From a bacterium (GTDB lineage: Bacteria > Patescibacteriota > Patescibacteriia > JBAXGH01), in NCBI GenBank assembly GCA_037139515.1, contig JBAXGH010000001.1, positions 16,101 to 80,100 of the forward strand: a stretch of DNA of 64,000 bases, read 5' to 3'. The notes below the pieces were generated by a model. The model saw only the letters and a list, made by a program, of their open reading frames with translations. It ran no database searches and had not been told where the DNA came from. A program made the translations under genes and the position numbers. This document shows, piece by piece, positions 1 through 64,000 of this stretch. Numbering within the stretch: the first letter of the stretch is position 1; each line of letters starts with the position of its first letter.

Positions 1-1083
1 AAATATCGCGAGAATCACGAAGGGCGCCTCGTACTTATCGCGATCGCCTTGCTCGCTATGAGTCAGCATCCGCTCCTCGGGATTCCGCTCACGATTTTAA
101 TTTTTGTTTCAATTATATTTCCAAAGCACCAAAAACCAAAAACCAGAATTATTTTCGTTTTTATTTTGACGACTCTTTCTATTCCGCTACTCCTTGCAAT
201 AAATCAGATTAAGCTCGGTGCCACACCTTTCTCGTACACAAACCCACTCGCCCGCCTGGATTTCTTTTTCGGACTTTTTAAGAATTCTTACACGAATCCA
301 GAATCAGCGGATTTTTTCATGCGCGCGTTGTACGGATGGAAGACATATTTTCCGATCATCGGACTCGCGCTCGCCATGGTTGGCTTCTATCGAATCAGAA
401 AAAACGAATCCGCGCAGATTCTCGTTGCTTCACTTGCCGGCCTTCTGCTCGCGATTTTTGGTACCTCCACACTTTTTTATATTCCCGGCATTGCCTGGTA
501 CGAGCAGAGTGAATTTGCCTATCGCCTTCTATTTGCGCTTGGTATCGGACTTTTACCACTTATAATATCCGGGCTCGTCACGATTACCGAAAAGATAAAA
601 ATCGAAACGCTGATTCTCGTGCTTTCTTCATTTGCGATGACTATTTCCTGGTATTTTAGCTATCCGCAAAACAATCAAATCGTGAATGATAATGGCTCGA
701 GCGTCTCAGAATCTGATAGTGAGGCGATTAATTTCATCGAAACCCACGCGAAGGACAAATACGTAGTTCTCGCAGATCAAATGACCTCTGTTAGAGCGCT
801 CGAAATGCTTGGGTTCGAAAGAGCCCAAGGAAAACCAATTCCCATGTATCCGCTACCGGCACAGGAAGAAATCTATTCTGTGTTTTTGGAAATGGCTTGG
901 CAGTCACCGCTCCGAATCTATGCACTTCGAGCCATGGATATCGCGAAAGTAGATAAAGTATATTTACTTATTCCGAGCTACTACCCAGCTTCGGCAACGC
1001 TCAAACAAATTGCACAAAATGAAGCCGACTTTGTTTATGAAACTTCTAACGGCAACATGCTTATCGCCGAATATGATAGATAG
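1..1083 (+). CDS. integral membrane protein, 5' end outside window (partial)
   Basis: The reading frame is open from the first base of the window (ORF track start 49, in frame with position 1). There are multiple hydrophobic segments and no recognisable catalytic motif. Confidence 0.4.
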   Translation, partial: KYRENHEGRLVLIAIALLAMSQHPLLGIPLTILIFVSIIFPKHQKPKTRIIFVFILTTLSIPLLLAINQIKLGATPFSYTNPLARLDFFFGLFKNSYTNPESADFFMRALYGWKTYFPIIGLALAMVGFYRIRKNESAQILVASLAGLLLAIFGTSTLFYIPGIAWYEQSEFAYRLLFALGIGLLPLIISGLVTITEKIKIETLILVLSSFAMTISWYFSYPQNNQIVNDNGSSVSESDSEAINFIETHAKDKYVVLADQMTSVRALEMLGFERAQGKPIPMYPLPAQEEIYSVFLEMAWQSPLRIYALRAMDIAKVDKVYLLIPSYYPASATLKQIAQNEADFVYETSNGNMLIAEYDR

Positions 1084-1115
1084 CATGATATAATTACATC
1101 AACGCAAAAATTTTT

Positions 1116-1547
1116 ATGAAGAAGAAAGTTCTGAATAGTCCGGCACTCGCCGATAAGACGATGAAGATGGCTCTATTTTCCGCCGTCATCCTCTTCGCTG
1201 CCGCCACAAGCATACTGACGCTTGGATCCTCAGCTGCGACTGCACCAAAATCAAAAGCTCCGGCCGTAAAGGCAAAACCGGTTCCGGCAGCCTACAAAAA
1301 AGTAGGTTATAAGTTCCCCGGATACGCAACCCCTGGATACGTTGCTCCGGGATATGTAAGCCCAGGCTACGTCGCCCCCGGCTACACAGCTCCGGGTTAC
1401 GTGAATCCAGGCTACACACGCCCCGGATACGTAAACCCAGGATATACGTCGCCTGGTTATGTGAGCCCCGGCTATGTTGCTCCGGGATATGTGAGACCAG
1501 GATACGTAGCCCCGGGGTACAAGAAACCAGAATACATCCGCCAATAA
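1116..1547 (+). CDS. secreted tyrosine-rich pentapeptide-repeat protein: signal peptide, Ala/Lys/Pro linker, then about 17 tandem PGY(V/T)x repeats
   Basis: Direct reading of the ORF track translation. The N-terminal hydrophobic signal region MKMALFSAVILFAAATSIL is followed by GYKFPGYATPGYVAPGYVSPGYVAPGYTAPGYVNPGYT... through to the C-terminus. Confidence 0.6.
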   Translation: MKKKVLNSPALADKTMKMALFSAVILFAAATSILTLGSSAATAPKSKAPAVKAKPVPAAYKKVGYKFPGYATPGYVAPGYVSPGYVAPGYTAPGYVNPGYTRPGYVNPGYTSPGYVSPGYVAPGYVRPGYVAPGYKKPEYIRQ

Positions 1548-1551
1548 ACAC

Positions 1552-1583
1552 AAAAAAACCGGCTCGTGCCGGTTTTCTGTTTG
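1552..1583. terminator. rho-independent terminator, bidirectional, between convergent genes
   Basis: An A-tract is followed by the hairpin CCGGCTCGTGCCGG and then TTTTCTGTTTG. Confidence 0.6.
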
Positions 1584-1584
1584 C

Positions 1585-2538
1585 TTATTTTTTATTCATT
1601 TCATTTTCCACCACGCGCCCGGCCATGACCTTCAAAAAAGGCAGCATCACATCAAGAAGTAGGACAATTACCACAAGTTGAGGCACAACCTTCTGTTCAC
1701 TGAAAAACTGATCACCAACATATAGCGCGAGCGTAAAATTCATGTACATCATGCAAAGCGCAATCGTGATACGTTCCGAGACATTGCGCCAATAAATCAT
1801 GCGATAAGAAATCCAGACCAGGAATGCGATGTAAAAGAAAGTTATCATGAGCACCACAAAAGTCTTGAGCGACAGATGAAGCGCGGCCGGGTCTGAAGCC
1901 ACAACCGCAGTTTTACTGACAATCGAAGCGATTAGAAGGCCAAAAATCATCACCGATACAGTGCGCCAAATCGAACTTCCGCGCGCAACCAACTTCGGTA
2001 CCAAACGGCTCACGATATACGCAAGAATGAAAGGAATCAAAATCGCGGTCGCGAGTTCTCGAAGCATGAAAATAGCATGAATATGAACTTCAGCACCGGC
2101 GAAAATCTGAAAAACTATCGGCATGGTGAACGGCGCGAGAATACTCGTAACAACTGAAATAACGAGCGCGAGAGAAGTTTTTCCGTGAAAAAAGTCAGCT
2201 ACGAGCGCAATCGTCATACCGGTCGGACCGGCAAGCGCGATCAGAAATGCAAGCGCCCAATGTGGCGCGAAATATTTAAGCGGCAGATAAACCGCGACCG
2301 GCAAAAAAACCAGCATAAAAAAAGCGGCGAGCAGGTTCATTTTCCAATCGAGGGTGTATTTTTTCAAGTCGTTGATATCAATCCGAAGCGCGGAAAGAAA
2401 AAATATCAACTGCAACATGAAGGTGTTCCAGGAATGGAAAGGCTTAAAAAGCTCCGGATAGAAAAGCCCAGCCAAAAGCCCGACAAGTACAATAACAATC
2501 TGATTTTCGACCAGGAATCTCTTTATCGCTGTGAACAT
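1585..2538 (-). CDS. multi-pass membrane transporter, bile acid:sodium symporter (BASS)/AEC-like family
   Basis: About 10 transmembrane segments in 317 aa. The Pro/Gly-rich helix breaks (PTGMTIALVADFF, APFTMPIVFQ) resemble BASS-fold carriers. Confidence 0.4.
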   Translation of the reverse strand: MFTAIKRFLVENQIVIVLVGLLAGLFYPELFKPFHSWNTFMLQLIFFLSALRIDINDLKKYTLDWKMNLLAAFFMLVFLPVAVYLPLKYFAPHWALAFLIALAGPTGMTIALVADFFHGKTSLALVISVVTSILAPFTMPIVFQIFAGAEVHIHAIFMLRELATAILIPFILAYIVSRLVPKLVARGSSIWRTVSVMIFGLLIASIVSKTAVVASDPAALHLSLKTFVVLMITFFYIAFLVWISYRMIYWRNVSERITIALCMMYMNFTLALYVGDQFFSEQKVVPQLVVIVLLLDVMLPFLKVMAGRVVENEMNKK

Positions 2539-2612
2539 ATTTGTACAAATACTTTAGCACTCTTTGACATTCTTCCCCAGCCCCCTAGCGGTGTTTTCGC
2601 GGGTCAGGCACA

Positions 2613-4109
2613 ATGAGTGTCAAGAGAAGCTTGTCGCTCTCGCATATGTCATTCGCCGCTCTAATTTTTCCGCACCAACTTTTTGCCGAGCACCCGGCAC
2701 AAAAAGGCGCCAAGTCTACTTGGCTCTATGAATCACCGCATTTTTTTACCCGTTTCAAATTTCACAAACAGAAGTTGATTTTACACCGCGCTTCGATGAA
2801 GGCCTACGCCTCGAAGCTTCAACACAAGGTCCACGTCAGGTACGCCGACATAAAAAGCTTTCCGACGCTCGCACTGGTACTCAAAGATATCCGAAAACAC
2901 GGATATCGCGAAGTCCACATCGCTGATGTTCATGATTTCGCCCTCGCCGAGGAAATAACTCGCGAAATCAAGAAAGCTAAACTCAAAATCGTCACCCACA
3001 ACTCCCCGGCCTTCCTTCTCTCCACTCGGGAAACCGCTTCCATGCTTGGCGGAAATCCTCACGTGCAGATGTCGGCCTTCTACGCCAAAATGCGCAAGAA
3101 GTTCGGGGTTTTAATTGATAAAAAAGGCGAACCGGTTGGCGGAAGCTGGAGTTTTGAAAATGAAAACCGCAAAAGACTTCCGAAAAGCGCACCGATTCCT
3201 GAATTGCACTATCCAAACCGCTGCGAAACCGCACATGAAGCTTTTGATTACGTTGAAAAGAATTTTAGGCGTCACGGCGGGCACACCGAAGGCTTCATGT
3301 ATCCGACGACTCACACCGAAGCCGCGGCTTGGCTTGAGGATTTTTTGCGCCATCGCCTGGCCGAGTTTGGTGACTATGAAGATGCGATCGCCGAAGGCGA
3401 ACATGCGCTTTTCCATTCCCTGCTTTCCCCGCTTTTAAATATCGGGCTACTCACACCGCGTCAGGTTTTGGACGCCACACTTCATCACGCGCGCCGTCAC
3501 CCGATCAGACTGAATAGTCTTGAAGGTTTTATTCGTCAAATACTCGGTTCACGTGAATTTACACGAGCTATTTACGCTAATCACGGCAAGGAATTGCCGG
3601 AAATGAATTCTCTCCATAATCAGCGCAAGCTGAGCAAGGCTTTTATAAGCGGGACTACCGGTATTATCCCGGTCGATTTGACGATTAAAAAAGTCATGGA
3701 GACAGCTTATTGCCACCATACCGAAAGGCTGACCGTACTTGGAAACTTTTTATTGCTCACCGAAGTCAAGCCGAAGCTGATCCACGCCTGGTTCATGGAA
3801 AATTTTATCGATGCCGCCGAATGGGCCGTGGTTCCGAACGTCTTTGCGCAAAGCCAGTACGTCGACGGCGGATCTATCACCACCAAATTTCACCTAACGA
3901 GTTCAAACTATATTCGCAATATCAGCGACTATCCAAGCGGCGAATGGGAAAAAATCATGGACGCGCTTTTTTGGCGTTTTCTTTCCCGCCATGATGAGAT
4001 ATTAAAAGCTCAACCAAGACTAGCTTCACTATTTGAACAAATGCGAAAATCACCGGAAAGGCTGAAAAAACATATCGAGCTAGCGGACGGATTTTTGAAG
4101 AAATTGTAG
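2613..4109 (+). CDS. cryptochrome/photolyase-family protein (PhrB/FeS-BCP-like, COG3046-type)
   Basis: The N-terminal LIFPHQLF start is typical of COG3046 photolyase-related proteins. About 500 aa. Contains the FAD-binding-region-like HSLLSPLLNIGLL motif. Confidence 0.55.
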   Translation: MSVKRSLSLSHMSFAALIFPHQLFAEHPAQKGAKSTWLYESPHFFTRFKFHKQKLILHRASMKAYASKLQHKVHVRYADIKSFPTLALVLKDIRKHGYREVHIADVHDFALAEEITREIKKAKLKIVTHNSPAFLLSTRETASMLGGNPHVQMSAFYAKMRKKFGVLIDKKGEPVGGSWSFENENRKRLPKSAPIPELHYPNRCETAHEAFDYVEKNFRRHGGHTEGFMYPTTHTEAAAWLEDFLRHRLAEFGDYEDAIAEGEHALFHSLLSPLLNIGLLTPRQVLDATLHHARRHPIRLNSLEGFIRQILGSREFTRAIYANHGKELPEMNSLHNQRKLSKAFISGTTGIIPVDLTIKKVMETAYCHHTERLTVLGNFLLLTEVKPKLIHAWFMENFIDAAEWAVVPNVFAQSQYVDGGSITTKFHLTSSNYIRNISDYPSGEWEKIMDALFWRFLSRHDEILKAQPRLASLFEQMRKSPERLKKHIELADGFLKKL

Positions 4110-4129
4110 CGCCTTTCTCTCGCAAGCAA

Positions 4130-4165
4130 AAACCCCATCGTTGATTATAACGATGGGGTTTTGTA
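4130..4165. terminator. rho-independent terminator after the photolyase-like gene
   Basis: Perfect hairpin AACCCCATCGTT-gattataa-AACGATGGGGTT followed by TTTG. Confidence 0.6.
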
Positions 4166-4210
4166 AGTCGAAAATCGCGGCGTAGAAAGATGATGCGATA
4201 AAGTATGTTT

Positions 4211-4303
4211 GAAGTCGTACGAGCGACATTGGGCGTGTGTGAGCCGGCCAATCAGCCGTATCTTTGGCCGCCACACACACGCCCAAATCAGCGCTCGTGT
4301 AAG
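4211..4303. repeat. family-1 ~80-90 nt imperfect palindromic element, copy A (variant arms, conserved loop AATCAGCCGTATCTTT)
   Basis: The arms TTGGGCGTGTGTGAGCCGGCCAA and TTGGCCGCCACACACACGCCCAA flank a loop that is also found in copies at 5810, 37031 and 44624. Confidence 0.6.
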
Positions 4304-4312
4304 CCCGAAAAG

Positions 4313-5740
4313 TTATTTAGCCGTCTTCATCCATTCAACGAGATGCCGAGTCGCCAAGACATCATCCTCATTATAATCGACGATTTTTTGCAATATCTTT
4401 TTATCTTTTTTCTCCAACCAATCATGATACCAGGCAATCGAATTCGCGCCTGACGCGTCCGAAGAGCGCCACTTGAAACCGAGAAATTTAGCAATATCTT
4501 TGAGAGAATAAAAATATACCGGAAACAAAACCGAACGCGAAACAATCGGCAGCACATCAATCATGATTTCGCGATTACCAAGCACGCGCGCCGCAGTTTT
4601 CGTGATCCCGTATTTTTCCGTGAGCTCTTTTATCACGATAATTTCATACCAACCATAGTGATAAATCGCCAGGTTTTTGTAGCGCCCGATGAAAGCCTGA
4701 AATTCTTTCCAAGCTTTTTCTTCGCCGCTCGGTTTCTTCGCAAGAAAAGGTTTGAACTCAGACTTTCCGTTGCGTACCACCAAGCATCCAAACAAATAAT
4801 GCACGCTGCGCAAAGGATCAGATTCCATGTCGAAATATATTTCCGTTTTGGCTTTTGGAAAATTATATTTCTCAACAATCACGGCTTTTTTATCGCGCAA
4901 AGCCTCAGCCTGAAGCCTTAATCTTTCCAAACGCGGCTGAGTAATCGAAGGAACTTTAGCTTTCAACTTTCCAAGGTTGGCTCCGGCTAGCTTCTTGAGC
5001 TTTCCATAACCACCTTTCAGCAAAGCCTCTCTTTCGTCGGCACGAATCTTGTAAATCAAAGCAACATCGTCTTCGCCCTCGGCATCCAAAATACACTGTT
5101 TGAAATACGGCGACTGCTTACAGGAACCGTAAAGATGCGGTTCCGGCTTCTCCCCGGAAAGCAATTCTTCTACTTCCTTCAATTTTAAGTGATATTTTTC
5201 TTCGTAATCAGCGACGACCAATTCATGCGTGGCGCCAGTTGCATCAATAATATAAGCACGCTCCGGCATCACTCCCTGAGCTTTTTTCAGCAATTCCGAA
5301 TAGAAACACAGCTGCAACCGATGAACCTCTTCAAAGTGAGACGAGCGTTTGATATCGCACGGAACGTACATCCAATCACCCAAATCTGAAGTTCCATCAA
5401 CTCGTTCCAGCAAATCCGGAATCCCGACATAATTCCCATCCATGAGTACGCCGTGATAAATCAACCCAGCACCGTCTTTCATGTGCTTCAGGGTCATTTT
5501 TGCCTGGTCCTCCAGGTCGCCTTCATGTTTGATTTCAACCATGCTGGCTTTTTTCGATTTGAGGGCCACCATTTCTGCCTCATGCAAAAGGCCATCTTTC
5601 CAAAGCTTCTCCGTCATGGCCGAAACCGGCGCGCGTAGTTTGGCATCAGAAAAAGCTTCATGCCAAGGCCAAGCCGGACACTTCGAATATTGATAAAAAG
5701 ATGTGGCTGTGATGCGTATTTCTTGATTTTTCTTTTTCAT
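4313..5740 (-). CDS. RecB-family (Cas4-like PD-(D/E)xK) nuclease fused to an RNase H-like domain, TM0106-type
   Basis: A cysteine cluster typical of Cas4/RecB nucleases (CPAWPWH near the N-terminus, GSCKQSPYFKQC further on). The C-terminal half has the DMESDP...HYLFG pattern of an RNase H-like fold. Assigned by motif similarity only. Confidence 0.4.
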   Translation of the reverse strand: MKKKNQEIRITATSFYQYSKCPAWPWHEAFSDAKLRAPVSAMTEKLWKDGLLHEAEMVALKSKKASMVEIKHEGDLEDQAKMTLKHMKDGAGLIYHGVLMDGNYVGIPDLLERVDGTSDLGDWMYVPCDIKRSSHFEEVHRLQLCFYSELLKKAQGVMPERAYIIDATGATHELVVADYEEKYHLKLKEVEELLSGEKPEPHLYGSCKQSPYFKQCILDAEGEDDVALIYKIRADEREALLKGGYGKLKKLAGANLGKLKAKVPSITQPRLERLRLQAEALRDKKAVIVEKYNFPKAKTEIYFDMESDPLRSVHYLFGCLVVRNGKSEFKPFLAKKPSGEEKAWKEFQAFIGRYKNLAIYHYGWYEIIVIKELTEKYGITKTAARVLGNREIMIDVLPIVSRSVLFPVYFYSLKDIAKFLGFKWRSSDASGANSIAWYHDWLEKKDKKILQKIVDYNEDDVLATRHLVEWMKTAK

Positions 5741-5809
5741 GGATGTTTTTTCTCACCACCTCACACTTGATAAATTGCCGGAGCCGAAAAAAGTTGGCGT
5801 ATGCCCGAA

Positions 5810-5888
5810 GAAAGTGTACGGAGCCTATTCGTCGTCAGGCAATCAGCCGTACCTTTGCCTGACGAGCGAATAGGTCCGCACTTTCTGT
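5810..5888. repeat. family-1 palindromic element, copy B (GAAAGTGTACGGAGCCTATTCG...loop AATCAGCCGTACCTTTG...CGAATAGGTCCGCACTTTC)
   Basis: Imperfect inverted repeat with about 32-nt arms, read directly. It lies immediately 3' of the minus-strand PPIase gene. Confidence 0.65.
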
Positions 5889-5904
5889 AGTCCCCCGAGA
5901 AATG

Positions 5905-6564
5905 TTATTTAACCGTTACCGAAGTCATCTTATCCCCAACCACAATCTTATCAACCACTTCCATACCTTTGGTTACTTTACCGAAGATAGTATATGACGG
6001 TGGCAGTGGAGTATTCCCAAGCATGATGAAGAATTGCGAGCCGTTGGTATTCGGTCCCGCGTTCGCCATGGCTACAATTCCGCGATCGTAGCTGAGTTTC
6101 ACAGGTTCATCGTTAAAACGATAGCCAGGGCCGCCGGTGCCATTGCCAGAAGGATCACCGCCCTGAATCACAAAGCCTTCTTCGCGACGATGAAATGTCA
6201 GACCATTATAAAATCCGCCTTTTGTTAGATAAAGAAAGTTTGAAGCGGCGAGCGGAGCTTCGGCGCCAAAAACCTCGAATTCGATATTGCCTTTTGCGGT
6301 CTCGATCACGACGGTTTTTTTCAACAAATCCGCATCTGGTAACTTTCCAGGAAATTTCCATTCCATATTCTTTTTAGTTTCAGCGGCTGAGTTATTATCA
6401 GTTTTCGCAGTAATAGGATTATTTTGATCGTAAGCTGCAACCGGAGCCCGCGTATCCAGCAAATCCTGACTCGTACCATATGGCGTTACCGTACCAGTAG
6501 TATTTTGATTTCCACAACCAGCACCTAGGAACAGAAGCGCGAGCGCAAGAACGGTTTTTTTCAT
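5905..6564 (-). CDS. ppiB: peptidyl-prolyl cis-trans isomerase, cyclophilin type, lipoprotein
   Basis: Lipobox LFLGAGCG at the N-terminus. Cyclophilin motifs FHRREEGFVIQGGDP and SQFFIMLG are present. Confidence 0.8.
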   Translation of the reverse strand: MKKTVLALALLFLGAGCGNQNTTGTVTPYGTSQDLLDTRAPVAAYDQNNPITAKTDNNSAAETKKNMEWKFPGKLPDADLLKKTVVIETAKGNIEFEVFGAEAPLAASNFLYLTKGGFYNGLTFHRREEGFVIQGGDPSGNGTGGPGYRFNDEPVKLSYDRGIVAMANAGPNTNGSQFFIMLGNTPLPPSYTIFGKVTKGMEVVDKIVVGDKMTSVTVK

Positions 6565-6581
6565 AAGTTATTTATGAATAG

Positions 6582-7757
6582 CTATTTGTTATTTTTCGCC
6601 AAAAAGGCGTCTTCAGTATACACGTTTCGCGCGTTCCAGATGAGCCAGCCGGAGCCACCTTCATCCACAACCGCCTTCATCTGAGCCTGCACTTTCGCCT
6701 TGTCATAATCTGCGCCGATGTCGAAGTCCTGTATCCACGGCCGCGCCTGCCATTTCACTTCCGGCCATTCTTTCATGATATCTTTACCGCGCTTTAGAGT
6801 TTCAGCCACGATTTCGTAAGGATGCTCGGCTGGATTCTTAAATGTGAGCGTGCCCGGCGGGTAGTGTGAAGGATAAGCCATTGGCGAAAGAGCCGTAAAA
6901 TACGGCGCCGCATCTCTTATACGTTGACCAATGGTTAAATCTTCATCGCGATACCAAAACGCAAAACCGAACAGGTCGGCACTAATCGGAATTCCCTTTT
7001 GGCGCACTTCCGTATCCATATATTTGAAGAATCTGGTCATCACCTCGGAGCGCGATTCTTTAAGCGGGTCAAAATGCGTATATTTCACGAGTTTCATGTT
7101 TCCGTCAGACGGAAAACGAATATAATCAAGCTGAATTTCATCAAAGCCGAGTGCATATGCATCACGCGCAATTCTGGCGTTATAGCTCCACGCCTCTTCC
7201 GCAGCCGCATCGATCCAGGAAATACCCTTAAAGTCCTTCCAGACGCCACCGGCCGTGCTTTGAACCGCGAGCTTAGGATTAGATTCAACCAGCGCCCGAT
7301 CCTGAAAGATAAAAAGCCTAGCAATCACGTAAATGCCTGAGTCATGCAGCTCCTTAATCAATACGTCGATATCCTTCATGCTGGTTTTTTCAGAGAGATG
7401 TTTCGCGAGTTCCGGATCTTTGGCTGGATAAGCGATGCGACCGTAGTCATCCTTGATATCGATTACAACGGCATTTAGTTCGGTTTCCTTGAGCAATTTA
7501 AACATCGGCGCACGGCGCTTGGCGTCCATAGCCGTACCGGCAGTCATATAAAAGCCTTTCACAAAATCCGGAGTCTTGATGTGTGAAGCAGCTGCTACGG
7601 CTACTTTAACCGGCTCGGTAATTTTTATCTCATCTTTTGGCGTTTCATTCTTAATAGGCTTGAAAGACGCGAAGATAGATTGCCCGAAAAATACCAAAAC
7701 AAAAATTATAAGAGCTGTGATTTCCGGCAATAGTTTTCTGAGGCCTTCTTTTAACAT
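6582..7757 (-). CDS. TIM-barrel putative glycoside hydrolase-like protein (DUF4015-type), membrane anchored
   Basis: N-terminal transmembrane segment. The EIQLDYIRFP motif is characteristic of the DUF4015 family. Confidence 0.45.
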   Translation of the reverse strand: MLKEGLRKLLPEITALIIFVLVFFGQSIFASFKPIKNETPKDEIKITEPVKVAVAAASHIKTPDFVKGFYMTAGTAMDAKRRAPMFKLLKETELNAVVIDIKDDYGRIAYPAKDPELAKHLSEKTSMKDIDVLIKELHDSGIYVIARLFIFQDRALVESNPKLAVQSTAGGVWKDFKGISWIDAAAEEAWSYNARIARDAYALGFDEIQLDYIRFPSDGNMKLVKYTHFDPLKESRSEVMTRFFKYMDTEVRQKGIPISADLFGFAFWYRDEDLTIGQRIRDAAPYFTALSPMAYPSHYPPGTLTFKNPAEHPYEIVAETLKRGKDIMKEWPEVKWQARPWIQDFDIGADYDKAKVQAQMKAVVDEGGSGWLIWNARNVYTEDAFLAKNNK

Positions 7758-7816
7758 AGAGAAAATAAAACACTTCCGCGAAACTAAACTCTAGCAGAAA
7801 AATACAGCACCTTCAA

Positions 7817-8875
7817 TTATTTAACGTCCAGCTTCTCCCAAGGAAATTCGTTCCGCCCAAAATGCCCGTAACAAGCCGTTGCTTTATAAATCGGACGGCG
7901 CAAATCAAGCCGCTCCAATATCGAAGCCGGGCGAAAATCAAATTTTTCTTTCACGGTTTCGGTCAAATCTTTACCTTCTCCGGTACGGGCGCGCAAAAAT
8001 ACCGGTTTTTCTTCGCCACGAGAATAAATCGCCTCAATCATAACGGTGCGGCCTGCACCCATCGCAACTAAGTTTTTAGCCGCAAATCGACACATATAAG
8101 CACTCAAACGATCGATTTTTGACGGATCTTTTCCGGAAAGCGAACCGGCGCCCCAGGGCAAAACGCCACCATAAGTATCGGCTGCGAGCTTCTTTCCCGT
8201 CACGCCGGTATCAACTTGAAAGCCGCCCTGAGTAATTTTTCCGGAATAGTTGATATCAACTTTCACGCCGTCCAAATTCCGAAGCATGGACGCAACCACG
8301 CGTTCGAAAAGCTTGGTGCGAACCATCGAATCATCAACCGAGTCATCGTGTTGAACCATGATTTTGATGAACTTCGGATGTTGACCATCAAAGCCAACCA
8401 TGACTTTTCCGTCCGGACGCAGCCAATTGAAAGAAGAATCCGTGAGACGCAAATCATCCAGCCGTTTTGCGATAGCTTGCGCGAGTACCAAAGAAGCCGG
8501 TAAAAACTGCGGCGTCGCATTCGTAGCATAACCGCTCGCGATGCACATATCGTTAGCACCACCACGTTCACTTGTACGAATCGAATCAGGAGAATCGAGA
8601 GCAATGTTCACAAAAGGCTCAATCTCATCAAGATAACCGATTTCGTGATAGACCTGCTTGGCGACGGTTGCGACGTCAAAATCAGCCTTAGAAGTAACTT
8701 CACCGCCAATAACCATCATTCCGTGGGATCCAAAAACCTCTAAAGATACACGCGAATTGGGCTCGCGACGCAAATATTCATCCAAAACCGCATCGGCGAT
8801 TTGATCGCAGATTTTATCGGCTTGACCTTTAGTCACAACTTCCACGAATTGCATACGATCGGAGTGAAAAAACAA
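7817..8875 (-). CDS. metK: S-adenosylmethionine synthetase
   Basis: GQADKICDQIADAVLD (GHPDK-like) and GAGSLSGKDPSKIDRLSAY (GGGAFSGKDPSKVDRSAAY-like) motifs. The true start is probably the internal Met (MQFVEVV, about 8854). Confidence 0.85.
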   Translation of the reverse strand: MFFHSDRMQFVEVVTKGQADKICDQIADAVLDEYLRREPNSRVSLEVFGSHGMMVIGGEVTSKADFDVATVAKQVYHEIGYLDEIEPFVNIALDSPDSIRTSERGGANDMCIASGYATNATPQFLPASLVLAQAIAKRLDDLRLTDSSFNWLRPDGKVMVGFDGQHPKFIKIMVQHDDSVDDSMVRTKLFERVVASMLRNLDGVKVDINYSGKITQGGFQVDTGVTGKKLAADTYGGVLPWGAGSLSGKDPSKIDRLSAYMCRFAAKNLVAMGAGRTVMIEAIYSRGEEKPVFLRARTGEGKDLTETVKEKFDFRPASILERLDLRRPIYKATACYGHFGRNEFPWEKLDVK

Positions 8876-8906
8876 AAAATCAAGAAATCAAAAAATCAAA
8901 CTTCTT
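8876..8906 (-). promoter_or_regulatory. U-rich UUGAUUU-repeat 5' leader of metK with no Shine-Dalgarno sequence
   Basis: The minus-strand reading is UUGAUUUUUUGAUUUCUUGAUUUUUUG directly upstream of the start. The same motif precedes eno and gap. Confidence 0.5.
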
Positions 8907-8984
8907 GAAACCTTACGGGATTACGCAGAAGAAATCAATGCGAGTTTCGTCGCGTTGATTTCTTGCTTTATTGATTTATTGTGT

Positions 8985-9953
8985 TTAGTCGCTGAATTCC
9001 TGCACGAACATCTTTCCGTAGATTCCGGCGTCGATTACCCCAACGCCTAATTTTCCGTAGTCTTTAGATAAAATATTAGCTCTATGGCCCTCGGAATTCA
9101 TCAAACCATCATAGGCATATTCAACATCAGGCGCAAAAGCCAAGTTTTCACCGAGAACGCGATATTCGATTTTCATGTTTCCGGCGCGGGTACCGGGCGT
9201 GCTTCCATCTTTGCCGTTATGCGAGAAAAAACCCTGTTCAACCATAGTTTCACCGTATTTTCTAGCCAAATCACGAAGCTTCGTATCGTAAACAAGAGGC
9301 TTTATTCCGCGCGCAATTCTTTCGCTATTCACATGCTCAAACATCGTCGACTCGCTTTCTTCATCTACCGAATGATTGGTTGAACTAAATCTCAAACTCA
9401 CGCTTTCGTCAGACTTTGGATGAATCGTAAGAAAGGCCAGACTATCTTTAACAGCCGGAGAAAATATATTATTAATGCTGCGATCGATGCGATCCGAGAA
9501 ACGCGCTATCGGAGCACCGAGATTTGATCTCAACACAGCCTGCTTAACCGAACCGGAAAGCGGCAGAGTTACAAGTAGCGGCAGAACCACCATGAAGAGC
9601 ACGAGCGCATCCAAAAGCGCCGGCAGGAACCCAGACCACTTATTTAATTTGTGATTTTTTATGTCATCAGGAATCTTTCGATAAATAATCCGCGCGAAAA
9701 ATGGATAGAGCAAGCCGATACAGATCCAGATTGCAAAAAAAGCTATCGCATTTGCAAACGAGATCGGAATTTCTTTGAACTTCAAAATAATCTTCGCGAC
9801 CTGAACATAACCGACAAAGGCAAGCAGAAGCGAAATCAAAAAACCAACCACTTCGGTCAGAACCAAAAGAAAGCCTCTTCGAATACCATCAATCGAATAT
9901 AAAATAGCGATTATTACGAGAGCCGCATCAGTCCACCACGGTTGAATAACCAT
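8985..9953 (-). CDS. CvpA-family membrane domain fused to a C-terminal CAP/SCP (YkwD-like) domain
   Basis: The N-terminal four-TM region resembles colicin V production protein. The C-terminus has GFFSHNGKDG...EGHRANIL typical of CAP domains. Confidence 0.5.
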   Translation of the reverse strand: MVIQPWWTDAALVIIAILYSIDGIRRGFLLVLTEVVGFLISLLLAFVGYVQVAKIILKFKEIPISFANAIAFFAIWICIGLLYPFFARIIYRKIPDDIKNHKLNKWSGFLPALLDALVLFMVVLPLLVTLPLSGSVKQAVLRSNLGAPIARFSDRIDRSINNIFSPAVKDSLAFLTIHPKSDESVSLRFSSTNHSVDEESESTMFEHVNSERIARGIKPLVYDTKLRDLARKYGETMVEQGFFSHNGKDGSTPGTRAGNMKIEYRVLGENLAFAPDVEYAYDGLMNSEGHRANILSKDYGKLGVGVIDAGIYGKMFVQEFSD

Positions 9954-10035
9954 AAATATAATCTAAATCTACTGCTCGTAGTATAACAAAAACTATTTGT
10001 TTACGGCCGCGCACATACTTATCCACAGCCGACAC

Positions 10036-10082
10036 TTGCGTTCATGTTTGGTTCGTTTATAATACGAACATAACACGAACAT
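10036..10082 (+). promoter_or_regulatory. lexA promoter with a candidate SOS operator: palindrome GTTCG-N9-CGAAC overlapping the TATAAT -10, plus GAAC-N7-GAAC
   Basis: Sequence TTGCGT-16nt-TATAAT with GGTTCGTTTATAATACGAACATAACACGAAC, read directly. It lies 20 nt upstream of the lexA ATG. Confidence 0.5.
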
Positions 10083-10691
10083 ATGATTTCTCAACCGCTC
10101 ACCAAAAAACAAAAAGACATTCTGGACTTTGTGAAAAAGTTCGTCGCTACAGAAGGCTACGCTCCTTCCTACGCGGAAATTGCTGAACACTTCGAACTCT
10201 CATCAAAAGCGTCGGTCGCGCAGTACATCAGCACCCTCCAAGAGAAAGGATATCTCACAAAAGATGGCACTGCTCGTGGAGTCGCCATGACCGAAGAAAC
10301 TCCAAAGCGCACAGCTTTCGAACTCCCCCTTCTCGGCTTAATCGCCGCTGGCACACCAATCGAAGCCCTCGAAGGCCGAGAAACCATGACTATTCCGGAA
10401 GAACTGGTACGCGATCCGTCGCTCTCATATGTTTTGAAAGTCATGGGAACTTCAATGATAGAAGATGGCATTCTCCCGGGTGACTTCGTGGTAGTTGAAA
10501 AAAACGAAAAACCAAATAACGGCGACACCGTTGTCGCGCTGCTCGAAAACACCTACGCGACACTAAAAAGATTCTACAAAGAACCGGGAAGAATCAGGCT
10601 CCAGCCGGCAAACAGCACCATGCAACCGATCTATACAAACGACGTAACGGTCCAAGGTATAGTCCGCGCGATTATCCGAAAGTATACGTAG
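10083..10691 (+). CDS. lexA: LexA repressor (S24 peptidase)
   Basis: N-terminal winged helix-turn-helix. A-G cleavage site in LIAAGTP. Catalytic Ser (GTSM) and a downstream Lys. Confidence 0.9.
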   Translation: MISQPLTKKQKDILDFVKKFVATEGYAPSYAEIAEHFELSSKASVAQYISTLQEKGYLTKDGTARGVAMTEETPKRTAFELPLLGLIAAGTPIEALEGRETMTIPEELVRDPSLSYVLKVMGTSMIEDGILPGDFVVVEKNEKPNNGDTVVALLENTYATLKRFYKEPGRIRLQPANSTMQPIYTNDVTVQGIVRAIIRKYT

Positions 10692-10692
10692 G

Positions 10693-10735
10693 ACATCCCT
10701 AATCCCTAAGCTCTAACCTCTAATCCCTAGCCCCA
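10693..10735. repeat. CTCTAAG/CCCTAAC heptamer-like tandem array
   Basis: CATCCCTAATCCCTAAGCTCTAACCTCTAATCCCTAG. Related arrays occur at 51840 and 58998. Confidence 0.5.
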
Positions 10736-10993
10736 CCCATATGCCATTTCCTTAAACAAAAGGGCTGATTAAATTTACCTCCCCAACACATTTTACCAAT
10801 AAATATATGCTACAATCATCGCTTTTCTCTTCGCTCACAATGAAGATTTTCAATCGTCGAAAATTTCGAATGTCGCGCAGATTCGCTGCCCATAAAAACG
10901 ACAGTCAGAAAAAGAAGCAGACAGCGATGAAACTTGTACGCGCCCCGCTTTCACTAACACCATATCCTTCAGCTTTCTAAATCATAAATCATT

Positions 10994-11254
10994 TTGCCGA
11001 TGTACGATCACATCAATGAACCGGTCGAGACTACGGTTGAATTCAGATCGCCCGTAGTACGTCCCCTTTCAATGCGCTGGAATAATCGAGACTATCAAAT
11101 AGGAAGCGTCAACATGGTACATAAGGCACGTGACGGCGATTCAAGGATTTTCTTCTTCACGGTATCCGAAAAATCTAACGCTAATATATTTAAACTACAA
11201 TTTAATACTGAAACATTAGAATGGCGTCTCCTCGAAATTTATAATGAGAATTAG
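10994..11254 (+). CDS. hypothetical small protein (weak call)
   Basis: ORF of 86 aa with a TTG start and no obvious SD. It lies in a ~1 kb low-coding region between lexA and dinB. Confidence 0.2.
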   Translation: MPMYDHINEPVETTVEFRSPVVRPLSMRWNNRDYQIGSVNMVHKARDGDSRIFFFTVSEKSNANIFKLQFNTETLEWRLLEIYNEN

Positions 11255-11693
11255 TACCGCATTAGTTTAGTTTTATACGGGAAAGCTTTCAGCTTTGGAT
11301 GAGATGCCTCGCGCTGGAGGGCAAAAAAACCGCAGAAGTATTGAACATACTTTGAGGATTTTTTCGCCTGAAGCGCGAGACAGCTCGCCAAAGATGAGAG
11401 CTTTAGCGTCAAAATTAAATTAATGCGGTACTAAGGGAGGCGCCCAAGCGCCGGGTTCCGGTATGATTTTTCTAAAATATTCTTACACTACGTACCATGC
11501 TCAATGCCGATATATTTTGAATCATCTAAATTGTGATTTTGAAGCTCGCATTAAAAATGAGTTTTCATACACATTAGATTCCAAACATGTCAGCAATGAA
11601 ATGAGGAATACCGAAGAATAATCGTGATTTGCGCGCTCCTCCTCCGCAAATCTACATGCACGACTGGAGCCCGACGCTTGCTCGTAAATATAT

Positions 11694-12896
11694 ATGCTTG
11701 AACGCATCATTTTTCACATCGATATGAATGCGTTTTTTGCTTCCGTAGCACAACAGGCTAACCCCCTGCTCCGCGGAAAGCCTATTGGTGTTGGTGGTAA
11801 ACCCGGAACACGTTCAATTATCGCCGCTGCCTCATATGAAGCTAAAAGACTGGGCGTGAAATCAATCATGAACTCGTACGAGGCGCTCAAAATAGCTCCT
11901 AACTTAATCATCGTTGATGGCGACAATGAAGCTTATATCGAGGCCAATCATCGTTTCGTAACAATCTTTAAAAGATATACACATCTGGTTGAGGTATTTT
12001 CTATCGACGAATGTTGGCTCGATATGACCGGTTACGCAAAATCATACGAACATGCTCGCGAACTAGCCATTGCGATAAAAGAAGACATGCGCCGTGAACT
12101 CGGCGAGTGCATTACCTGTTCAATCGGTATCGCGCCGAATAAACTGCTTGCTAAACTTGCTTCTGACAAAGAAAAACCAAACGGTCTTTATATCATTAGA
12201 CCAAGCTCGGTTTCGGTGATAATGAAAACAACAAAACCAAACGAGCTACTTGGAATCGGACCACGCGTCAGCTTGCACATGGAGCGTCTCGGCCTGAAAA
12301 CAAACGAGCAAATAGCTGAAGCTCCAGATAATCTGCTCGAGAATGAATTCGGGATTCTCGGCGCAATATACAAACTAATCACGAAAGGCATCGACGAGTC
12401 TCCGGTAATCTCAATCAGCTCGACAGCAAAATCTGTTGGAAATTCTTATACGATGCCGCTTGATAGCGCCGATTCACGCATACTTAAGCCAACGCTTTTT
12501 GCTATATGCGAAAAGGTTGCGCGTAGGTTGCGAAGAGATGGTCTTCTGGCCCGCCAAATTACCACCTGGGGTAGGTATAAAAACTTCGAAGGATCATTTC
12601 GTCTCATGCGCACCCTGGACGCACCGACTTTCGATGCAAAGACACTTCTCGAAACAAGTTTACCGATAATAATGTCGGGCGCAAGAAGCGGCCCGATCCG
12701 CGCACTTGGTATCACGACCCACAACCTAATCAGCTCCACAAAAACTCCGCTACCACTTTGGACATCCGATCGCAAACGGATAATCGCAGCCTCGGCCTGC
12801 GATAAAATAAATAACCATTTCGGAGAAAGAACCATCAAACCGGCTAGCCTACTCGGAACAAGACTAAATCGGCACGTTTCCGGCTTTAAACCATAA
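11694..12896 (+). CDS. dinB: DNA polymerase IV (Y-family)
   Basis: N-terminal IFHIDMNAFFASV and SIDECWLDMTG motifs characteristic of the DinB/UmuC palm domain. Confidence 0.9.
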   Translation: MLERIIFHIDMNAFFASVAQQANPLLRGKPIGVGGKPGTRSIIAAASYEAKRLGVKSIMNSYEALKIAPNLIIVDGDNEAYIEANHRFVTIFKRYTHLVEVFSIDECWLDMTGYAKSYEHARELAIAIKEDMRRELGECITCSIGIAPNKLLAKLASDKEKPNGLYIIRPSSVSVIMKTTKPNELLGIGPRVSLHMERLGLKTNEQIAEAPDNLLENEFGILGAIYKLITKGIDESPVISISSTAKSVGNSYTMPLDSADSRILKPTLFAICEKVARRLRRDGLLARQITTWGRYKNFEGSFRLMRTLDAPTFDAKTLLETSLPIIMSGARSGPIRALGITTHNLISSTKTPLPLWTSDRKRIIAASACDKINNHFGERTIKPASLLGTRLNRHVSGFKP

Positions 12897-12981
12897 TAAT
12901 AAATAAAAATTGACACAACTATCCCCTCCATGATGATATTCGTTTGCGAGCAAATAAACCTCATACAAGGAGAGGCTAGCC

Positions 12982-13473
12982 ATGAAACCCGGAGAGTCTG
13001 AGTACACGCCTGAAGAGCTGAGTGAAGCCAGAGAAATACTTCTCAAGCATTTCAAGGCTTTCCACGAAAACAATGGTCGCGGTCCGAGATTCGAAGAAAT
13101 CGGTAACCCCTACCAGTACAACTCACACAAAGGGCTTCTGTGGAGCATACTTCCGTCCTTCAAGGAGATTCGACGCCTCTTCGGTGGCGACTCGAACTCA
13201 GGAACCTATACCTGCGTCATGGAGGCTGCCGGATACGTTCCTTTTCCGGCCACAGAAAAGGACACCGTGAAGACGGCGTCACCGCCTAAAAAAGTGCTGA
13301 AAAAACCTGAACCGACGGTTCCAGAGCCTAAGCAACCGGAACCCGTCGCACCCGTTCTGACGCCCGAAGAAGTCGCAAAGAAATCAGCCGAGGCAAATGC
13401 GGTTGTTCCGCTCAGGCGCAAGCCTGGCTGGGGCGAAGCACAGCCCGCGACCAAAAAACCGGACTCGAATTGA
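12982..13473 (+). CDS. hypothetical protein with a Pro/Glu/Lys-rich C-terminal tail
   Basis: Good SD (AAGGAGAGG) 8 nt upstream of the ATG. No recognisable domain. Confidence 0.45.
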   Translation: MKPGESEYTPEELSEAREILLKHFKAFHENNGRGPRFEEIGNPYQYNSHKGLLWSILPSFKEIRRLFGGDSNSGTYTCVMEAAGYVPFPATEKDTVKTASPPKKVLKKPEPTVPEPKQPEPVAPVLTPEEVAKKSAEANAVVPLRRKPGWGEAQPATKKPDSN

Positions 13474-13503
13474 GCCGGTTCTTTTTAATACTGTAAGAAG
13501 TAT

Positions 13504-14037
13504 TTAAAATTTGCCCTCCAGAATATGCGTGCTTGGTGCCGGATTTTTGTCGTTTTTTTCAAGCGTGATAATTATTTCGGAAAAACCTCGGAGGTCATCT
13601 TTTACTTCGAAAGCAAGACCGAATTTATCGTCGGTGCGCAGAATCATGGCGCCGAGCGACATAAACTTATACGGATCAGGTTGCACCGCCCAGACTTCGT
13701 AATAATAATTATTTTCAGGCTTCGGCAATTCTCCAATCACGGAAAATACCGACTTGCCGTCGGTAATTTTACGCGTAAATCTGGCTTGAGTTTTTCCACC
13801 TGTCGTATCGCGTAATTCCAAAGTCTGATCAAGATCGGATTTTGGTGACGATGAAGGTGCTGCATTCACAGCTGCAACGCTCACGGCTTCAGTCTTAACT
13901 TCAGAAGGATTATTGTTGGCTGCAAAATAACCCGCTCCACCAATTAAGGCGAACGTAATTATCATCAATTGAACAGCAAGCGCACCGCGCTGACTGCGGC
14001 GCTTGTATGTTCCGTAACCCGCAAACCTCCTCTGCAT
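13504..14037 (-). CDS. membrane-anchored protein, possibly an anti-sigma-K RskA-like C-terminal domain
   Basis: Single transmembrane segment followed by an extracytoplasmic domain containing YYEVWAVQP...FMSLG. Weak family resemblance only. Confidence 0.3.
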   Translation of the reverse strand: MQRRFAGYGTYKRRSQRGALAVQLMIITFALIGGAGYFAANNNPSEVKTEAVSVAAVNAAPSSSPKSDLDQTLELRDTTGGKTQARFTRKITDGKSVFSVIGELPKPENNYYYEVWAVQPDPYKFMSLGAMILRTDDKFGLAFEVKDDLRGFSEIIITLEKNDKNPAPSTHILEGKF

Positions 14038-14064
14038 AATGACTGTTTAGAGAATCCTGACATA

Positions 14065-15246
14065 TTATACCATATCACGCACAGCCTTCGCTATGATACC
14101 CGAAATTCGGGTATCAAGAATGTCTGGCAAGATATTTTCAGGACCCGGATTGTCTACAGTTTCAGCAAGAGCATGGGCAGCTGCGAGCTTCATTTTTTCT
14201 GTCACCTTTTTGACACGTGCATCGAGCAGTCCGCGAAAAAACCCTGGGAAAATAAAGGCGTTATTGACCTGATTTGGAAAATCAGAGCGACCGGTTGCGA
14301 CCACCATAGCACCGGCGCTCTTAGCCAAATCAGGCATAATTTCCGGAGTCGGATTCGCCATCGCAAAAACGATTGCCCGTGGTGCCATGCTCGCAATTCC
14401 GGATTCATCCACAACTCCCGGCTGGCTCAAACCGAGAAATAAGTCAGCACCAACCAAAGCTCCCCGCAAATCAGACGAAACATTTCGCGGATTCGTCATT
14501 TTCATGAGTTCGATCTTGGCATCATTCAAATCAGTTCTTCCGGAATGCAACGCGCCCTTAGAATCAAAAACCACAACGTCGCGAAGTCCGGCAAGCATCA
14601 AAAGCTTAACAACTGCAGTCCCGGCGGCGCCGGCGCCCGAAACAACCGCTCGCACATCAGCAATATTTTTTCCGACGACTTTAAGCGCATTCAAAAGTGC
14701 GGCCAGCACTACAATAGCCGTGCCGTGCTGATCATCGTGAAAAACCGGAATATCGAGAAGCTCGCGCAAACGAGCTTCGATTTCAAAGCAGCGCGGCGCC
14801 GAGATATCTTCCAAATTTATGCCACCAAAGGAAGGCGCGATTCGTACCACGGTTTCGATAATCTCTTCAACATCCTGAGTATTCAAAACAATCGGAAAAG
14901 CATCAACCCCGCCAAAAGACTTGAATAGCGCCGCCTTTCCCTCCATAACCGGAAGCGATGCTAAAGCACCCAAATTCCCGAGTCCGAGAATCGCCGACCC
15001 GTCAGAAACAACTGCGACGGTATTTTTCCGACATGTAAGTTCAAACGCCAAAGCCGGATTTGCGGCTACAGCCAGAACCACATCAGCAACTCCTGGAGTA
15101 TATGCGAGCGACAAATCTTCGCGTGTTGCAAGCGGAACTTTTGCCGTCACTTCAATCTTGCCGCCGAATTTTTTGTGCATTTCAATCGAACGTTCACCAA
15201 GTGTCATATGTTTATTTTTTAGGTTCGCCAAAACTATCAAGCTCAA
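14065..15246 (-). CDS. NAD(P)-dependent malic enzyme (short form, without a PTA domain)
   Basis: HKKFGGKIEV...DLSLAYTPGVA N-terminal signature. Two Rossmann GxGxxG motifs (VVSGAGAAG). Confidence 0.85.
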   Translation of the reverse strand: MSLIVLANLKNKHMTLGERSIEMHKKFGGKIEVTAKVPLATREDLSLAYTPGVADVVLAVAANPALAFELTCRKNTVAVVSDGSAILGLGNLGALASLPVMEGKAALFKSFGGVDAFPIVLNTQDVEEIIETVVRIAPSFGGINLEDISAPRCFEIEARLRELLDIPVFHDDQHGTAIVVLAALLNALKVVGKNIADVRAVVSGAGAAGTAVVKLLMLAGLRDVVVFDSKGALHSGRTDLNDAKIELMKMTNPRNVSSDLRGALVGADLFLGLSQPGVVDESGIASMAPRAIVFAMANPTPEIMPDLAKSAGAMVVATGRSDFPNQVNNAFIFPGFFRGLLDARVKKVTEKMKLAAAHALAETVDNPGPENILPDILDTRISGIIAKAVRDMV

Positions 15247-17311
15247 TTACCCCATCATCATCTTTAAATTCATCATCCGTTTTCCAAACCGTAGCGGTAC
15301 GGTCAGATTTTTCGTGATGCCCCCGCCCGCGTTCTTCTTTTTTTCGACCTGCATAACGAAGCTCGAGTTTCTCGTATAGGTGAGGCGAGATTTCATCAAC
15401 AAACATCGAAGGCTGAACCACCTCAAGATACTCATCCCCCATGACAGACGGGTAAGTCAAAAATAGTTTTCGCGCCGCCCGAGTCACGGCCACGTAAAAC
15501 AAGCGACGTTCCTCTTCCAAGCCATTCGGTTCCTCCATGGCGCGCCGATTTGGGAAATATTGATCGCACAAATGCATCACAAAAACCGTGTGCCACTCAA
15601 GACCCTTCGCTTGATGAATAGTCGAAAGCACTAAATGATCTTCATTTACATCATCATCGCCGGATCTTTGCGCTACGATTCCGTCGTACAAACTGACTTC
15701 GGCCAAAAACGCCGCCGGATCATCATATTGCGCCGCAAAAACCGCGAGCTGCTCCAAATCATCAAGTCTTTCTTCAAAGTTCGGAAACTCGGCCGCGAGA
15801 ATATCGCGATAAACAGATTTTGGAACCGCGCGAATCATTGAAGACGCCGAATCGGAGTTACCCATCACGGCGCGAATCACGCTTTCTATTTCTCTGAATC
15901 CTTCCCGCGAACGCGAAGTTAAAGCCGACGGAATTAACACCAAACCTTCCGCCAAAGTTTTAGCTTCGATCTGAGAAATAAAAGCTTTGCGAGCAGCCGC
16001 CTCCCCGATTCCTTTCCCCAAAAGAAGCGCACGCATCCAGGCCATTTCGTCTTTCGGATTCACCGACAAGCGCACAAAAGCCAGCGCGTCTTTAATATGA
16101 GAACGCTCAAAAAACTTCATGCCTCCGCGATATTCATAAGGAATCCCGCGCTTCATGAGCTCAAATTCAAGCTGTTGCGAATGATGTGCGGCGCGGAACA
16201 GAACGCAGGCGTCGGAAAACGGACGTCCTTCGCCGTTGATTTTCGTGAGCATTTCGGCAATGAAATGCGCTTCTTCGTGCGCACTCGCGGTCGGCACCAA
16301 AAATGGCTTCTCCCCGCTTGCAATCGCGCTCTTCAAATGTTTTTTAAATTGATTAGCATTGCGCGAAATACTTTCATTCGCGAGTTCCAAGATTTCCGGC
16401 GTCGAACGATAATTTGTTTCCAGACGAAAAGTTTTCGCGTCCTGGTAGCGCTTTGGGAATGACAATATATTCCCGATGTCGGCTGCGCGAAAAGAATAAA
16501 TCGATTGCGCATCGTCGCCAACCACAAGAAGATTTTTGTGAACCGAAGAAAGCGCATCAACTACATCCGACTGCAGCGCATTCGTGTCCTGAAACTCATC
16601 GACCAAAACATATTTAAATCGCGAAGACCATTCATAGCGAGCCGATTCGGAATCGACGAGCATTCGACGAAGCAAAACTAACAAATCATCAAAATCGACG
16701 GCATTCGCAGCGCGTTTTTTCTCATCATACTTTCTGATTACGCGAGAAATATCGCCTTCGATTTCAGAGAACTGCGGATATTTGCGAGTAATCACTTCGA
16801 ATAAATTTTTGGAAGCGTTACGCGAATAACTCGCAATCGATTTAACCACGTTCGCCGAAGGAAAACGCTTCTGCGAGGTGTCGACACCTTCTTCTTTGAC
16901 CGCGAGCTTCATCAAATCTTTAGCATCGTCTTCATCCATGATGGTGAAATTCTTTTGCAAGCCGACCCGTTCCGGTGCCGCCCGAAGAATCCGATTTGCG
17001 ACATGATGAAAAGTTCCGCTCCACAAACCCGGCGCTGCTCGTCCAAGCGAAGCCGAAACCCGATCAAGCATCTCGCGTGCAGCCTTATTTGTGAAAGTTA
17101 ATAATAGTATTTCATCCGGACGCACGCCCTGTTCGAGCAGATAAGCCACACGATACACAAGCGTGCGGGTCTTTCCGGAACCGGCACCAGCCAAAACCAA
17201 AACTCGCCCATCACCACCTTTTACGACCGCAAACTGCTCACCGTTGAGTTCTTTTTCAAAATCAATCGCTCGCCCGTTAAAAGCCGAACCCTGCATTTCA
17301 AAAACAGCCAT
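15212..17311 (-). CDS. uvrD: ATP-dependent DNA helicase UvrD/PcrA (SF1)
   Basis: LNGEQFAVV...VLAGAGSGKTRTL Walker A followed by SF1 helicase motifs. Confidence 0.9.
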   Translation of the reverse strand: MAVFEMQGSAFNGRAIDFEKELNGEQFAVVKGGDGRVLVLAGAGSGKTRTLVYRVAYLLEQGVRPDEILLLTFTNKAAREMLDRVSASLGRAAPGLWSGTFHHVANRILRAAPERVGLQKNFTIMDEDDAKDLMKLAVKEEGVDTSQKRFPSANVVKSIASYSRNASKNLFEVITRKYPQFSEIEGDISRVIRKYDEKKRAANAVDFDDLLVLLRRMLVDSESARYEWSSRFKYVLVDEFQDTNALQSDVVDALSSVHKNLLVVGDDAQSIYSFRAADIGNILSFPKRYQDAKTFRLETNYRSTPEILELANESISRNANQFKKHLKSAIASGEKPFLVPTASAHEEAHFIAEMLTKINGEGRPFSDACVLFRAAHHSQQLEFELMKRGIPYEYRGGMKFFERSHIKDALAFVRLSVNPKDEMAWMRALLLGKGIGEAAARKAFISQIEAKTLAEGLVLIPSALTSRSREGFREIESVIRAVMGNSDSASSMIRAVPKSVYRDILAAEFPNFEERLDDLEQLAVFAAQYDDPAAFLAEVSLYDGIVAQRSGDDDVNEDHLVLSTIHQAKGLEWHTVFVMHLCDQYFPNRRAMEEPNGLEEERRLFYVAVTRAARKLFLTYPSVMGDEYLEVVQPSMFVDEISPHLYEKLELRYAGRKKEERGRGHHEKSDRTATVWKTDDEFKDDDGVIELDSFGEPKK

Positions 17312-17365
17312 AGAATCAAAATCAACGAAAAGTGCTTAGATTATTGCCAAGCAATCTTACCAGGA

Positions 17366-17400
17366 CAAAAAAAATTGAACAGGGGCTAAAATCCCTGTTC
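17366..17400 (-). terminator. rho-independent terminator of the GC-rich gene 17424..18623
   Basis: On the minus strand, hairpin GAACAGGG-attttagc-CCCTGTTC followed by TTTTTTTT. Confidence 0.6.
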
Positions 17401-17423
17401 ATATGACACCGAATCCGAACTAC

Positions 17424-18623
17424 TCAGCCAAGGTACGAGGTGAACTCGCGAACCGAATTACGCACGTTCAGCATCCACTTTCGCGAACCACCAAGGTCGG
17501 CTCCGTCATAGCGGTCCTGAACAGCCTGGATGCAGCTACGGGCCTCCTCCCGAAGGGCGCTAGAGACACTTCCCTGCGCCCTCCACATGGCCCGCAGAGT
17601 CCGCTTGCGCAGCTCCCGAACCGCCTGCTTGAATCCGTCTCCAATGAGAGGCGAAGACTGCAAGTAGCCGTTCTCGATGTTCGTCTTCTGCACGGATTCG
17701 ATGTGCTCCGAAGCCCGCGCCCGATCACGCAGTTCCGACGTGAGCATCCGAATTTCCATCCGTCCGTGATTTCCGGGACTCACGAAGTCTCGGGCAAGCA
17801 CCGTCTGAAGATGCTCGCTGATGCGCACATACGGACGCGCCGTAATGCCCTGAAGCAGCGTCGTTGCCCTCGCGGCACCTTCCATGAACCTCTCAACTTC
17901 CGATCCCGAAAGCGCGTTTCGACTTGCCGCCCGCAGAAACCAGTACTCGCCGAATCTGCGCACGGCGTCAAAGACCCCGTGATACTCGTCGACCAGCGCC
18001 CGCATCGCGAGCACGTCGGTATCGATGAATTGGTAGATCCGACCAACTTCGCGCAGACGATTCCAGAGTTCCGAATTCGCCGAAACCAGCTGTGCCGCCG
18101 ACTTGCCGGGATTCACGCGATTGCGCTTGTCACGCATGTTCGCGCCGTGCACCAACTCCTCGAAAGCATGAACCTTGTGCTCATTCTCAACGTTCACAAG
18201 ATCAGCCGCGACGTGCAGAGCGAGCTTCTGAACACTCGCCTGCACCGTACCCTTCAGCCCGGCATACATATTGATGTACGAAAGTGCTTCGTGAACCGTC
18301 CTGCGATGTGCCAGAAGCTCGGGCGTTTCGTACCACTCAACCGCCCTCTTCCTGTGGCGCATCATTCCGCTCATCGCGTCCCAGACACCCTGGTCATAGA
18401 CGTCGAATCGTCCCTTGACCCAGCGCCCCGACATGTGAAGCACGGTGCCGTGAGGCAGGATGAGAATCGCGCCATCGATGTCGAAGATCTGTCTTCCACG
18501 CGTGATAAGCGTCCTCGGGCTCCCACGAACACGGTCGACCGCCACACTTACTTCACCATACTTCGTCTGAATTCCTGGACCCGCACTCGGCTTTTCGACC
18601 ACGAACGCCTCCGATTGGCGCAA
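17424..18623 (-). CDS. hypothetical protein, GC-rich (~58%) single-gene island
   Basis: The antisense long ORF (17403..18647 +) is Arg/His/Pro-rich junk typical of high-GC antisense, so the minus ORF is taken as real. No family recognised. It is flanked by terminators on both sides. Confidence 0.5.
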   Translation of the reverse strand: MRQSEAFVVEKPSAGPGIQTKYGEVSVAVDRVRGSPRTLITRGRQIFDIDGAILILPHGTVLHMSGRWVKGRFDVYDQGVWDAMSGMMRHRKRAVEWYETPELLAHRRTVHEALSYINMYAGLKGTVQASVQKLALHVAADLVNVENEHKVHAFEELVHGANMRDKRNRVNPGKSAAQLVSANSELWNRLREVGRIYQFIDTDVLAMRALVDEYHGVFDAVRRFGEYWFLRAASRNALSGSEVERFMEGAARATTLLQGITARPYVRISEHLQTVLARDFVSPGNHGRMEIRMLTSELRDRARASEHIESVQKTNIENGYLQSSPLIGDGFKQAVRELRKRTLRAMWRAQGSVSSALREEARSCIQAVQDRYDGADLGGSRKWMLNVRNSVREFTSYLG

Positions 18624-18660
18624 AGCGCCATTAAAGAAAAGGTCTGACCCGACGGCAATA

Positions 18661-18695
18661 TAACAAAAAACAGGCTTTTGTCAAGCCTGTTTTTT
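18661..18695. terminator. bidirectional rho-independent terminator
   Basis: AAAAAAC-AGGCTTTTGTCAAGCCT-GTTTTTT. Confidence 0.6.
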
Positions 18696-18708
18696 ACGAT
18701 TTGAATGC

Positions 18709-19389
18709 TTATTCTTCTTCCACAAACATGTGTCCGAAAACGTAAGCGAGCACGAGCTGGATCCAGAACATAATCATGTTTAACGAATGTGTTGATGGGC
18801 TCATCCAGCCAGCGGCAAAATAGAAGTTCGCGCTCATAAAAGCTCCAAAAAGCAGAGTCACGACCGAAAGCGCAAGTAAGCTCCTATGGTTTTCATGGCT
18901 CTCAAACATCAGGAATCCTGCAGCAAAGATAAGTCCGAGACCGACAAACAGCTCTCCCCAAGCAACCATGTATCCGAAGATATCAGCATATCCAATCGCG
19001 AAACTGACCAAAAAGTCGCGATACCAGCCATTTGGATTATTAAGCGCAAAAGCTCCGAGGGACTTGGACATTCCGGCTATGAAAGCCGGGTTCAAAATCT
19101 TAGAGACACCGGAAACCAACCATTCATAACCAAATACTATCTGAACCAGAAGTAAAGCAAAGCGATAAAGAGATCCGTATTTATGCTTCGGGGATTTTTC
19201 CAGAATACCGACTTTTTCAGCCAACCAACATCTGCCCATGGCAACTTCGAGCACCATGACTCCGCCGAAAATTATCACGCCGATTTGAGCAAGCGGGTTT
19301 TTGAAAATCGCAAGCGCGGAAAAGAAGGCAATCAGTGCCAGAGAAAAGCGTACCGACCTCTCAAAAATATTCAACTTTTGTTTTAACAT
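18709..19389 (-). CDS. integral membrane protein (DoxX-like?)
   Basis: Six or more hydrophobic helices. Family assignment is a weak guess. Confidence 0.3.
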   Translation of the reverse strand: MLKQKLNIFERSVRFSLALIAFFSALAIFKNPLAQIGVIIFGGVMVLEVAMGRCWLAEKVGILEKSPKHKYGSLYRFALLLVQIVFGYEWLVSGVSKILNPAFIAGMSKSLGAFALNNPNGWYRDFLVSFAIGYADIFGYMVAWGELFVGLGLIFAAGFLMFESHENHRSLLALSVVTLLFGAFMSANFYFAAGWMSPSTHSLNMIMFWIQLVLAYVFGHMFVEEE

Positions 19390-19488
19390 AAGCGATGTAT
19401 ATTATTAACGCCTAATATTATACCACTCAGACAATAAAAACCTGACGTGATATCATGATTACACTAATTAATATGAAATTTTTTTCAT

Positions 19489-20352
19489 ATGGCTATCGAC
19501 GTCGAAGGAGGTGCGCTGAATCCGGACGAACAAATGGTTTTCGATCACGATCTTGAAGATTTAAAAAAGGCCTCTGAAGCACTCGGACTCAAAGGCCTCG
19601 AAGGGCGTTTGAAGTATGGCTTGGATCCGGCCGCAATGATGGTCGTCGGTGATACTCGCGAGGAAGTTGAGAGAATCACAAAAGAACTCGGCGTTTCAAT
19701 GATGGACGTTTTGCCGCTCATCAAGAAACTTCATCAGGAAGGTCCATGGGGGCTCGCATCACAACTCAAAGCGGCAGAAGATCCTAAAATCCAAACTTAT
19801 TTGGTACTCGCTTCTATCTGCCACGAGTCCCGTGCCGGCTACACGCCAGCAGAATACATAGCAGACCGAAAGCGCGTGGTTCAGGAGCTAGCCGACTTCA
19901 CCCCGGAGCGATTTGATGAGTACAAAGAAAAAATCACACGCGAATTGAAAATTGAGAGCGTAGCAGCTGATGGTCGCGTGCCAATCGCCGAAGGAGATGT
20001 CGCCCTACCACTTTCTGCGCTCGGCTACGAAGGCTGCGTTACAAAAATAAAAGACATGCGTTTCTGCCAGACATCAAGCATTCCTGATGCTTTGCTCCAA
20101 AATGAGGGTTTGAGCAAGGGCTTTGCGGAAGTCTTCAACCCGGCAAAGGATGATTTCGAACGAGTTTCGCTTTCGGATCCGAATAGCGCCAAAGGACGAG
20201 TCGTTTGGGTGAAGAACGAAGACATTGGAAAACCTGAAGCAGACATGAAGCCAATCGTGAAGCGCCTATATCCCGGATATGTGCTCGCATATAACGATGA
20301 AGAATTAGCTGTCAGACTTGTGAGCGAAGCGATTGACGCAGGTAAAAAATAA
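19489..20352 (+). CDS. hypothetical acidic protein
   Basis: Clean 287-aa ORF followed by a terminator. No motif recognised. Confidence 0.4.
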   Translation: MAIDVEGGALNPDEQMVFDHDLEDLKKASEALGLKGLEGRLKYGLDPAAMMVVGDTREEVERITKELGVSMMDVLPLIKKLHQEGPWGLASQLKAAEDPKIQTYLVLASICHESRAGYTPAEYIADRKRVVQELADFTPERFDEYKEKITRELKIESVAADGRVPIAEGDVALPLSALGYEGCVTKIKDMRFCQTSSIPDALLQNEGLSKGFAEVFNPAKDDFERVSLSDPNSAKGRVVWVKNEDIGKPEADMKPIVKRLYPGYVLAYNDEELAVRLVSEAIDAGKK

Positions 20353-20355
20353 GTC

Positions 20356-20387
20356 CAAAAAACACCGGCCGAACCGGTGTTTTTTAT
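20356..20387. terminator. bidirectional rho-independent terminator
   Basis: AAAAAACACCGGCCGAACCGGTGTTTTTTAT. Confidence 0.65.
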
Positions 20388-20394
20388 TCGCGAA

Positions 20395-22137
20395 TTACCA
20401 GCTCCCTCCCCCTCCGCCACCAAAACCTCCGCCTGAAAATCCGCCCCCGATTCCACTGCCGCCGCTTGAAGCCGATTTTTGAGGTGTTGTCGCAACTGCC
20501 GAATTGAGCGACCGATTAAGATCATGCATCGCCGAATTAAACATCAAATAATCAAAAGCGCCTGGATGTGAACTCTGATACCAATCCTGTGTGCGAATCA
20601 CATCTTTTAGCGCCACCGACCACTTATCCACAACTAAGAAAACCATCGCATAAGGCAAAAACTTCTGAAAAACGTTTTCCGATTCCTGCCACTTCAATCG
20701 ATATTTCTCAGCTCGCGAAAGATATTCCTTGAAACCCATGATTTTTTCGTATTCCCGGGTTCCTGCCTCGGTTCGCTTCGGCATAAAGGTGCCGAATATC
20801 GCGAATATAATCGCCGATATAATCATCGAAATCATCCAGGCGATTGAAATGCCGGAAACAAACCAAATCGCAGCTACAACCAACACGGTCGCAACCACAT
20901 AAAAGAGATTTCTGACGGTTTCCGGATTTCCCACGAACCATTTACGTGAAACCATTTCTTCGTATAAAAACTTCTGCGCTGCCTCTCGCCCAGCCTTTAC
21001 TTCTTTGGCACGCGACTGTAGCTCAGAAATCTCACGCCTCATAGCGCTCCCCATAATGCCCGTGAGCATCGAAGTTTCATGCTGCTTCAAGCCATCAAGC
21101 GGCTTTTCCGTTCTTTCAATCGCAAATGATTTAGATGTTCCAAGAATTCCTTTCTTCTCCGTTTCGATAATCTTCAGGTATCCGCGAACAGCCAAGTCGA
21201 TAATCGTAGCCGATAAGTCCCGGTCATGAACTTTTCCATCTTCAAGTGCACCAACTTCTCCAGGAGTCATCCCCTCCGGCGCCTCAAATTCGGCGACAAT
21301 CGCGAGCGGCTTTGGATCGCGACCATTGCGATACCAATACAGGAACAGAAGAATAAAAATCACGAAAGGCATCGCGACAACCTTATTATCATTAGCAAAC
21401 CAAAACAGACGAGTTAAAATTGACGGCTGTTTGATGCTACCGCTCGGAAAACGTGCCGCGATGGTCAAAAAGTCATTTGCCTCAACTTTCACCACAGCGC
21501 GCCCGTCGATTTCGACCACGGATTTTGTGCAATTAGTTGAAGTCGAGCCGATTTCGCCCGTATAACATGATATTTCCACTTTCGCGGAATCGACGCCAGA
21601 CGGAAGCTTAATCGTAGCAATAGTTTTTTTCGGAATTACCGGCCAACCGCTACCGGTTACGTTCCAATACAGCTCGTCAGTTGCCTTATTTGAGAGCAGA
21701 ACACGGGTAACGTCGTAGGCGATTTCGTATTTCACGACACCTTTCACAAGCTTATTTGCGTCCCCGATTTTGATCACCAAGTCCTCGGACTCACGCGAAG
21801 TTGTATAACCGGTCGGCTCACCATTTGCCGTCACGCTCGCAACTTTTACTTTGATAGAAACGTTATTTCCGGAATCGTTTTTATAATCAACCGGAATCTT
21901 TCGAAAAATTCCGTGACGCCCGACAAAAAATCTAACATCGATGCTTTCTCTGACATGAACCGTGGAATTCGAAAGAACTTCGATATCAGCCGAATATTTT
22001 GATATATCAAAATCATTAATTCCCTCTTCGGTCTGAGCCTGAACAACGATGGGCAAGAAGAGCGAAAGCAGGAGCATGATTCGAGCCGCGATTTTTCGCA
22101 TAGTATTACAGTTAGCGCATGTAGCGTTTATTGGCAT
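20395..22137 (-). CDS. DUF2207-family membrane protein with a Gly-rich C-terminal tail
   Basis: Signal peptide, large extracellular domain, transmembrane segments, then the C-terminal GGGFSGGGFGGGGGGSW typical of DUF2207. Confidence 0.5.
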   Translation of the reverse strand: MPINATCANCNTMRKIAARIMLLLSLFLPIVVQAQTEEGINDFDISKYSADIEVLSNSTVHVRESIDVRFFVGRHGIFRKIPVDYKNDSGNNVSIKVKVASVTANGEPTGYTTSRESEDLVIKIGDANKLVKGVVKYEIAYDVTRVLLSNKATDELYWNVTGSGWPVIPKKTIATIKLPSGVDSAKVEISCYTGEIGSTSTNCTKSVVEIDGRAVVKVEANDFLTIAARFPSGSIKQPSILTRLFWFANDNKVVAMPFVIFILLFLYWYRNGRDPKPLAIVAEFEAPEGMTPGEVGALEDGKVHDRDLSATIIDLAVRGYLKIIETEKKGILGTSKSFAIERTEKPLDGLKQHETSMLTGIMGSAMRREISELQSRAKEVKAGREAAQKFLYEEMVSRKWFVGNPETVRNLFYVVATVLVVAAIWFVSGISIAWMISMIISAIIFAIFGTFMPKRTEAGTREYEKIMGFKEYLSRAEKYRLKWQESENVFQKFLPYAMVFLVVDKWSVALKDVIRTQDWYQSSHPGAFDYLMFNSAMHDLNRSLNSAVATTPQKSASSGGSGIGGGFSGGGFGGGGGGSW

Positions 22138-23209
22138 TATGTTCCTCCAGGGTCTTCGCGTACTTTACCTCACCGTCCGGCGTCGTCAAAAAGTACCAGG
22201 CTTCATTTTTACTCGGTTTCAAAGAAGCTAGAATTGAAGCCATTCCCGGGTTCGAAATCGGACCGAGCGGCAACCCTGGGCTTGTATAAGTGTTATATTC
22301 TGATTCCGATGCGCGATCGGTGGCCGTTGTAAAAGGCGTTTCGCCGTTTTTTTGATTTGCATATTTCACTGTCGAATCACATTGCAGCGCCCAGTTGATT
22401 TCATAACGCCGCCAAAGCAAATCCGAAACCTTGGCGCGATCAATATCGCCATTCACCTCGCGTTCAATCACGCTCGCCATCGTCACGATCTGAAAAACCG
22501 ATTTCTTGCTGTCTTTCGCAAGCCGAACCATATCCGAATCAAACTTCCGCGTAAATTCTTTGAGCAACTTTCTGACAACATCGACCGGCTTCGCGTCGTT
22601 CGCAAAGCGATATGTATCCGGGAAAAGATAACCTTCCAAACTCACATAAACCGGTTTATCTGCAAGAATCGGGAACTCTTTTGCCCAATCAATCGACGGC
22701 GCCATATTCGGAAGCTCGCGATAATCCGTAGCCGGACGCCCGGTGAGCTTCAAAAAATCTTCGCGTTTGCCGATTCCGAGTCTCTCAATTTCGTGCCCGA
22801 TATCTTCAAGCGTCCAGCCTTCAATCACGCGTAAAACTTTTTCGGAAGCCTCGGAGCCGGAAGAAATCAGACTCGCGATTTTTGCTGCCCCGCTGCCAAG
22901 TTCAAGCTTGAAACTTCCGGTTTGAAACCGATCGCCGCCACCGTGTAACTTCAAATAAATGCGAAAAGCTAGTTCGCTTTTCACAATGCCTTTTTTGGCA
23001 AGACCTGCCGCCACAACCCGTGCACTTTCACCCTGACTGATTTCGAAATCAACAAAACTTCCGGTACCACGCGCCAGATAAATCACATATAAATACCAAA
23101 TCGCGAAAATCACCGAAATAGCCAAAGCAAAAACGGTACCAATTTTGACGCCAAAAAATTTGGTTCGAGTTTTCAGGGCCTGATATCCGGGACCAAAATC
23201 TTGAATCAT
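22112..23209 (-). CDS. mltG: endolytic murein transglycosylase MltG (YceG family)
   Basis: N-terminal TM anchor and the EGYLFPDTY motif. Confidence 0.8.
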   Translation of the reverse strand: MIQDFGPGYQALKTRTKFFGVKIGTVFALAISVIFAIWYLYVIYLARGTGSFVDFEISQGESARVVAAGLAKKGIVKSELAFRIYLKLHGGGDRFQTGSFKLELGSGAAKIASLISSGSEASEKVLRVIEGWTLEDIGHEIERLGIGKREDFLKLTGRPATDYRELPNMAPSIDWAKEFPILADKPVYVSLEGYLFPDTYRFANDAKPVDVVRKLLKEFTRKFDSDMVRLAKDSKKSVFQIVTMASVIEREVNGDIDRAKVSDLLWRRYEINWALQCDSTVKYANQKNGETPFTTATDRASESEYNTYTSPGLPLGPISNPGMASILASLKPSKNEAWYFLTTPDGEVKYAKTLEEHNANKRYMR

Positions 23210-23261
23210 TTTATTCTCTATTAGAGCAAATATCCCGCGACTTGTCGCAGCTCGACTATCC

Positions 23262-23365
23262 CGTCATCCCCGAAACTCGAGCACGAGTTATCGGGGACCC
23301 ATGACGAACACTCATACTTGGGTCCCCGATAAAATCTGCTGATTTTTCGGGGATGACGTCTGTAG
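23262..23365. repeat. nested double inverted repeat (outer CGTCATCCCCGAAA/TTTCGGGGATGACG, inner ATCGGGGACCCA/TGGGTCCCCGAT)
   Basis: Read directly. The outer arm shares the GTCATCCCCG core with the family-2 repeats. Confidence 0.5.
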
Positions 23366-23428
23366 TAAAAAGCACACCGTGAGAGTGCCTGCTACCCAGC
23401 GGTTTGCTGCGAGGTAGTTCATTAGTTG

Positions 23429-25003
23429 TTAGATAAGTGGTGCTCCGGTCATTTCAACCGGCTGAGTCAGGCCCATGATTCGGAGCACGGTTGGCGCCAC
23501 ATCCGAAAGCATTCCAACCGGCGGAATCAGAGCCAAATCAGTTACAGGACCGTTCGGACCAAACTGACCCTCATATTGTTTACCTACAATAATCAACGGA
23601 ATCGGATTCGTCGAGTGTTCTTTATCGATATCGCCAGTCTGCAAATTCAAGACCTCTTCGGCGTTGCCGTGGTCGGCGGTAATCAAAACCACGCCACCTT
23701 TTGAAAGTACGGCATCAATCACCTTTCCAAGGCATTCATCAACAACTTTCATGGCCGCAATTGTGGCTTTCAAATTTCCGGTATGCGCAACCATGTCGGG
23801 GTTGGCGTAATTCAGTACGATAAAATCGTATTTTTCTTCACGAATTTCCTTAATCACGCGATCGGTCAGTTCATAAGCCGACATTTCAGGTTTTTGATCG
23901 TAACTTGAAACCTTTGGTGAAGGAATAATCGCGCGGTCTTCGCCGGTAAAAGGATCTTCGCGAGTACCGTTGAAAAAGAAAGTCACGTGCGCGTATTTTT
24001 CCGTTTCCGCGATATGGAGCTGTTTCAAACCGGCTTCCGAAATCACGCGCGCAAGCGGCATGACCACGGTTTGCGGAGGAAAAGCTACGGTAAGCGGAAG
24101 TCCGGCTTCGTATTCCATCATCGTGATAAATTTCAGATTCTTGATTTTTTCGCGCTTGAACCCAGGATCTTCATCAAGCACAAAAGCTCGAGCTAGCTCG
24201 CGCGCCCGGTCCGAACGATAATTCCAAAAAATCACAGCATCACCTTCTTCAACAACAGCGACCGGTTTATCGCCATCCATCATCACGGTCGGCGGGATCT
24301 GTTCATCGTAAACTTCTTTAGCATACGAAGCCTTGAGCGCTTCTATCGGATCAGTCGCCTTTTCACCTTTGCCTTCTGTGATACATCGATAAGCCGCCTC
24401 CACGCGGTCAAAACGATTGTCGCGGTCCATGGCAAAATATCGGCCAGCCATAGAAGCTAGCTTGCCGATTTTAATTTCCTTCATTTTCGCGAGCAACGTG
24501 GCTACAAAATCAACACCGCTATTATAAAGAGAATCTCGACCATCAAGAAAAGCGTGGATGTAAACTTTTGATAAACCCTGACGCTTTGCAAAATCAAGAA
24601 GCGCATGAGCGTGAGTATCCATGCCATGAACTTTTCCGGAAGAAAGCAAACCCATCAAATGCAATTTCCCGCCAGTCTTTTTGACATGATTCGCGGCCTC
24701 AATAAAAGCCGGCATTTCAAAAAACCCTCCGGAGTCAATAGCATGAGCTAATCGCGGCAAAGATTGAAACAAAACTGTGCCGGCACCAGCGGTTAAATGC
24801 CCGACTTCCGAGTTCCCCATCTCGCCCCATGAAAGTCCGACTTCTTCGCCGCTCGCCCTGAGCGTCATCGACGGATATTTTTGGATTAGCTCTTTAAAAA
24901 CCGGCGTATCAGCACGCGAAACGCCATTGCCTTCGGTGTCCGGCGCAACTCCAAGTCCATCACACATGATAAGCACGACTGGCTTTGGTCTTTGTTCTGG
25001 CAT
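23429..25003 (-). CDS. gpmI: 2,3-bisphosphoglycerate-independent phosphoglycerate mutase
   Basis: VVLIMCDGLG...SEVGHLTAGAG N-terminal phosphatase-domain motifs. The start is taken at the internal MPEQRP. Confidence 0.85.
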   Translation of the reverse strand: MPEQRPKPVVLIMCDGLGVAPDTEGNGVSRADTPVFKELIQKYPSMTLRASGEEVGLSWGEMGNSEVGHLTAGAGTVLFQSLPRLAHAIDSGGFFEMPAFIEAANHVKKTGGKLHLMGLLSSGKVHGMDTHAHALLDFAKRQGLSKVYIHAFLDGRDSLYNSGVDFVATLLAKMKEIKIGKLASMAGRYFAMDRDNRFDRVEAAYRCITEGKGEKATDPIEALKASYAKEVYDEQIPPTVMMDGDKPVAVVEEGDAVIFWNYRSDRARELARAFVLDEDPGFKREKIKNLKFITMMEYEAGLPLTVAFPPQTVVMPLARVISEAGLKQLHIAETEKYAHVTFFFNGTREDPFTGEDRAIIPSPKVSSYDQKPEMSAYELTDRVIKEIREEKYDFIVLNYANPDMVAHTGNLKATIAAMKVVDECLGKVIDAVLSKGGVVLITADHGNAEEVLNLQTGDIDKEHSTNPIPLIIVGKQYEGQFGPNGPVTDLALIPPVGMLSDVAPTVLRIMGLTQPVEMTGAPLI

Positions 25004-25046
25004 AATGTGGGTAGTGTAACAAAAAGACACGATTAAGTCTGTTTCA

Positions 25047-26078
25047 TTACGATGACCAACAGATAGGAGTAAAACTCGCGATAAGTTTACTCGCATTTCC
25101 GTGTGAGCACAGCCCTAAATACGAAGTTGTTCTTTCTTTAGAAGATTCTTCTAGTAATCTTCGCATCATTCGTTTTTTTGTCGCGGTTCGTAGAATCCGA
25201 TGATCCGAAAAATGCACCCAGCCAAGAAAATCAACCCCCGAAGCCAACGTTTCGATAAACACTTTATCAGGGTGCAGCTGCAACTTTAATCGTCGGCACA
25301 AAAAGTCATCAATCACAGGTAGTAGACATTCAAGATATTGTTTTTCGTGATGCAAAAATACAAAGTCATCCGCATAACGCAGATAATACTTTACCCGTAA
25401 TTCGTGTTTTACAAATTGATCAAATTCATTCATGTACGCATTCGCGAGCAGCTGCGAGGTCAAATTCCCGAGCGGCAGACCAATTCCCCCGTCATTCCCG
25501 CGAAGGCGGGAATCCATTTTAGGGTAACTTGTCACAATAGTCCTAAGGAGATCAAAGATTCGTTCATCAAAAATATAGCGACGTAAAATTCCAAGTAATG
25601 TATTTTGATCAATCGAGGCAAAGAATTTTCGTATATCGCATTTTAAAACCCAACAGGTTCGACGATGATTCAAACTCACTTTCCGCGCAAAATCACGAAA
25701 ACGATTCATGGCCGCGTGCGTTCCCTTCCAATTTCGGCAAGAAAAAGAATCCGCAACAAAGCGCTGGTCGAAAAACGTATACAATTTGCGATATAATGCG
25801 TGATGTAAAACCCGGTCACGAACCGAAGCCTTGTGAATATGACGCCGCTTTGGGTCGTTCACGAAAAAGTCTTGATATATTCCATGACGATATTTAGCTA
25901 CACTTAGTTCCTCATGAAGTGCTAAAATATTGTCTACAAGATGCCGTTCATATTCCAACACATCAGGCTTGCCGTGTTTCCCACAAGAAAATTCGCGCCA
26001 TGCTTCAAATAAATTTTCTAACGAAATAATTTCTTCAAAACTACGTTTAAAGCACCCAATATGGTTACCCCCCCCCAA
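25047..26078 (-). CDS. diversity-generating retroelement (DGR) reverse transcriptase
   Basis: RT motifs including YLRYADDFV (YxDD) and the DGR-specific GLPLGNLTSQ (I/LGxxxSQ in place of the group II QGxxxSP). TR and VR lie 0.4-1.0 kb upstream on the same strand. The start is ambiguous: it is called as TTG inside a G9 run. Confidence 0.85.
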   Translation of the reverse strand: MGGGNHIGCFKRSFEEIISLENLFEAWREFSCGKHGKPDVLEYERHLVDNILALHEELSVAKYRHGIYQDFFVNDPKRRHIHKASVRDRVLHHALYRKLYTFFDQRFVADSFSCRNWKGTHAAMNRFRDFARKVSLNHRRTCWVLKCDIRKFFASIDQNTLLGILRRYIFDERIFDLLRTIVTSYPKMDSRLRGNDGGIGLPLGNLTSQLLANAYMNEFDQFVKHELRVKYYLRYADDFVFLHHEKQYLECLLPVIDDFLCRRLKLQLHPDKVFIETLASGVDFLGWVHFSDHRILRTATKKRMMRRLLEESSKERTTSYLGLCSHGNASKLIASFTPICWSS

Positions 26079-26082
26079 CGGG

Positions 26083-26436
26083 CTGAATGAACTCCCAATC
26101 CTTAAAAAGCTGACCGATGCCTACAAACTCTGGCACACGGCCTTTCGGCATCTGCCGAGACTTTCCCGCTTTACGCTTGGGGCTAAGGTCGACGCGATTT
26201 TTTGTGAAGTAATTGAGCATATTTTAACAGCAGGCTATGCAGCTCGAGAGAACAAGATTCTTTGGCTGCAAAGAGCCAGTATCAAACTCGATTCGTTAAA
26301 ATATTTTTTAAAATTAGCCTGGGAGCTGAAAGCACTTAACACTGGCTGTTTTTCCGAAATCTCACACAAACTGGTCGAAGTCGGAAAAGATTTGGGCGGT
26401 TGGCTGAAAGATCTTAAAAAGCAAACTCCCACATAG
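26083..26436 (+). CDS. avd: Avd-like four-helix-bundle protein (23S rRNA-intervening-sequence protein family), putative DGR accessory variability determinant
   Basis: LPILKKLTDAYKLWHTAFRHLPRLSRFTLGAKVDAI...VGKDLGGWLKDLKK matches the helical pattern of bAvd/PF05635 proteins. It is on the strand opposite to the RT. An ATG at 26061 would come into frame only if the C9 tract were C8. Confidence 0.55.
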   Translation: MNELPILKKLTDAYKLWHTAFRHLPRLSRFTLGAKVDAIFCEVIEHILTAGYAARENKILWLQRASIKLDSLKYFLKLAWELKALNTGCFSEISHKLVEVGKDLGGWLKDLKKQTPT

Positions 26437-26462
26437 GCGAGAGTTTGCAAGCAAGAAGAAAG

Positions 26463-26604
26463 TTGCGCACGGCCAGGAACCGATTGTCGGGATCCCACTG
26501 ATTACCGGGATTATCCCAGTTCAGGTTCAACTTACGCTTACCGGAATTCTCGTTCAAATACGGAACCTTACGATTACCGTCTGAATTCACGAAGTCCGAG
26601 CCGA
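26463..26604 (-). repeat. DGR template repeat (TR), 142 bp
   Basis: Matches 27003..27144 except at 20 positions. At 17 of these the TR has A on the minus (sense) strand. TR codons at variable sites are AAT/AAC/AAG/GAT/TAT. Confidence 0.85.
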
Positions 26605-26998
26605 TGTGTGCGTAATGCCGTCCGCTTCACCGCTTCCCGATTTCTCAAAAAGCTGTATCGCATTTGGTATCTTTGAATACCCTAGCATCACGCACCAAGT
26701 TTCTTCATACCAGGGACAAATCGAGAGCGCACTCACACAAAGCTTGCCTTGCATGATTCCGGCATACCGATAAATCCAGAGTTCGGCCGCCCACAGCCAT
26801 AGCGGTGGGAAACATATCGCCTAGACTCCGGTTAACATTATAACACCCAGTACCCGACTAATAAGAATCAAAGTAGGAGGGCTAAGCACCCGACCTCCAA
26901 AAATCAAAGTAGGAGGGTGTAAAAAAATTCGGATGGCCGAGTGTCCTAGGGCCTAAGAACCGGGAACAGAGTACCCAGGGACCAAGCGTCCAAGTTCC

Positions 26999-27958
26999 TC
27001 ACTTGCGCACGGCCAGGAACCGATTGTCGGGACCCCACTGACTACCGGGAAAGCCCCAACTCAAGCCCAACTCACGCCTACCGGAATTCTCGTTCAAACA
27101 CGGAACCCCACGACCACCGTCAGAATCCACGAAGTCCGAGCCGAGAGCTACGATCCAAGATTTTCTTTGAAGATCTGGTTTAGCCGCACCCAAGGCCAGT
27201 AATTCTTCAAGAGTCGCTGGGCGCAACCCGAGCGCATCCAGGCGATCTTCTATCTGCTTGGTAGTTAAGGTTTCGCCAAAGGCGACGGCGATAACTTCAA
27301 TTTCTGTTTTTTCTTTTTCCTTGCCAAAAATGTTTTTCAGAGCCGTTTTAGCACTTCGTTTCCGAGGAAAGTTCTTTTCATTGATATCGCCGTTTTTCCA
27401 GTCGTACTTCCCGGCCGCGATCATTTGTTCCAAGCTCTGACCATAATCAACTTCAACTTTTTCTTTAATTACTTTTTGATCTGGAAAACGAGTGAAAATA
27501 TTCTCGATATGAAGCTTAAAGATTCCCGGAAAAAGCGGGCCGATATAGGCTTTGATGTCAGGTCTGATTTCTTTCTCGCTTGTCGCGATTTGATCCAGGC
27601 GACAATCTAAAACAATCAGCGCGTCTTCTTTTAGATTGCGAGTTTCACGAATCTTGGCCACTCGCGGGTCGTTACCGCGACCAAAACCTTGAATCGGCGC
27701 TTCGATTTCATACAAGAAGATAAGCTCGTCTTTTGTGAGCAGTTCTTTTCTATTTATCTTTCGTTCGATGGCTGTGACTCGCTTCATGTCTGCGGACTGT
27801 TTCGCGTATTTTTCACCGTTCGGATATTCCTTTAGTTTTTTTCGCGAGCACATCGGCGATATAAGCATCAGTATTCTGGTTCGTACCGATGCCTCGGACT
27901 TCATTAAGATTGCCTTCGACAACATGAAGAGCGGCGCGCGGAATTTTCGGAGTTCCAT
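26999..27958 (-). CDS. DGR target (variable) protein, C-terminal portion carrying the VR
   Basis: The ORF ends 4 nt after the VR. Its N-terminal region overlaps the upstream ORF by 146 nt in another frame. Confidence 0.6.
   Translation of the reverse strand: MELRKFRAPLFMLSKAILMKSEASVRTRILMLISPMCSRKKLKEYPNGEKYAKQSADMKRVTAIERKINRKELLTKDELIFLYEIEAPIQGFGRGNDPRVAKIRETRNLKEDALIVLDCRLDQIATSEKEIRPDIKAYIGPLFPGIFKLHIENIFTRFPDQKVIKEKVEVDYGQSLEQMIAAGKYDWKNGDINEKNFPRKRSAKTALKNIFGKEKEKTEIEVIAVAFGETLTTKQIEDRLDALGLRPATLEELLALGAAKPDLQRKSWIVALGSDFVDSDGGRGVPCLNENSGRRELGLSWGFPGSQWGPDNRFLAVRK
27003..27144 (-). repeat. DGR variable repeat (VR) forming the C-terminus of the target gene
   Basis: VR encodes ...GSDFVDSDGGRGVPCLNENSGRRELGLSWGFPGSQWGPDNRFLAVRK followed by a stop. 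The TR equivalent encodes N/K/Y/D at the variable codons. Confidence 0.85.
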
Positions 27959-28859
27959 CTTGATCCATGGAATAGTAGATGGTTAGGTCGCCACTCGAAA
28001 GATAGCTTTTAGCCGTGGCATCACCCGCGATACACAGATTGGTATTGAATCCCTTCAAAGTTTCGGTGAGCTTAGTTTCATCAGAACCTTTCCGGTATGT
28101 TTTCCAAACTCCGCGAGTTTCTTTAAGCTGTTTTTCATCGAGTGGTACGAGCGAACGCAAAGTTTCGGCATATAAAATCGGGAATTTATAGCCTTTGGTT
28201 CTTTCTTTCTCTTGCTGATTCCCGGCATTGATACGGTCAAGCACCATGGCGAGCGCTTGGCTATTGAGTTCCGGATACGGTGCCGTGGTGCCTGGTTTGC
28301 GACCGGAATACTTGTTGGTTATGCGATCATAGCTTCCGGTCTGCAAAACTTCGCGAATCACATAGTATTTGAACCAATCCGGATAAGCGGCTTCGCCGGA
28401 GACGAGATAATCAATCCAAGCGTCGAGCGACTGGCGCTGATCTTCTATGACGGTTTCAGCTAGGCGATGCTTGGTTTCTTGTTTTACTCTTTCCGGAGCG
28501 CGTTCATAATCATCCATCTCACCACGTTCACGAAACATCTCTTCTTGATGTTTCCAATAGCTTTCTGGAATATCTGCGGCTTTGATGACGTATTTTTCGT
28601 GAAATCTAGTGCGCAATAATTCGATATTTCTTTCGCGTTTGCGTTCGTCAAGCTTTCCTTCTTTGTTTTTCGGATGCAAAACCGCATCAATGCGCTCGAA
28701 ATAATTGCCTACGAGCTTTTCTTTCGGCACAGCTTCCCCGGTTTCGGTCTGCGTACGACTAGCCGCGCGCAAAACCGGCTTCGAGCCAGGCAAGTCAGAG
28801 TATTTTTGAGAGATAATATCGTTTTCCATAATACGGGCATTATAACAAAAAACCGCCAT
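27813..28859 (-). CDS. hypothetical protein, possibly the N-terminal part of the DGR target split by a frameshift
   Basis: Same strand as the ORF 26999..27958 and overlapping it by 146 nt. No recognisable domain. Confidence 0.4.
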   Translation of the reverse strand: MAVFCYNARIMENDIISQKYSDLPGSKPVLRAASRTQTETGEAVPKEKLVGNYFERIDAVLHPKNKEGKLDERKRERNIELLRTRFHEKYVIKAADIPESYWKHQEEMFRERGEMDDYERAPERVKQETKHRLAETVIEDQRQSLDAWIDYLVSGEAAYPDWFKYYVIREVLQTGSYDRITNKYSGRKPGTTAPYPELNSQALAMVLDRINAGNQQEKERTKGYKFPILYAETLRSLVPLDEKQLKETRGVWKTYRKGSDETKLTETLKGFNTNLCIAGDATAKSYLSSGDLTIYYSMDQDGTPKIPRAALHVVEGNLNEVRGIGTNQNTDAYIADVLAKKTKGISER

Positions 28860-28871
28860 GGCGTGGCAGTC

Positions 28872-29105
28872 TTAATTGTTTCGTTCCAGGAATTTGAGTA
28901 GTGTCTCTTTTTTCAGACCAAGCGTACGAAGGTTATTCATCACTATGAAAGGCGGCAATGGATCATATTCAGGAATCACAATCAGCCTTAACGCACCAGC
29001 CTTTTTATAAATCCGATGATCACCTTTCATGCGATCAAATTCACAACCAACAGAAATAACAAATTTTACAAAAATCTTCCAGTCCACGGCCCCAAAATCC
29101 CCCAT
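28872..29105 (-). CDS. hicA: HicA-like (YcfA family) mRNA-interferase toxin
   Basis: GDHRIYK...LIVIPEYDPLPPFIVMNNLRTLGL resembles the HicA pattern GSHH...VPxHxxxLxxGTLxSILKQAGL. It lies 5 nt downstream of a HicB-like ORF. Confidence 0.5.
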   Translation of the reverse strand: MGDFGAVDWKIFVKFVISVGCEFDRMKGDHRIYKKAGALRLIVIPEYDPLPPFIVMNNLRTLGLKKETLLKFLERNN

Positions 29106-29110
29106 ATTTT

Positions 29111-29398
29111 TTATACAGAAGCTAAAATATCCATTCGCATCATTGAGTGGTTCACCACCTCTGGTGGGACCATAATTTTTTTAACTTTCTTCCAACCAAG
29201 ATCCTTCAATACCTGCTCTAGTGTTCCCATTCGAATGTGCTCCTCAAAAAAGATATCAACAATCTCGTGCCACATACGCTTGGCGTCTTCCTCGCTATTC
29301 CCACAAGTCGACAAATCTAAAGCCGGCGAATACGCAACATATGCGTTGCCTTCCTTAAAGATTGTAACAGGCAGCTTAACGGAAAAAACGTTTTTCAT
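29111..29398 (-). CDS. hicB: HicB-like (UPF0150) antitoxin
   Basis: N-terminal VTIFKEGNAYVAYSPALDLSTCGNSEEDAKRMWHEIVDIFFEE matches the HicB N-domain fold pattern. Confidence 0.5.
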   Translation of the reverse strand: MKNVFSVKLPVTIFKEGNAYVAYSPALDLSTCGNSEEDAKRMWHEIVDIFFEEHIRMGTLEQVLKDLGWKKVKKIMVPPEVVNHSMMRMDILASV

Positions 29399-29458
29399 AA
29401 CGCCGTCATATTAACAAAAACTATGTTAAAACACAATGCATTGATTAAATTCGCCCTT

Positions 29459-30331
29459 TTATTTTTTCCCAGCAAAACCAAGCCTCCAGTAATTTCCCGG
29501 CATCCAAATACGCTGTGCGCCAAAGTGAGTTTTGAAAAGTGAATAACCGTTTCCGGGGTCAAAAGGTAGCGAGCGTGGACCGACAGAAACGCCAAAATTA
29601 CAGGCTTTTAGACCCCGCTCACGGGAACGAGTAAACCACCATTCAACAAGACCGAGCATCGGATGCATCCGGCTAGCTTCCGGAATAAAAAAACCGAGAA
29701 GATACAAACTATATTTGGCCTCGTCGCAGTGGATTCCGATAAACCCTGCAATAATCCCCATGGTTTCGTGTTCAGCGAGCATAATATCAACCGCGTCCGG
29801 ATGCGCGATTTGATGCCGCTGAACCTCGGCCATAAAAACATCTTGCATATCCATCGGCACTTGCGAACGGATATAGGCCGGCAACAATTCTTCTAAAGTT
29901 CCGAGGCGTAACTTTATTCCCGGAGTTTTTTTAAAAACCTTCAAATGGCGGCGCGCCTGCTCGCTCCATGATTTTGTAAAATCACCTTCAGTCAGCCATG
30001 AAACTGACTTGTGCCGAGCACCGGTCACACGCGCAAAACCAATACTCTGCTCACGCGTCGGGCTTCTCCCCGGCAACCACTCATCCAACTGAAAAAGCGA
30101 CTTGCTCTTGAGTCTTGGCGGAGGCAGAGCGTCGCGCGTAAAACTTCGATACCAAGTTATGACACGGTTTGAAACCACCTGAATCGTCACCGAACGGTCG
30201 GTGATAAAAAGACTTTTTGGATCAATAAAAGTCGCCGCATACCAAGGCGTCGATTCGTGCGGAATAAACCAGTGATTCGGAAGTAGACTCACATCCTTAA
30301 CCCAGCGCAAGCGTTTCAGCGGGTCATTCAT
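29459..30331 (-). CDS. acyl-CoA N-acyltransferase-fold protein (FemAB/BioF2-like?)
   Basis: Weak resemblance only. Length and hydrophobic C-terminal half are consistent with GNAT-fold peptidoglycan bridge-forming enzymes. Confidence 0.25.
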   Translation of the reverse strand: MNDPLKRLRWVKDVSLLPNHWFIPHESTPWYAATFIDPKSLFITDRSVTIQVVSNRVITWYRSFTRDALPPPRLKSKSLFQLDEWLPGRSPTREQSIGFARVTGARHKSVSWLTEGDFTKSWSEQARRHLKVFKKTPGIKLRLGTLEELLPAYIRSQVPMDMQDVFMAEVQRHQIAHPDAVDIMLAEHETMGIIAGFIGIHCDEAKYSLYLLGFFIPEASRMHPMLGLVEWWFTRSRERGLKACNFGVSVGPRSLPFDPGNGYSLFKTHFGAQRIWMPGNYWRLGFAGKK

Positions 30332-30354
30332 AAGTCGTCAACTAACATACATAA

Positions 30355-30450
30355 CAACACGAATCGGCGCGACGGTGTTCCCTGCGCCCTCCTCCGCGCG
30401 TGTAACGCTGCGGTGAATGCTCGGAAACACCAATCGTCGCCGATTCGTCT
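30355..30450. repeat. family-4 structured repeat (core CTGCGCCCTCCTCCGCGCGTGTAACGCTGCGGTGAATGCTCG within a ~95-nt inverted repeat)
   Basis: Near-identical 42-nt core at 56376..56419 and a partial copy at 11636. Outer arms GAATCGGCGCGACGGTGTTCC and GGAAACACCAATCGTCGCCGATTC. Confidence 0.6.
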
Positions 30451-30462
30451 ACCTTACAACAT

Positions 30463-31722
30463 TTAGCCGCCGACTTCCTCCGCGATTTCCATGAGCCTGT
30501 TATATTTCGCGACCCGTTCGCCGCGCGACATCGAACCGGTCTTGATAAATTCCGCATTCACCGCGACCGCCAAGTCAGCAATGGTCGTATCTGTAGTTTC
30601 GCCTGAACGATGAGAAATCACCACTTTATAGTTGTACTGTTTGGCAAGAAGGATCGTTTCCATGGTTTCGCTAAGCGTACCAATCTGGTTCAACTTAATC
30701 AAAATCGCATTTCCAACACCCAAGCTGATTCCCTTCTGCAAACGCTCGGCTTTCGTGACAAACAAATCATCGCCAACCAGCATCATTTTTTCTCCGTTAG
30801 CTTTGGTCATTTCGACCCAGTTCGTCCAATCATCTTCTGCCAAGCCATCTTCCACCGAAATCAGCGGATATTTTTTCGCCCAGTTCGCAAACATCTCAGT
30901 CATCTGCGACGACTTATATTTCACTTTATCAGTTCGCAAAATATATCGGGCTGATTTTTCATCGTAGAATTCGCTCGCCGCCGCATCAACCGCAATCGCG
31001 ATATCCTTTCCAGGCTTGAACCCGGCTTTCTTGATGGCCGCGACTAACATATCCAAAGCGTGGATAGTTTTTCCGACCATCGGTGCATATCCGCCTTCAT
31101 TTCCAACGCCTGTTGATAACTTCCGAGCCTTCAAAATAGCACCCAAAGCATGAAAAACTTCGGCCGCAATTCGCACGCGTTCAGCCATTTTCTTGGCACC
31201 AACCGGAACCACCATGAATTCCTGAAAATCCAAATCAGTATCGGCGTGGCGGCCACCATTCAAGATATTGACCATCGGCATCGGCATTTTATAGCTTGAA
31301 TAGCTCAAGCCGTACGCCTCGCGCAGATATTTGAAGAGCGGCATCTCTTTGCCTCTTGAAGCCGCACGCGCGACCGCGAGCGAAACTCCCAAAATCGCAT
31401 TCGCGCCCAGTTTTGATTTATTCTTGGTGCCGTCGAGTTTGATCATGGCCGCATCAATCGCTTTTTGATCAAGCGCGTCGTGGCCGAGCAAAGCCGGCAA
31501 AATCTTGTTATTCACGTTCGCGACCGCTTTCTTCACACCCTGACCGCGATATCGCTTAACATCTCCATCGCGAAGCTCGAGAGCCTCATGAACACCCGTT
31601 GACGCCCCAGACGGCACCGAAGCTATACCACGAGCACCGTTATCAAGCACAACGGTCACCGAAACCGTCGGATTTCCGCGTGAATCAAGAATTTCATGAG
31701 CATGGATATTGGCGATTTTCAT
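30463..31722 (-). CDS. eno: enolase
   Basis: MKIANIHAHEILDSRGNPTVSV start. The SHRSGETED-like SHRSGETTD motif is present. Confidence 0.9.
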   Translation of the reverse strand: MKIANIHAHEILDSRGNPTVSVTVVLDNGARGIASVPSGASTGVHEALELRDGDVKRYRGQGVKKAVANVNNKILPALLGHDALDQKAIDAAMIKLDGTKNKSKLGANAILGVSLAVARAASRGKEMPLFKYLREAYGLSYSSYKMPMPMVNILNGGRHADTDLDFQEFMVVPVGAKKMAERVRIAAEVFHALGAILKARKLSTGVGNEGGYAPMVGKTIHALDMLVAAIKKAGFKPGKDIAIAVDAAASEFYDEKSARYILRTDKVKYKSSQMTEMFANWAKKYPLISVEDGLAEDDWTNWVEMTKANGEKMMLVGDDLFVTKAERLQKGISLGVGNAILIKLNQIGTLSETMETILLAKQYNYKVVISHRSGETTDTTIADLAVAVNAEFIKTGSMSRGERVAKYNRLMEIAEEVGG

Positions 31723-31775
31723 AGGGGGTAAAAAATCAAGAAAACAATAAATCAAGAAATCAAAAATACACACAA
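31723..31775 (-). promoter_or_regulatory. U-rich UUGAUUU-repeat leader of eno with no SD
   Basis: On the minus strand UUUUUGAUUUCUUGAUUUAUUGUUUUCUUGAUUUUUUACCCCCU precedes the ATG. A second array lies at 31835..31900. Confidence 0.5.
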
Positions 31776-31901
31776 CATGATAACACAAAAGACGCCTAAT
31801 GCTATTAAGCGTCCTCAGTGTTGTGTTTTTTTGATTTATTGATTTCTTGATTTTTTGTCCCGCGTCCTGTCCCTTAGTTTCTTGATTTATTGATTTCTTA
31901 C

Positions 31902-32729
31902 TTACTCTATCTCGTAAGTTAAAGTAACACTCGAAGAAATATCCTGTGTTCCCGGCTGAATCGTCGGAGCCGGAGCTGCCGATGGCGCCGCACCAAGCAT
32001 CATTTTGTCATAATACATCGGGTATGGTGTCGGGTTATAGCCGCCTTCCGAATAGTTTACGACCTTTCCAAGTTTAAATCCGGCCTGTGAAGCCATGGTC
32101 TGTGCCTTGGTCTTTGCTTTCTCAACCGCCAAAGCACGGGCCTGATCGACATATTTATCCGGGAATTCAACGCTAAACTCTAGGTTTCCAACGCGATTCG
32201 CGCCAATAGAACCAGCGGCCTGAAGCACATCTCCAGCTTTGGATAAATCACGAATCTTGATTTCCAAATCCTGACTAACCGTATAGCCCATAAAAACCTG
32301 GGCATTATTGGTCCAATTATATTTTGGCTGAATGCCGTAGCTCGTCGTCTTTAAATCTTTTTCATCAATTCCCAAAGCCTTCAATCGCCCGAGCAAATCA
32401 TTAAACCGCTGAGTATTCACCTTCTGCGATTCTGCGATTTTGAAACCGTCGATACTCAAACCAACCGAAAGCATGGCGATATCTGGAGAAATCGTGACTT
32501 TATCATCCGCGCTCACGGTCAAAGTGTGACGCTCGAGCGGCAGAACGCCAACTTGCTTTTTTTGCGCATTCTTATAGCCGGCATCAACGAACAACCAGCC
32601 CGTCAAAGCCAACCCAACCATAATCATGATGACCATTTTCCCCATGTGGCGACCGCAATGGCCACCGCATCCCTGTACACCGCCTTCTTTTCCGTCAGTA
32701 CCAACACCGCCGCAGCAGTTCATGCCCAT
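31902..32729 (-). CDS. SIMPL-domain (DUF541) protein, membrane anchored
   Basis: LTVSADDKVTISPDIAMLSVGL...LKALGIDEKDLKTTSYGIQPKY matches SIMPL/26 kDa periplasmic immunogenic protein. The likely start is the internal MGKMVIM. Confidence 0.6.
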   Translation of the reverse strand: MGMNCCGGVGTDGKEGGVQGCGGHCGRHMGKMVIMIMVGLALTGWLFVDAGYKNAQKKQVGVLPLERHTLTVSADDKVTISPDIAMLSVGLSIDGFKIAESQKVNTQRFNDLLGRLKALGIDEKDLKTTSYGIQPKYNWTNNAQVFMGYTVSQDLEIKIRDLSKAGDVLQAAGSIGANRVGNLEFSVEFPDKYVDQARALAVEKAKTKAQTMASQAGFKLGKVVNYSEGGYNPTPYPMYYDKMMLGAAPSAAPAPTIQPGTQDISSSVTLTYEIE

Positions 32730-32820
32730 ATAAATTTGGTTAGATATTAAAGCGACTATATTATATGCTCATTAGACTAAAAAATACACCGCGTAGAACG
32801 GTGTATTTCATTAAATATTT

Positions 32821-33987
32821 TTATTTTTCCACAAGCGGAATCAAACCAGGCAGCATCCGACCCGACAAAAACTCGAGCATGGCGCCTCCGCCTGTCGAAA
32901 CATAGCTAAAAGCCTGTTCCATGCCCGACATATGCGCGACTTCCAAAGTTTCGCCGCCGCCAACCACGCTAAACGCACCAAACTGGGTTCGCGCTGCAAC
33001 CGTGCGCGCAAGCATAATCGAACCGTGCGCAAATGACGGGATTTCGTAGATGCCCATAGGGCCGTTCCAGACGATAGTCGAAACCCGATCCAGAATTGCG
33101 CGATATTCGCAAAGCGTAGACAAACCAACATCAACGATGATTTCATCCGACTCAATCGCGGTCGGCGGAACCATGCGCAAAGGCGCTTTATCAGCCAAGC
33201 GCTTCGCAACCACAACGTCAATCGGCAAAACCAAATTCTTATATCGCACGAGTTTCGCGGCGGCCTTAACTTCTTCCGATGCCGCGAGCGACTTTCCGAC
33301 TTCAAACCCACGCGCCTTGAAAAACGCATTCGCCATCGCTCCACCAACCAGAACCAACGAACCCTGCTTCAAGAATCTTTCCAAAACATCAATTTTTGAT
33401 GAAACTTTTGCGCCGCCCATCACAACCACTAAACCGCGCGGGCGCTCTTCCAAAACGTGCATTTGATGCTGAACCTCCTGCGACAAGCCAATTCCGGCGT
33501 ATGAATCCAAGTGTTTCGTGATGCCGAGTACCGAAGCATGTGCACGATGCGAAACCGCAAAAGCGTCATTCACATACAGGTCCCCGAGCGAAGCCAAAGC
33601 TTTTGCAAACTTAGTATCATTTTTTTCTTCGCCTTTTTCAAAACGAAGATTTTCAAGCATCAAAATTTCGCGATTCTTGAGCTTCAAGACCGCAGCCTTG
33701 GCCTTCGGGCCCACAACATCGCCGGCATATTTGATTTTCATGCCGACAAGTTTCGCGAGATGGGAAGCCAGCGTTCGTGTTGAAAGCGAAGGCACGACGC
33801 GACCGTCCGGACGTCCCAAATGCGTCATGAGAACAACCTTAGCGCCGCGATGGACCAGCATGCGAAGCGTCGTCAAAGCTCTTTCCAATTTTGTCTCTGA
33901 TCCTTCCGTCGCGCCATTAAAATCAACCCGCAACAATACGGTTTTTCCGCGCAGTTCACCCGCTCCCGAAATAGAACGAAGTCTCAT
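32821..33987 (-). CDS. pgk: phosphoglycerate kinase
   Basis: GKTVLLRVDFN...MTHLGRP N-terminal signature. The start is taken at the internal Met. Confidence 0.9.
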   Translation of the reverse strand: MRLRSISGAGELRGKTVLLRVDFNGATEGSETKLERALTTLRMLVHRGAKVVLMTHLGRPDGRVVPSLSTRTLASHLAKLVGMKIKYAGDVVGPKAKAAVLKLKNREILMLENLRFEKGEEKNDTKFAKALASLGDLYVNDAFAVSHRAHASVLGITKHLDSYAGIGLSQEVQHQMHVLEERPRGLVVVMGGAKVSSKIDVLERFLKQGSLVLVGGAMANAFFKARGFEVGKSLAASEEVKAAAKLVRYKNLVLPIDVVVAKRLADKAPLRMVPPTAIESDEIIVDVGLSTLCEYRAILDRVSTIVWNGPMGIYEIPSFAHGSIMLARTVAARTQFGAFSVVGGGETLEVAHMSGMEQAFSYVSTGGGAMLEFLSGRMLPGLIPLVEK

Positions 33988-34057
33988 AGTATCATGATTT
34001 GATGCTCTAATTATACCACGACTAAAAAAGCTCCCGCGGTCGGGAGCTTTTTTATTA

Positions 34058-34495
34058 TTAAATCTTGCAAGCCACGAAGCAATCAGAATATTTGGAATCA
34101 ACCTTCAGAATGTGATGAAAGAGCCACGATCCGGCAAAAGCCGCTATTTCCCCGACCAAAATACGCGGATCATCTTCGGCGCGTACGCGTGCCATATACT
34201 CTTTGACATCATGACGAAACTTATTGTGCACCTCAACGTGCGCTGCCACTTCCGGATATTTGCATTTTTCGAAGAGCTCTTCTTCCGTTCGCAAGTGATA
34301 AAAAGCGTAGTCTTCAAGCTCGCTTATGAGCGCGAGAACCGATTTTTTTGACGCCGTCTCGCCCTCAAGTTCATCAAAAACCTTGTTCGCGAGATCGAAG
34401 AAATGGTGGTGCTGTTCATCAATCAGATCAACTCTAACACTGTATTTCTGGCTCCAAACAAATCTTTCATGCATATGACTGCTATTATAACTCAA
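34058..34495 (-). CDS. bacteriohemerythrin (HHE cation-binding domain)
   Basis: FVWSQKYSVRVDLIDEQHHHFF...HLRTEEELF...HVEVHNKFRH...WLFHHILKVD gives the His/Glu ligand pattern of hemerythrin. Confidence 0.7.
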   Translation of the reverse strand: MSYNSSHMHERFVWSQKYSVRVDLIDEQHHHFFDLANKVFDELEGETASKKSVLALISELEDYAFYHLRTEEELFEKCKYPEVAAHVEVHNKFRHDVKEYMARVRAEDDPRILVGEIAAFAGSWLFHHILKVDSKYSDCFVACKI

Positions 34496-34497
34496 TT

Positions 34498-35835
34498 CTA
34501 TTTTGAATCAGGCTTAAGATATACACTAATACCGTGCCTAAAAACCTGCAAAGCATAGCGCATCGGCAAAATCTTCATAAAATAATCCAGGTCGGCTATT
34601 TTTCGAAGATAGTATGCGATGCGACCGCGAATATGCAGCGACCCGACGGTTGCGACGGCATATTTTCCGCCAAGCGTGACCACCGAAGGCCATCTTGTCG
34701 GTAGCTTATATGAAACCAAAGTTTTATTTTTCAAAAGTCGACAGATATTATCAGCCGCATATTTGCCTTCAAGCATGGCTGATTGCGCCAAATACATAAC
34801 CGGCTTCTTGGTTTCCTCCTGAATCAAAGACGTGGCGTCGCCGAGTGCAAAAACATCGCTCTCGCCTTTCACTAGAAATTCCGATGAAATCACGATGCGC
34901 CCAGATTGATCTAACTCAAAAGGAAGCGTGCCGACAACTTTTGACGGCTTGATGCCGGCAGTCCACAAAACCATATTCGCTTCGATTAATCGCTCGGTTT
35001 TATCAACCGCGTCTTCCGAAGCTGGCCCGACTACGACACCGGATTCATTCACTTCCAGGACCTTATTCTGAACCAAAACTTCAACGCCAAGAGCGCGCAA
35101 TCTTTCCTCGGCCCACCGACGCACCGTCATATCGTTTCCCGAAAGAAGAGTCGCGCCGGAATCGATAATCGTAATCCGCGCGTGACGGTGACGAATTATT
35201 TCCTGTTTACGAAGCTCTTCAAAAAATACGGCGAATTCAGCCGCTACTTCAACTCCGGTCGCACCGCCGCCACAAATCGCAACACTCACAACTTCTTCCG
35301 TACCGCTCAAATGACTGGCGATGAATTTATTCAGGCGCTTTCGAACATTCAAACCATTTTCAATAGTTTTTAGCTTGAACGCATATTCGTTCACGCCTTT
35401 GATTTCAAAATCCTTTGATTCACTCCCGAGTGCCACAACCAAATAATCATAATCGAGCAACTCGCCGTCTTTTAAGAAAACCTGTTTTGATGTTTTATCG
35501 ACACCGGTAATTTCCGCCCGCTTAAAACTCAGATATTTTTTTCCGCTGAGTTTTGAAAAATCATTTAAACTTACACAGACGCTTTCACGCAGCTCATAAA
35601 CGCACCCTTTGGAAGAATCACTAAGACAGCCACTCGCGATTTGATAAAGCAGCGGCGTGTAAAGATGAGCCGGATTTTTGTCGACAAGCACAATTTCGCA
35701 ATCGTCGCCACACTTCTTCGCAAGCTTTAAAGCACAAGCGAGACCGCCAAAACCGGCGCCCAGAATCACAACCCGCGGTTTTTTATTTTCGTTTTTCATG
35801 AAAGGACAGCCGTCATCATGATTAAATGTTGTCAC
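34498..35835 (-). CDS. ndh: type II NADH dehydrogenase-like FAD-dependent pyridine nucleotide-disulfide oxidoreductase
   Basis: Two dinucleotide-binding motifs (VVILGAGFGGLA and VAICGGGATGVE) plus LLYQIASG. Confidence 0.7.
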   Translation of the reverse strand: MTTFNHDDGCPFMKNENKKPRVVILGAGFGGLACALKLAKKCGDDCEIVLVDKNPAHLYTPLLYQIASGCLSDSSKGCVYELRESVCVSLNDFSKLSGKKYLSFKRAEITGVDKTSKQVFLKDGELLDYDYLVVALGSESKDFEIKGVNEYAFKLKTIENGLNVRKRLNKFIASHLSGTEEVVSVAICGGGATGVEVAAEFAVFFEELRKQEIIRHRHARITIIDSGATLLSGNDMTVRRWAEERLRALGVEVLVQNKVLEVNESGVVVGPASEDAVDKTERLIEANMVLWTAGIKPSKVVGTLPFELDQSGRIVISSEFLVKGESDVFALGDATSLIQEETKKPVMYLAQSAMLEGKYAADNICRLLKNKTLVSYKLPTRWPSVVTLGGKYAVATVGSLHIRGRIAYYLRKIADLDYFMKILPMRYALQVFRHGISVYLKPDSK

Positions 35836-35869
35836 CCCGGGCCCTCATCGTCATCCCAAAGTTTTCTAG

Positions 35870-35893
35870 TTGTCATCCCGAAGCCGAGGGATC
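35870..35893. repeat. family-2(ii) 24-nt hairpin repeat TTGTCATCCCGAAGCCGAGGGATC
   Basis: Identical or near-identical copies at 42505, 62575 (reverse complement) and 39918 (reverse complement, inside queA). Confidence 0.7.
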
Positions 35894-35902
35894 TAGTAAT
35901 GT

Positions 35903-36910
35903 TTATTTAAGCTTTTTTGCAAATTCAAGAGCCATATCGGCGAGCCGGCAAGAATATCCCCACTCGTTATCATACCAAGCCACAACTTTCACAAAATCCC
36001 CACCAACAACCTTAGTCAAACCTAAATCAACGATAGAAGATGCCGGATTTTTTATAAAATCAGAAGAAACGAGCGGCTCTTCGGTGACTTCCAAAATCCC
36101 ATTCCAACGCGAAGTCTTGCTCATCGATTTAAACAAATCGTTGATTTCTTTTTCAGTCGTATGCTTTCGAAGCAAGAAGGTAAAATCCGCGAGCGAAACC
36201 ACACTCGTGGGCACACGAATCGAAAGCCCGTCAAACAAGTCTTTTAATTCTGGAATCGCCTCCGATACCGCAATCGCCGCACCGGTTGAAGTCGGCACCA
36301 TATTCGCGGCCGCTGCACGCGCTCGACGTAAATCCTTATGCGGACCGTCCTGCAAGTTTTGATCAGCGGTATATGAATGAATCGTCGTCATCAAAGCGCG
36401 TTTCACCCCGAAATGCTCGTGCATGATGGCGGCGACCGGCGCGATGCAGTTCGTCGTACAAGAGGCATTGTTTATCACCTTGTACTGCTTGCCGAGCTTC
36501 GAGTGATTCACACCCAAAACGTAGGTCGGCACAACGCCACCCTTAGCCGGCGCGCTGATTATAACGCCCTTCGCACCAGCCGTGATGTGCTGCGAGGCGC
36601 CTTCTTCGGAAGTAAATCGCCCGGTACATTCCAAAACGATATCGATTTTTTCCGCTTTCCAAGGCAATTTCGTCGGCTCTTTTTCGGCGTAAACCCGAAT
36701 TTTCTTGCCGCCGACAATCAAAGAATCCTTCGTGGCTTCAACTTTCTGATCATAAGCGCCGTAATTCGTATCATGACGCAATAAATGCGCAAGCGTCGCC
36801 GGATCAGTCAAATCGTTAACCGCGACAACCTCAAATCCCTTTTTCAAAAAACCAGCTTTCAAAACGTTGCGCCCGATGCGCCCAAACCCGTTGATGGCAA
36901 TTCGTGGCAT
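35903..36910 (-). CDS. gap: glyceraldehyde-3-phosphate dehydrogenase
   Basis: INGFGRIGR N-terminus and the ASCTTNC active-site motif. Confidence 0.9.
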   Translation of the reverse strand: MPRIAINGFGRIGRNVLKAGFLKKGFEVVAVNDLTDPATLAHLLRHDTNYGAYDQKVEATKDSLIVGGKKIRVYAEKEPTKLPWKAEKIDIVLECTGRFTSEEGASQHITAGAKGVIISAPAKGGVVPTYVLGVNHSKLGKQYKVINNASCTTNCIAPVAAIMHEHFGVKRALMTTIHSYTADQNLQDGPHKDLRRARAAAANMVPTSTGAAIAVSEAIPELKDLFDGLSIRVPTSVVSLADFTFLLRKHTTEKEINDLFKSMSKTSRWNGILEVTEEPLVSSDFIKNPASSIVDLGLTKVVGGDFVKVVAWYDNEWGYSCRLADMALEFAKKLK

Positions 36911-36955
36911 AAATTCAATAAATCAAAAAATCAATAAAACAAGAAATCAAAAGAC
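36911..36955 (-). promoter_or_regulatory. gap promoter (-10 TATAAT) and UUGAUUU-repeat leader with no SD
   Basis: The minus strand reads GGTATAATGTCTTTTGATTTCTTGTTTTATTGATTTTTTGATTTATTGAATTT followed by ATG. Confidence 0.5.
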
Positions 36956-37030
36956 ATTATACCATTTTCAAAAACAAAAACCGCGGCAGATACCGTGGTT
37001 TTTGTTTTTGTTCGTGTGAGGTTCGGGTAT

Positions 37031-37110
37031 GCGATATTTTGGCCGAAGTGTGCGACGAGCAATCAGCCGTACCTTTGCTCGTCGCAGCACTCGGCAAAAT
37101 ATTGTCGTAT
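37031..37110. repeat. family-1 palindromic element, copy C (loop AATCAGCCGTACCTTTG)
   Basis: Arms GATATTTTGGCCGAAGTGTGCGACGAGC and GCTCGTCGCAGCACTCGGCAAAATATTGTC. It lies between the tsf stop and the gap start. An overlapping + ORF (37029..37583) is spurious. Confidence 0.65.
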
Positions 37111-37118
37111 CCACCGAG

Positions 37119-37712
37119 TTATTTCTTAATCATGTATCTCGTAAACCGCGAGACTTCGATTTTCTCTCCAATCTTTGCCGAAGCTTCCGCAATCATCTCC
37201 CCGACTTTCTTCGCATCATCTTTTACGAAAACCTGTTCGAGAAGACAAATATCGGAGAAATATTTATCGAGCTTGCCGGTCAAAATCTTTTCGATAACGT
37301 CAGCCGGTTTGTTCTGAGCCTTAAGTTCGTCGATATGAAAATCTTTTTCCTTTTCGACGACTTCGGTCGGAACATCTTCGCGCCTCACGTAAAGCGGATC
37401 AGTCGCAGCAATATGAAGAGCGATATCGTGAGCGAGTTCCTGGAAAGCTTCATTTCGTGCCACGAAATCGGTTTCGCAGTTCACCTCAACCATGACGCCG
37501 ACCTTGCCGGTTCCATGCGTGTAGCAAGCGATGAGTCCCTCTTTCGCCGTGCGTTCCGAAGCTTTCTTAGCAGCTTTCAATAAGCCCTTCTTGCGCAAGA
37601 TATCCATGGCCTTTTCCTTATCGCCACCGGCTTCTTCCAAAGCACGCTTAGCATCCATCATGCCAGCACCTGACGATTCACGAAACTCCGCAACCATCTT
37701 TGCGTCGATCAT
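37119..37712 (-). CDS. tsf: elongation factor Ts
   Basis: N-terminal [22 protein letters not shown]-like motif. Confidence 0.9.
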
Positions 37713-37804
37713 AATGTCGTGTAGCGTGTAACGCGTAACGTGTAACGACAACGTTGAAAGAGTTGACGATGCACGATACAGGTTACACGATACAAGTTTT
37801 AATT

Positions 37805-38614
37805 TTATTTCTTTCCCGCAACTGCCGCGACCGGAGCCATGACCGGAGCCGGAGCTGAAGCCTTCGCAGCAACTGCCGCCGCCGCTGATTTTTCCGCCGC
37901 AAGTTTCGCGGAGGCCTTTATTTTATCACCTTCAACACGACCCTCGCTCGCCGCTTCGGCAATCAGGTTCGCAATAAGCGTGATTGACTTCACTGCATCG
38001 TCGTTTGCCGGGATGCAATACTGAATACCAACCGGGCTCACGTTTGTATCGCACATGGCGACAATCGTGGTATCAGAAACCTTGGCTTCATCAACTGCGG
38101 TCTTTTCATGGCGGGTATCAACCACAAACATGATTTCCGGCTTCTTTTCCAAATCCTGGATACCACCAATCTTGTGTTCGAGCTCTTCGATTTCACGGGC
38201 GAATTCGAGCTGTTCGAACTTGGTGTACTTTTTCAAAGCACCAGTTTCGTGCTGGAACTTCAAATCCTTCAAGCGGCGAAGAACGCGCTTGATCTGGACG
38301 AAATTCGTGAGCGTACCGCCGAGCCAACGGTTCGTGATGTACGGCATCTGGCAGGACTTAGCGGCGGCCTCGACAATCGGAGCGGCCTGGCGCTTGGTAC
38401 CGACAAACAAAACCACACCGCCGCGGGCCACAACGCCTTTCACGTATTCAAGAGTCTTCTCAAGGATGCGCGATGTCTTTTCGACGTCGATGATATGCAC
38501 ACCGTTTCGCGAACCAAAAATATACTGCTTCATCTTTGGGTGCCAACGGCCGGACTGATGGCCGAAGTGAACACCGCTCTCGAGCATCTCAACCAACGAA
38601 GGGAGCTTGGACAT
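37805..38614 (-). CDS. rpsB: 30S ribosomal protein S2
   Basis: [10 protein letters not shown]...[10 protein letters not shown]...[12 protein letters not shown]. Confidence 0.95.
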
Positions 38615-38667
38615 AACTATATATTTGCCCTTTATTTTGGCGTTAAGTGTTGGATTTAGTAGCGATG

Positions 38668-38700
38668 TCGCCCTACGGCCTGTGGCCTATGGCCTAACCC
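38668..38700. repeat. GGCC(R)TAGG octamer-like motif cluster upstream of rpsB
   Basis: CCCTACGGCCTGTGGCCTATGGCCTAACC. The related large palindrome is at 45485..45572 upstream of rplY. Confidence 0.5.
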
Positions 38701-38861
38701 CTATCTACCCCCAACACATCCGCCAACCGCCGCTTTTATCATCTGAACATCTGCGACACCGAAGTATCGAGGGCGATATTCATCAAAAAGCGTGAGAAAT
38801 AAAATGCCTTTTTCAAGGTGGTAGCGAGTGTACATTAAGCCGATAAACCACGCAAATCCAC

Positions 38862-38946
38862 AAATCTACCTGTCCCCTGGTGACAGTCACCTGGGGACAG
38901 GTAGATCTGGCACAGAACGTTGACACAATCACTAAAACGTGATAGA
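38862..38946 (+). promoter_or_regulatory. perfect 14-bp-arm palindrome (ATCTACCTGTCCCC..GGGGACAGGTAGAT) abutting a TTGACA-17-TAGAAAT promoter of the M23 peptidase gene
   Basis: Read directly. The SD AAAGGAGG lies 5 nt before the TTG start at 38977. Confidence 0.55.
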
Positions 38947-38976
38947 AATCCTTCGTAATACGAAAGGAGGACCGTC

Positions 38977-39660
38977 TTGTTCATTCAAACATTGGCTGCT
39001 TTGATGCTCGCGGCGCCTCCGGCTACTCCGGAAACCGCAAAACTCAAACTCGCCCCGGAATGCTTCGCTTGGTCACCACGCGAAAACTGCGATCCGAAAC
39101 ATTCCCTGATCTTCCCAGTCCTTTTCAGAAGCCGGCTCAAAGACTACGAACTGATGCAGTTTGTCGGCAGCCGCTACGGCAAGCGCTGCAACCCGGTCGA
39201 GAGCAAACCCGGCAAGTGCCTCGACGATTTTCACATGGGTCTCGACATCAAAGTTCCACGCGGTACCCCGGTGGCTTCGGTTCGAGGCAATGGTCGCGTA
39301 ATCGAAATCACGCCAATCAATTACTGCCTCCTCATCGAGTACGCCTGGGAAGAGCCGCTCGCGAAGATGACCCAGCGCGCCAAGTATTGCCACCTTGATA
39401 AGATCTATCCGAAGGTTGGCGATCGCATCGAAAAAGCCGGCACCGCGATTGGCGAAGTTGGCGACCGCGGTCACGCAAAGGGCGTTCACCTGCATTTCGA
39501 GCTCAGCGTCCCGCGTGGTCAACCGGTCAGCGAATGGGAAGAAGAAACCTGCGTACCGGATGTGCCGGCGAAAATCCTGGCTATTCCGTATAAAGAAGTT
39601 CGTTTCCCAACTATCGACCCGAGCTGCTACAGCTATCGGGTCGGATATCGCAACCAATAG
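38977..39660 (+). CDS. secreted M23-family (LytM-like) metallopeptidase
   Basis: Signal peptide. HMGLDIKVPRGTPV (HxxxD) and HLHFEL (HxH) motifs. Local GC is about 55% and the antisense ORF 39073..39675 is spurious. Confidence 0.65.
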   Translation: MFIQTLAALMLAAPPATPETAKLKLAPECFAWSPRENCDPKHSLIFPVLFRSRLKDYELMQFVGSRYGKRCNPVESKPGKCLDDFHMGLDIKVPRGTPVASVRGNGRVIEITPINYCLLIEYAWEEPLAKMTQRAKYCHLDKIYPKVGDRIEKAGTAIGEVGDRGHAKGVHLHFELSVPRGQPVSEWEEETCVPDVPAKILAIPYKEVRFPTIDPSCYSYRVGYRNQ

Positions 39661-39694
39661 CAGAACCGCCTCCACGGAGCGCGGTTCTTTTTAT

Positions 39695-40747
39695 TTACCG
39701 TATAAACATCGCGTCGCCAAAGCTGAAAAAACGATATTTGAGTTCAATCGCTTCTTCGTAAGCGCGCATGATATTTTCGCGACCGGCGAGCGCGGAAACG
39801 AGCGCCAATAATGTCGACTTTGGCAAATGAAAATTCGTAATCAAACCGTCGATTATTTTAAATTCAAAACCCGGCGTGATGAAAATATTCACATCACCGG
39901 AGAAAGCTGTGATACAAGATCCCTCGGCTTCGGGATGACAGCACTGGCCGAGATGACAACGCGCGGCAACGCCCTCGAGTGCACGAGTCGTCGTCGTGCC
40001 AACCGCAATTACGCGACGACCTTCACGTTTCGCGAGATTAATCTTTTCTGTAGTTTCTTTTGAAATCTCAACCCACTCTTCATGCATCGGATGATTGGAT
40101 AAATCATCAACTTTGATTGGCTGAAAAGTACCGAGTCCGACGTGAAGCGTGATACTCGCGAACTCAATCCCCTGCTTTTTCAATTCTTCGATTAACCGCG
40201 GCGTAAAATGAAAGGCCGCCGTCGGTGCCGCAACCGAGCCGGTTTCGCGCGCAAAAATCGTTTGATAACCCTCCAGCTTTTCCGGCGCCCGCTCGATATA
40301 TGGCGGAACCGGAATCTCACCGTGCGCGTTCGCAAAATCAATCAGCTCGGAATCTGAAATCGATGGTTTCACAATCGCGGTGCCGTCTTCCGGCAAAGCT
40401 AAAACCGAAAGCGACACATCAAAACCCAAATCGATCACCGAGCCGAGTTTTAACTTCTTTCGCGGCTTCACAAGCGTCACCCAAGAATCGCCATGCGGGC
40501 GCACTAAAAAAATCTCAAGTTTCTTTCCGTCCACAGTACCGTGCAAACGAGCGCGAAAGACCTTGGTATCGTTCACAACAAGCAAGTCTCCAGCGCGCAA
40601 AAACTTGCCGATTTCAGCAAAAATTCGATGCTCAAAAGCCCCGGTTTTCTTATCTAAAACCAGTAAACGTGAAGAATCCGGCGGCTCGAGTCTGGTCTGC
40701 GCGATGCGCTCCGGCGGCAAATTATAGTCAAAATCGCTGGTTTTCAT
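39695..40747 (-). CDS. queA: S-adenosylmethionine:tRNA ribosyltransferase-isomerase
   Basis: MKTSDFDYNLPPERIAQ start plus LVVNDTKV and TNFHLPKSTLLALVSA motifs. A family-2(ii) repeat lies in frame (encoding CHPEAEGS). Confidence 0.9.
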   Translation of the reverse strand: MKTSDFDYNLPPERIAQTRLEPPDSSRLLVLDKKTGAFEHRIFAEIGKFLRAGDLLVVNDTKVFRARLHGTVDGKKLEIFLVRPHGDSWVTLVKPRKKLKLGSVIDLGFDVSLSVLALPEDGTAIVKPSISDSELIDFANAHGEIPVPPYIERAPEKLEGYQTIFARETGSVAAPTAAFHFTPRLIEELKKQGIEFASITLHVGLGTFQPIKVDDLSNHPMHEEWVEISKETTEKINLAKREGRRVIAVGTTTTRALEGVAARCHLGQCCHPEAEGSCITAFSGDVNIFITPGFEFKIIDGLITNFHLPKSTLLALVSALAGRENIMRAYEEAIELKYRFFSFGDAMFIR

Positions 40748-40817
40748 GATTTGTGCGTGGATTGACGGCTTAGAACCCCCATGCTAACCTACCGCCATAT
40801 TTTTAGACAATCCCTTC

Positions 40818-40842
40818 GTCATGTTGAGCACAGCGAAACATC
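40818..40842. repeat. family-3 repeat GTCATGTTGAGCACAGCGAAACATC
   Basis: An inverted copy (GTCATGTTGAGCGCAGCGAAACATC on the minus strand) lies at 42540..42564. The two bracket rpmE and prfA. Confidence 0.6.
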
Positions 40843-40887
40843 ATGAACATGATCCTTCGCTACGCTCAGGATGACAACAAAAACACT

Positions 40888-41166
40888 ATGCAGAAAGAAA
40901 TCCACCCAATCATGAACGCCGGCATCAAAGTTCTCTGCGCCTGTGGCAACACTTTCGCGACCGACTCAACTATCAAAGAAATCCGTACAGAATTGTGTTC
41001 TGCTTGCCACCCTTTCTATACCGGCAAACAGAAGCTCGTCGATACGGCTCGCCGCGTCGAAAAGCTCGCCGGTCGTTTCACCGCCACGAAGTCTGTGGTC
41101 GGCACCCGCGGCAACAAGAAGGAACGCCGTGCGAAGCGCGACGATTCGAAGAAGGATTCAAAATAG
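40888..41166 (+). CDS. rpmE: 50S ribosomal protein L31 with a Lys-rich C-terminal extension
   Basis: MQKEIHP...CACGN...[12 protein letters not shown] zinc-ribbon motifs. Confidence 0.85.
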
Positions 41167-41171
41167 CTACG

Positions 41172-41207
41172 AAAACGCGGCCAGCTTTATCGCTCGCCGC
41201 GTTTTTG
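41172..41207 (+). terminator. rho-independent terminator after rpmE
   Basis: AACGCGGC-cagctttatcgctc-GCCGCGTT followed by TTTTG. Confidence 0.6.
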
Positions 41208-41438
41208 ATTATCCAAAAATCTTTGGGCTTATACGCGAGCGCGGTTTGGGAGTACCTCGCGGCGGATTAGGGGCGAGCAATAATCCGGCGCGAGGTACGT
41301 CCCAAAATCGCTCGCTTCGAGCCGACCATTTTGAAACACAAGCGCCACCTATAAAAACTCCACGCTTTTTCTTGCGGGCGGCACGAGAAAAAACACACAT
41401 TCGTCGGCACTCCGCAACTAAGCTAAAATAAAGAGAAT

Positions 41439-42491
41439 ATGTCTTCATCTATCGAACAGAAAAAAATACGGCTCGTAGAGCTTGAAAAGCTCCTGAGCTC
41501 ACCAGAAACTATCAGCGATCAAAAAAAGTTCGCTTCGCTTTCGGTTGAATACACCGCCGTTCGCGAGCTCGTTAACATGGTTGACGAACTTGAACGCGTC
41601 GAAAATAACATCAAGGGTTCTAAAGAAATCATTTCCGGGAGCGACATTGAGCTACGCGCCATGGCCGAAGCTGAACTCGTCGATTTATTAAAACGCGAAA
41701 AAGAATTGACGATTCAAATTGAAGACGAGTTGAATCCTCCTGATCCGCTGGACGGCAAGAACATCATCATGGAAGTCCGCGCCGGTGCCGGCGGTGATGA
41801 ATCGGCGCTTTTCGCGGCCGAGCTTGTGCGCATGTACTCGAACTACGCTATTACCAAAAAATGGAAGACGGCTTTGATTTCGTCCTCCGTGAACGATGTC
41901 GGCGGTTACAAGGAAGCCATCATCGAAATCACCGGGCGCCAGGTTTACTCGGCACTCAAATGGGAATCCGGCGTGCACCGAGTTCAGCGCGTTCCGGAAA
42001 CTGAAAAGCAGGGTCGCATTCATACCTCGACCGTCACGATTGTGGTTTTGCCGAAGCTTGAAGAGCTTGATTTCAAAATCGACATGAAAGATTTGCGCAT
42101 CGAAGCGGCAACTTCGGGTGGCGCCGGCGGACAGTCGGTAAATACAACTTATTCGGCAATCAGAATCGTGCATATTCCGACCGGCATTGTGGCGCAGTGC
42201 CAGGACGAACGTTCGCAGGCACAGAACAAAGAAAAAGCGATGGAAGTTATCCGCACCCGTGTGTTTGATTTTTACGAAGAAAAGCGCCGTCGCGAGCACG
42301 CCGAAGCACGCAAGTCACAAATCGGTACCGGTGATCGCTCGGAAAAAATCCGCACCTACAATTTCCCACAAGACCGCATCACCGATCATCGCATCAACGA
42401 AAGCTGGCACAATATTCAGCAGATCATGGACGGTGACTTGGATCGCGTGATTACTAAACTCAAAGACGCTGAGCGTGCCCTACGCTCTTAG
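41439..42491 (+). CDS. prfA: peptide chain release factor 1
   Basis: GGQ motif (AGGQSVNTT) and RF1-type PxT tripeptide (PET). Confidence 0.85.
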
Positions 42492-42573
42492 GGTATTACC
42501 CCGATTGTCATCCCGAAGCCGAGGGATCTTGACATACTAGATGTTTCGCTGCGCTCAACATGACACAAAGGAC

Positions 42574-43413
42574 ATGATCATTCGTTCACTACTCAAAGAC
42601 GCTGGGAAGAAAATAAATCCGGCTGACGCGGAGTTGCTTTTGAGTTCCGCGCTTGGCATCACAAAGCTTCTCATGATCATGGAGCCGGAAAAACAGGTTT
42701 CGCCCGATCAAGAATCCGCCTTTCGCGAGCTAGTCGCGCGACGTCTGAAACACGAACCGGTTGCCTACCTAACCGGCCAGAAAGATTTTTTCGGCCTGAC
42801 TTTTCAGGTCGCGCCAGGAGTTTTGATTCCGCGCCCGGAAACAGAAACGATGGTCGAACTCGCGCTTGAACACTTACGCTTTTGCAAGCGTCGTCACACG
42901 GTGATCGATATCGGCACCGGGAGTGGCGCGATTGCCTGCGCACTGGCCGCAAACTCGGGTGAAAAAATACTCGCGACAGAGTTTTCACCGGTCGCATTCA
43001 AAATTGCTCGAGAAAATATCAAGCGACTCGGCTTCGCGAATCGAATCGAGCTTCTCCCCGGAAACGGCTTGGCGCCGGCACTCAGCAAACACGCCTTCAA
43101 AGAAGCCGAAGAGCTGATTATTCTCGCCAATCTGCCATATATTCCGACACGCGATTGGGAAAAGTTAATGCCGGATGTAAAAGACTTTGAGCCGCGAGAA
43201 GCGCTCGACGGCGGCGCCGACGGCTTGGATTTGTACCGAGTACTACTGAATCAGTTAGAAGATATAAAAAAGCCGATGAGAGTGATAATGGAAATCGATC
43301 CATCGCAGACCGAGTCTCTGCCGAAGGAAATTATTAAGCGCTTTCCTGATGCTGAAATCACAACCTACAAAGATTTAGCTAACCTTAACAGATTTATAAT
43401 CTTCACAAAATAA
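42574..43413 (+). CDS. prmC: release factor glutamine N5-methyltransferase PrmC/HemK
   Basis: VIDIGTGSGAIA SAM-binding motif and the NLPYI (NPPY) motif. Confidence 0.8.
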   Translation: MIIRSLLKDAGKKINPADAELLLSSALGITKLLMIMEPEKQVSPDQESAFRELVARRLKHEPVAYLTGQKDFFGLTFQVAPGVLIPRPETETMVELALEHLRFCKRRHTVIDIGTGSGAIACALAANSGEKILATEFSPVAFKIARENIKRLGFANRIELLPGNGLAPALSKHAFKEAEELIILANLPYIPTRDWEKLMPDVKDFEPREALDGGADGLDLYRVLLNQLEDIKKPMRVIMEIDPSQTESLPKEIIKRFPDAEITTYKDLANLNRFIIFTK

Positions 43414-43414
43414 C

Positions 43415-43447
43415 AAAACCGCCTATTCAAGGCGGCTTTGTTATTTA
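43415..43447. terminator. bidirectional terminator between prmC and the DUF3048 gene
   Basis: AAAACCGCC-tattcaa-GGCGGCTTTGTTATTT. Confidence 0.5.
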
Positions 43448-44530
43448 TTCCTTAATTTTTACTTTTGAAACTCCATCCACAACTTCGACCCAAGTGGTTC
43501 CCGGAATGAAGCTCACCTCCCCACCTTCCTGACCGAAAAATCGCAATCTGTCCGCCGCCGAATCTTTCTTCCAAGTGCCATTAATCACCACGCCTTCACT
43601 TAAAATCATCGCCTTGCCCGTGCCAATAACCGGCATATCAAGCCGGCCCTTATCATCCAAAACCTTCGACGAAGTAATCATGACGGCAACGTTTTTAGCA
43701 CGGATTTCCGAACCGTCTTCGTCTTTATGCCGAACGCGTCCTTCGTAACGAATGTAATCATTGGCTGCCGAATCATATTTCCACTCAGCCTCGTATTGAT
43801 AAGTTGAAAAGTTGATGACAACACCAGCGTTTCCGGAGCGTTCATCGGGCTTTTTTTCATCGCGATATAACCACGGCGCGACCGGCCCAAAAGTGCGCGA
43901 TTGGAGCGCGAACAAAGCGGCCATGTTTTCGGAATCAGTGTAGGCATTGTGCGGAGCCGCCCGAGTCTTAACGCGATAAATAGTTTTCGGCGAAAGCGTT
44001 TCACCAACATTGTAAATCAAGTTCGAATTTGCAATCTCATCAAGCGCCGCCGGAGAACCGCCGATATGCAAATACATGCCATTGAATTCTGACATCAAAT
44101 CAACCGCATAAGGTCGCGCGCTGCGAACCGGGCCGATTTTTTTCACTTCATCGCCATTCGCAAAAACAGCCAAGAACCGCGTAATCCCCATCTCAACAGG
44201 AAGTTCAAAAACAAGTTTAGCCTTTGAAATTCCGGCCGGCGGTCGCGCTTCCAGAATATTATCGATCATGACGCCATAGATTCCGACTTGCTGTGAAGCC
44301 TCGAGCGCCACAACGACACCATCAAGCGCACGACGATAAACAATCGCTTCTTCGATTACCGGAGTTTCCGTAACCGGATTTTGTTTCGGCGGTGAAGATC
44401 TTGTAACTAAAGAATAGATGAGATATCCACCGAGCAACCAAATGAGTCCGGTGAGCGCAATCCCAATCAGGATCGGCGAGATGCCGCGACGACGCAATCT
44501 ATTGGCTGCATTTTCGATTGTGTTAAACAT
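43445..44530 (-). CDS. DUF3048 (YerB-like) membrane-anchored protein
   Basis: N-terminal TM segment. The GITRFLAVF motif is typical of DUF3048. Confidence 0.55.
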   Translation of the reverse strand: MFNTIENAANRLRRRGISPILIGIALTGLIWLLGGYLIYSLVTRSSPPKQNPVTETPVIEEAIVYRRALDGVVVALEASQQVGIYGVMIDNILEARPPAGISKAKLVFELPVEMGITRFLAVFANGDEVKKIGPVRSARPYAVDLMSEFNGMYLHIGGSPAALDEIANSNLIYNVGETLSPKTIYRVKTRAAPHNAYTDSENMAALFALQSRTFGPVAPWLYRDEKKPDERSGNAGVVINFSTYQYEAEWKYDSAANDYIRYEGRVRHKDEDGSEIRAKNVAVMITSSKVLDDKGRLDMPVIGTGKAMILSEGVVINGTWKKDSAADRLRFFGQEGGEVSFIPGTTWVEVVDGVSKVKIKE

Positions 44531-44623
44531 GTGCCCTACATTATATCAAAACGCGACGAAATAACTCATCGCGTTCCGACTTTTTTATTTTTTTCACGCG
44601 GTGAAAGCTGGCCTGTAAAGTTG

Positions 44624-44702
44624 AGAAAGTGTACGAGGCCCATACTTCGACGAGCTATCAGCCGTACCTTAGCTCGTCGAGAGTATGGGCTCGCACTTTC
44701 TG
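44624..44702. repeat. family-1 palindromic element, copy D
   Basis: GAAAGTGTACGAGGCCCATACTTCGACGAGC-TATCAGCCGTACCTT-AGCTCGTCGAGAGTATGGGCTCGCACTTTC. It lies immediately 3' of rplY. Confidence 0.65.
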
Positions 44703-44705
44703 TAA

Positions 44706-45467
44706 TTATTTCTTAGCAGCCGGTTTCTTCTCTGCGGCCTTTTCCGGAGCCTTGGCGCCCGGCTTAGCGGCTGCACCCGGAGCGGCGGCAGCGCCCGGAG
44801 CGCCTTCCGCAACCTCTTCACCTTCCTTCTTCTCCTTCTTGAGCACTTCAACCTTCGAAGCATCAGCGTCGACGGCGGTATCAAGCTTGGCCATTTCTTC
44901 ATCAGTACGAGGAGGAGCAACGAGCACGACGACTTCTTCTTTCTTGCCGACCGGTTCCATGCCCGGAGGAAGCTTCACGTCCTGAATACGCAAACGATCT
45001 TCGAAAGTCTTAAGACCGGAAATATCGACGTCGATGTGAGAAACGAGAGCTGACGGAAGACACATGACTTCGAGTTCGCCCAAGTTCTTAACGAGCGTAC
45101 CGCTCAAGAACTTAACGGCAGCAGATTCGCCGACAAAGTTGAAAGCGATCTTCACGTGCAACTTCTCGTCCATCGAAACGGCGCGGAAATCGACGTGGAT
45201 GATGTGGTCCGAAAGCGGATCGCGCTGAACTTCCTGAACGAGGGTCTTGATCGGAGCTTTGGCGCCTTCAATCGCGAGGTCAATAAGCGTCGATTCACCG
45301 GCTTCGAGCAACATTTTGTTAAAAATCTTCTCATCAACAGAAACCATGAGCGATGGCTGCTTTTTGCCATAAACGACGGCAGGAATCATGTTTTTGGCGC
45401 GAATAGCAACTGCTCCGACGGTACCGGCATCTGTACGAGGCTGTGCGTTCAAAACGAGAGTTTCCAT
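44706..45467 (-). CDS. rplY: 50S ribosomal protein L25/Ctc with an Ala/Pro/Lys-rich tail
   Basis: RTDAGTVGA...MIPAVVYGK...HVDFRAV motifs. Confidence 0.85.
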   Translation of the reverse strand: METLVLNAQPRTDAGTVGAVAIRAKNMIPAVVYGKKQPSLMVSVDEKIFNKMLLEAGESTLIDLAIEGAKAPIKTLVQEVQRDPLSDHIIHVDFRAVSMDEKLHVKIAFNFVGESAAVKFLSGTLVKNLGELEVMCLPSALVSHIDVDISGLKTFEDRLRIQDVKLPPGMEPVGKKEEVVVLVAPPRTDEEMAKLDTAVDADASKVEVLKKEKKEGEEVAEGAPGAAAAPGAAAKPGAKAPEKAAEKKPAAKK

Positions 45468-45484
45468 ATGTTATGAGACAAGGG

Positions 45485-45572
45485 CGTAGGCCATAGGCCG
45501 TAGGCCGTAGTTATGTCATTTTAAGACATCCTACGCCCTATGGCCTACGCCCTACGGCCTAATATTTATTGC
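45485..45572. repeat. ~90-nt palindrome built from inverted arrays of the octamer GGCC(A/G)TAG around a central ATGTCATTTTAAGACAT
   Basis: AGGGCGTAGGCCATAGGCCGTAGGCCGTAG ... CTACGCCCTATGGCCTACGCCCTACGGCCT, read directly. It lies upstream of rplY. Confidence 0.6.
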
Positions 45573-45625
45573 AACAGAATGGGCATATTCTATGCGAATG
45601 AGCGAAATCGGTCAAGGTCGGGATG

Positions 45626-46723
45626 TTAGCGCTTGCCCTCAGACGCCACAGATTGCGCAATTCCCAAGGCAATCAGCATAAAAATGAGGGAGGAAGCACC
45701 ATAACTCACGAAAGGCAAAGTAATACCGGTAACCGGCAGCATCGACAGATTCATACCTATATTTACGCTGAACTGGATAAGAATCAGAAACAGCACTCCG
45801 AGCGCTAGCATCGAGCCAAAATCATCGGCAGCATTCTCCGCGACCCTTACCAGACGATAAAAAGTGAAGGCAAAAGCCAGAAGCAGGATCAGCATTCCGA
45901 CGAAACCCAATTCTTCACCGATAACCGAAACGATAAAGTCAGTCATCGATTCCGGTAAAAAGCGTAATTGTGATTGCGAACCAAAGCCGACGCCGCGCCC
46001 AAAAAATCCGCCGGCACCAATCGCGATACGCGCCTGGGTTACATTATAGCCCTGACCGAGCGGATCGGATTCGGGATGCATGAAAACCGTGATGCGATCT
46101 TTTTGGTAAGGCGCCATCATGAACCAGCCGGACGTCGCAATCAGAATCACGCCCAGAACAAGCGCGATAAATACCCGCTTGCGCAAGCCGACCACAATAA
46201 GATAGAGAGTCCACATCCCGAGAAGCACCAGGGCTGATCCTAAGTCTGGCTGCAACATTGTGAGCGCAACCGGAATGCCGACCAAGACAGCGCTCTCGAA
46301 AACCTCGCGCCATCGTAGTGAGTCTCGCGTGTGGGCCGCAAAATATCTGGCGAGCACAATAATAACTGCAATCTTCGCGCATTCAACCGGCTGAAAATTT
46401 ATCGGTCCGATTTCAAACCAGCCAGTCGTGCCGCGAATAGCTTTGCCGAGAACCAAAACCGCGACAAGCATCGCGTTTGCAGCAACATAAATAATCAGCG
46501 AAAAAGAGCGCAGTGTTTTATAACTCATCTTCGCGATAAAAATCATGGCGAGTAGCCCAAGTCCAATCGCAACAAACTGCTTTTTGAGGGTAAAAAAAGT
46601 ATCCGGTTCGCGAGAGAGCGAAAGAGAATATATGGCAAGCAAGCCATGAACCAGCAAGACCATGACCGAGAAAATCAAAAGCCAGTCAAGCTTGAAAAGA
46701 GATTTTAGAAACGACTGGAACAT
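45626..46723 (-). CDS. SEDS-family peptidoglycan polymerase FtsW/RodA
   Basis: About 10 TM segments with the conserved FQPVECAK/loop region typical of FtsW/RodA. Confidence 0.8.
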   Translation of the reverse strand: MFQSFLKSLFKLDWLLIFSVMVLLVHGLLAIYSLSLSREPDTFFTLKKQFVAIGLGLLAMIFIAKMSYKTLRSFSLIIYVAANAMLVAVLVLGKAIRGTTGWFEIGPINFQPVECAKIAVIIVLARYFAAHTRDSLRWREVFESAVLVGIPVALTMLQPDLGSALVLLGMWTLYLIVVGLRKRVFIALVLGVILIATSGWFMMAPYQKDRITVFMHPESDPLGQGYNVTQARIAIGAGGFFGRGVGFGSQSQLRFLPESMTDFIVSVIGEELGFVGMLILLLAFAFTFYRLVRVAENAADDFGSMLALGVLFLILIQFSVNIGMNLSMLPVTGITLPFVSYGASSLIFMLIALGIAQSVASEGKR

Positions 46724-46786
46724 GTCTGACAGAGTAATGATAAAACCAAAAAGAGAAAAGGCTTCCCTTTGCTCTTTTATGTTTTG

Positions 46787-51153
<4,367 letters not shown>

Positions 51154-51164
51154 TATTTACAAAC

Positions 51165-51187
51165 TACCGCCTTGTGGCGGTTTTTTG
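51165..51187 (+). terminator. rho-independent terminator after gyrB
   Basis: CCGCC-ttgtg-GCGG followed by TTTTTTG. Confidence 0.6.
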
Positions 51188-51190
51188 TTG

Positions 51191-51270
51191 CCGTCATTCC
51201 CGAAATTTGAGCACAAATTGTCGGGAATCCATTTTCTTCAAATAGACTCCCGCCTTCGCGGGAATGACGG
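51191..51270. repeat. family-2(i) repeats: variant copy with a 20-nt palindromic insert, plus an inverted canonical copy GTCATTCCCGCGAAGGCGGGAGTC
   Basis: Other copies at 25491..25518 (inside the RT CDS) and 52842..52874. Confidence 0.65.
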
Positions 51271-51354
51271 AAGGGGCAAAAAAACCGTTTACTTAATCAG
51301 AGACCGGTGCTACATTCCGAAAACAGCTCAGCCCTTTTCGGAAAGGAGCAACCC

Positions 51355-51564
51355 ATGACGTTCCTCGGAGCCTCAAGTGGAAACGGCGAATGTCACTGCA
51401 TCTGCCATAGCAAGCCAGAAGGCGTCATAAAGCACATGCGCGCCTGTTGCGACAAGTGCCCATTTTGCGGAAAGCACATCTCGAATGCGAGACGGCACGA
51501 TCCGGTCTGTGAAAAGAACCCGGCGAACCAAAGAAAGCCAGCGAGCGGAGGAGAAAAGAAATGA
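51355..51564 (+). CDS. small Cys/His-rich protein (CxCxCH...H...CCxxCPxCGKH) with a basic tail
   Basis: SD AAGGAG 7 nt upstream. 69 aa with 7 Cys in a ~30-aa core. Confidence 0.5.
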   Translation: MTFLGASSGNGECHCICHSKPEGVIKHMRACCDKCPFCGKHISNARRHDPVCEKNPANQRKPASGGEKK

Positions 51565-51827
51565 GCGGACTCGAAGATTTTGCTCTCGGACTTTGCGATT
51601 GCGCCTGCCACCGCGGACCAAAAGGCTTCGTGAACCACATCACGGCCTGCTGCTCACGCTGTCCGCATTGCGGCAAGAATGTGAAGTTCAGGCTTTTCTT
51701 CACGAACCAAACTGCAAGCAGAACCCGGCAAACCAGAAACCAGAAGAGCCGCCAAAAGAAGGCGGTTGACGCCCTAGCCCCAGCGTGTTATCCTATGTTT
51801 ATTGGATGCCCGCCGGGGCATTTTTAA
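51561..51827 (+). CDS. paralogous small Cys/His-rich protein, with an apparent +2 frameshift relative to the first copy after CGKN
   Basis: SD GGAGGA. The core CDCACH...H...CCSRCPHCGKN aligns with the first copy. In frame +3 the tail HEPNCKQNPANQKPEEPPKEGG aligns with the first copy's HDPVCEKNPANQRKPASGGEKK. Confidence 0.45.
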   Translation: MSGLEDFALGLCDCACHRGPKGFVNHITACCSRCPHCGKNVKFRLFFTNQTASRTRQTRNQKSRQKKAVDALAPACYPMFIGCPPGHF

Positions 51828-51839
51828 ATAGCGAAAAAT

Positions 51840-51910
51840 AGAGATTAGAGCTTAGGGTTTAGAGATTAGTGACATCCCTAACCTCTAAGCTCTAACCTCT
51901 AAGTTCTACC
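51840..51910. repeat. palindromic array of CTCTAAG/CTCTAAC-like heptamers upstream of secE
   Basis: GAGATTAGAGCTTAGGGTTTAGAGATTAG-tgacatc-CCTAACCTCTAAGCTCTAACCTCTAAG. Confidence 0.55.
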
Positions 51911-51914
51911 CCAT

Positions 51915-52118
51915 ATGACCAAATACGTTGATTCGATTGTGAACTACTTCAAAGACGCCAAGCTCGAACTCATGAAGGTTTCCTGGCCTTCAAAGCATGA
52001 TTTGACCCGCTACAGCGTCATCGTCATCGCCGCTTCGATTATCGTCGCTGCTTCTTTCGGCGCGCTCGATTTCGGACTTGCGAAGGGACTCAACAAACTC
52101 ATCGATTTAGTTTCTTAA
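51915..52118 (+). CDS. secE: preprotein translocase subunit SecE
   Basis: 67 aa with a single C-terminal TM helix. Positioned immediately before nusG. Confidence 0.8.
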   Translation: MTKYVDSIVNYFKDAKLELMKVSWPSKHDLTRYSVIVIAASIIVAASFGALDFGLAKGLNKLIDLVS

Positions 52119-52142
52119 ATCGAATTTTAACGCACTTTAGCT

Positions 52143-52688
52143 ATGCCTAAGCAAACAAGTAATTACGGCCGTCGCTGGTATGCCATCCATACCTACTCCG
52201 GCTACGAAGAGAACGTCGAAGACAACCTTCGCAAGCGTATCGACTCGATGGACAAAGAGAAAGAAATTTTCAACATTCTGATTCCGAAAGAAAAGAAAAT
52301 CAAAATCAAGAACGGCAAACGTCGCGTGGTTGAGGAAAAAATCTTCCCGGGCTATGTCTTGGTTGAAATGATCGTGACGGATGATTCCTGGTACGTTGTG
52401 CGCAATACCCCAAACGTGACCGGTTTCATCGGCACAGGTACGACGCCGACTCCCGTTTCGGAAGACGAAATCAAGGCGCTTCAGTCACGCATGGGCGTCA
52501 ATGAGCCGCAATTCAAACTTGATGTTACGGTTGATTCTCCGGTTCGCATTTCCGACGGCCCATTCAAAGGCTTCGAAGGAAAGGTTTCGGAAATCGACGA
52601 AGCTCGCGGCAAAGTCAAGGTGTTGGTCAATATGTTCGGTCGCGAAACTCCAATCGAACTCGACTTCTTGCAGGTTAAGAAGATATAG
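52143..52688 (+). CDS. nusG: transcription termination/antitermination factor NusG
   Basis: RRWYAIHTYSGYE NGN start and the C-terminal KOW motif GPFKGFEGKV. Confidence 0.9.
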   Translation: MPKQTSNYGRRWYAIHTYSGYEENVEDNLRKRIDSMDKEKEIFNILIPKEKKIKIKNGKRRVVEEKIFPGYVLVEMIVTDDSWYVVRNTPNVTGFIGTGTTPTPVSEDEIKALQSRMGVNEPQFKLDVTVDSPVRISDGPFKGFEGKVSEIDEARGKVKVLVNMFGRETPIELDFLQVKKI

Positions 52689-52699
52689 CGCTCGACACT

Positions 52700-52830
52700 A
52701 CAAAATAAAACACGGGTCCTGGGTCGGTATGTGTTGCGCGTTCGAGACGGGACTGTCCCCAAAGCCGCAGGGGACTGTCCCTCCGAACGCGTAACACGGG
52801 GCCCCTCCCACCCGTGCTTTATTTTATACA
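52700..52830. repeat. ~130-nt imperfect palindrome (outer AAAATAAAACACGGGT/ACCCGTGCTTTATTTT, inner GGGACTGTCCCC x2)
   Basis: Read directly in the nusG-rplK spacer. Confidence 0.5.
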
Positions 52831-52934
52831 TTCGAACCCCCATCGTCATTCCCGCGAAGGCAGGAATCCATTCTAGTCCCAGTTTCGCGCGAAAATGAAT
52901 TGCCTGCCGAAAAAGGGGCCCCTTTCGTAATGGA

Positions 52935-53088
52935 GTGATTACGGTTTTGGGCCGTATTTTGCGAGAAGCCCACAGGCGCCCAATCTTAACTACGAATTTC
53001 AGCTAAACTCAGCGGGCGCCGAGGACCAGAAGGCGCGACTCCACACGCGCCGGTTCTCGCAAAATATGCCCAAAAGCCGTAATCCGAA
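52935..53088. repeat. ~150-nt element bounded by 30-nt inverted repeats (ATTACGGTTTTGGGCCGTATTTTGCGAGAA / TTCTCGCAAAATATGCCCAAAAGCCGTAAT)
   Basis: Read directly. It ends 8 nt before the rplK -35. Confidence 0.5.
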
Positions 53089-53095
53089 GTCCTGC

Positions 53096-53125
53096 TTGAC
53101 GTTTAATGTGGAATTAGATATAAAT
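53096..53125 (+). promoter_or_regulatory. sigma-70-type promoter of rplK (TTGACG-17-TATAAAT)
   Basis: Exact hexamers with 17-nt spacing, followed by a ~110-nt leader. Confidence 0.6.
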
Positions 53126-53237
53126 CACGGGCTTAAAACAAAGGCGGCATCCACCGCCACTTCTCTTCTCTGGAATCGTCTGGGTCGGCCAATGCGTTAC
53201 CTCATTGCCCACACCCGTACTAATTCCAAAACTCAGT

Positions 53238-53663
53238 ATGGCCAAGAAAATCAAGGCCCTAGTCAAGCTCCAGATTCCGGCAGGCGCAGCTAACCCAGCT
53301 CCTCCAGTCGGTCCGGCTCTCGGTCAGCACGGTGTCAACATTCAGGATTTCTGTCAGAAGTTCAATGCCGCAACCCAGGCCATGCGCGGTGATACGGTTC
53401 CGGTCATCATCACGATCTACGATGACCGCTCGTTCACCTTCATCATGAAGACGCCTCCGGCCGCCGATCTTATCAAAAAGGCCATTGGCCTCGCGAAAGG
53501 ATCCGGCAAGCCGCAGTCGGAAAAGGTTGGCAAAATCACGATGGCTCAGATTCGCGCCATCGCTGAAAAGAAAATGCCAGACATGAATTGCCGAACGGTT
53601 GATGCCGCAGCTCGCTGTATTGCCGGTACCGCAAAGAACATGGGAGTTGAAATAGTTGGGTAG
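53238..53663 (+). CDS. rplK: 50S ribosomal protein L11
   Basis: [35 protein letters not shown]. Confidence 0.95.
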
Positions 53664-53671
53664 GTTCAAGA

Positions 53672-53760
53672 AATCAAAAAATCAAGAAAACGAGAAATCA
53701 AGGAACGCTGCCCGCGCCCTTGATTTTTTGATTTCTTGATTTTTTACCAATACCGGGCGG
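53672..53760. terminator. 19-nt perfect inverted repeat of AATCAAGA units enclosing a GC hairpin; candidate terminator after rplK (no rplA follows)
   Basis: AAGAAATCAAAAAATCAAG ... CAAGGaacgctgcccgcgCCCTTG ... CTTGATTTTTTGATTTCTT. Confidence 0.45.
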
Positions 53761-53764
53761 CTTT

Positions 53765-53822
53765 TCGTATTGACAAAGCTAAGATTCTTTGCTAGTTTCA
53801 GCTGAGTCCGAGAAAGGAGGAC
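53765..53822 (+). promoter_or_regulatory. promoter/operator CGTATTGACAAAGCTAAGATTCTTTGC plus SD for the HExxH gene
   Basis: Shares a CGTATTGACAAA..T.A.A.TCTTTGC motif with 54821..54860 upstream of the amidohydrolase gene. Confidence 0.45.
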
Positions 53823-54764
53823 GTGATGAATTTTCTCAAACACAATCTGATGATTCTCATCCCCCTCACGATATGTGCAGCGCTCTTCGGCGCTCGCGTG
53901 TATCAGAAAGCCGAACAGGAACAGACGCTGGCTCAAAAGGAAAAAGCGCGCGCAGAAGCCGAAGATAAACGCAGCAAGAACGAAGCTCTGAAAGACTGGC
54001 AATATGCCTACACCGATCATACAGCGCTTCCGCAGGGTACTCAGGTAAGCTTCCCCGCGATTCCGCCACTCGTCATTTGTCGACCAGACAATGCTGGCAC
54101 CGAAGGCTGCACAATGGAACTCATGGGCAGATTCTCGTGGCTCCTATCACAGCTCCCAGAACCTTCGCGTGGCGCGCTCACCGCGTCTATCGAGAACAGT
54201 GAGGTTTTTCCCGGACTGCTCTCCGATGCCGACTATGTTGGCGCGGCGTTCATCACCGAAGAGAAAGCCTTGCCGGACGGCGGAATGCTCGTAAAACCGC
54301 GCCTCGGAGTTTCAGGAACTGCACTCATGAAAATTCCGCAGGAAAAAGGAGTCGGCGAAACCCTCGTCGCCATCCTGCACGAATACCGTCACTTCCTTCA
54401 GTGGCACGAGGATTGTCGCAGGCAAGGCAAAATCGTGAGCAATCGCGTGGACCGAAGGCGAATCTTGCCAATGAGCGAAGCAAAATGTGCACAGCACTGG
54501 GAGAATGAGCACGAGGCATACTTTGAAGGCTGCTACCGAGCCTTCAGCTGGGGGCTTCCGAGAAACAATCTCTCCGACCTCTGCGACAAGCTTGATGATC
54601 CGAGCGTAATTGCCTTCAAACGTGCACTCTTCTTCGCGCTTGGAAATACTATCGGACAAGACAAGCAACCCGAATGTCTCCCGGTTTGGGCGCGCCTCGC
54701 CGGACACCCGCACCCGGAAGCGTTTGCCGAATATTGGTCACAGCGCAAAAACAGAAACCTATGA
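53823..54764 (+). CDS. membrane-anchored hypothetical protein with an HExxH motif (putative metallopeptidase-like), GC-rich
   Basis: N-terminal TM segment, coiled-coil, then LVAILHEYRHFLQWHED. Local GC is about 57%. Confidence 0.4.
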   Translation: MMNFLKHNLMILIPLTICAALFGARVYQKAEQEQTLAQKEKARAEAEDKRSKNEALKDWQYAYTDHTALPQGTQVSFPAIPPLVICRPDNAGTEGCTMELMGRFSWLLSQLPEPSRGALTASIENSEVFPGLLSDADYVGAAFITEEKALPDGGMLVKPRLGVSGTALMKIPQEKGVGETLVAILHEYRHFLQWHEDCRRQGKIVSNRVDRRRILPMSEAKCAQHWENEHEAYFEGCYRAFSWGLPRNNLSDLCDKLDDPSVIAFKRALFFALGNTIGQDKQPECLPVWARLAGHPHPEAFAEYWSQRKNRNL

Positions 54765-54870
54765 CCCTAAGCTCCGCTTCAAAAACGGAGCTATTTTATT
54801 ATCCGATACAGCCTCGGGCATCGTATTGACAAAAATCAAAATCTTTGCGATTCTACGCCTTGCAAAACAA

Positions 54871-55719
54871 ATGCCCGTCGGGCAGAAAGCGAGTCGTACC
54901 TTGGAAATCATTGACGCACATGCTCATTTGGGCTCAAAAGCCACAGAACAGACGAGGCCCATCCTTGTGAGCGCTGACGAACTCGTCGCTTCGATGGACA
55001 AGAACGGAATCTCGAAAGCGCTCGTGATCGCACGTGCCGAGAGCGGGACTTCGAATGCCAGGCTCATGAGCGATCTCAAGCCACACCGCACGAGGCTTTT
55101 CGCGATTGCGGAAGTTGGGCCAGGAACAGAGCACGCCGACGCGCAGCTGGATTTCCTTTGGCCACTTCTGGAAGATGGTGTGATCCGTGGATTCAAGCTT
55201 TATCCCGGAAACACCAAGTGCCACTCATTCGACAAACGCCTGCACAAGTACCTTGAATCCCTGGAAGATGCCGGCCGACCGGTTATCGTCCATACCGGGG
55301 ACTGTCTCTGCCGCGTTCCAGGCTCCGACCTGGCTTTCGTGAAAGCTCGTTCAGTCGAGATTCTCGCGACGATGATGCCGGAACTCAAGATCGTGATGGC
55401 GCACGCCGGTGCCCCACACATCGCGGACACCGTCAAAGCCTGCCTCGAGCATCCGAACGTGAGCGTCGATTGCTCCGGGTTCATGCGCACGCGAACCGAC
55501 GACGAAGACGATTCTGAGACCGCCTGCGACACGCGCTGGCTCCTGACATGCTTGATGCAGCTTCTCGAGGCCATCGGACCCGAACGGATTCTCTTCGGTA
55601 CCGACTTCCCAATCGCACGACACATGCCGTACATCAAGGCCATGAACGGAATGCCGATCACGGCGGACAAGCTCGCGCTCATCATGAGCGGAAACGCCAA
55701 GCGGATTTTCGGCCTGTAA
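54871..55719 (+). CDS. amidohydrolase-2 family TIM-barrel metal-dependent hydrolase, GC-rich
   Basis: IIDAHAHLG start motif, HTGD and MAHAG metal-ligand motifs, and a FGTDFP C-terminal motif. Confidence 0.6.
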   Translation: MPVGQKASRTLEIIDAHAHLGSKATEQTRPILVSADELVASMDKNGISKALVIARAESGTSNARLMSDLKPHRTRLFAIAEVGPGTEHADAQLDFLWPLLEDGVIRGFKLYPGNTKCHSFDKRLHKYLESLEDAGRPVIVHTGDCLCRVPGSDLAFVKARSVEILATMMPELKIVMAHAGAPHIADTVKACLEHPNVSVDCSGFMRTRTDDEDDSETACDTRWLLTCLMQLLEAIGPERILFGTDFPIARHMPYIKAMNGMPITADKLALIMSGNAKRIFGL

Positions 55720-55780
55720 TCAGAACCTTTTCGCGAGTTAGTGCAACGCAAAGCGCCCCAGAATACCGGGGCGCTGTTTT

Positions 55781-56002
55781 TTATCTTGTCTGGCACTGCG
55801 CTTCAACCGCCTGCAGCCTTTGCCCCATCTCCTGCGTCATCCGAGTCAGCGCATCGCGAGTCATAAGTACGTAAACACCGAAAACCAGAACTACGACCAG
55901 CGCCACGATATTCGCAAGCCAGCCATCGTGATGATGATGATCAAACAAACTGTGAGCTCCGACTGGTTTTTTCGCCTCGACGACCTCCTTTCGTTTTGGC
56001 AT
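55781..56002 (-). CDS. small His-rich membrane protein
   Basis: 73 aa with an HHHHD tract and one TM helix. It starts 2 nt after the upstream small membrane ORF ends. Confidence 0.35.
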   Translation of the reverse strand: MPKRKEVVEAKKPVGAHSLFDHHHHDGWLANIVALVVVLVFGVYVLMTRDALTRMTQEMGQRLQAVEAQCQTR

Positions 56003-56003
56003 A

Positions 56004-56282
56004 TTATTCTTCTTTCTTGTCTTTAAAGTATTTTACAATGTGCTTGGCCGCATCACCGATAGTTCCGAGATGCGCAACCGAGTGTTCGATCCTATCTTTT
56101 ACTCCGCGAATGCCTTCATCAATTCGTTCAACCTTTTTCTGAATATCCATCATGAAAGCTTCAACTGTGCGTAGAATCACGACGAGATGATAAAGTAGCC
56201 AACAGAAAAACACCGTCACCCAAAGGATGCAGAAAGCCAGCACCAGAAAAAGAATATCCTGCGAGGTATTCACCATAGCCAC
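56004..56282 (-). CDS. small membrane protein with a C-terminal amphipathic helix
   Basis: 92 aa with an N-terminal TM hairpin. Confidence 0.35.
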   Translation of the reverse strand: MAMVNTSQDILFLVLAFCILWVTVFFCWLLYHLVVILRTVEAFMMDIQKKVERIDEGIRGVKDRIEHSVAHLGTIGDAAKHIVKYFKDKKEE

Positions 56283-56349
56283 ATTTTACCACATTCCCAT
56301 TTCTTCTTCCTCTACAAAACAAAAATCAAAATCACTCAGGTACGGAAAT

Positions 56350-56450
56350 ACGCGAACGGCGGTGCGCGATTCTCTCTGCGCCCTCCTCCGCGGCGTGTGA
56401 CGCCTGCGGTGAATGCTCGCGAGAATACGCGCAATCCGTTCGCCTACTTT
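56350..56450. repeat. family-4 structured repeat, second copy
   Basis: Core CTGCGCCCTCCTCCGCGGCGTGTGACGCCTGCGGTGAATGCTCG. Outer arms CGCGAACGGCGGTGCGCGATTCTC and GCGAGAATACGCGCAATCCGTTCGC. Confidence 0.6.
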
Positions 56451-56482
56451 TCGGGCTCAAACTGTTGCGTTCGAAATGTTTT

Positions 56483-56559
56483 GAAAGTGTACGAAGCCTA
56501 TTCGTCGCTGGGCTATGGCTCCCCTCTAGCCCAGCGAGCGAATAGGTTCGCACTTTCTG
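56483..56559. repeat. family-1 palindromic element, copy E (arms conserved, loop differs)
   Basis: GAAAGTGTACGAAGCCTATTCGTCGCTGGGCTA-tggctcccctc-TAGCCCAGCGAGCGAATAGGTTCGCACTTTC. It lies immediately 3' of pheT. Confidence 0.65.
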
Positions 56560-56582
56560 TTGCTGAGCGAGAAAAAAGAAAG

Positions 56583-58985
56583 TTAAGACCGCACTTCGGC
56601 TGCAAACCGATCACGCAAAACCTTGCGTACTTTTTCGAGCAGTTCATCTGCCTGAGCCGTGGTTAGAGTTGCATTCGGATCGCGTAATTCCAGGTGATAT
56701 GCAAGTGATTTTCGCTTCTCCCCAATCTCCGGCCCGCGATACTCATCAAACTTCTCGGCGCCAATGACCAACGCATCAACAGCCAAGAATGCCTCCATTA
56801 TTTCATCGTGAGTTAGTCTGTCCTGAACCACGAAGCTGATATCGCGTTTTATCGACGGAAAAGTCGGAATACCCATGAAAATCTTAGCGAGCTTCATGTT
56901 CGGTACAAGTTTTGCGAAATCAAACGTAAGCACGCCAGCGCGATGCTCCAGGTCGGCACCCTTTTGAACCTCAGCTCGAAGCTCGCCCACCATGCCCACC
57001 GATTCGCCGTTAATCAGAATTTCAGCTGACCGGCTCGGATGGAACAAGATATTATCAGTCATGCGCATTAACCTAAAACCCTCGAAACCGAATTTGTCGG
57101 CCAGCGTTTCTAATAACCCCTTGGCGGATGCGAATCCTTCTTCATTGTGACCATATGAAATCGCAGTAAACCGCAGACCTTCGACCGGCAAACCGGACTG
57201 TGCGGGCATAAAGACATTACCAATTTCATAGATTTTACCGCTTGGATAGCGCTCCTGATTTTCTTTGATTGCGACAAGCATGTTAGGCAAAAGCTTATCG
57301 CGAAGATGCGTGAAGTCTGAAGAAAGCGGGTTCGAGACCGCGAGAAGCGTATCAGTCGACTGACCAATAGCCTTATAAATCGCGGCGTTCGTATACGAAT
57401 AAGTCATGGTTTCGGTCCAACCAGTCGCCTCCAAAAAACTTTTCATCTCATCAATCCAGAAGAATTCGGTATTTTTAGCTTGCGCAATACGGCTCGAAAA
57501 ACCGGCCGGGAGTACCGGCTTGATATTATGGAGTCCGTAAATGCGCGCCACTTCTTCAACCAAATCACGCTCGCCCTCGATATCAAATTCACGCCAAAAC
57601 GGAACTTTCACGCTCCATTTTGTGCCTTTTCCTGAAACCACAAAACCTAAAGACTCGAGAATCTTTTTCTGCTTTTGCGCCGGGATTTTTTCACCAATAA
57701 GTGATTCGGCATAGGCTGGCCGAAAACCGTAAACATGAACCGGCGATTTCTTTGGATTCACGTCGATAATTTCCGTGAGTTCAGATTCCGGCATCAGCTC
57801 TCGCACAAGCTCAAGCGCTCGCGACATCGCCCAAGCACATCCATGTGACGACAAACCCTTCTCAAAACGCAATGAAGCTTCGGTGATCAGGTCTCGTGAA
57901 CGCGAGGTTTTGCCAACTGATCCGGGATCAAAGGCCGCCGCTTCAAATACCACCGAAATAGTTTTTTCTGTTGTACCGCTCTCCTCGCCACCAATCACGC
58001 CAGCAATCGCAATCGGTTTTACTGCATCAGCAATTACCAAATCCCTTTCATTTAAAGAATATTCTTTATTATCGAGCGCGAGCATTTTTTCACCAGGCTT
58101 GGCGCTGCGAATCTTGATTAAATCGCCTTCAAGCGCGGCGCGATCAAAAGCATGCATCGGATGTCCGATTTCAAGCATCACATAATTCGTGATGTCGACA
58201 ATATTGTTGATTGAACGGATTCCGGCCTGCGATAGTCTCGCGCGCATCCAGGCTGGAGATGGACCAACTTTGACGCCGCGAACTACGGCGCCCAAATATC
58301 GAGAACAGAGCTTTTTATTTTCAATCACGATTTTTAAACCATCGCGGACTTTCTTGGTTTTCGGAAGTCCGGATTCACTGAACGAGAAGCGCCCAAGTCC
58401 CGAAGCCGAAGCCTCGAGTGCGAGCCCAACCATCGAAAGACAATCTGGACGGTTCGTCGTGGCCTCGATATCAAAAATCGGATCTTCTAAGCCAACCGCG
58501 GTTGAAACCAAAGTTCCGGGCTTTGCTTTCGTGAAAGTTAAATCTAAAATTTCGCGCTCACCGCTCGACGGAAACAAATCCGTGAGTCCGATTTCGTTCG
58601 CGCCACAAATCATACCGTCGGATTTCACGCCGCGCAGTTCCGCGCTCGCGAGCAAGACCGGCTCGCCTTCTCCGTGCCATCTAACGCTCGACCCCGGAAG
58701 CGCGACTGCGACCAATTGCCCGACTTCCAAATTCGAACCTCCACAAACAATTTGCTGCGGTTTTTTGGCTCCGACATCAACTTGCGTGACACGAAGTTTA
58801 TCGGCATTCGGATGTTTTTCGACCGAAATCAATTTTCCGACGACGATATTTTTGAACTGGCCGGAAACGGAAATAACTTTTTCCACTCCCGGTCCGCGCA
58901 GCGAGAGTTCGCGCGCAAACTCATCCGGCGTGGCGTCGGTTTTAAGAAATTCTTTAATCCAATTGTACGAAGCGAGAATATTCAT
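56583..58985 (-). CDS. pheT: phenylalanine--tRNA ligase beta subunit
   Basis: 800 aa with an N-terminal tRNA-binding domain and B3/4 and B5 domains. Confidence 0.9.
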   Translation of the reverse strand: MNILASYNWIKEFLKTDATPDEFARELSLRGPGVEKVISVSGQFKNIVVGKLISVEKHPNADKLRVTQVDVGAKKPQQIVCGGSNLEVGQLVAVALPGSSVRWHGEGEPVLLASAELRGVKSDGMICGANEIGLTDLFPSSGEREILDLTFTKAKPGTLVSTAVGLEDPIFDIEATTNRPDCLSMVGLALEASASGLGRFSFSESGLPKTKKVRDGLKIVIENKKLCSRYLGAVVRGVKVGPSPAWMRARLSQAGIRSINNIVDITNYVMLEIGHPMHAFDRAALEGDLIKIRSAKPGEKMLALDNKEYSLNERDLVIADAVKPIAIAGVIGGEESGTTEKTISVVFEAAAFDPGSVGKTSRSRDLITEASLRFEKGLSSHGCAWAMSRALELVRELMPESELTEIIDVNPKKSPVHVYGFRPAYAESLIGEKIPAQKQKKILESLGFVVSGKGTKWSVKVPFWREFDIEGERDLVEEVARIYGLHNIKPVLPAGFSSRIAQAKNTEFFWIDEMKSFLEATGWTETMTYSYTNAAIYKAIGQSTDTLLAVSNPLSSDFTHLRDKLLPNMLVAIKENQERYPSGKIYEIGNVFMPAQSGLPVEGLRFTAISYGHNEEGFASAKGLLETLADKFGFEGFRLMRMTDNILFHPSRSAEILINGESVGMVGELRAEVQKGADLEHRAGVLTFDFAKLVPNMKLAKIFMGIPTFPSIKRDISFVVQDRLTHDEIMEAFLAVDALVIGAEKFDEYRGPEIGEKRKSLAYHLELRDPNATLTTAQADELLEKVRKVLRDRFAAEVRS

Positions 58986-58997
58986 AGTTCGTTCGGG

Positions 58998-59072
58998 CGC
59001 AGAGCAAGAGCTTAGGGCTTAAAGCTTAGTGATATCTCTAAGCTCTAATCTCTAAACTCTAAGCTCTAATCC
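58998..59072. repeat. palindromic array of CTCTAAG-like heptamers
   Basis: AGAGCTTAGGGCTTAAAGCTTAG-tgatat-CTCTAAGCTCTAATCTCTAAACTCTAAGCTCTAATCCC. Confidence 0.55.
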
Positions 59073-59076
59073 CATT

Positions 59077-59409
59077 TTACTTCCAATTAATCATCACGAT
59101 CGCGAGCACCGCAAAGCAGTATCCGGCCATATTGAGAGCGCTGATATTCTCGCGAAAGAAGTACCAGCCAAAGAACGAAGAAAAGATAACCGCCGAAACT
59201 CCGAGCGTAATCGTGGCCTTCGAAAGCGGATATCGTGAGAGCACATAGATGAAGAATATGTGTGGCACGATCGGGAGGATATTTGCGGCTAAGAATTGCC
59301 AATCTTGCAACAAAGTCAGGTTGAATGGCTTATCCGCCATGCGTGTTTTTTTGAGAACATCCGAGAGGCTATAAAGCAGCTGTGAAAAGACAATAATGGC
59401 AACGTACAT
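59077..59409 (-). CDS. small four-TM membrane protein (SMR/EamA-like)
   Basis: 110 aa with four hydrophobic helices. Confidence 0.3.
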   Translation of the reverse strand: MYVAIIVFSQLLYSLSDVLKKTRMADKPFNLTLLQDWQFLAANILPIVPHIFFIYVLSRYPLSKATITLGVSAVIFSSFFGWYFFRENISALNMAGYCFAVLAIVMINWK

Positions 59410-59419
59410 AAAGAGCGGT

Positions 59420-60493
59420 TTATAACTGCTTTAAGAAGCGGAAATCGTTTTTGTAGAGCATACGCAAATCCGGCACCGAAAGCCCCTCTTTCATCATGTA
59501 GCAGCGCTCAACACCGAAGCCAAAAGCAAAGGCACTGTACTTTTCAGGATCCACTCCGCCAGCTTTCAAAACATTCGGATGCGTCATGCCGGCGCCCCCA
59601 AGTTCAAGCCAGCCGCGCTTACAAACTCCGCATTTAACACCATTCTTCAAACCGGTACCGCCACAAATAACGCAGGAAATATCTACTTCGAAGCTCGGTT
59701 CGGTGAAGCGGAAATGATGAGGACGCAGGCGCGTTTTCCGATCAGTGCCAAAGAACGATTTAATAAAATAATCTATGACGCCTTTAAGATTAGCAAGATT
59801 CATGTTCTTATCAACACAAAAACCCTCAAACTGATGAAACATCGGGATATGAGAGATGTTCGATTCACGCCTAAAAGCTTTGCCGATGCAGACCGCGCGA
59901 ATCGGAAACTCGCCACGCTCAAGCAGACGCACCTGTGAGTTTGAGGTATGCGGAGTCAAAACCATTTTGCCGTATTTTTTATCGGTCGCGATTTCGCCTT
60001 CACGAGGTCCGACAAAGAAAGTTTCGGTTTCGTTACGCGCCGGATGATCATGCGGCATATTCAACGCTTCGAAAGCATAATGATCCCAGTCGGCTTCAAA
60101 ACCCTTCTCGCGCACAAAACCGATACGCGAAAAAATCGCCTCGATTTCGCGAGTAGCCTTGGTTATGATATGCGAATGACCAAGTTCGTGAGCAACGCCC
60201 GGGGCTGTCACATCCATCCACTCAGCCTCGGCAATAAGATTTGAAGCGCCAGCTTTCAACTTCGTATTCTGAGACACAAAAGCTGCTTCAAGTTCAGACT
60301 TGATAGAATTGACCAACTCCCCCATCTTTTTGCGATCTTCAGGCGCCAAAGCACCCAAGCCACGCATTAAACCTGATAGTTCACCCTTGCGACCGAGATA
60401 CTTAGTTTCCGCTTCACCTAGCGATTCTTCGGACTGCGCCGCATTGATTGCTTTGAGCGCAGCTTCTTTGAGCGTTTTTAGTTGTTGTTCCAT
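59420..60493 (-). CDS. pheS: phenylalanine--tRNA ligase alpha subunit, with a CxxC-x9-CxxC insertion
   Basis: FRFTEPSFEVD class II motif. The insert SCVICGGTGLKNGVKCGVCKRGW lies between motif 2 and GGAGMTHPNVL. Confidence 0.85.
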   Translation of the reverse strand: MEQQLKTLKEAALKAINAAQSEESLGEAETKYLGRKGELSGLMRGLGALAPEDRKKMGELVNSIKSELEAAFVSQNTKLKAGASNLIAEAEWMDVTAPGVAHELGHSHIITKATREIEAIFSRIGFVREKGFEADWDHYAFEALNMPHDHPARNETETFFVGPREGEIATDKKYGKMVLTPHTSNSQVRLLERGEFPIRAVCIGKAFRRESNISHIPMFHQFEGFCVDKNMNLANLKGVIDYFIKSFFGTDRKTRLRPHHFRFTEPSFEVDISCVICGGTGLKNGVKCGVCKRGWLELGGAGMTHPNVLKAGGVDPEKYSAFAFGFGVERCYMMKEGLSVPDLRMLYKNDFRFLKQL

Positions 60494-60655
60494 AGTTAGA
60501 CCTGTTACTGAATAAATCTTTGGTCGAAAAATCGCGTTTTTCGGCTGCATCGCGCTTAAAAATGCTCGTAATACTATCAGTATTCCTGTGCTTTTATGCA
60601 CGCGATGCCGCTCTAAAAACGCGACTCTCGCCTCAAAGTTTATCAGCAACAGGTC

Positions 60656-60698
60656 TAACGGATATTCTAACAAGATTTAGGAGAATGTCGATATTTAG
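60656..60698 (-). promoter_or_regulatory. pheS promoter TATCGACATTCTCC-N3-ATCTTGTTAGAATAT followed by a ~160-nt leader bearing a 15-nt inverted repeat
   Basis: Near-identical promoter at 61545..61583 upstream of the DinD-like gene. Confidence 0.5.
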
Positions 60699-61541
60699 CT
60701 ATTTTAATCTTTTCTGCTCTTGCGATTTCTTAAAATTATCACCGTTCACGATTTTTTTACCGGTTTTTGATTCAATTTCTTTGCGCGCATTGCCAGCTAT
60801 ACTTCCACCCTCGCGCGCTACCGACCTATTTTCATCAAAATCCTTCGGCTCGCGCTTTTGTGAGATTTCCGTCGTCGCCGTTTCCGCGAGCATGCTCAAA
60901 ACCAATTCCATGTTAGACATGTTATCGTGAAGATTTTCTTTCTTTAAATCTTTAAGATTTTTATATTCTTTGGTCGTAAGTCCAGCCCAAGCTTTTGTGA
61001 TTTCGTCAGTCAGAATCGCAAATTCCAAACCCTCTTTCACCCCGCGCGTCTCCCACTCATTCGTGAGCGACTTGCGAATCTCGATACTCTTCAAGCGTTG
61101 ATTCACCCATTCCGGGCTATATCCTTTCTGCAAATACGTTTTAAGAGCGCGATTAATGGCGAGTTCCGGATCGGCGGCTTCTTCAAGTCGCTCATAACCG
61201 ACGCGGGCGAGCCAAAGCTTGAACGGTTCGGCATTCTGCGAAGGCACCGACTGAATCAACCGAAGCATAGTTTCGGTATCGGCGGCGTCCGTCGTGCGCA
61301 TCTTGCCGTCCGGAGCCACCATTTTCAAACCGTGACATTTTGTCACGGTTTCATTTCCACCTTCTTTTAACAGCCTTTCTTTCAACTTTCGCCAATAAGC
61401 GACCGGGTCGATACTTTTCGTTAGAACCGCAAGAACGTCAGACACCGCAAAATACCAAAGTTCTTTTTCCGCATCCCAGTGGCGACGAATCTGCTGCCCA
61501 TCGAACAAGGCAATGACTTTAGCTTTTGGGAGTTGATTCAT
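60699..61541 (-). CDS. dinD: DinD-like DNA-damage-inducible protein
   Basis: The C-terminal region FAILTDEITKAWAGLTTKEYKNLKDLKKENLHDNMSNMELVLSMLAETATTE parallels E. coli DinD FAIFQNHGYQGLYGGLDQKAIHQRKGLKKNQKILDHMGSTELAANLFRATQTEE. The promoter's -10 TAGAAT lies 11 nt before the ATG (near-leaderless). Confidence 0.5.
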   Translation of the reverse strand: MNQLPKAKVIALFDGQQIRRHWDAEKELWYFAVSDVLAVLTKSIDPVAYWRKLKERLLKEGGNETVTKCHGLKMVAPDGKMRTTDAADTETMLRLIQSVPSQNAEPFKLWLARVGYERLEEAADPELAINRALKTYLQKGYSPEWVNQRLKSIEIRKSLTNEWETRGVKEGLEFAILTDEITKAWAGLTTKEYKNLKDLKKENLHDNMSNMELVLSMLAETATTEISQKREPKDFDENRSVAREGGSIAGNARKEIESKTGKKIVNGDNFKKSQEQKRLK

Positions 61542-61642
61542 ATCAGAATATTCTAGCAAGAACCGGGAGAATGTCGATAATAACAAAAGTCCCAGACCCG
61601 CGGTTGCGGTTCTGGGACGGGAAGAACAGAGGGAATGAGGAC

Positions 61643-62527
61643 TTAAAGTACTGCCACGAAACGGAATGCGAAGCAGTCGTTCGAGCGCGACGGACGATAG
61701 CTGTCGACAAGCGCAAGGCCACCGAACTCACGGTTACCGACGAGGAGCCGAAAACCCGAGTCGTAACGATTATCACACCACTCCCAGGAGTATGTGCTCC
61801 CAAGATCCGGCAGATCCATCCCGCGACTCGCGCGCAGCTCGTTCATGACGTTCGCGAACAGGTTGTACTGCTCCGCTGTCATGTGGCGGAACGCGCCGGC
61901 TGTGAGGTGAAACTCGCGGTCGAGCTTCGGGTAATGCGTCTCGACGCAGTCATTCCAACTCACGCCGAACCGCGTCTTCAGACCCAGGATCTCGGTGATC
62001 TGATCCTTGTACGCGGCCTCGTCATCCCAGTTGAGCTTCGGGGTCGTATCCACGATACCCCAGAATCCTTCGATCGGCTTGCGCTCGATCTCGGATTCGT
62101 CGGTGTACTGGCCCCACTTGGGCTTCACAAAGCTGTTCGGGTAATCCGCCTCCGTGACCGACGGGAAGTACCACCACATGAGTTGGGGGTACTTTTCGAG
62201 CGCCGCCGCGGTTTCCGCGCTCACCTCCATGAGTGGCGGAACCACGATTCCCTTGCCCGGAAAAAGCTCGTCGTACAACTCCTGGAAGAACTCCTGCGGC
62301 CCGGCAAGCTTCACGCCACCCTTGGTCTTCCGGGCAATCAACGCCTGGATTTCGGCGAAAAGGCCTTCTTTAGCATCAATCTCAAGGAGTTGCCTCATCT
62401 GCCCAGTCGACATCTTCTTTTTCTTCGCTTTCACGAGAACCTCCAAACCATCCGCGGGAGCACAAGTGACAGCGCCGTATGCGCCAGCATTTTGGTTACC
62501 CTTTGGACAGCCGACACATAATCGCAT
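61643..62527 (-). CDS. hypothetical protein, GC-rich (~58-60%) island
   Basis: The antisense ORF 61526..62521 is Arg/His-rich junk. There is a hairpin terminator at 61596..61625. No family recognised. The likely start is the internal MSTGQ. Confidence 0.45.
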   Translation of the reverse strand: MRLCVGCPKGNQNAGAYGAVTCAPADGLEVLVKAKKKKMSTGQMRQLLEIDAKEGLFAEIQALIARKTKGGVKLAGPQEFFQELYDELFPGKGIVVPPLMEVSAETAAALEKYPQLMWWYFPSVTEADYPNSFVKPKWGQYTDESEIERKPIEGFWGIVDTTPKLNWDDEAAYKDQITEILGLKTRFGVSWNDCVETHYPKLDREFHLTAGAFRHMTAEQYNLFANVMNELRASRGMDLPDLGSTYSWEWCDNRYDSGFRLLVGNREFGGLALVDSYRPSRSNDCFAFRFVAVL

Positions 62528-62574
62528 ATTTTAGCGAAGATGTCAATATACAATAACAAAATCAAGGGAATCAA

Positions 62575-62598
62575 GACCCCTCGGCTTCGGGATGACAA
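62575..62598. repeat. family-2(ii) hairpin repeat, reverse orientation
   Basis: GACCCCTCGGCTTCGGGATGACAA. Confidence 0.65.
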
Positions 62599-62641
62599 CT
62601 TTAAGGCTCTAGATAACAACAAAGGACTTTTTACAGCCAAA

Positions 62642-63739
62642 TCACATCCCAACCAACCCCTTCAGTCCACCTAAAATACCGGCGCCGTAGCGCGCCACAT
62701 CTTTCAGTGTGATGACTGCAACCAGCAACATGAGTAGAAAGAATCCGACGGTGTGAAAAACATTTTCGATTTTGGCGGCGACTTTTCGACCGCGGGCGGC
62801 GGCAATCGCGACAAACAACAAACGTCCGCCATCAAGCGCCGGGAACGGCACGATATTCAAGACTGCCAAATTTATCGAAAGCATCGCGGCAAATTGCAAC
62901 AGGTGCATGAATCCAAGTTTTGCGACCTGGCCGGTAATCACCGCGATACCAATCGGACCAGAAACTTCACCCACTCCCCGACCACGGAAAATCCCGCTAA
63001 TCAAATCACCGAAAGCCGCAAAAGTCCCGACCGTAATCGCATAAGTGGTTTTTGAGGCTTCAACCAGAGCGCGAATCGGACCGTATGACACGACACCGGT
63101 TTCAACCAAACCGACTCCGATTCCGTAGCGCGCAGTGCCATCTATCAATTTTTTTTCGATTTTCAAAACGCGGGTTTCACCGTTCACAACTTCAACTTCG
63201 ACCGTGCCCGGCTTATCGGATTGAGCAGCCTTGATAAAATCACCATAATTCAAAACCGGTGTGCCGTTTGCTGACTTGATGCTATATCCTGGCGCGATTC
63301 CAGCTTTGTCGGCCGGCGAACCAGCAACCACCTGCTCGATCATGAGTTTCCTGTCACTCACGGCGGCGTCCGAAGGCAGACCTTCAACCGCCATCGGAAA
63401 ACCGGAAATATAACCAATCCAAAACAATAACAATGCCAAAACCAGGTTCATGAAAACCCCGGCCACCAAAATAATCGCTTTTTGCCAAAGCGGTTTCACG
63501 AAAAAACTATCCTGCTCATTAGCTTCTTCGGATTCACCCTTGATTTTCACAAAGCCGCCAAGCGGAATCCAATTCAAGCTCCACAAAGTTTTTCCTTTTT
63601 TAAAACCCCAGGCGCGCGGCGGAAAACCGAAACCGAATTCTTCAACCGCACAGCCAAATAATCGCGCCGTCAGATAGTGTCCACATTCATGAAAAAGCAC
63701 TAAGAGCGAAAGAACCAGCAAAAAAATCAGCAAAGTCAT
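62642..63739 (-). CDS. rseP: RIP site-2 metalloprotease RseP (M50) with a PDZ domain
   Basis: HECGHYLTARLFG HExxH motif near the N-terminus and the LNLLP.P.LDGG C-terminal motif (LAVLNIVPFPALDGG). Confidence 0.85.
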   Translation of the reverse strand: MTLLIFLLVLSLLVLFHECGHYLTARLFGCAVEEFGFGFPPRAWGFKKGKTLWSLNWIPLGGFVKIKGESEEANEQDSFFVKPLWQKAIILVAGVFMNLVLALLLFWIGYISGFPMAVEGLPSDAAVSDRKLMIEQVVAGSPADKAGIAPGYSIKSANGTPVLNYGDFIKAAQSDKPGTVEVEVVNGETRVLKIEKKLIDGTARYGIGVGLVETGVVSYGPIRALVEASKTTYAITVGTFAAFGDLISGIFRGRGVGEVSGPIGIAVITGQVAKLGFMHLLQFAAMLSINLAVLNIVPFPALDGGRLLFVAIAAARGRKVAAKIENVFHTVGFFLLMLLVAVITLKDVARYGAGILGGLKGLVGM

Positions 63740-63748
63740 AGGACGCTA

Positions 63749-64000
63749 CTATAACATCACTTTCTCGACTTTGACATCCTCACCCAGCCATTTTCGCGCC
63801 AAATCCACGGTTCCTATGCGCGCATCGGTGAGCGCGAGCGTGAGTTCGCCATCGCCATCAAATAATTCTCCGCTGAAAATCTCTTTCACGATTCCTTCGC
63901 GAAAATAGTTCAAAACCGCAGGACCGGATTCAACGAGTTCAACTTTTTTTCCGACGACGCTCGCAATTGTTGCTTCCATGAACGGAAAATGAGTACAACC
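63749..64000 (-). CDS. partial CDS running off the window end, unknown product
   Basis: The ORF continues beyond position 64000. Confidence 0.3.
   Translation of the reverse strand, partial: GCTHFPFMEATIASVVGKKVELVESGPAVLNYFREGIVKEIFSGELFDGDGELTLALTDARIGTVDLARKWLGEDVKVEKVML

What the first reader, a model, noticed from the sequence alone, without database searches (positions are those of the whole stretch)
1116..1547. Secreted protein made almost entirely of PGY(V/T)x pentapeptide repeats
After a signal peptide and an Ala/Lys/Pro linker, about 17 consecutive pentapeptides (PGYAT, PGYVA, PGYVS, PGYTA, PGYVN, PGYTR...) run to the C-terminus, so there is one Tyr every 5 residues. This is an unusual, possibly cross-linkable or adhesive, envelope protein.
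Basis: seen in the sequence. Interest (0 to 1): 0.5.

Follow-up and report, generated by a model that had tools for sequence, protein, structure and literature searches.

The report
Tyrosine-repeat tail paired with membrane glycosyltransferase
A small membrane-anchored protein whose tail is 14-17 Pro-Gly-Tyr-x-x repeats is real, and in one group of ultra-small (Patescibacteria) bacteria it always sits beside an undescribed membrane sugar-transferase, so it is probably that enzyme's own substrate or partner rather than a free-standing glue protein.

The parts
1..1083 (+). 3' part (codons 264-623) of the gene for a 623-aa polytopic membrane protein with a GT-C glycosyltransferase fold (full length = P0153, NCBI MEI7740887.1 'hypothetical protein WCJ29_00100 [bacterium]'). 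It is the first gene of the two-gene cassette.
1086..1094 (+). TGATATAAT, a possible extended -10 promoter element in the 32-nt spacer, 21 nt before the ATG. It is weak and unverified.
   Evidence: Read directly from the sequence. The promoter scan did not call it because there is no -35 match.
1116..1547 (+). Gene for the 143-aa PGY-repeat protein (stop codon included).
   Evidence: ORF list and translation. The same gene was called in public assemblies L001 and L098.
1116..1166 (+). Lys-rich N-terminal segment (residues 1-17, MKKKVLNSPALADKTMK), probably cytoplasmic. It aligns with the T/K-rich 'TKTxTKT' motif of homologues.
   Evidence: Alignment A3. Flank charges.
1167..1223 (+). Hydrophobic core (residues 18-36) of the single predicted helix (AF2 helix 9-36). 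It is a signal anchor or a long signal-peptide h-region.
   Evidence: Kyte-Doolittle best 19-residue window. AF2 secondary structure.
1239..1286 (+). Ala/Lys/Pro-rich linker (residues 42-57, TAPKSKAPAVKAKPVP).
   Evidence: Translation.
1287..1541 (+). Period-5 Tyr array: AAYKK, VGYKF, 14 perfect PGYxx units (1317-1526) and PEYIR. It is predicted to be disordered.
   Evidence: Register table and codon usage. pLDDT about 45 and no secondary structure.
1553..1578 (.). G+C-rich hairpin with T-runs on both strands. It is a bidirectional intrinsic terminator between the cassette and the convergent SBF-like transporter gene (1585-2538, -).
   Evidence: Terminator scan, both strands.

Best explanation
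The ORF is a real gene and is the second gene of a conserved two-gene cassette in a clade of Patescibacteria (CPR). The first gene encodes a previously undescribed GT-C-fold integral-membrane glycosyltransferase. That enzyme has an invariant G-F-D-P-F-x-H loop on the outer face and an OST-like C-terminal soluble domain. The second gene encodes a single-pass, N-in/C-out membrane-anchored protein whose extracytoplasmic tail is an intrinsically disordered array of P-G-Y-x-x motifs. The proposed mechanism is as follows. The tail is exported by Sec and stays tethered, or is cleaved. The neighbouring GT-C enzyme then transfers sugar from a polyprenyl-phosphate-linked donor onto the repeated motif, most probably onto the Tyr hydroxyl, with P-G-Y acting as a sequon repeated up to 17 times. 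This would turn the tail into a stiff, protease-resistant, mucin-like glycosylated brush or stalk on the cell surface. Shown here: the gene, the repeat and its protein-level conservation, the GT-C fold prediction, and the conserved adjacency. Inferred: the topology, that the tail is the acceptor, that Tyr is the modified residue, and the lipid-linked donor.
For: (1) Gene reality and selection: positions 1+2 of the P/G/Y codons are invariant while position 3 is near random, and a terminator follows.
(3) Asp151 is invariant in GFDPFxH. It sits at the start of a short helix right after a TM helix, on the side predicted to be outside by loop charges. That is where GT-CA enzymes carry their catalytic Asp, at the tip of JM1 (PMC12041299).
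(4) Linkage starting from the enzyme: 10 of the 25 most similar loci, against 0 of 54 more distant ones, carry a TM + xGYxx protein directly downstream, with gaps of -43 to +55 nt. Fisher p = 2e-6.
(5) Linkage starting from the small protein: 5 of 5 look-ups have the enzyme homologue directly upstream, at 30-38% identity.
(6) A Patescibacteria MAG found only through the PGY motif (L005) has a 418-aa TM protein with PGY motifs in its inter-domain linkers, directly upstream of another homologue. In L017 and L025 the PGY array links the TM helix to a globular domain. The constant link to the enzyme is therefore the motif, not the protein architecture.
(7) Repeat number (2-15) and period (4 or 5) vary while P-G-Y is fixed. 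This behaves like a short linear motif, not a folded repeat.
(8) The repeat regions of 16 members hold 117 Y, 1 F and 0 W, with no PGF or PGW. Ser/Thr are dispensable: 1 in 39 residues in L022 and 7 in 73 here. The Tyr hydroxyl matters.
(9) The wider enzyme family sits among envelope-glycan genes: GT4, GT2+DUF2304, cytidylyltransferase, CDP-alcohol phosphatidyltransferase and MltG.
(10) The cassette stands alone on the + strand between minus-strand genes.
Against: There is no biochemical or expression evidence of any kind. No GT-C enzyme is known to glycosylate Tyr; known bacterial Tyr O-glycosylation of S-layer proteins uses another class of transferase (my own knowledge, plus review PMC2943079 listed). 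Topology is not settled: Lys/Arg occur on both sides of the helix, with 5 versus 2 here but 4 versus 5 in L016. No polyprenyl-phosphate sugar synthase (GT2) or flippase homologue was found in the 64-kb window. Most members of the enzyme family (69 of 79 loci) lack the small protein, so the enzyme family as a whole must have another acceptor. Adjacency shows a functional link, not its nature. The structural equivalence of Asp151 to the catalytic Asp was not checked by superposition, because no coordinates were accessible.
Confidence: 0.4

Rival explanations
1. The small protein is an accessory subunit of the GT-C enzyme rather than its substrate. Its TM helix would dock onto the enzyme, as small single-pass subunits do in eukaryotic OST. 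The Tyr-rich tail would bind and present the real acceptor, a cell-wall or secondary polysaccharide, through Tyr-sugar stacking, or would tether the product to the membrane.
For: The same conserved adjacency and overlapping or short gene spacing. A conserved N-terminal TKTxTKT motif and an Ala-rich TM helix. The enzyme's best structural match is AftA, a polysaccharide-modifying enzyme. A review of Gram-positive GT-C systems speculates that smaller GT-C enzymes may need a second protein to recognise the acceptor polymer (PMC8035078). Aromatic residues commonly bind sugars (general knowledge).
Against: Most family members (69 of 79 loci) do without it. Repeat number ranges from 2 to 15 and the tail may carry a large extra domain (L017, L025, L005), which is unusual for a fixed subunit. 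If stacking alone were needed, Phe or Trp should sometimes replace Tyr, yet the count is 117 Y, 1 F, 0 W.
Confidence: 0.25
2. The tail works on its own, as the first reader proposed or nearly so. It would be a disordered, cationic, Tyr-rich wall-spanning spacer, adhesive or oxidatively cross-linkable (di-Tyr or DOPA-like) surface fibre. The neighbouring enzyme would be linked only loosely, for example through shared envelope regulation.
For: Tyr every 5 residues with Lys-rich flanks; the mature part has 12 K+R against 1 D+E. The P-G dipeptide at period 5 resembles elastomeric and adhesive repeat proteins. PGY-type repeats recur in unrelated secreted proteins of Alphaproteobacteria and others (L002, P0001, P0084), so the motif can function without this enzyme. 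In L017, L025 and L005 it is a linker or stalk.
Against: The strict co-occurrence with one enzyme family across loci whose enzymes share only 28-38% identity argues for a direct functional link, as does the reversed gene order in L005. No oxidase, peroxidase or tyrosinase was seen among the neighbouring genes scanned. The homologues are mostly not cationic.
Confidence: 0.2
3. The tail is glycosylated by the neighbouring enzyme on Ser/Thr (PMT-like O-glycosylation of a Pro-rich disordered region). Tyr would serve only as a recognition element.
Against: Ser/Thr are not conserved in the motif. L022 has 1 S/T in its 39-residue repeat region and the window protein has 7 in 73, with 7 of its 14 perfect units lacking any. 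Tyr is invariant.
Confidence: 0.12
4. The ORF is not a functional gene. It would be a chance ORF across a DNA tandem repeat, or an assembly artefact.
For: Low-complexity repeats are prone to assembly error. The exact protein is absent from the clustered protein collection.
Against: The codon pattern shows protein-level selection. Homologues sit at the same position in about 15 other genomes. Three assemblies are identical. A terminator follows the stop codon.
Confidence: 0.02

Closest known systems
GT-C (class A) lipid-phosphate-sugar-dependent membrane glycosyltransferases: AftA/AftB, STT3/AglB/PglB, PMT, ArnT, ALG12
   Different: There is no detectable sequence similarity to any Pfam, NCBIfam or PDB GT-C family. 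Four extra TM helices precede the catalytic-loop helix. The motif is GFDPFxH instead of DxD/DE, and there is no WWDYG motif. A dedicated small repeat protein is encoded alongside.
Multi-component (three-component) transmembrane glycosylation systems: GtrA/GtrB/Gtr*, and CsbB/GtcA/YfhO (PMC8035078, PMC11127046)
   Same: An extracytoplasmic GT-C enzyme is expected to use a polyprenyl-P-sugar. In 8 of 80 family loci a GT2 with DUF2304 lies nearby.
   Different: The known systems decorate teichoic acids, O-antigen or wall polysaccharides, not a co-encoded protein. No GT2 or flippase lies beside the cassette in this window.
Tyr O-glycosylated S-layer glycoproteins of Paenibacillus alvei and Thermoanaerobacter (review PMC2943079)
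   Same: A bacterial surface protein that may carry glycan on the tyrosine hydroxyl.
   Different: In those systems a few Tyr in a folded S-layer protein are modified by a transferase of another class (my own knowledge, not tested here). Here a disordered poly-motif tail is paired with a GT-C enzyme. Tyr glycosylation is only inferred here.
Mucin-like or PMT-mannosylated Pro/Thr-rich linkers, and plant Pro-rich cell-wall proteins with pentapeptide repeats (for example PPVYK)
   Same: Disordered, Pro-rich, short-period repeats used as an extracellular stalk or linker. The plant proteins also have one Tyr per five residues.
   Different: The motif is P-G-Y with variable x-x. There is no homology. 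The organisms are Patescibacteria. The modification chemistry is unknown.
Elastin-like (VPGXG), squid-beak GHGxY and mussel-foot Tyr/Lys repeat proteins
   Same: Period-5 repeats with a P-G or G-x-Y core, predicted disorder and a high Tyr content. This copy also has Lys-rich flanks.
   Different: There is no sequence homology. Those are eukaryotic structural materials. No tyrosinase or cross-linking enzyme is seen here. The phmmer hits to such period-5 proteins are compositional.
Pfam Pentapeptide repeat family (A[D/N]LXX, quadrilateral beta-helix)
   Same: A five-residue period.
   Different: There is no Pfam hit, no central Leu/Phe, and no predicted beta-helix; AF2 gives no secondary structure.

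Membership tests
GT-C fold glycosyltransferase (upstream partner, window 1-1083 / P0153) | Polytopic membrane protein whose TM core superposes on solved GT-C enzymes | tested here: met
GT-C fold glycosyltransferase (upstream partner) | Conserved catalytic Asp at the tip of the first juxtamembrane helix in an extracytoplasmic loop (PMC12041299) | tested here: inconclusive
   Asp151 is invariant in 22 of 22 sequences within GFDPFxH. It lies at the start of helix 151-165, after TM helix 122-143. Loop charges place it outside. Equivalence to the catalytic Asp was not verified by residue-level superposition.
GT-C fold glycosyltransferase (upstream partner) | Uses a polyprenyl-phosphate-linked sugar donor | not testable with these tools
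   Only context is available: GT2+DUF2304 lies near 8 of 80 family loci, and none lies in this window.
Any curated GT-C sequence family (Pfam PMT_2, STT3, YfhO, ArnT-like and others) | Significant match to the family HMM | tested here: not met
   No Pfam or NCBIfam hit below E 0.05 for P0153 or its L007 homologue. A profile search against PDB sequences gave nothing relevant.
Oligosaccharyltransferase (STT3/AglB/PglB) with an N-glycosylation substrate | WWDYG motif in the C-terminal domain, and an N-x-S/T sequon in the acceptor | tested here: not met
Pfam Pentapeptide repeat (PF00805) beta-helix proteins | A[D/N]LXX consensus, HMM match, right-handed quadrilateral beta-helix | tested here: not met
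   No Pfam hit. The consensus is P-G-Y-x-x. AF2 shows no strands and pLDDT about 45.
Pfam GLTT repeat (PF01744) | Genuine homology to the C. elegans GLTT repeat | tested here: not met
   The whole-sequence score is 23.6 bits against a cutoff of 21, but no single stretch is significant ('stretches 0'). The protein contains no GLTT motif. The match is compositional.
Patescibacterial 'TM + xGYxx tail' small-protein family (defined here) | T/K-rich N-terminus, one TM helix, at least 2 P/S/T-G-Y motifs at period 4-5, encoded next to a GFDPFxH GT-C gene | tested here: met
   Alignments A3 and A4. Profile search hits P0175-P0181. Adjacency is shown. The window protein has the longest array, at 15 G-Y.
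DOPA / di-tyrosine cross-linked adhesive or structural proteins | An associated tyrosinase, peroxidase or laccase, and oxidised Tyr | not testable with these tools
   No such enzyme was found among the 16 window proteins scanned or the neighbours listed. The chemistry cannot be assessed in silico.

The most novel reading that the evidence does not exclude
This is the first example of a GT-C-fold enzyme dedicated to O-glycosylating tyrosine. It would be encoded together with its own 'poly-sequon' substrate, in which P-G-Y is repeated up to 17 times. The pair would build a membrane-tethered, mucin-like glycoprotein brush on the surface of ultra-small episymbiotic Patescibacteria. That would mean a new protein-glycosylation chemistry for the GT-C superfamily and a new kind of bacterial surface layer.
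Probability: 0.2. Interest if true: 0.85.

Novelty: new variant of a known kind. Interest (0 to 1): 0.62.

Why it matters
Patescibacteria (CPR) make up a large share of bacterial diversity. They live attached to other microbes, and their surface chemistry is almost unknown. This cassette offers a compact two-gene system that can be tested directly. It contains an unannotated GT-C family (at least 374 metagenomic relatives, no Pfam model) and a candidate natural substrate or partner with a very simple repeated motif. If the tail is the acceptor, the pair would define a new sequon (P-G-Y) and possibly the first Tyr-directed GT-C enzyme. A 5-residue tag that could be repeated at will would also be useful for glyco-engineering. 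If the tail is an accessory subunit instead, it would be a concrete example of the 'second protein for acceptor recognition' that has been postulated for small GT-C enzymes. Even the minimal result is useful: a 623-aa 'hypothetical protein' family can now be annotated as a GT-C-fold glycosyltransferase.

Tried and rejected
(1) Homology of the repeat to known families. Pfam gave only a compositional GLTT hit, and NCBIfam gave nothing.

(2) Exhaustive phmmer against 1.84 billion representatives returned 2157 hits. The 26 sequences I inspected among the top 150 are unrelated period-5 low-complexity proteins (PRYTN, PGHTR, PGQVR, EPSYI and others). This search was uninformative for orthology and I rejected it as evidence of a large family.

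(3) The genome-contig scan with the PGY protein mostly found short, convergent PGY stretches in Alphaproteobacteria and Bacteroidia (L002-L004, L006). I rejected these as relatives. Only L005 proved relevant.

(4) Strain-level repeat variation for this organism: L001 and L098 are identical to the window, so no information came from them.

(5) Rfam and tRNA scans of the window found nothing.

(6) A sequence-profile search of the enzyme family against PDB gave no relevant hit. Only fold comparison worked.

(8) The look-up of P0153's own contig failed. Its cluster mate P0183 gave the upstream context instead.

(9) I searched the window for the GT2, DUF2304, GT4, cytidylyltransferase and second-GT-C neighbours typical of the wider family. 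Only MltG/YceG is present, about 21 kb away.

(10) Literature searches for PGY or Tyr-rich pentapeptide repeats and for GT-C enzymes in Patescibacteria found no prior description.

Full report
**1. The observation**

Window 1116-1547 (+) is an ATG-initiated ORF of 143 codons. Its product is MKKKVLNSPALADKTMKMALFSAVILFAAATSILTLGSSAATAPKSKAPAVKAKPVPAAYKKVGYKF(PGYxx)14PEYIRQ. In register from residue 58 there are 17 Tyr at exact period 5: 14 perfect P-G-Y-x-x units (nt 1317-1526) plus AAYKK, VGYKF and PEYIR. The part after the hydrophobic segment is 19% Pro, 17% Tyr and 15% Gly, with 12 K+R against 1 D+E.

The array is not a young DNA repeat. No two 15-nt units are identical, and mean pairwise nucleotide identity is 62%. 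In the P, G and Y codons, positions 1+2 are 100% conserved while position 3 is 34% identical, with all four Pro codons, all four Gly codons and both Tyr codons in use. TRF detects only two weak period-30 arrays. This is the signature of long-standing selection on the peptide in this frame. The two antisense ORFs over the same span are shadows of it.

A G+C-rich hairpin with T-runs on both strands (1553-1578) follows the stop codon, ahead of the convergent SBF-like transporter gene. The 32-nt spacer before the ATG contains TGATATAAT (1086-1094), a possible extended -10 element. There is no obvious Shine-Dalgarno sequence.

**2. The protein itself**

An AlphaFold2 model built with eight homologues gives one helix (residues 9-36) and nothing else. 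The repeat region has pLDDT of about 45 and no secondary structure, so it is probably an intrinsically disordered or extended tail.

The N-terminal segment has a roughly 15-residue Lys-rich n-region and a roughly 19-residue hydrophobic core. That is long for a cleavable signal peptide and fits a type-II signal anchor, although an S-A-A site follows it. No signal-peptide predictor was available. In 10 of the 11 family members analysed, the net charge of the N-flank is at least that of the 15 residues after the helix; here it is 5 against 2, and the exception is L016 at 4 against 5. This favours an N-in/C-out orientation without proving it.

Pfam gives only a compositional 'GLTT repeat' hit with no significant stretch, and NCBIfam gives nothing.

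**3. Relatives of the repeat**

A word-indexed search of 5.8 billion proteins found only two hits. An exhaustive phmmer search of 1.84 billion representatives returned 2157 hits. Of the 150 listed I read 26, and all are unrelated period-5 low-complexity proteins, so I disregard that search. A motif scan of GTDB genomes mostly found short, convergent PGY stretches in Alphaproteobacteria and Bacteroidia.

The useful hit was P0002 (94 aa). It has a T/K-rich N-terminus, a TM helix, and then (P/Q/S)GYxx repeats running to the C-terminus.

**4. The key finding: a conserved gene pair**

On its contigs, P0002 lies 4 nt downstream of a 635-aa membrane protein. That protein is 38% identical (E 3e-95) to the product of the gene that ends at window position 1083, 32 nt before our ORF. 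The full-length window protein is P0153, 623 aa, NCBI MEI7740887.1, annotated 'MAG: hypothetical protein WCJ29_00100 [bacterium]'. The sources name its homologues as Patescibacteria group or Candidatus Uhrbacteria MAG proteins.

A metagenome scan with the family alignment found 374 relatives, and I fetched 80 loci. In 10 of the 25 loci most similar to P0153, a small TM + xGYxx protein is encoded directly downstream, with gaps from -43 to +55 nt. In the 54 more distant loci there is none (Fisher p = 2e-6).

The reverse test agrees. A profile of the small proteins found P0175-P0181, of 70-114 aa. All five small proteins whose contigs I looked up (P0002, P0178, P0179, P0180, P0181) have a P0153 homologue directly upstream, at 30-38% identity.

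One further case is independent of both searches. A Patescibacteria MAG locus recovered only through the PGY motif (L005) encodes a 418-aa TM protein with PGY motifs in its inter-domain linkers, and another P0153 homologue lies directly downstream of it (28% identity, E 1e-53). In L017 and L025 the PGY array links the TM helix to a globular C-terminal domain.

In the window's organism the two genes stand alone on the + strand between minus-strand genes: a Peptidase_C39_2 gene upstream and the SBF transporter gene downstream. The constant association is therefore between this enzyme family and a P-G-Y motif on a membrane-anchored protein.

**5. What the partner is**

P0153 and its family have no Pfam, NCBIfam or PDB sequence match. 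The AlphaFold2 model is nonetheless very confident (pLDDT 90.2, pTM 0.90).

- Foldseek agrees, with AftA and AglB on top.

The family has an invariant G-F-D-P-F-x-H motif. Asp151 lies at the start of a short helix (151-165) that follows TM helix 122-143. Loop charges place this loop outside the cell. GT-CA enzymes carry their essential catalytic Asp at the tip of the first juxtamembrane helix (PMC12041299). I did not verify the equivalence residue by residue.

The wider family sits among envelope-glycan genes:

| Neighbour | Loci (of 80) |
|---|---|
| Second large membrane protein | 42 |
| GT4 | 26 |
| YceG/MltG | 19 |
| Cytidylyltransferase | 18 |
| CDP-alcohol phosphatidyltransferase | 13 |
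| GT2 | 8 |
| DUF2304 | 7 |

In the window itself only MltG is present, and it is far away.

**6. What the repeat conserves**

Across 16 family members the repeat number ranges from 2 to 15 G-Y units, and the period is 5 or 4 (for example PGYT in L017 and L037). The x-x positions vary freely. P0176 and the L016 protein are identical except for a 10-residue, two-repeat indel, so copy number does vary between close strains.

The repeat regions contain 117 Tyr, 1 Phe and 0 Trp. None of that variation falls at the motif's Tyr position: there is no PGF or PGW. Degenerate units tend to keep Tyr when Gly or Pro is lost, as in PEY, PDY and PVY. Ser/Thr are frequent in some members but nearly absent in others, with 1 in 39 residues in L022 and 7 in 73 here. 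The motif thus behaves as a short linear motif whose indispensable feature is Tyr itself, including its hydroxyl group.

**7. Interpretation**

My best-supported mechanism, with confidence of about 0.4, is this. The tail is exported and stays tethered. The co-encoded GT-C enzyme then glycosylates it from a polyprenyl-phosphate sugar, most probably on Tyr, with P-G-Y acting as a repeated sequon. The product would be a glycosylated brush or stalk on the cell surface.

Shown here: the gene, the protein-level conservation, the fold, and the linkage. Inferred: the topology, the acceptor role, the modified residue, and the donor.

The main rival (0.25) is that the small protein is an accessory subunit that binds or presents a polysaccharide acceptor, as has been speculated for small GT-C enzymes (PMC8035078). 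Three points count against it: most family members lack the small protein, the tail is highly variable, and Tyr is never replaced by Phe or Trp. It fits the composition but not the strict pairing, and no oxidase gene was seen. Ser/Thr glycosylation (0.12) is disfavoured because Ser/Thr are dispensable. An artefact is excluded.

**8. Comparison and novelty**

The enzyme works like a GT-C and is one by fold, but it belongs to no curated sequence family. It is not an N-oligosaccharyltransferase, since it has no WWDYG motif and the tail has no N-x-S/T sequon. The tail is not a Pfam pentapeptide-repeat beta-helix and is not homologous to elastin-like, mussel-foot or plant Pro-rich proteins, which it resembles only in period and composition. 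Known bacterial Tyr O-glycosylation (S-layer proteins; PMC2943079) uses a different transferase class, to my knowledge.

Literature searches found no description of this pair or family. I rate it a new variant of a known kind: an extracytoplasmic GT-C glycosylation system with a new enzyme family and a new co-encoded repeat partner. The upside is a categorically new chemistry if Tyr is the acceptor.

**9. Limits**

Everything here rests on sequence, predicted structure and gene neighbourhood. No expression data, no topology experiment and no glycan evidence exist.

Noticed in passing
window 47695-51153 (+): The GyrB gene is interrupted by an intein. The Pfam Intein_splicing match spans residues 489-911, between the DNA_gyraseB and Toprim domains.
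   Followed up: no
window 4313-5740 (-): A 475-aa fusion of a Cas4/PD-(D/E)XK-like nuclease domain with an RNase_H_2 superfamily domain. No CRISPR context was examined.
   Followed up: no
window 10083-10691 (+) and 11694-12896 (+): LexA repressor and a Y-family (impB/mucB/samB) polymerase lie close together, with a UvrD helicase at 15212-17311 (-). This is a small SOS-like neighbourhood.
   Followed up: no
window 1-64000: There is no tRNA, tmRNA or Rfam match at gathering score anywhere in the 64 kb. GC skew is negative in every 2-kb bin, with a cumulative value of -3.3, and most long ORFs are on the minus strand.
   Followed up: no
window 8985-9953 (-): A 322-aa fusion of a CvpA/Colicin_V-production membrane domain with a CAP (cysteine-rich secretory protein) domain.
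   Followed up: no
L017 5094-5903, L025 5722-6594, L005 9407-10663: After the PGY linker these Patescibacteria proteins carry a roughly 150-aa globular domain with no Pfam match (motifs GTAVYWYGADGKRYVFP ... IGGNVTYRPG ... DIPDxFFxNY). It is duplicated in L005.
   Followed up: partly
L013 2740-3732, L014 2719-3735, L016 216-1349, L022 662-1849, L093 752-1885: A 330-395-aa AAA+ protein (Pfam AAA + AAA_lid_9) lies immediately upstream of the GT-C gene in several cassette-bearing loci. In L016, L022 and L093 it overlaps the GT-C start. It is absent beside the window's cassette, where a Peptidase_C39_2 gene lies upstream instead.
   Followed up: partly
L020 3082-3429, L092 592-921, L096 2516-2860 (P0177, P0180, P0178): A sub-group of the small proteins has a conserved C-terminal extension after the GY repeats (GYGTFxKLTTPQFVKERMxWVxRFIxGKL). 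It looks like an amphipathic helix and is absent from the window protein.
   Followed up: no
42 of the 80 loci L012-L091 (representative: L027 378-2189, -): A second large membrane protein of about 600 aa (N-terminal '...TSPDETANYFF...' motif; only a weak DUF5693 hit) is the commonest neighbour of the GFDPFxH family. It may be another unannotated GT-C-like enzyme.
   Followed up: partly
P0084, P0001, L002 739-1779: Unrelated secreted proteins also carry P-G-Y repeats: a PGYMG/PGNMG-repeat protein with a signal peptide (P0084), and PGYV(A/S/T) stretches in a Rhodoplanes MAG (L002) and an unidentified metagenome contig (P0001). The motif appears to have arisen convergently.
   Followed up: no
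window 1116-1544 product: The exact 143-aa sequence is reported as absent from the clustered protein collection, although the gene-position index finds it on 3 contigs. This is a database inconsistency rather than biology.
   Followed up: no

Follow-up and report, generated by a model that had tools for sequence, protein, structure and literature searches.

Long hairpins with conserved loops beside gene ends in the genome of an uncultured Patescibacteria bacterium

Genomes of Patescibacteria are small and streamlined, yet in the genome considered here several families of long hairpins take up a noticeable share of the intergenic DNA, raising the question of what such elements are and how they came to lie beside the ends of unrelated genes. 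One of these families was first recognized in a 64-kb stretch of DNA (hereafter, the window), where five hairpins of about 80 nt had been described and read alternatively as structured RNAs of 3' untranslated regions (3' UTRs), as RNase targets, or as REP/MITE-like elements. If the elements are mobile, REP-like biology would reach a further phylum and take on a new architecture (a long stem, an identity loop, and nested composites), and the elements would offer a starting point for identifying the enzyme that moves them. Should they act in RNA, they would constitute a 3'-end signal of general use in an organism for which few regulators are known. Here, the copies of this family are enumerated, their stems and loops are compared, and their positions relative to genes are weighed against the candidate explanations, among which the REP/MITE-like reading fits best.

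Census and anatomy of the hairpin family

A total of 19 copies were identified, 6 in the window (copies A-F; Table 1) and 13 on seven other contigs, a count that covers the window and the contigs read and in which all copies come from one genome or population. All five of the hairpins described previously were present, and each folds as a single long imperfect hairpin (copies A-E; RNA folding energies of -47 to -52 kcal/mol), with RNA-fold z-scores of -6 to -9 on either strand; the DNA-fold z-scores of the hairpins are -7 to -9 on both strands. The count of five proved one short for the window, since a sliding fold of the window together with two covariance models built from the copies (R1 and R2) revealed a sixth, copy F. 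With filters off, model R1 returned exactly six window loci, these being copies A-F, while the remainder scored as generic hairpins. The unit is a hairpin of 80-95 nt with ~30 base pairs. As had been proposed, four copies share a loop: in the window the 14-mer ATCAGCCGTAYCTT has exactly four occurrences, each on the plus strand, against a chance expectation of ~0.54 matches even with 2 mismatches allowed.

Table 1. Hairpin copies and nearby classical terminators in the window, with the genes beside them.
Feature	Coordinates	Strand	Structure and model score	Position relative to genes
Copy A	4211..4305	+	Type-1 stem, loop 1 (ATCAGCCGTATCTT); R2 86.6 bits	9 nt from stop codon of RecB-like nuclease gene (4313..5740, minus; TM0106-type)
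Copy B	5808..5894	+	Type-2 stem, loop 1; R1 102 bits	16 nt from stop codon of PPIase gene (5905..6564, minus); 69 nt upstream of RecB-like gene start
Copy C	37029..37114	+	Shortened type-2 derivative, loop 1; 45 bits	8 nt from tsf stop codon
Copy D	44623..44709	+	Type-2 stem, loop 1; 103.7 bits	3 nt from stop codon of rplY (44706..45467, minus)
Copy E	56481..56566	+	Type-2 stem, loop 2 (ATGGCTCCCCTCT); 85 bits	23 nt from pheT stop codon
Copy F	41228..41323	-	Type-1 stem, loop 2b (ATTGCTCGCCCCT); R2 82 bits	3' of plus-strand rpmE (40849..41166), past the rpmE terminator; 115 nt before prfA
Terminator after copy C in the tsf transcript	36969..37010	-	Classical A-tract/hairpin/T-tract	
Bidirectional classical terminator	4128..4164	.	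AAAACCCCATCGTT..AACGATGGGGTTTT	Common to convergent photolyase-like and RecB-like genes
Classical rpmE terminator	41172..41206	+	AAAACGCGGC..GCCGCGTTTTT	Between rpmE stop codon and copy F

The copies outside the window were obtained from metagenome contigs, in part with the loop as the query and in part with the covariance models, a search of the kind that the original prediction had suggested. True hairpins were found in sample Ga0194060 only, where 8 copies carry the loop and 5 more, recovered with the models, carry other loops. The DnaE protein encoded on the Ga0194060 contigs is 100% identical to a protein encoded on a 53-kb contig of ENA assembly ERZ27300037, an assembly that also contains the contig of the window, and a 21-nt repeat unit is shared exactly by the window and the Ga0194060 contigs. 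These identities indicate that the contigs and the window come from one organism and rule out the alternative that the contigs represent a second one. Two independent assemblies of the same strain contain the window elements with identical sequence (copy C is itself identical in two other assemblies), and the elements are thus not assembly artifacts. Searches with the loop and its closing pairs yielded 9 matches in species-representative genomes and 3 in viral contigs, none of which was a hairpin, and a BLAST search of the family against plasmids and phages returned nothing. Additionally, the whole window gave no match to any Rfam family at gathering scores and, at E<=1, only two weak matches to Phe_leader, both located elsewhere in the window and neither on the elements. 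The family is so far known from a single genome, that of an uncultured bacterium of the Patescibacteria (CPR) whose PheT, Tsf, and DnaE proteins have their closest named relatives in Patescibacteria (Parcubacteria, Uhrbacteria) at 45-60% identity.

Two stem designs were distinguished, one (type 2) comprising copies B, D, and E and seven others, and one (type 1) comprising copies A and F and six others, with copy C standing apart. The outer stem of type-2 elements is A-rich/T-rich. Their 5' arm bears a TA bulge followed by a single-base (G) bulge, their 3' arm bears a G bulge located past the 11th pair counted from the loop, and the loop, of 12-13 nt, has A-T closing pairs. In copy B, for example, the 5' arm reads GAAAGTG, the TA bulge, CGGA, and the G bulge, with the further G bulge in the 3' arm. 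The outer stem GAAAGTGTACGR...YCGCACTTTCTG is common to copies B, D, and E, whereas the arms of A and C differ. Copy C is enclosed by a different A/T-rich outer stem and has the apical stem CGACGAGC/GCTCGTCG in common with copy D. Type-1 elements have a basal stem GCGAGCG/CGCTCGC, an asymmetric internal loop in which AYT lies opposite ACCG, a variable middle stem, a conserved C.C mismatch at the eighth position, and an apical stem CCGGSCAA/TTGSCCG; copy A accordingly shows the basal stem CGAGCG/CGCTCG, the internal loop, and the C.C mismatch. The irregularities of both designs (bulges and mismatches) are strand-asymmetric, lie on fixed arms, and are kept in every copy.

The loops fall into three classes, namely ATCAGCCGTAYCTT (loop 1), AT[GT]GCTC[CG]CC[CT]CT (loop 2), and [AG]TGCGCCCC[TC]AAT (loop 3), and all three occur with both stem types. 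Copy F, for instance, combines the stem design of A with a loop related to that of E, and is inverted. Alignments therefore uphold the earlier proposal that loop and stem are conserved modularly. A short GTAG/GTAA/GTAT-like tag accompanies the hairpins and is degenerate across the family: type-1 and composite copies are mostly preceded by GTAG, GTTG, or GTCG, while in the type-2 copies of the window TGTAG, TGTAA, or TGTTG comes after the hairpin, not before it. In type-1 elements the tag is followed by a 5' mini-hairpin, GCTCG-ANG-CGAGC, which has the dimensions of a REP and competes with the base of the long hairpin.

Long hairpins of other kinds were also encountered. Those at the 3' ends of window genes belong to several unrelated families, including palindromes of tandem heptamers, and a hairpin of another family directly adjoins copy E (at 56345-56451). 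The relative Ga0170573 has its own, different families of long hairpins.

Stem covariation, composite copies, and orthologous sites in relatives

The stems are maintained by compensatory change. In type 2, 99% of cells are paired and both sides have changed in 15 of 30 pairs, and in type 1, 96% of cells are paired with both sides changed in 17 of 30 pairs. In neither type did any of 500 shuffles match the observed pairing or covariation score, and when partner columns were slid, pairing fell to 26-49%. The loops are much more conserved than the stems, indicating that the sequence of the loop is constrained and that the stems need only pair. It should be noted that all copies are paralogues within one genome, such that this variation represents diversity among copies and not conservation across species. 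Over all stems, 426 Watson-Crick cells were counted alongside 9 G.T and 1 A.C cells. Type 1 contributes 227 Watson-Crick cells with no G.T and no A.C, and type 2 contributes 199 Watson-Crick cells, all 9 G.T cells (~6 events, mostly in two decaying copies), and the single A.C. The few G.T pairs are on the strand antisense to the mRNA. Such near-strict Watson-Crick stems suit a constraint that acts at the level of DNA or on both strands.

The family also behaves as a repeat that nests and multiplies. Four copies are the same composite of ~175 nt, in which a type-2 hairpin is nested in a truncated type-1 element (in order, the type-1 5' arm with part of its loop, an extended type-2 hairpin, and the type-1 3' base). 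These four composites are at unrelated loci, including those after ligA and after der, indicating that the composite has itself multiplied. Further, a small repeat unit (ATCCCTCGGCTTCGGGATGAC; unit S) clusters beside many copies, as small units do in BIMEs; four further occurrences of it are in the window, one of them within the queA reading frame.

Syntenic relatives with 87%, 82%, 71%, and 69% identity in Tsf carry no member of the family at tsf, rplY, rpmE-prfA, pheT, or dnaE, and instead have at those sites a different long hairpin, a classical terminator alone, or no spacer. At these distances (87-69% Tsf identity), none of the compared loci provided an empty site that could be aligned base by base, and the flanks of the copies revealed neither a consistent direct repeat nor a target duplication. 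Since no pair of empty and filled sites and no target duplication could thus be defined, we infer mobility, like the recognizing protein and any effect in RNA, rather than observe it. In comparison with one relative, L069, the organism of the window has an extra ~1.26 kb between dnaE and the next gene, and this segment holds one hypothetical gene of 249 aa between two inverted type-1 copies with their tagged ends outward. The protein of the bracketed gene had no Pfam match and shows no obvious HUH motif.

Placement relative to genes and terminators

Taking the canonical strand to be the one that bears ATCAGCCGTAYCTT, this strand is antisense to the neighboring gene in 13 of the 17 copies that could be placed, and in 12 of these 13 the gap to the stop codon of that gene is 0-60 nt (the thirteenth, near a solute-binding protein gene, is at ~200 nt). 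The antisense copies include A-F in the window and, elsewhere, copies after ligA, dnaE, rnc, hisS, der, and rplU. The remaining four are in sense orientation, and 10-25 nt separate the end of each from a -35/-10-like sequence downstream, which belongs to the next gene; two of the four are located between divergent genes. A scan with consensus promoters and terminators was uninformative, giving counts at chance level and missing obvious terminators. The earlier statement that all copies follow the stop codons of minus-strand genes is borne out for A-E, but copy F follows rpmE on the plus strand. The GC skew keeps one sign across the window and copy F is inverted together with its gene, such that orientation follows the local direction of genes and not the replication strand. 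It had been proposed that genome-wide copies without positional bias, or stems without compensatory changes, would speak against the family as first described; both the bias (13 of 17) and the double changes (15 of 30 and 17 of 30 pairs) are present, and the description withstood that challenge.

The orientation bias could reflect host function, and the principal form of this alternative is a host RNA element of the 3' UTR that is co-transcribed with the gene, with a loop that binds a protein or the ribosome (purine-rich in the mRNA sense, AAGGUACGGCUGAU or AGAGGGGAGCC) and a stem that sets mRNA stability through RNase III processing or by blocking 3' exonucleases. Copies A-E, which lie 3-23 nt past stop codons, with A and C ahead of classical terminators (copy A between the RecB-like stop codon and the bidirectional terminator, and copy C between the tsf stop codon and the terminator at 36969..37010), are certainly in mRNA. 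The prevalence of antisense-canonical copies, the strong covariation with conserved loops, and the presence of RNase III, which the organism encodes and whose gene, rnc, is itself followed by a copy, are likewise in keeping with such a role. However, copy F lies past the terminator of rpmE, and four copies precede promoter-like sequences, in two cases between divergent genes, so the original suggestion of structured 3'-UTR RNAs describes many copies but is too strong if meant for all; with a variable place relative to terminators and with copies in sense orientation, the elements are often, not always, in the 3' UTR. The base pairs also count against such a role, given that type-1 stems lack any G.U pairs and that the G.T pairs of type 2, sitting on the antisense strand, would be A.C mismatches in the transcript. 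Finally, relatives do not keep the elements at the same genes, and the genes beside the copies are functionally unrelated. A dedicated 3'-UTR function is therefore considered unlikely as the explanation of the family, although it deserves more weight than the other alternatives below.

The family is one part of a genome-wide habit of long hairpins in this lineage, and a second alternative holds that such hairpins are the usual 3'-end signal of the lineage, acting as terminators or insulators, possibly with the help of a factor, with the family being one duplicated variety. Most window genes with a 3' spacer of >90 nt are indeed followed by a hairpin of 75-120 nt, and in a relative dnaE is directly followed by a heptamer palindrome and TTTTT and then by a promoter. 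No separate classical terminator follows copies B, D, or E, and the A6-7/T6-7 outer stems of sister type-2 copies, which are on other contigs, look terminator-like in both directions. These sister copies also qualify the earlier observation that the hairpins lack T-tracts, which is correct for the window copies, none of which has a T-run after its stem. Like intrinsic terminators, the elements are G+C-rich hairpins after genes, with flanking A/T tracts in the off-window sisters, but they are 3-5x longer than a typical terminator hairpin and, those sisters excepted, are not hairpins followed by a U-tract. The place of the elements relative to classical terminators also varies, with copies A and C before and copy F beyond a separate one. 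Moreover, intrinsic termination needs neither a conserved 12-nt loop nor fixed bulges. We regard a primary role in termination as improbable.

Similarity to REP/BIME repeats and other folded-strand elements

The traits of the family recur together in REP and BIME repeats. REPs typically lie <20 bp from the upstream stop codon (PMC3733652), predominate between same-direction and convergent genes (PMC3733652; PMC8266576), and have GTAG tags, alternative loops, and subfamilies whose stems differ by complementary changes (PMC3733652). Conserved mismatches in REPs are needed by the RAYT transposase to recognize one folded strand (PMC3733652; PMC8266576), and irregularities of the stem are recognition determinants for TnpA-REP and single-stranded DNA transposases (PMC8266576). 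The family described here likewise consists of high-copy, extragenic, imperfect palindromes that for the most part separate same-direction or convergent genes and lie a short distance from the 3' end of the upstream open reading frame, with compensated stem subfamilies, alternative loops, conserved stem mismatches and bulges, a degenerate tag resembling GTAG, and mosaics formed with other small repeat units. The REP/MITE-like reading, one of those originally offered, is thereby strengthened by the many copies, the multiplied composites, the absence from orthologous sites of relatives, the GTAG-like tags, and the conserved irregularities. The elements are not MITEs in the strict sense, in that MITEs have conserved terminal inverted repeats and a target-site duplication, whereas the arms of this family vary with compensation and its flanks show no such duplication.

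Several features count against a REP-like reading. Classic REPs have stems of 6-13 bp and loops of mostly 2-4 nt (PMC3733652). In contrast, the stems here are ~30 bp with a hypervariable middle part, and the loop, of 12-13 nt, is the most conserved part of the element. REPs are short imperfect palindromes of 20-40 nt, and only the type-1 mini-hairpin with its tag (GTAG-GCTCG-ANG-CGAGC) is of REP dimensions. The tag is degenerate and often 3' of the hairpin, as it is in the type-2 copies of the window. No transposase (RAYT, Y1/HUH, or other) was found in the window (Pfam/NCBIfam, ~40 ORFs) or in the loci read, and no tnpA or tnpB lies beside any copy, which sets the elements apart from the ends of IS200/IS605. 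Unlike REPINs, which are inverted REP doublets with conserved arms and a variable spacer, the family consists of single hairpins in which the reverse is true. Thus, the family works like a REP/BIME element yet, because REP-like traits are shared while size, tag, and the presence of a RAYT depart from those of REPs, it is filed outside the defined REP families. It is best seen as an unusually long, loop-conserved variant of the REP/BIME type, for which no earlier report was found in the phylum; a full-text literature search returned no relevant paper mentioning both Patescibacteria and REPs.

On balance, the family is probably, though with a modest degree of confidence, a lineage-specific, REP/BIME-like non-autonomous palindromic repeat that is subject to putative recognition as a folded strand and is tolerated at gene ends. 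In such a scenario, one strand would fold as a hairpin and a trans-acting protein would read the loop, the irregularities, and the tag, in a manner analogous to the action of RAYT/TnpA-REP on REPs and of IntI on attC. This recognition would permit copying to new sites and nesting into other copies, and two inverted copies could occasionally mobilize the gene between them. Copies would persist mainly beside gene ends, antisense to the neighboring gene, either by tolerance or by targeting. Many copies are necessarily co-transcribed, and a 30-bp RNA hairpin would then serve as a substrate for RNase III, as a barrier to 3' exonucleases, or as both. Given that the organism encodes RNase III, cleavage of the hairpins by RNase, as was suggested when the elements were first described, is plausible judging from the gene content.

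Correia/NEMIS elements of Neisseria and ERIC/IRU elements of enterobacteria are MITE-like repeats whose transcripts are processed by RNase III or RNase E. Like these, the elements studied here are palindromic repeats of ~100 nt that are co-transcribed and form long RNA hairpins. In Correia/NEMIS and ERIC/IRU, conservation extends over the full sequence with its inverted terminal repeats and target duplications are present, whereas the family described here has a conserved loop between arms that vary with compensation, and target duplications were not observed.

A more radical possibility, to which we give about as little credence as to termination, is that the elements are recognition sites of a novel CPR system acting on folded single strands. 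In one version, a hairpin-specific mobilizing enzyme could read the loop class together with the fixed bulges and could move genes bracketed by inverted hairpins, forming a hybrid of a REPtron and an attC cassette; in another, a loop-binding factor could mark gene ends. In either case, the variable middle stem would result from conversion of one arm by the other in the extruded hairpin and not from ordinary compensation.

It is very unlikely that the elements are genes for small antisense RNAs or mimics of the anti-Shine-Dalgarno sequence, expressed from the canonical strand with C-rich loops (CUCCCCUCU, GCGCCCCUAA) that resemble those of the UCCC-loop sRNAs of Firmicutes. On that strand, loops 2 and 3 are C-rich, as is the neighboring hairpin family, four copies share the direction of the downstream gene, and the wobble pairs favor the canonical strand (9 G.T cells from ~6 events, versus 1 A.C). 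However, the wobbles are few and most of them stem from two decaying copies, loop 1 lacks the C-richness, neither a consistent upstream promoter nor a downstream terminator was found, and ~1 copy per 10 kb would amount to an implausible number of sRNA genes. Least probable of all, to the point of being nearly dismissed, are attC-like or other sites of site-specific recombination read as folded single-stranded DNA by a tyrosine recombinase, which the elements resemble in keeping structure rather than sequence, in having extrahelical bases on one arm, in lying directly after open reading frames in a fixed orientation with an implied strand-specific recognition of the folded strand, and in bracketing one gene with two copies, but from which they differ in that the alignments lack RYYYAAC/GTTRRRY boxes (R''/R' or L), no integrase or attI was seen in the window and the loci read, and the copies are dispersed after housekeeping genes and not arranged in a cassette array.

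Three further candidates were considered and rejected. The stems are not guides, as the variable stems have no genomic matches beyond two chance 12-mers in coding regions. A link to the diversity-generating retroelement of the window was discarded, with no copy near its VR and with stem variation that is not adenine-specific. TIGR arrays were set aside because the elements are dispersed single units and not tandem arrays. Whatever their origin, palindromes of this kind break assemblies and mislead ORF callers, and several spurious open reading frames of the window pass through them.

Composite copies and gene context of the hairpin family

In the four composite copies, in which a type-2 hairpin is nested in a truncated type-1 element (approximately 175 nt altogether), the type-1 5' arm contains a variable segment of 7-9 nt that is not alike from copy to copy, and the partner arm of this segment has been deleted. 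Because the segment differs even though the arm with which it would pair is missing, compensatory evolution cannot explain these differences. On another contig from the same genome, two inverted type-1 elements bracket a gene for a 249-aa hypothetical protein, for which no Pfam match was found. In a relative (L069), the entire bracketed segment is missing between dnaE and the next gene, and the segment could therefore be a mobile cassette. Of the genes with an element directly 3', 7 of 8 have an AAA-TAA or AAA-TAG ending, compared with 17 of all 54 genes considered in the window. A preference of the elements for TTATTT as a target is one possible reason; another is that the element itself provides the stop codon.

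Coordinates of the features described in the text (L019, L031, L056, and L067, other contigs of the same organism; L062 and L069, contigs of relatives)
Feature	Sequence	Positions	Strand	Remarks
Composite copies	L031	5148-5322
	L019	5582-5760
	L056	3158-3335; 2078-2240
Segment with a gene bracketed by two inverted type-1 elements	L067	13506-14762		contig k141_44147
Second hairpin family	window	30354-30448; 56345-56451
	L056	about 4955-5045
21-nt repeat unit	window	35872-35892; 39919-39939; 42507-42527; 62576-62596
Tandem-heptamer palindromes	window	37720-37794; 45481-45561; 51839-51901; 53666-53745; 59007-59067
	L069	3775-3862
Further long intergenic hairpins	window	23262-23358; 51190-51270; 52711-52820; 11291-11400; 38861-38909
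Different long hairpin directly 3' of tsf	L062	1076-1184		closest relative found (87% Tsf identity)
Diversity-generating retroelement	window	25047-27958
Reverse transcriptase	window	25047..26078	minus
Avd-like ORF	window	25930..26436	plus
Template repeat	window	26463-26604		142 nt
Variable repeat	window	27003-27144		86% identical; 3' end of target gene
Target gene	window	26999..27958	minus
Opposite-strand ORF pair	window	17403-18647	plus
	window	17424-18623	minus
GyrB gene with intein	window	47695-51153

Other hairpins and repeats

A second hairpin family combines a conserved apical domain, CTGCGCCCTCCTCCGCG..GCGGTGAATGCTCG, with long outer stems that are variable. One copy is located 14 nt beyond the enolase stop codon, and the copy at 56345-56451 directly adjoins copy E, the type-2, loop-2 element after pheT; this pairing is found again on another contig with the relative order kept. 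A 21-nt unit, ATCCCTCGGCTTCGGGATGAC, that forms a small hairpin occurs four times in the window versus 0 expected by chance, with one of these copies located in the reading frame of queA. Its copies on other contigs are grouped next to type-1 elements, a likeness to BIMEs, the REP-based mosaic repeats.

Long palindromes of tandem heptamers (GTAACGN, GTAGGCC, TTAGAGN, AATCAAG, and CTAGRGC) immediately follow stop codons. In L069, one such palindrome is succeeded by TTTTT and then by a promoter, which suggests that heptamer palindromes may be the usual terminators of the lineage. Further long intergenic hairpins fold as RNA with energies between about -43 and -72 kcal/mol. They are located after the phosphoglycerate mutase gene, gyrB, nusG, and a small ORF, and two of them have the motif GTCATYCCCGAAA in common. 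The hairpin after tsf in L062 has a flank (CTCGG..TACG) similar to that of copy C, the family element after tsf in the window, and the L062 contig stops within the palindrome. The post-tsf site may be a hotspot held successively by different hairpin families.

Other coding features of the window

In addition to the diversity-generating retroelement, the window contains two ORFs of approximately 400 aa each, one on each strand and with nearly complete overlap; a significant Pfam or NCBIfam match was obtained for neither. The splicing domain of the GyrB intein spans residues 489-911 of the 1152-aa ORF.

Follow-up and report, generated by a model that had tools for sequence, protein, structure and literature searches.

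What are the tandem octamers that stand directly before metK, eno and gap, three highly expressed minus-strand genes of an uncultured, Parcubacteria-like bacterium of the phylum Patescibacteriota, and do they serve translation? A first-pass annotation of the 64,000-nucleotide stretch of contig JBAXGH010000001.1 that we analysed in full (hereafter, the window) had described UUGAUUU-type repeats in place of a Shine-Dalgarno (SD) sequence at these genes, and had proposed a U-rich translational enhancer or a binding site for one global RNA-binding regulator. Our reading of the sequence bears out the repeats: TTGATTTY units with a period of 8 nt precede all three genes in mRNA sense (Table 1). The repeats are real and non-random, exclusively intergenic, SD-free and predicted to be unstructured, and their position is not conserved.

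Table 1. Arrays, hairpins and promoter-like features of the window, in order of position.
Feature	Position	Strand	Details
metK 5' leader array	8869..8903	-	UUGAUUUU UUGAUUUC UUGAUUUU UUGUUUUU (Tandem Repeats Finder and sequence); leader, minus strand: AAGUUUGAUUUUUUGAUUUCUUGAUUUUUUGUUUUUUCACUCCGAUCGU, then AUG 8854
metK predicted 5'UTR	about 8902 to 8855	-	ATG at 8854
Weak promoter-like site for metK	8910..8938	-	TTGATT (8938-8933), 17-nt spacer, TAAGGT (8915-8910); read by eye, inferred
Terminator-type hairpin between cvpA-CAP gene and metK	8929..8964	.	Arms AAGAAATCAA and TTGATTTCTT
AAAUCAA-sense array, 3'UTR of cvpA-CAP gene	8955..8981	-	+ strand reads TTGATTTA
Solitary CUCUAAG-family arm after lexA	10692..10743	+	Near-identical to 3' arm of secE hairpin (alignment A1)
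eno 5' leader array	31731..31769	-	UUGAUUUC UUGAUUUA UUGUUUUC UUGAUUUU, then UUACCCCCU, AUG at 31722; leader, minus strand: GUAUUUUUGAUUUCUUGAUUUAUUGUUUUCUUGAUUUUUUACCCCCU, then AUG 31722
Extended -10 promoter TGtTATCAT, eno	31777..31785	-	Scan for TGNTANNNT; ends 54 nt before ATG
Intrinsic-terminator-like hairpin of upstream SIMPL-family gene	31788..31816	-	13 pairs, then TTTTGTGTT
Two AAAUCAA-sense arrays, SIMPL gene 3'UTR	31827-31857; 31878-31896	-	Proximal one complementary to eno leader array
gap 5' leader array	36911..36950	-	UUGAUUUC UUGUUUUA UUGAUUUU UUGAUUUA UUGAAUUU; abuts AUG at 36910; leader, minus strand: UUGAUUUCUUGUUUUAUUGAUUUUUUGAUUUAUUGAAUUU, then AUG 36910
Extended -10 promoter TGgTATAAT, gap	36956..36964	-	Sequence and extended -10 scan; ends 45 nt before ATG
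Terminator-like hairpin after tsf	36969..37010	-	Complementary A and U tracts (CAAAAACAAAAACC...GGTTTTTGTTTTTG)
rpsB-tsf spacer, CGUUACA heptamer array	37713..37790	-	Abuts tsf AUG (37712); imperfect inverted partner upstream
UAGGCCR heptamer array	38672..38696	-	About 60 nt upstream of rpsB start (38614)
rplY (L25) 5'UTR hairpin, UAGGCCG + CCUACGG heptamer arrays	45481..45561	-	Downstream of promoter TTGACC-17-TAGAAT (45615-45587)
secE 5'UTR hairpin, UAGAGMU + CUCUAAG heptamer arrays	51839..51908	+	Ends 6 nt before AUG 51915
Inverted AAATCAA/TTGATTT array pair after rplK stop	53666..53745	+	Arms 53666-53702, 53720-53745; long hairpin on either strand
pheT upstream hairpin, UAGAGMU/CUAAGCU family	58998..59069	-	Alignment A1

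Tandem Repeats Finder reports period-8 arrays at exactly four loci, those of metK, eno, gap and rplK. TTGATTT occurs 74 times in the window vs. 26 ± 4.7 times in shuffles, and in-phase dimers (TTGWTTTNTTGWTTT) 15 times vs. 0.015 expected. The octamer arrays are imperfect (79-88% unit matches); in an alignment of the units (A2), TTG and TTT are almost invariant and position 8 is variable. The array abuts the start codon of gap (0 nt) and ends 10 nt before that of eno and about 14 nt before that of metK. Pfam agrees with the identities that had been assigned to metK, eno, gap and rplK, and its domain alignments, like database gene calls (the latter for metK, gap, tsf and secE), match the start codons: the metK start is supported by Pfam and by a database gene call of 345 aa, and the eno start by Pfam and by 419-aa orthologues. 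Coding sequence is ruled out as an explanation of the arrays at metK, eno and gap, since Pfam alignments and orthologue lengths put the starts downstream of them. An in-frame TTG at 31788 for eno would read through the array. An exact-protein database look-up returned no match for the 419-aa eno protein or for the M50 protease, probably because the gene caller picked other start codons. One contig from the assemblies of the window's organism stops inside the eno array, at window position 31757.

The leaders of metK, eno and gap lack an SD, as had been claimed: no run of at least 4 nt matches AGGAGG at SD distance (-20 to -4). The accompanying statement that many other genes carry a canonical SD fails. 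Among 47 curated starts in the window, SD-like 4-mers are found in the same interval at 7, vs. 4.5 by chance (p = 0.17), and SD-like 5-mers at 4, vs. 0.9 expected (p = 0.014). Because SD sites are so rare (about 4-7 of 47 starts), the absence of an SD is normal in the window, and SD pairing is marginal in the host organism. Neither rplA after rplK nor rpsA was found in the window, and the best named relatives of the gap protein belong to Parcubacteria, Uhrbacteria and other Patescibacteria. Tsurumaki et al. 2022 (PMC9297842) reported that only 48% of Parcubacteria carry the anti-SD motif, that lineages without anti-SD overlap the group without uL1, and that most CPR bS1 proteins have just 3-4 S1 domains. 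Given the scarcity of SD sites and the absence of rplA after rplK, we infer that the host fits the Parcubacteria subgroup without anti-SD and uL1. The likeness to these SD-independent Parcubacteria lies in the two traits just named; the published study covers rRNA and ribosomal-protein features, not leader sequences.

The three leaders are the most U-rich of the window (60-68% U in -40 to -1 vs. a mean of 32%) and, with predicted 5'UTRs of 38-48 nt, also its longest. Standard -35/-10 and terminator scans yielded no promoter before metK, eno or gap; the promoters of gap and eno are consensus matches from our own extended -10 scan, and predict transcription starts at about 36949 and about 31769, respectively, in each case on the first unit of the array. 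For metK, a weak site identified by eye, TTGATT-17-TAAGGT, which the consensus promoter scan did not report, would place the start at about 8902, at the beginning of the array; its -35-like hexamer doubles as one of the repeat units that make up the 3' arm of the hairpin upstream. Because the predicted starts fall at the array beginnings, the arrays would constitute the entire 5'UTRs of the three genes. Extended -10 motifs (TGnTAnnnT) lie 8-54 nt before 13 of 46 starts, several of them so near the start codon that an almost leaderless mRNA must result. Nearly all shuffles fold better than the gap and metK leaders (-4.4 kcal/mol, z = +2.05 for gap; -7.7 kcal/mol, z = +2.17 for metK, positions 8825-8905), and the eno leader is equally weak (-5.1 kcal/mol, z = +0.06). 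The proposal of a U-rich translational enhancer has partial and indirect support: these are the U-richest leaders, weakly folded, predicted to be transcribed and placed before highly expressed genes, but its contrast with canonical-SD genes is false.

Several other readings of the arrays were rejected. Phased A-tract curvature and UP elements are rejected, as repeats spaced 8 bp apart do not keep step with the DNA helix and the -10 element precedes the arrays. Repeated -35 hexamers (TTGATT) would require a -10 element at the right spacing inside the leaders, and none was found; the sole exception is the unit that may serve as the metK -35. Rfam covariance models, run over the whole window, produced no hit, either at gathering scores or at E <= 0.1, so that riboswitch (SAM), r-protein-leader and T-box readings are unsupported; ARAGORN found no tRNA in the whole window.

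The window holds 16 arrays at nine loci, every one within its intergenic 11.2%. The density of TTGATTT is 3.85 per kb in the sense strand of leaders and 0 in the antisense strand, vs. 1.09 per kb per strand in other intergenic DNA and 0.40-0.47 per kb in coding DNA. The first-pass annotation had named equal frequency outside leaders as the outcome that would speak against its proposal: this outcome is borne out only in part, since the densities show an excess in leader sense, yet of the 28 copies in intergenic DNA, 18 fall beyond the 60-nt leader windows, in hairpin arms or 3'UTRs. The TTGATTTY unit serves just as much in antisense, where it makes up a hairpin arm; two U-sense arrays and four A-sense ones belong to hairpin arms or 3'UTRs, and the three octamer arrays that stand alone all have the U-rich sense. 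Array-bearing leaders precede 8 of 12 housekeeping genes vs. 0 of 34 others (p = 2e-6, with categories chosen post hoc in a 64-kb sample), and all eight are translation, glycolysis or SAM-synthesis genes.

The palindromic form of the octamer array that had been noted after rplK is indeed present as an inverted AAATCAA/TTGATTT pair past the stop codon (53663, + strand), which folds at -35.4 kcal/mol on the + strand (z = -5.0) and at -36.5 kcal/mol on the - strand (z about -5). Inverted AAATCAA arrays upstream of metK and of eno had gone unremarked in the first-pass annotation. The complementary AAATCAA arrays supply arms for terminator-type hairpins. Folds back the terminator-like calls at 8929-8964, 31816-31788 and 53719-53703; the calls at the metK and rplK loci overlap with units of the repeats. 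The hairpin upstream of metK has 15 pairs in the terminator scan and folds at -18.7 kcal/mol (z = -3.2), with a T-rich tail on the + strand and no clear U tail on the gene strand. Upstream of eno, the fold of 31760-31901 shows partial pairing of the arrays (-28.7 kcal/mol, z = -2.9). The gap array lacks a complementary partner, and the terminator upstream of it is a separate, conventional one; the consensus terminator scan did not flag that hairpin (36969-37010), and Tandem Repeats Finder reports a period-6 GTTTTT array at 36998-37012. A stem-loop with a U-rich tail at a gene 3' end, as in an intrinsic (bidirectional) terminator, is found with the paired arrays only and not with the solitary leader arrays.

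The octamer is one of at least four repeat families in the window, each with a unit of 7-8 nt, all intergenic and adjoining housekeeping genes. Three further 7-nt families of the same architecture, before tsf, rpsB, rplY, secE and pheT, were missing from the first-pass annotation. The unrelated units CGTTACA, CCTACGG and CTCTAAG occupy the same leader niche as TTGATTT; these heptamer families lack the U-richness of the octamer and fold into very stable hairpins in 5'UTRs. The predicted folds are -57.6 kcal/mol (z = -7.45) for the rplY hairpin, -30.6 kcal/mol (z = -5.3) for the secE hairpin, -39.4 kcal/mol (z = -4.5) for the hairpin upstream of pheT and -29.8 kcal/mol (z = -2.9) for the rpsB-tsf spacer. 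Because consensus promoters lie upstream of both the rplY and the secE hairpin (the latter promoter at 51766-51794), both hairpins would lie inside 5'UTRs. Since the heptamer families form such stable 5'UTR hairpins, an "unstructured landing pad" is not the general role of all arrays.

These folds raise the possibility that the hairpin is the primary element: an inverted pair would function either as a bidirectional terminator or insulator or else as a stabilising stem-loop at the 5' end of the mRNA, and the solitary U-sense arrays would be half-elements or distal arms. The strength of the rplK, rplY, secE and pheT folds (z from -4.5 to -7.5), the overlap of terminator-like calls with repeat units, the position of the rplY and secE hairpins in 5'UTRs downstream of good promoters, the complementarity between the eno leader array and the AAATCAA array upstream of its terminator, and the inverted heptamer arrays known from Xanthomonas (PMC4692102) are all consistent with this proposal. 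Against it, the gap array is partnerless and has its conventional terminator separately upstream; transcribed from the predicted promoters, the eno and metK leaders would lack a partner arm and be unstructured; and the stems are AU-rich, that of metK having no clear U tail on the gene strand. We consider it unlikely.

Comparison with relatives reveals how quickly these repeats turn over. In the relative L209, whose gap is 87% identical, TGaTACAAT is followed after 8 nt by the ATG, and the array is absent; in L002 (gap 82% identical), TGtTAAAAT is followed after 9 nt by the ATG, again without an array before gap. L002 instead carries an AAATCAA/TTGATTT hairpin before tsf, in the rpsB-tsf spacer that CGTTACA arrays occupy in the window, together with TTGATTT units before the next gene. 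L003 (78%) and L004 (77%) have neither array nor SD before gap and eno; the gap and eno leaders of L003 are pyrimidine-rich, and the gap leader of L004 is not U-rich. An extended -10 motif of the eno/gap type precedes the gap and eno orthologues in all four relatives as well. The arrays are thus evolutionarily recent and mobile, with the SD-free leader, not the repeat, as the conserved feature; the gap array in particular would clearly be dispensable, as the nearest relatives use predicted near-leaderless gap mRNAs. A metagenome scan for further gap relatives was uninformative on leader conservation (identity <=62% among the matches listed). At the closest range, no change in copy number was found: L001 and L206-L208, four assemblies that may stem from one population, match the window at 100% or 99.995%, with zero differences inside any array. 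Phase variation in the manner of a contingency-locus SSR is rejected, because the units are imperfect, the genes are housekeeping genes and these four assemblies are 100% identical across the arrays.

Such turnover is what one would expect if the arrays were neutral or selfish repeats, by-products of slippage or local copying without function, which accumulate where insertion is harmless, for instance between a promoter and an SD-independent start codon or in the A/U tracts of terminators. In favour of this explanation, arrays come and go fast between close relatives, and the units found in orthologous spacers differ; a period of 7-8 nt is common to many unrelated units, in the window as in other phyla; the copy past lexA is near-identical to an arm of the secE leader and, having only a 4-codon ORF after it, is a dispersed copy without a gene; and slippage has been put forward in the literature for the excess of heptamers (PMC4692102). 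Harmless insertion does not readily explain, however, why all eight leader arrays precede housekeeping genes when 31 other genes in the window have an upstream spacer of at least 60 nt, why the three solitary octamer arrays share the U-rich sense with a leader-antisense density of 0, or why the arrays span the interval from predicted transcription start to start codon; moreover, units with 79-88% matches indicate that the arrays are not fresh expansions. On balance, we regard pure neutrality of the arrays as somewhat unlikely.

A one-genome-per-species scan for TTGATTTNTTGATTTNTTGATTT identified at least 120 loci. Among the matches listed, most are from Bacteroidota, with others from Poribacteria, Caldilineaceae, Thermoanaerobaculia and Proteobacteria and from four CPR genomes, and the octamer arrays of the other phyla sit amid other 7-8-nt arrays. 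A period histogram over 867 kb from 120 of these loci in other phyla gave 107 arrays of period 7 and 185 of period 8, vs. 7 of period 6 and 20 of period 9. Where an array abuts a start codon (counted for ATG-initiated ORFs of at least 80 aa starting within 40 nt of the array), the mRNA among the matches listed reads AAAUCAA 24 times vs. UUGAUUU 5 times. The A-rich sense next to start codons in other phyla is thus the opposite of that in the window, and this reversal of orientation makes one conserved UUGAUUU-recognising factor unlikely. Array orientation seems to follow what the leaders of each lineage tolerate or prefer.

The reversed orientation bears directly on the second half of the original proposal, a specific regulon in which UUGAUUUY would provide multivalent sites for one RNA-binding protein (Csp-like or KH/S1) that co-regulates metK, eno and gap or recruits ribosomes to them. 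A period of 7-8 nt fits the footprint of a single OB-fold domain, as in Csp-oligonucleotide complexes; TTG and TTT are near-invariant across units whereas position 8 varies; and the octamer is kept in L002, though at other genes. In addition, MacGregor 2015 proposed S1, Csp or CsrA as the binding protein for analogous TAACTGA repeats. Against these points, the window encodes no candidate protein, the target genes differ between relatives, half of the arrays are antisense or in terminator-arm positions, the three unrelated units in equivalent leaders would need several regulators, and the 24-to-5 preference for the A-rich sense among the matches listed runs the wrong way. We consider such a regulon very unlikely. 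Non-conserved positions, antisense use, unrelated units in the same niche and the opposite sense elsewhere all argue against the binding site for one global regulator that the first-pass annotation had proposed; that the arrays are the operator of a dedicated regulator is likewise unlikely.

A literature search for the octamer itself returned nothing relevant. By analogy, the closest known counterpart appears to be the TAACTGA leaders of Beggiatoaceae: MacGregor 2015 (PMC4679880) described TAACTGA heptamer direct repeats in marine Beggiatoaceae and in some Cyanobacteria and Bacteroidetes, with an SD in just some 10% of the spacers that bear repeats and with targets that include ribosomal-protein genes, and put forward binding by S1, Csp or CsrA as a proposal. 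Both systems consist of short tandem direct repeats, nearly all intergenic and mostly forward, that end a few nucleotides from the start codon and overlap the expected ribosome-binding site where SD is rare; the arrays here share the almost wholly intergenic location, the forward orientation near the start codon and the leaders without SD. They differ in unit (8-nt TTGATTTY vs. 7-nt TAACTGA) and host (a CPR bacterium here), in the coexistence of several unit families, and in that complementary arrays here often pair into hairpins, whereas BOGUAY was reported with only one inverted repeat. Given the different unit and period, membership in the TAACTGA family is rejected, and the resemblance is one of analogy.

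A second comparison is with heptameric SSR/STRR repeats (Calothrix/Nostoc heptamers, Xanthomonas GGGAATC), for which Rehm et al. (PMC4692102) reported over-representation of heptamers, inverted arrays in Xanthomonas and extensive variation between close relatives, and advanced a polymerase-slippage hypothesis. The common traits are a period of about 7 nt, an intergenic bias, variability among close relatives, an occasional inverted arrangement and the proposed slippage; the window likewise shows the marks of a generic 7-8-nt SSR excess, namely several unrelated unit families that are intergenic and variable between relatives. Those heptamers, however, are G-rich and form G-quadruplexes, whereas the repeats here are U-rich and G-poor, and the former have not been reported as whole 5'UTRs of housekeeping genes. 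The kind of element is already known.

U- or AU-rich leader enhancers bound by S1 in E. coli have reportedly been described by Boni and colleagues, Komarova and colleagues, and Zhang and Deutscher. They resemble the leaders here in placing a single-stranded U-rich tract just before the start codon, which supports initiation with a weak SD or none; at metK, eno and gap such a tract, predicted to be single-stranded, does lie by the start codon (-4.4 to -7.7 kcal/mol, z >= 0). They differ in lacking tandem repeats and in working through an S1 protein with six domains, whereas most CPR bS1 proteins have 3-4 domains (PMC9297842); given that protein, an E. coli-style S1 enhancer in a CPR host is uncertain.

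Taken together, the reading that we tentatively prefer, and regard as quite possible, is that 7-8-nt repeats born by slippage are kept near highly expressed genes, and that their U-sense arrays act as passive, SD-independent landing pads. The repeats most probably arise through replication slippage or local copying; such arrays would be lineage-specific and fast-evolving, and would persist only in non-coding DNA near strongly expressed housekeeping genes. In sense orientation, an array would make up nearly the whole predicted 5'UTR, which would be U-rich, G-poor, SD-free and single-stranded. In a host that hardly uses SD pairing, and in which many mRNAs would have very short leaders, its action is most likely passive: it would keep the start codon accessible and offer the 30S subunit a single-stranded landing or standby site, possibly assisted by low-specificity OB-fold proteins (bS1 or a Csp). 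In complementary orientation, the same TTGATTTY unit supplies the A-rich arm of terminator-type hairpins.

A bolder version of the landing-pad reading can be formulated, in which 7-8-nt arrays are an actively maintained and exchangeable "leader cassette" in SD-less CPR bacteria: a single OB-fold domain of a short bS1 or a Csp-type protein would dock on each unit, the multivalent array would load ribosomes onto the top-expressed mRNAs or protect them, and the inverted partner would silence read-through. The unit sequence would then be free to change, and the different units in the rpsB-tsf spacer of two related genomes would follow. If this proposal, which we judge decidedly unlikely, were true, period and position would be the selected features.

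The arrays bear on the question of how ribosomes find start codons where SD pairing is scarcely used. To our knowledge, CPR bacteria are not yet amenable to genetic study, and the window offers a natural experiment, in which orthologous housekeeping genes are near-leaderless in one genome and carry 40-nt repeat-only leaders in a close relative. If the arrays are without effect, they clearly illustrate that SD-free leaders tolerate slippage repeats, and are also a practical cause of gene-start miscalls and metagenome contig breaks. If the arrays do affect expression, what counts in a leader here would be its period, its composition and the absence of structure, not a motif, and the long-noted excess of heptamers and octamers in bacteria would be linked to translation.

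The mRNA-sense heptamer arrays carry the pentamer GACAT at their 5' junction, a feature common to all three heptamer families (seen before tsf, before rpsB and rplY, and before secE and in the solitary copy after lexA) and absent from the octamer arrays (TTGATTTY repeats) of the window. In the alignment of the secE-family segments, the 3' arm of the hairpin in the secE leader is near-identical to the solitary array after lexA, and this near-identity extends to the end of both, CCCCA..CATATG; 3' of the lexA copy lies a four-codon ORF. The near-identity of the two segments therefore suggests that entire array segments get copied, beyond in-place slippage alone.

In 8 of the 47 genes with curated starts in the window the start codon comes right after a CAT triplet, which makes CATATG a repeated start context; it could reflect either a Kozak-like preference or the transcription start of near-leaderless mRNAs.

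The leader arrays also seem to cause breaks in assemblies and wrong start-codon calls: L207, an independent assembly contig matching the window, terminates within the eno leader array, at window position 31757, and an exact-protein look-up returned no database record for the 419-aa enolase sequence.

Several upstream regions hold further candidate regulatory elements. In the gyrB-secE spacer (~760 nt) no gene or tRNA was called and Rfam gave no match; within it lies a strong predicted promoter (TTGACG-17-TGtTATCCT) followed downstream by a terminator-like hairpin, GGATGCCCGCCGGGGCATTTTT, and the spacer could hold a small RNA not described so far, or an attenuator. The 362-nt region upstream of rpsB contains a perfect palindrome, CTACCTGTCCCCAGGTGAC/GTCACCAGGGGACAGGTAG, together with a motif, GATGA(A/T)AGCGGCGGTTGG, shared with the close relative L002; these may represent an rpsB leader structure outside Rfam's recognition. 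Directly 5' of the lexA start, the direct repeats ATAACACGAAC/ACGAACAT, with GAAC motifs, may form a LexA operator. Among the genes themselves, Pfam places the gyrB intein before the Toprim domain; and no rplA stands after rplK (window positions 53663-55719), which is followed by genes for a 312-aa protein without a Pfam match and for an amidohydrolase, a gene content that fits the Parcubacteria group without uL1.

Features of the window and of its two closest relatives (window positions unless a locus is named)
Feature	Position	Strand	Remark
Curated start codons (examples among 47)	10083, 17403, 19489, 34474, 45467, 51915		
GACAT junctions	10692, 37720, ~38665, ~45535, 51872		after lexA; before tsf, rpsB, rplY, secE
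Aligned segment with 3' arm of secE-leader hairpin	51872-51917		
Solitary array after lexA	10692-10743		
Direct repeats 5' of lexA	10059-10083		
rpsB upstream region	38614-38977		
rpsB upstream palindrome	38872-38900		
gyrB with intein	47827-51153	+	Pfam Intein_splicing, residues 445-867
gyrB-secE spacer	51153-51915		
Predicted promoter in spacer	51766-51794		
ORF like EamA transporter fragment, 110 aa	59077-59409	-	between pheS and pheT
Coding repeat, 30 nt, Pro-Gly-Tyr-Val type	1376-1516	+	inside ORF 1116-1547 (no Pfam match)
Relatives' palindromic repeat	L002 ~9830-10000, ~11060-11200; L209 ~170-215		

In the two closest relatives (L002 and L209) another palindromic repeat, GATCTCTCGCTTCGCTCGAGATGACA ... 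TGTCATCTCGAAGGAGCG..GAGAGATC, stands 5' of gap and of the next gene, sites at which the window has an octamer array or nothing. Arrays of the type (AAATCAAN)n adjoin start codons in the A-rich mRNA sense in Bacteroidota and in some Proteobacteria (L011, L021, L022, L035, L071, L074, L081, L082, L087, L099, L112, L120 and other loci); among the matches listed, 24 start-codon-adjoining arrays were A-rich in sense versus 5 that were U-rich. Since such arrays adjoin start codons in these phyla, leaders built of repeats seem, from these sequences, to be widespread beyond CPR bacteria.

Follow-up and report, generated by a model that had tools for sequence, protein, structure and literature searches.

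A Patescibacteria diversity-generating retroelement with an inverted avd gene and a conserved leader upstream of its template repeat

The window analyzed here, a stretch of 64 kb of Patescibacteria DNA, contains a genuine diversity-generating retroelement (DGR) consisting of a reverse transcriptase (RT) gene, avd as accessory gene, a template repeat (TR) as well as a variable repeat (VR) located at a target gene's 3' end. The assignment is based on an adenine-specific mismatch spectrum, an RT resembling 8ub7, matches of Avd to its families and more than 100 homologous cassettes. Very probably, the element is a chromosomal, Patescibacteria-specific DGR that appears to have the "B3" architecture and probably belongs to DGR clade 2, in which the VR would be mutagenized from an RNA template as proposed below. 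In the assembled copy, the target loses its frame at an A7 run and a C9 run puts the avd ATG out of frame, so this copy is either switched off, in decay, or the product of misassembly at the two homopolymers.

One more DGR in a DGR-rich lineage changes little by itself. The protein of ~610 aa that looks to be the commonest target of this RT clade provides a concrete handle on the role of DGRs in episymbiotic Patescibacteria. The comparative set also exposes directly testable cis elements, namely a structured leader 5' of the TR, a simple-sequence tract where avd meets RT, and an array of octamers following the VR. These bear on two questions unsolved for all DGRs: what controls their activity, and what guides the cDNA to its target.

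Repeat pair and reverse transcriptase

26463..26604, minus strand: template repeat (TR), 142 nt, defined by TR/VR alignment and mismatch spectrum
27003..27144, minus strand: variable repeat (VR), 142 nt, covering the target gene's final 47 codons
25047..26078, minus strand: DGR reverse transcriptase gene, identified by Pfam RVT_1, PDB match and motifs

The TR and VR were aligned without gaps over 142 nt and shared 86% identity, with 20 mismatches. On the minus (sense) strand, the mismatches were 14 A>G, 3 A>T, 2 C>T and 1 T>C; 17 of the 35 TR adenines were changed, compared to 3 of the 107 non-adenines (Fisher p = 8.3e-10). A preliminary description of the locus had reported two 142-bp repeats with 20 differences, 17 of them on TR adenines, and our recount and substitution table gave the same result, with the differences concentrated on TR adenines. 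Opposite a T of the TR on the plus strand, the VR carried C or A as described, but never G, which had also been listed. Adenines of the TR fell in codon positions 1 or 2 with one exception (34/35), and the translations of the two repeats differed at 13 residues. The TR had been called non-coding and full of AAY codons; such codons were present (9 of 46), whereas a trivial 58-aa GTG ORF was found to span the TR. The VR was borne out as the final ~47 codons of a minus-strand ORF. The terminal 30 nt were the same in both repeats, with divergence beginning beyond them, and most relatives had CGCAAG at the VR end and CGAAAG at the matching TR site. No third copy of the repeat was found elsewhere in the 64-kb window.

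The RT is 343 aa long if started by the TTG at 26078, which precedes a G-run and makes the start ambiguous. Its ORF was intact, every catalytic motif was present, and it matched Pfam RVT_1 (E = 9e-21). The top PDB relative was the Bordetella phage DGR RT (8ub7_A, E = 1.3e-40), and retron-type and group II intron RTs in PDB were far weaker (2e-16); its placement among DGR RTs is based on motifs and this best solved relative. The motifs GLPLGNLTSQ and RYADDF aligned across 40 homologs, and identity to the RTs of more than 100 related cassettes was 52-65%. An RT with YADD and LGNLTSQ close to the TR had been described earlier; both motifs were confirmed, and the distance was 384 nt instead of 385.

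Target gene, avd and the avd/RT junction

26999..28829, minus strand: target gene for one protein of ~609-619 aa, ~609 aa if read from the ATG at 28829, which was placed by homology to P0001
27836..27842, minus strand: A7 run, read as T7 from the plus strand, located by three-frame translation, the fused protein and full-length homologs
26061..26436, plus strand (inverted relative to RT, TR and VR): avd accessory gene, identified by PF22296 and NF033474
26068..26076, no strand assigned: C9 homopolymer (G9 on the RT-sense strand), a candidate slipped-strand switch at the avd/RT junction

The target was split over two ORFs (27813-28859 and 26999-27958) by a +1 frameshift at the A7 run, and A6 would restore the full ORF. 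A homolog search with the fused protein yielded 308 matches; among the 120 listed, nearly all were 600-650 aa long and most had 95-98% coverage. The family is conserved in at least 484 Patescibacteria species. No Pfam domain was found in the target or the listed homologs, and no transmembrane or signal domain was recognisable in the target. The C-terminal domain was predicted to adopt a C-type-lectin (CLec) fold, a prediction supported by many C-type lectin-like domains (CTLDs) and repeated on a full-length homolog, instead of the distinct, non-CLec target family suggested previously. The large N-terminal part had no good match to any solved fold.

The avd product matched PF22296 (bAvd; E = 1.1e-14, 55.3 bits, cutoff 40) and, below the 80-bit cutoff, NF033474 (NCBIfam DivGenRetAVD, 71.4 bits). 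An Avd-like ORF between RT and TR had been noticed before and is real by its PF22296 match, although it lies on the plus strand and is not co-oriented with the other genes. The inverted avd was kept in related cassettes, with avd and RT head-to-head. The Avd core was open from about 26080, and given C9, the ATG at 26061 was off frame by 1 nt; C8 or C11 would put it back in frame. With the target broken at A7 and the avd ATG out of frame with the Avd core, the element could not be regarded as "complete", as it had been called.

The C9 tract was the sole G/C run of at least 7 within the window. At the same place, 86 of 104 related loci carried poly-G(8-12) or (GA)n, and 4 more carried another purine tract. 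Relative to RT, the tract lay mostly in the 5' UTR. Its length varied between contigs with 100% or 99.8% identical flanks, and because it differs between otherwise identical contigs, the data suggest a candidate phase-variation switch at the junction. No report linking DGRs to simple-sequence repeat (SSR) switching was found in the searchable literature, within which the junction tract is apparently unreported as far as it was searched.

Non-coding sequence, related loci and the state of the assembled copy

26837..26842, minus strand: TATAAT -10-like box in the context TGTTATAAT, at a conserved position just upstream of the leader
26609..26830, minus strand: structured leader RNA of ~220 nt directly 5' of the TR, detected by covariance model R1
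26455..26462, minus strand: pyrimidine stretch CUUUCUUC abutting the TR 3' end, with proposed pairing to GAAGAAA of the leader (26700-26706)
26416..26448, minus strand: 12-bp hairpin with tetraloop (26421-26448) followed by U5 (26416-26420), 14 nt past the TR, by RNA fold
26849..26998, minus strand: 3' flank of the VR, containing degenerate tandem repeats of 8 nt (NNCTTGG / NNCTTTGA), by CTT statistics over 38 loci

The interval between VR and TR had been taken for a spacer of 390 nt. It measured 398 nt and is functional non-coding sequence instead, in which a zone of octamer repeats, a box resembling a promoter and a structured leader RNA lie. The leader matched R1 with 105.9 bits (E = 1e-28), which is low for its family, in which 36 of 46 matches exceeded 140 bits; no match to the leader was found in Rfam. 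Covariation in the leader was strong: the family structure had 51 pairs at 92% pairing, 41 of these pairs with double compensatory changes, a level reached by none of 500 shuffles. The TATAAT box lined up with TATA(A/C)T across all related loci, and the target gene bears the identical TTGTTATAAT context 9 nt from its own ATG.

The hairpin past the TR folded with -20.6 kcal/mol (z = -4.5; equal stability in 0/200 shuffles), overlapped the avd stop codon and was kept, with its U-run, in aligned relatives. It is a candidate terminator-like element and/or Avd-binding stem-loop. Handa et al. (10.1101/2023.10.23.563531) described a stem-loop that binds Avd immediately past the TR 3' end, and this stem-loop and an upstream/downstream duplex are conserved, CPR included (10.1101/2023.10.23.563531). 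The duplex of CUUUCUUC with the leader was calculated at -10.5 kcal/mol, and just 1 of 31 post-TR segments paired better with the leader segment of the window. Compensatory pairing variants occurred at other loci, such as AAAUGAAGA/UCUUCAUUU at L066. Pairing of the leader with the post-TR segment is suggestive only.

In the VR 3' flank of 38 loci, the CTT count was 6.4 compared to 3.5 in shuffles (p = 7e-11), with 8 nt as the dominant spacing, and the octamer array trailed the VR with or without an adjacent TR cassette. The two 16-nt direct repeats described earlier do exist (26866-26881 and 26902-26917), but as the cores of 33-nt repeats. A GC-only block after the VR was absent, and a post-VR hairpin was not significant (z = -1.1).

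The cassette of leader-TR-hairpin, inverted avd and RT was common to more than 100 related loci. It was found at about 35 of 84 target-anchored loci, and the leader model brings further loci. An RT-strand leader was present in 64 of 80 RT-anchored metagenome loci; in the leader-negative loci examined, the RT lay near the contig start with too little upstream sequence. All named homolog sources were Patescibacteria/CPR MAGs. No contig near-identical to the element of the window was found, the best RT relative being 65% identical. Three stand-alone units (L006, L065 and L080) kept leader, TR and hairpin without avd or RT, and their TR/VR mismatches were at adenines in 21/21, 16/18 and 15/15 cases, respectively. 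Because these units persist without avd and RT and their mismatches are still adenine-biased, they argue for the TR RNA as an independent unit with the hairpin as its end. The TRs were identical within each of three pairs of relatives:

L108/L110: VR differences at TR adenines, 5/5; differences upstream of the VR, 0 in 399 nt
L104/L105: VR differences at TR adenines, 17/17; differences upstream of the VR, 7 in 151 nt
L133/L135: VR differences at TR adenines, 14/15; differences upstream of the VR, 1 in 399 nt

Among near-identical relatives the TR stays the same, and VR differences are confined almost entirely to TR adenines; these comparisons indicate that the element class is active in relatives.

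An ordinary partial gene duplication beside an unrelated group II intron or retron RT, without mutagenic retrohoming, might also leave two similar repeats next to an RT gene. A small ORF contains the TR, and the top NCBIfam match of the RT was indeed a group II intron RT/maturase (TIGR04416, E = 1e-37), yet with 130 bits against a 300-bit cutoff. Retron models of NCBIfam were far under their cutoffs, and the Rfam search of the 64-kb window returned no matches, so no intron RNA or retron family was detected. The earlier view of the RT as DGR-type is upheld by the PDB comparison. The adenine-specific spectrum (p = 8e-10), the margin of 24 orders of magnitude by which a DGR RT leads the solved relatives, the Avd at the locus and an arrangement that recurs, with VRs still turning over at TR adenines, in more than 100 loci make such a duplication vanishingly improbable, and we consider it effectively refuted.

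A second alternative is that this DGR is dead or decaying, in which case the TR/VR pattern would be a fossil, the target a pseudogene and Avd untranslated, with nothing diversified now. The target is frameshifted whereas its homologs are full-length proteins of 600-650 aa, the avd ATG is out of frame, and 3 TR/VR differences are not at adenines. Decay is also documented in the family: L022 combined a vestigial avd with non-A mismatches, in L009 and L024 the leader was all that was left, and in L001-L003 the DGR was entirely missing. However, the RT ORF is unbroken with all catalytic motifs kept, the Avd core is still an open frame, 34 of 35 TR adenines stay at codon positions 1-2, and leader, hairpin and promoter box can each still be recognised. 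Moreover, 1-2 non-A mismatches were found in active relatives too, and each of the two defects lies in a homopolymer, the kind of sequence where assembly errors are most frequent and which also forms the classic reversible switches. We consider a dead or decaying element less likely than not.

Proposed mechanism and comparison with known systems

In the mechanism we propose for this DGR, a short non-coding RNA would be transcribed on the minus strand from the TATAAT-type promoter and would comprise the ~220-nt structured leader, the 142-nt TR, the pyrimidine stretch and the hairpin with its U-run. RT and a pentameric Avd would bind this TR-bearing RNA, and the RT would copy the TR to cDNA with misincorporation opposite adenines. 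The cDNA would then replace the VR, the last 47 codons of the conserved ~610-aa Patescibacteria protein. The transcript ends were placed from sequence, and the promoter, terminator and RNA-protein contacts are likewise putative. We infer that the leader may have a role in RT binding or priming, taking the place that spacer RNA 3' of the TR has in the Bordetella phage DGR.

DGRs are already known as common in CPR bacteria, their first survey in CPR/Patescibacteria reportedly being that of Paul et al. 2017, and the element of the window adds one ordinary case. Wu et al. 2018 (PMC5758913) describe the B3 architecture, dominant in CPR, as one in which avd and TR vary in order and orientation; the element of the window appears to fit that text description. 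DGR clade 2 is described as confined to Patescibacteria, with targets lacking recognisable domains (Roux et al. 2021, PMC8144416). As far as these descriptions go, the element of the window shares with B3 and clade 2 the Patescibacteria host, avd and TR in a non-canonical order and orientation, the single adjacent target with a C-terminal VR, the chromosomal location and a target without recognisable Pfam, transmembrane or signal domain, and no class-defining feature described there differs. The 5' leader, junction tract and octamer array found no mention in those passages of PMC5758913 and PMC8144416 that the comparison covered.

The Bordetella phage BPP-1 DGR (mtd-avd-TR-brt) resembles this element in adenine-specific TR-to-VR transfer, the Avd accessory protein, a homologous RT (bRT, E = 1e-40), a C-terminal CLec-fold variable domain (here predicted), a stem-loop directly 3' of the TR and possible pairing of the TR flanks (cf. 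the cPRT Stop duplex). It differs in that its avd is upstream of the TR and co-oriented, whereas avd is inverted here and head-to-head with RT. In BPP-1, 140 nt of spacer RNA 3' of the TR carry the priming adenosine, thumb ring and RT-binding stem; here, the transcript appears to stop ~45 nt past the TR, and it is 5' of the TR that the large, conserved and structured RNA is found. Neither a GC-only IMH nor a GC-rich cruciform past the VR was present, with tandem octamers in their place, and the element resides in a cell and not in a phage, with a target other than a tail fibre.

A broader reading, to which we give somewhat less than even weight, would combine class-wide stochastic ON/OFF control of mutagenesis through the junction tract with a DGR RNA that is a circular permutation of the one in the Bordetella phage prototype. 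Slippage in the homopurine tract, where avd and RT overlap head-to-head, would bring the avd start codon in or out of frame and alter the RT 5' region, so that just a subpopulation would diversify the target at any time, and C9 in the window would be an OFF phase and not a defect. In the permuted RNA, RT binding and priming would be served by the ~220-nt leader 5' of the TR and not by a 3' spacer. Phase variation by SSRs is known from the (TA)n promoter of Haemophilus influenzae hifA/hifB and from poly-G/C coding tracts in Neisseria and Campylobacter. In contrast to those systems, switching here is a prediction made from sequence, and the share of loci "ON" for avd (19/90) is that expected of random frames. 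As in those systems, two divergent genes share, at their 5' ends, a homopolymer or dinucleotide tract that is hypermutable, its length differs among otherwise identical sequences, and that length sets the frame of the avd ATG.

Retroelement, relatives and target gene

The preliminary description called a diversity-generating retroelement (DGR) at 25047-28859. The call was correct, several of its details were wrong, and the lineage and architecture of the element have already been described. The window DGR is of interest chiefly for the cis elements, found alongside it, that are shared across its class. The features are as follows.

25047-26078, minus strand: DGR reverse transcriptase (RT) gene, with a Pfam RVT_1 match
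26068-26076: C9 homopolymer, precisely between the start of avd and that of RT; no other G/C run in the window reaches 7 nt
about 26080-26436, plus strand: core of the accessory variability determinant (Avd), above the Pfam bAvd cutoff and slightly under the NCBIfam Avd cutoff
26421-26448, minus strand: hairpin with a 12-bp stem (-20.6 kcal/mol, z = -4.5)
26463-26604, minus strand: template repeat (TR), 142 nt, bearing the adenines
26609-26830, minus strand: leader RNA, 105.9 bits with the covariance model
26849-26998, minus strand: octamer zone, a GC-richer, degenerate version of the array
27003-27144, minus strand: variable repeat (VR), 142 nt, ungapped against TR and 86% identical
27813-28859 and 26999-27958, minus strand: target gene, two ORFs joined by a +1 shift at the A7 run 27836-27842 (T7 on the plus strand)

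On the minus strand the repeats differed at 20 positions (14 A>G, 3 A>T, 2 C>T and 1 T>C), and the A was always that of the 26463-26604 copy. The adenine-specific pattern described earlier thus survived a recount, with 17 of the 20 at TR adenines; 17 of 35 TR adenines were altered compared to 3 of the 107 remaining bases (Fisher p = 8.3e-10). All but one of the TR adenines (34/35) fell on the first two codon positions in the target frame, AAY made up 9 of 46 TR codons, and the two translations differed at 13 residues. No third copy of the repeat was present in the 64-kb window. The translations, RT motifs and 16-nt repeats reported earlier were all found in the sequence, while the VR-TR gap measured 398 nt instead of 390, and the plus-strand VR bases opposite TR thymines were C and A only, not C, A or G.

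The closest solved relative of the RT was the Bordetella phage DGR RT (8ub7_A, E = 1.3e-40), compared to 2e-16 for retron-type and group II intron RTs, and with the NCBIfam models for group II introns and retrons it scored far under every cutoff. The motifs GLPLGNLTSQ and RYADDF lined up with those of 40 homologs. A small perfect palindrome (TTCCCGC GAAG GCGGGAA) was observed inside the RT ORF at 25491-25516, where it encodes the extra segment …SRLRGNDGG…, and may represent a miniature inserted repeat. An inactivating effect of this insertion (residues ~188-198) was rejected, since it falls in a loop whose length varies among homologs. The Avd ORF of the preliminary description was confirmed by the Pfam bAvd match, and it lies on the plus strand, opposite to RT, TR and VR; a PDB sequence search with Avd gave no match.

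Among 84 target-anchored loci, about 35 carried an RT 52-59% identical to that of the window next to a target homolog, and nearly all VR/TR mismatches in these loci were at TR adenines. No DGR was found within 6 kb of three target homologs whose loci were inspected directly (P0001, P0002 and P0007). The order within the cassette was constant: leader, TR and hairpin came first, avd followed on the opposite strand, and RT came last in the orientation of the leader, so that avd and RT are arranged head-to-head. Relative to the target, the cassette itself was placed downstream and co-oriented, as in the window, downstream and inverted, or upstream and divergent. An RT-anchored metagenome scan added 589 relatives; none in the metagenomes was near-identical to the window for comparison of VR, A7 and C9, the best RT being 65% identical. 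The element also fits DGR clade 2 of Roux et al. (PMC8144416), which is restricted to Patescibacteria and has targets without recognisable domains.

The target extends beyond its 319-aa ORF: the two ORFs join across the A7 frameshift into a protein of 619 aa (609 aa when counted from 28829, the start by homology), with an N-terminal domain of ~500 aa. A6 instead of A7 would restore the ORF. The joined protein had 308 matches. Among the 120 listed, nearly all were 600-650 aa long, most covered 95-98%, none had a Pfam domain, and all named sources were Patescibacteria metagenome-assembled genomes. The family is encoded in at least 484 GTDB species. Pfam and NCBIfam searches of both target halves and a PDB sequence search with the target-family profile gave no match. 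At the fold level, likenesses of the C-terminal domain include many C-type lectin-like domains, and the earlier suggestion of a distinct target family without motifs of C-type lectins (CLec) is not supported at this level. This predicted CLec fold agrees with the expectation of Roux et al. (PMC8144416) that unannotated VR domains of the candidate phyla radiation (CPR) are new CLec variants.

The neighbouring genes (YceG, iPGM, HicA and enolase) indicate a chromosomal and not a phage setting. Directly upstream of the target gene, a HicA-toxin-family ORF (28872-29105, minus strand; Pfam E = 2e-7) was observed, adjoined by a small ORF without a Pfam match (29111-29398, minus strand) that may be its antitoxin. 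Several genes (28829, 24989-25025, 29384-29420, 44530, 34474 and 19389) share the context TTGTTATAAT...ATG of repeat family D2, in which a TATAAT-like box ends ~9 nt before the ATG; such spacing suggests that 5' UTRs are very short or absent in this organism.

Leader RNA and template unit

The VR-TR interval, called a spacer in the preliminary description, is functional sequence with a conserved box, a covarying leader RNA and a repeat array. In 31 aligned TR regions, a conserved TATA(A/C)T box was followed by ~230 conserved nt reaching TR, for which RNAalifold predicted 51 pairs; compensatory changes supported 43 of these. In a cleaner alignment of 25 sequences, 92.3% of cells were paired, compared to 73.4% in shuffles and ~43% when the partners were slid; double changes occurred at 41 leader pairs, and 0 of 500 shuffles matched any measure. 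A covariance model was built from this alignment and searched against the window and the loci. Besides the window, examples about 220-230 nt long were located in L074 (11429-11661) and L054 (5313-5543), and loci outside the training set were also matched. Of 80 metagenome loci anchored on the RT, 64 had the leader, in every case on the same strand as the RT and with its start ~770 nt before that of the RT; in those leader-negative loci that were inspected, the RT lay near the contig start and the upstream sequence was too short. The leader is present in essentially all loci of the RT clade with enough upstream sequence. It is absent from Rfam, with no match in a window scan or in an E-value-level scan of two consensus-like loci, and a tRNA scan of the window gave no match either.

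Two loci carried additional repeats. In L075 (16750-17271), a second TR/VR pair of 126 nt with 15/15 mismatches at adenines and a partial RT was observed on the same contig as the first DGR, at a distance of 7 kb; the leader model did not match this pair, which is therefore probably of another DGR class. In L030 (9735-13465), VR, leader and TR each occurred twice as identical sequences ~3.1 kb apart, so that the unit of target and TR has either been duplicated in tandem or been doubled artificially in assembly.

On the 3' side of TR, the aligned relatives showed a pyrimidine stretch followed by a hairpin and a U-run. A purine stretch of the leader can pair with these pyrimidines: GAAGAAA/UUUCUUC in the window, AAAGAAAA/UUUUCUUU in most loci and AAAUGAAGA/UCUUCAUUU in L066. 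Native and cross-locus duplex energies did not separate the majority loci; because these share AAAAGAAAA/UUUUCUUUU, the covariation comes only from divergent loci, and the pairing is suggestive only.

Units of leader, TR and hairpin without adjacent avd or RT were observed in L006 (7300-7700), L065 (10027-10420) and L080 (5067-5480), with unrelated sequence beginning directly past the U-run. Mismatches were at adenines in 21/21, 16/18 and 15/15 cases, respectively, without a local RT. We read these loci as showing that the TR RNA forms a unit of its own, with the hairpin as its end; the RT may act in trans, encoded at another locus, or its loss may be recent. The leader alone was kept in L009 and L024, and L022 retained a decayed TR.

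In the Bordetella phage DGR, a 140-nt spacer 3' of TR carries an Avd-binding stem-loop, the priming adenosine, a cPRT-Stop duplex whose other strand lies upstream of TR, a thumb ring and an RT-binding stem (Handa et al., 10.1101/2023.10.23.563531). The stem-loop and the upstream/downstream duplex have been predicted for many DGRs, CPR included (10.1101/2023.10.23.563531). The hairpin after TR and the pairing of the TR flanks match this picture, whereas most of the structured RNA lies 5' of TR here and 3' there. The leader may take over RT binding and priming.

Junction tract between avd and RT

The junction was surveyed in 104 related RT loci, among them L018, L026, L028, L030, L031, L048, L051, L056, L060, L068 and L085-L164.

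Tract types at the avd/RT junction (loci of 104)
Poly-G, 8-12 nt: 74
(GA)n, 17-43 nt: 12
Other purine: 4
None: 14

Tract length differed between L133 (G10) and L135 (G8), from the Ga0306869 and Ga0136601 contigs, whose flanks are 100% identical over 500 nt, and between L125 (G11) and L145 (G9), from the Ga0209343 and Ga0209542 contigs, with flanks 99.8% identical; two other near-identical pairs had equal lengths. The avd ATG was in frame with the Avd core in L133 and out of frame in L135, and in the window the ATG at 26061 was one base out of frame. An in-frame upstream ATG was present in 10 of 17 tract-less loci compared to 19 of 90 tract-bearing loci (p = 0.003), as would follow from an avd start on the far side of the tract together with slippage that scrambles the frames. 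In about half of the loci a start codon for the RT lay 0-31 nt downstream, which places the tract in the RT 5' UTR at those loci. We prefer to read the tract as a candidate phase-variation switch for the DGR. Alternatively, it could help RT translation as a purine-rich signal, or serve as a structural DNA element. A two-colour sequencing artefact was rejected as the origin of poly-G, since the tract is internal, keeps to one position, is replaced by (GA)n in some loci and recurs across the assemblies of many studies. No report of such a tract in DGRs was found in the searchable literature, which did not extend to the survey of Paul et al. 2017.

Octamer array and activity

CTT occurred 6.4 times in the 100 nt past VR compared to 3.5 in shuffles (38 loci, p = 7e-11). 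These counts were anchored on VR, as the tblastn alignments of many DGR-positive loci ended on the TR copy; several loci classed as DGR-negative carry the leader. A spacing of 8 nt was dominant (96 of ~205 consecutive spacings), with the motif NNCTT(T/A)G(A/G), and with this measured period a 10-11-nt phasing was rejected. Both 16-nt repeats of the preliminary description contain the canonical ACTTTGAT unit. The array trails VR with the TR cassette adjacent, inverted or upstream, and this independence of cassette position makes it part of the target site and not of the TR promoter. No significant hairpin followed the window VR (z = -1.1). As speculation, the array may have a role in target recognition, comparable to the cruciform near the IMH, the element at the VR 3' end in the phage DGR. 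Tandem 8-nt repeats after the target stop were seemingly also present in family members without an adjacent DGR (e.g., L019, L025, L027 and L052).

In the window copy, RT, TR, leader and hairpin appeared intact. The element had been called complete, and its target is frameshifted and its avd ATG off frame, both in homopolymers; 3 of 20 mismatches were at non-adenines. The A7 split taken by itself could stem from an error of assembly, mark a pseudogene or be another site of slippage. Taken together, the defects may reflect assembly error, reversible switching or early decay, the last being known in the family (L009, L022 and L024).

Turnover of VR at TR adenines in three near-identical strain pairs, each with identical TRs, demonstrated that the class is active in nature. 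VR differences were at TR adenines in 5/5 cases for L108/L110 (0 differences in 399 nt upstream of VR), 17/17 for L104/L105 (7 in 151 nt upstream) and 14/15 for L133/L135 (1 in 399 nt upstream).
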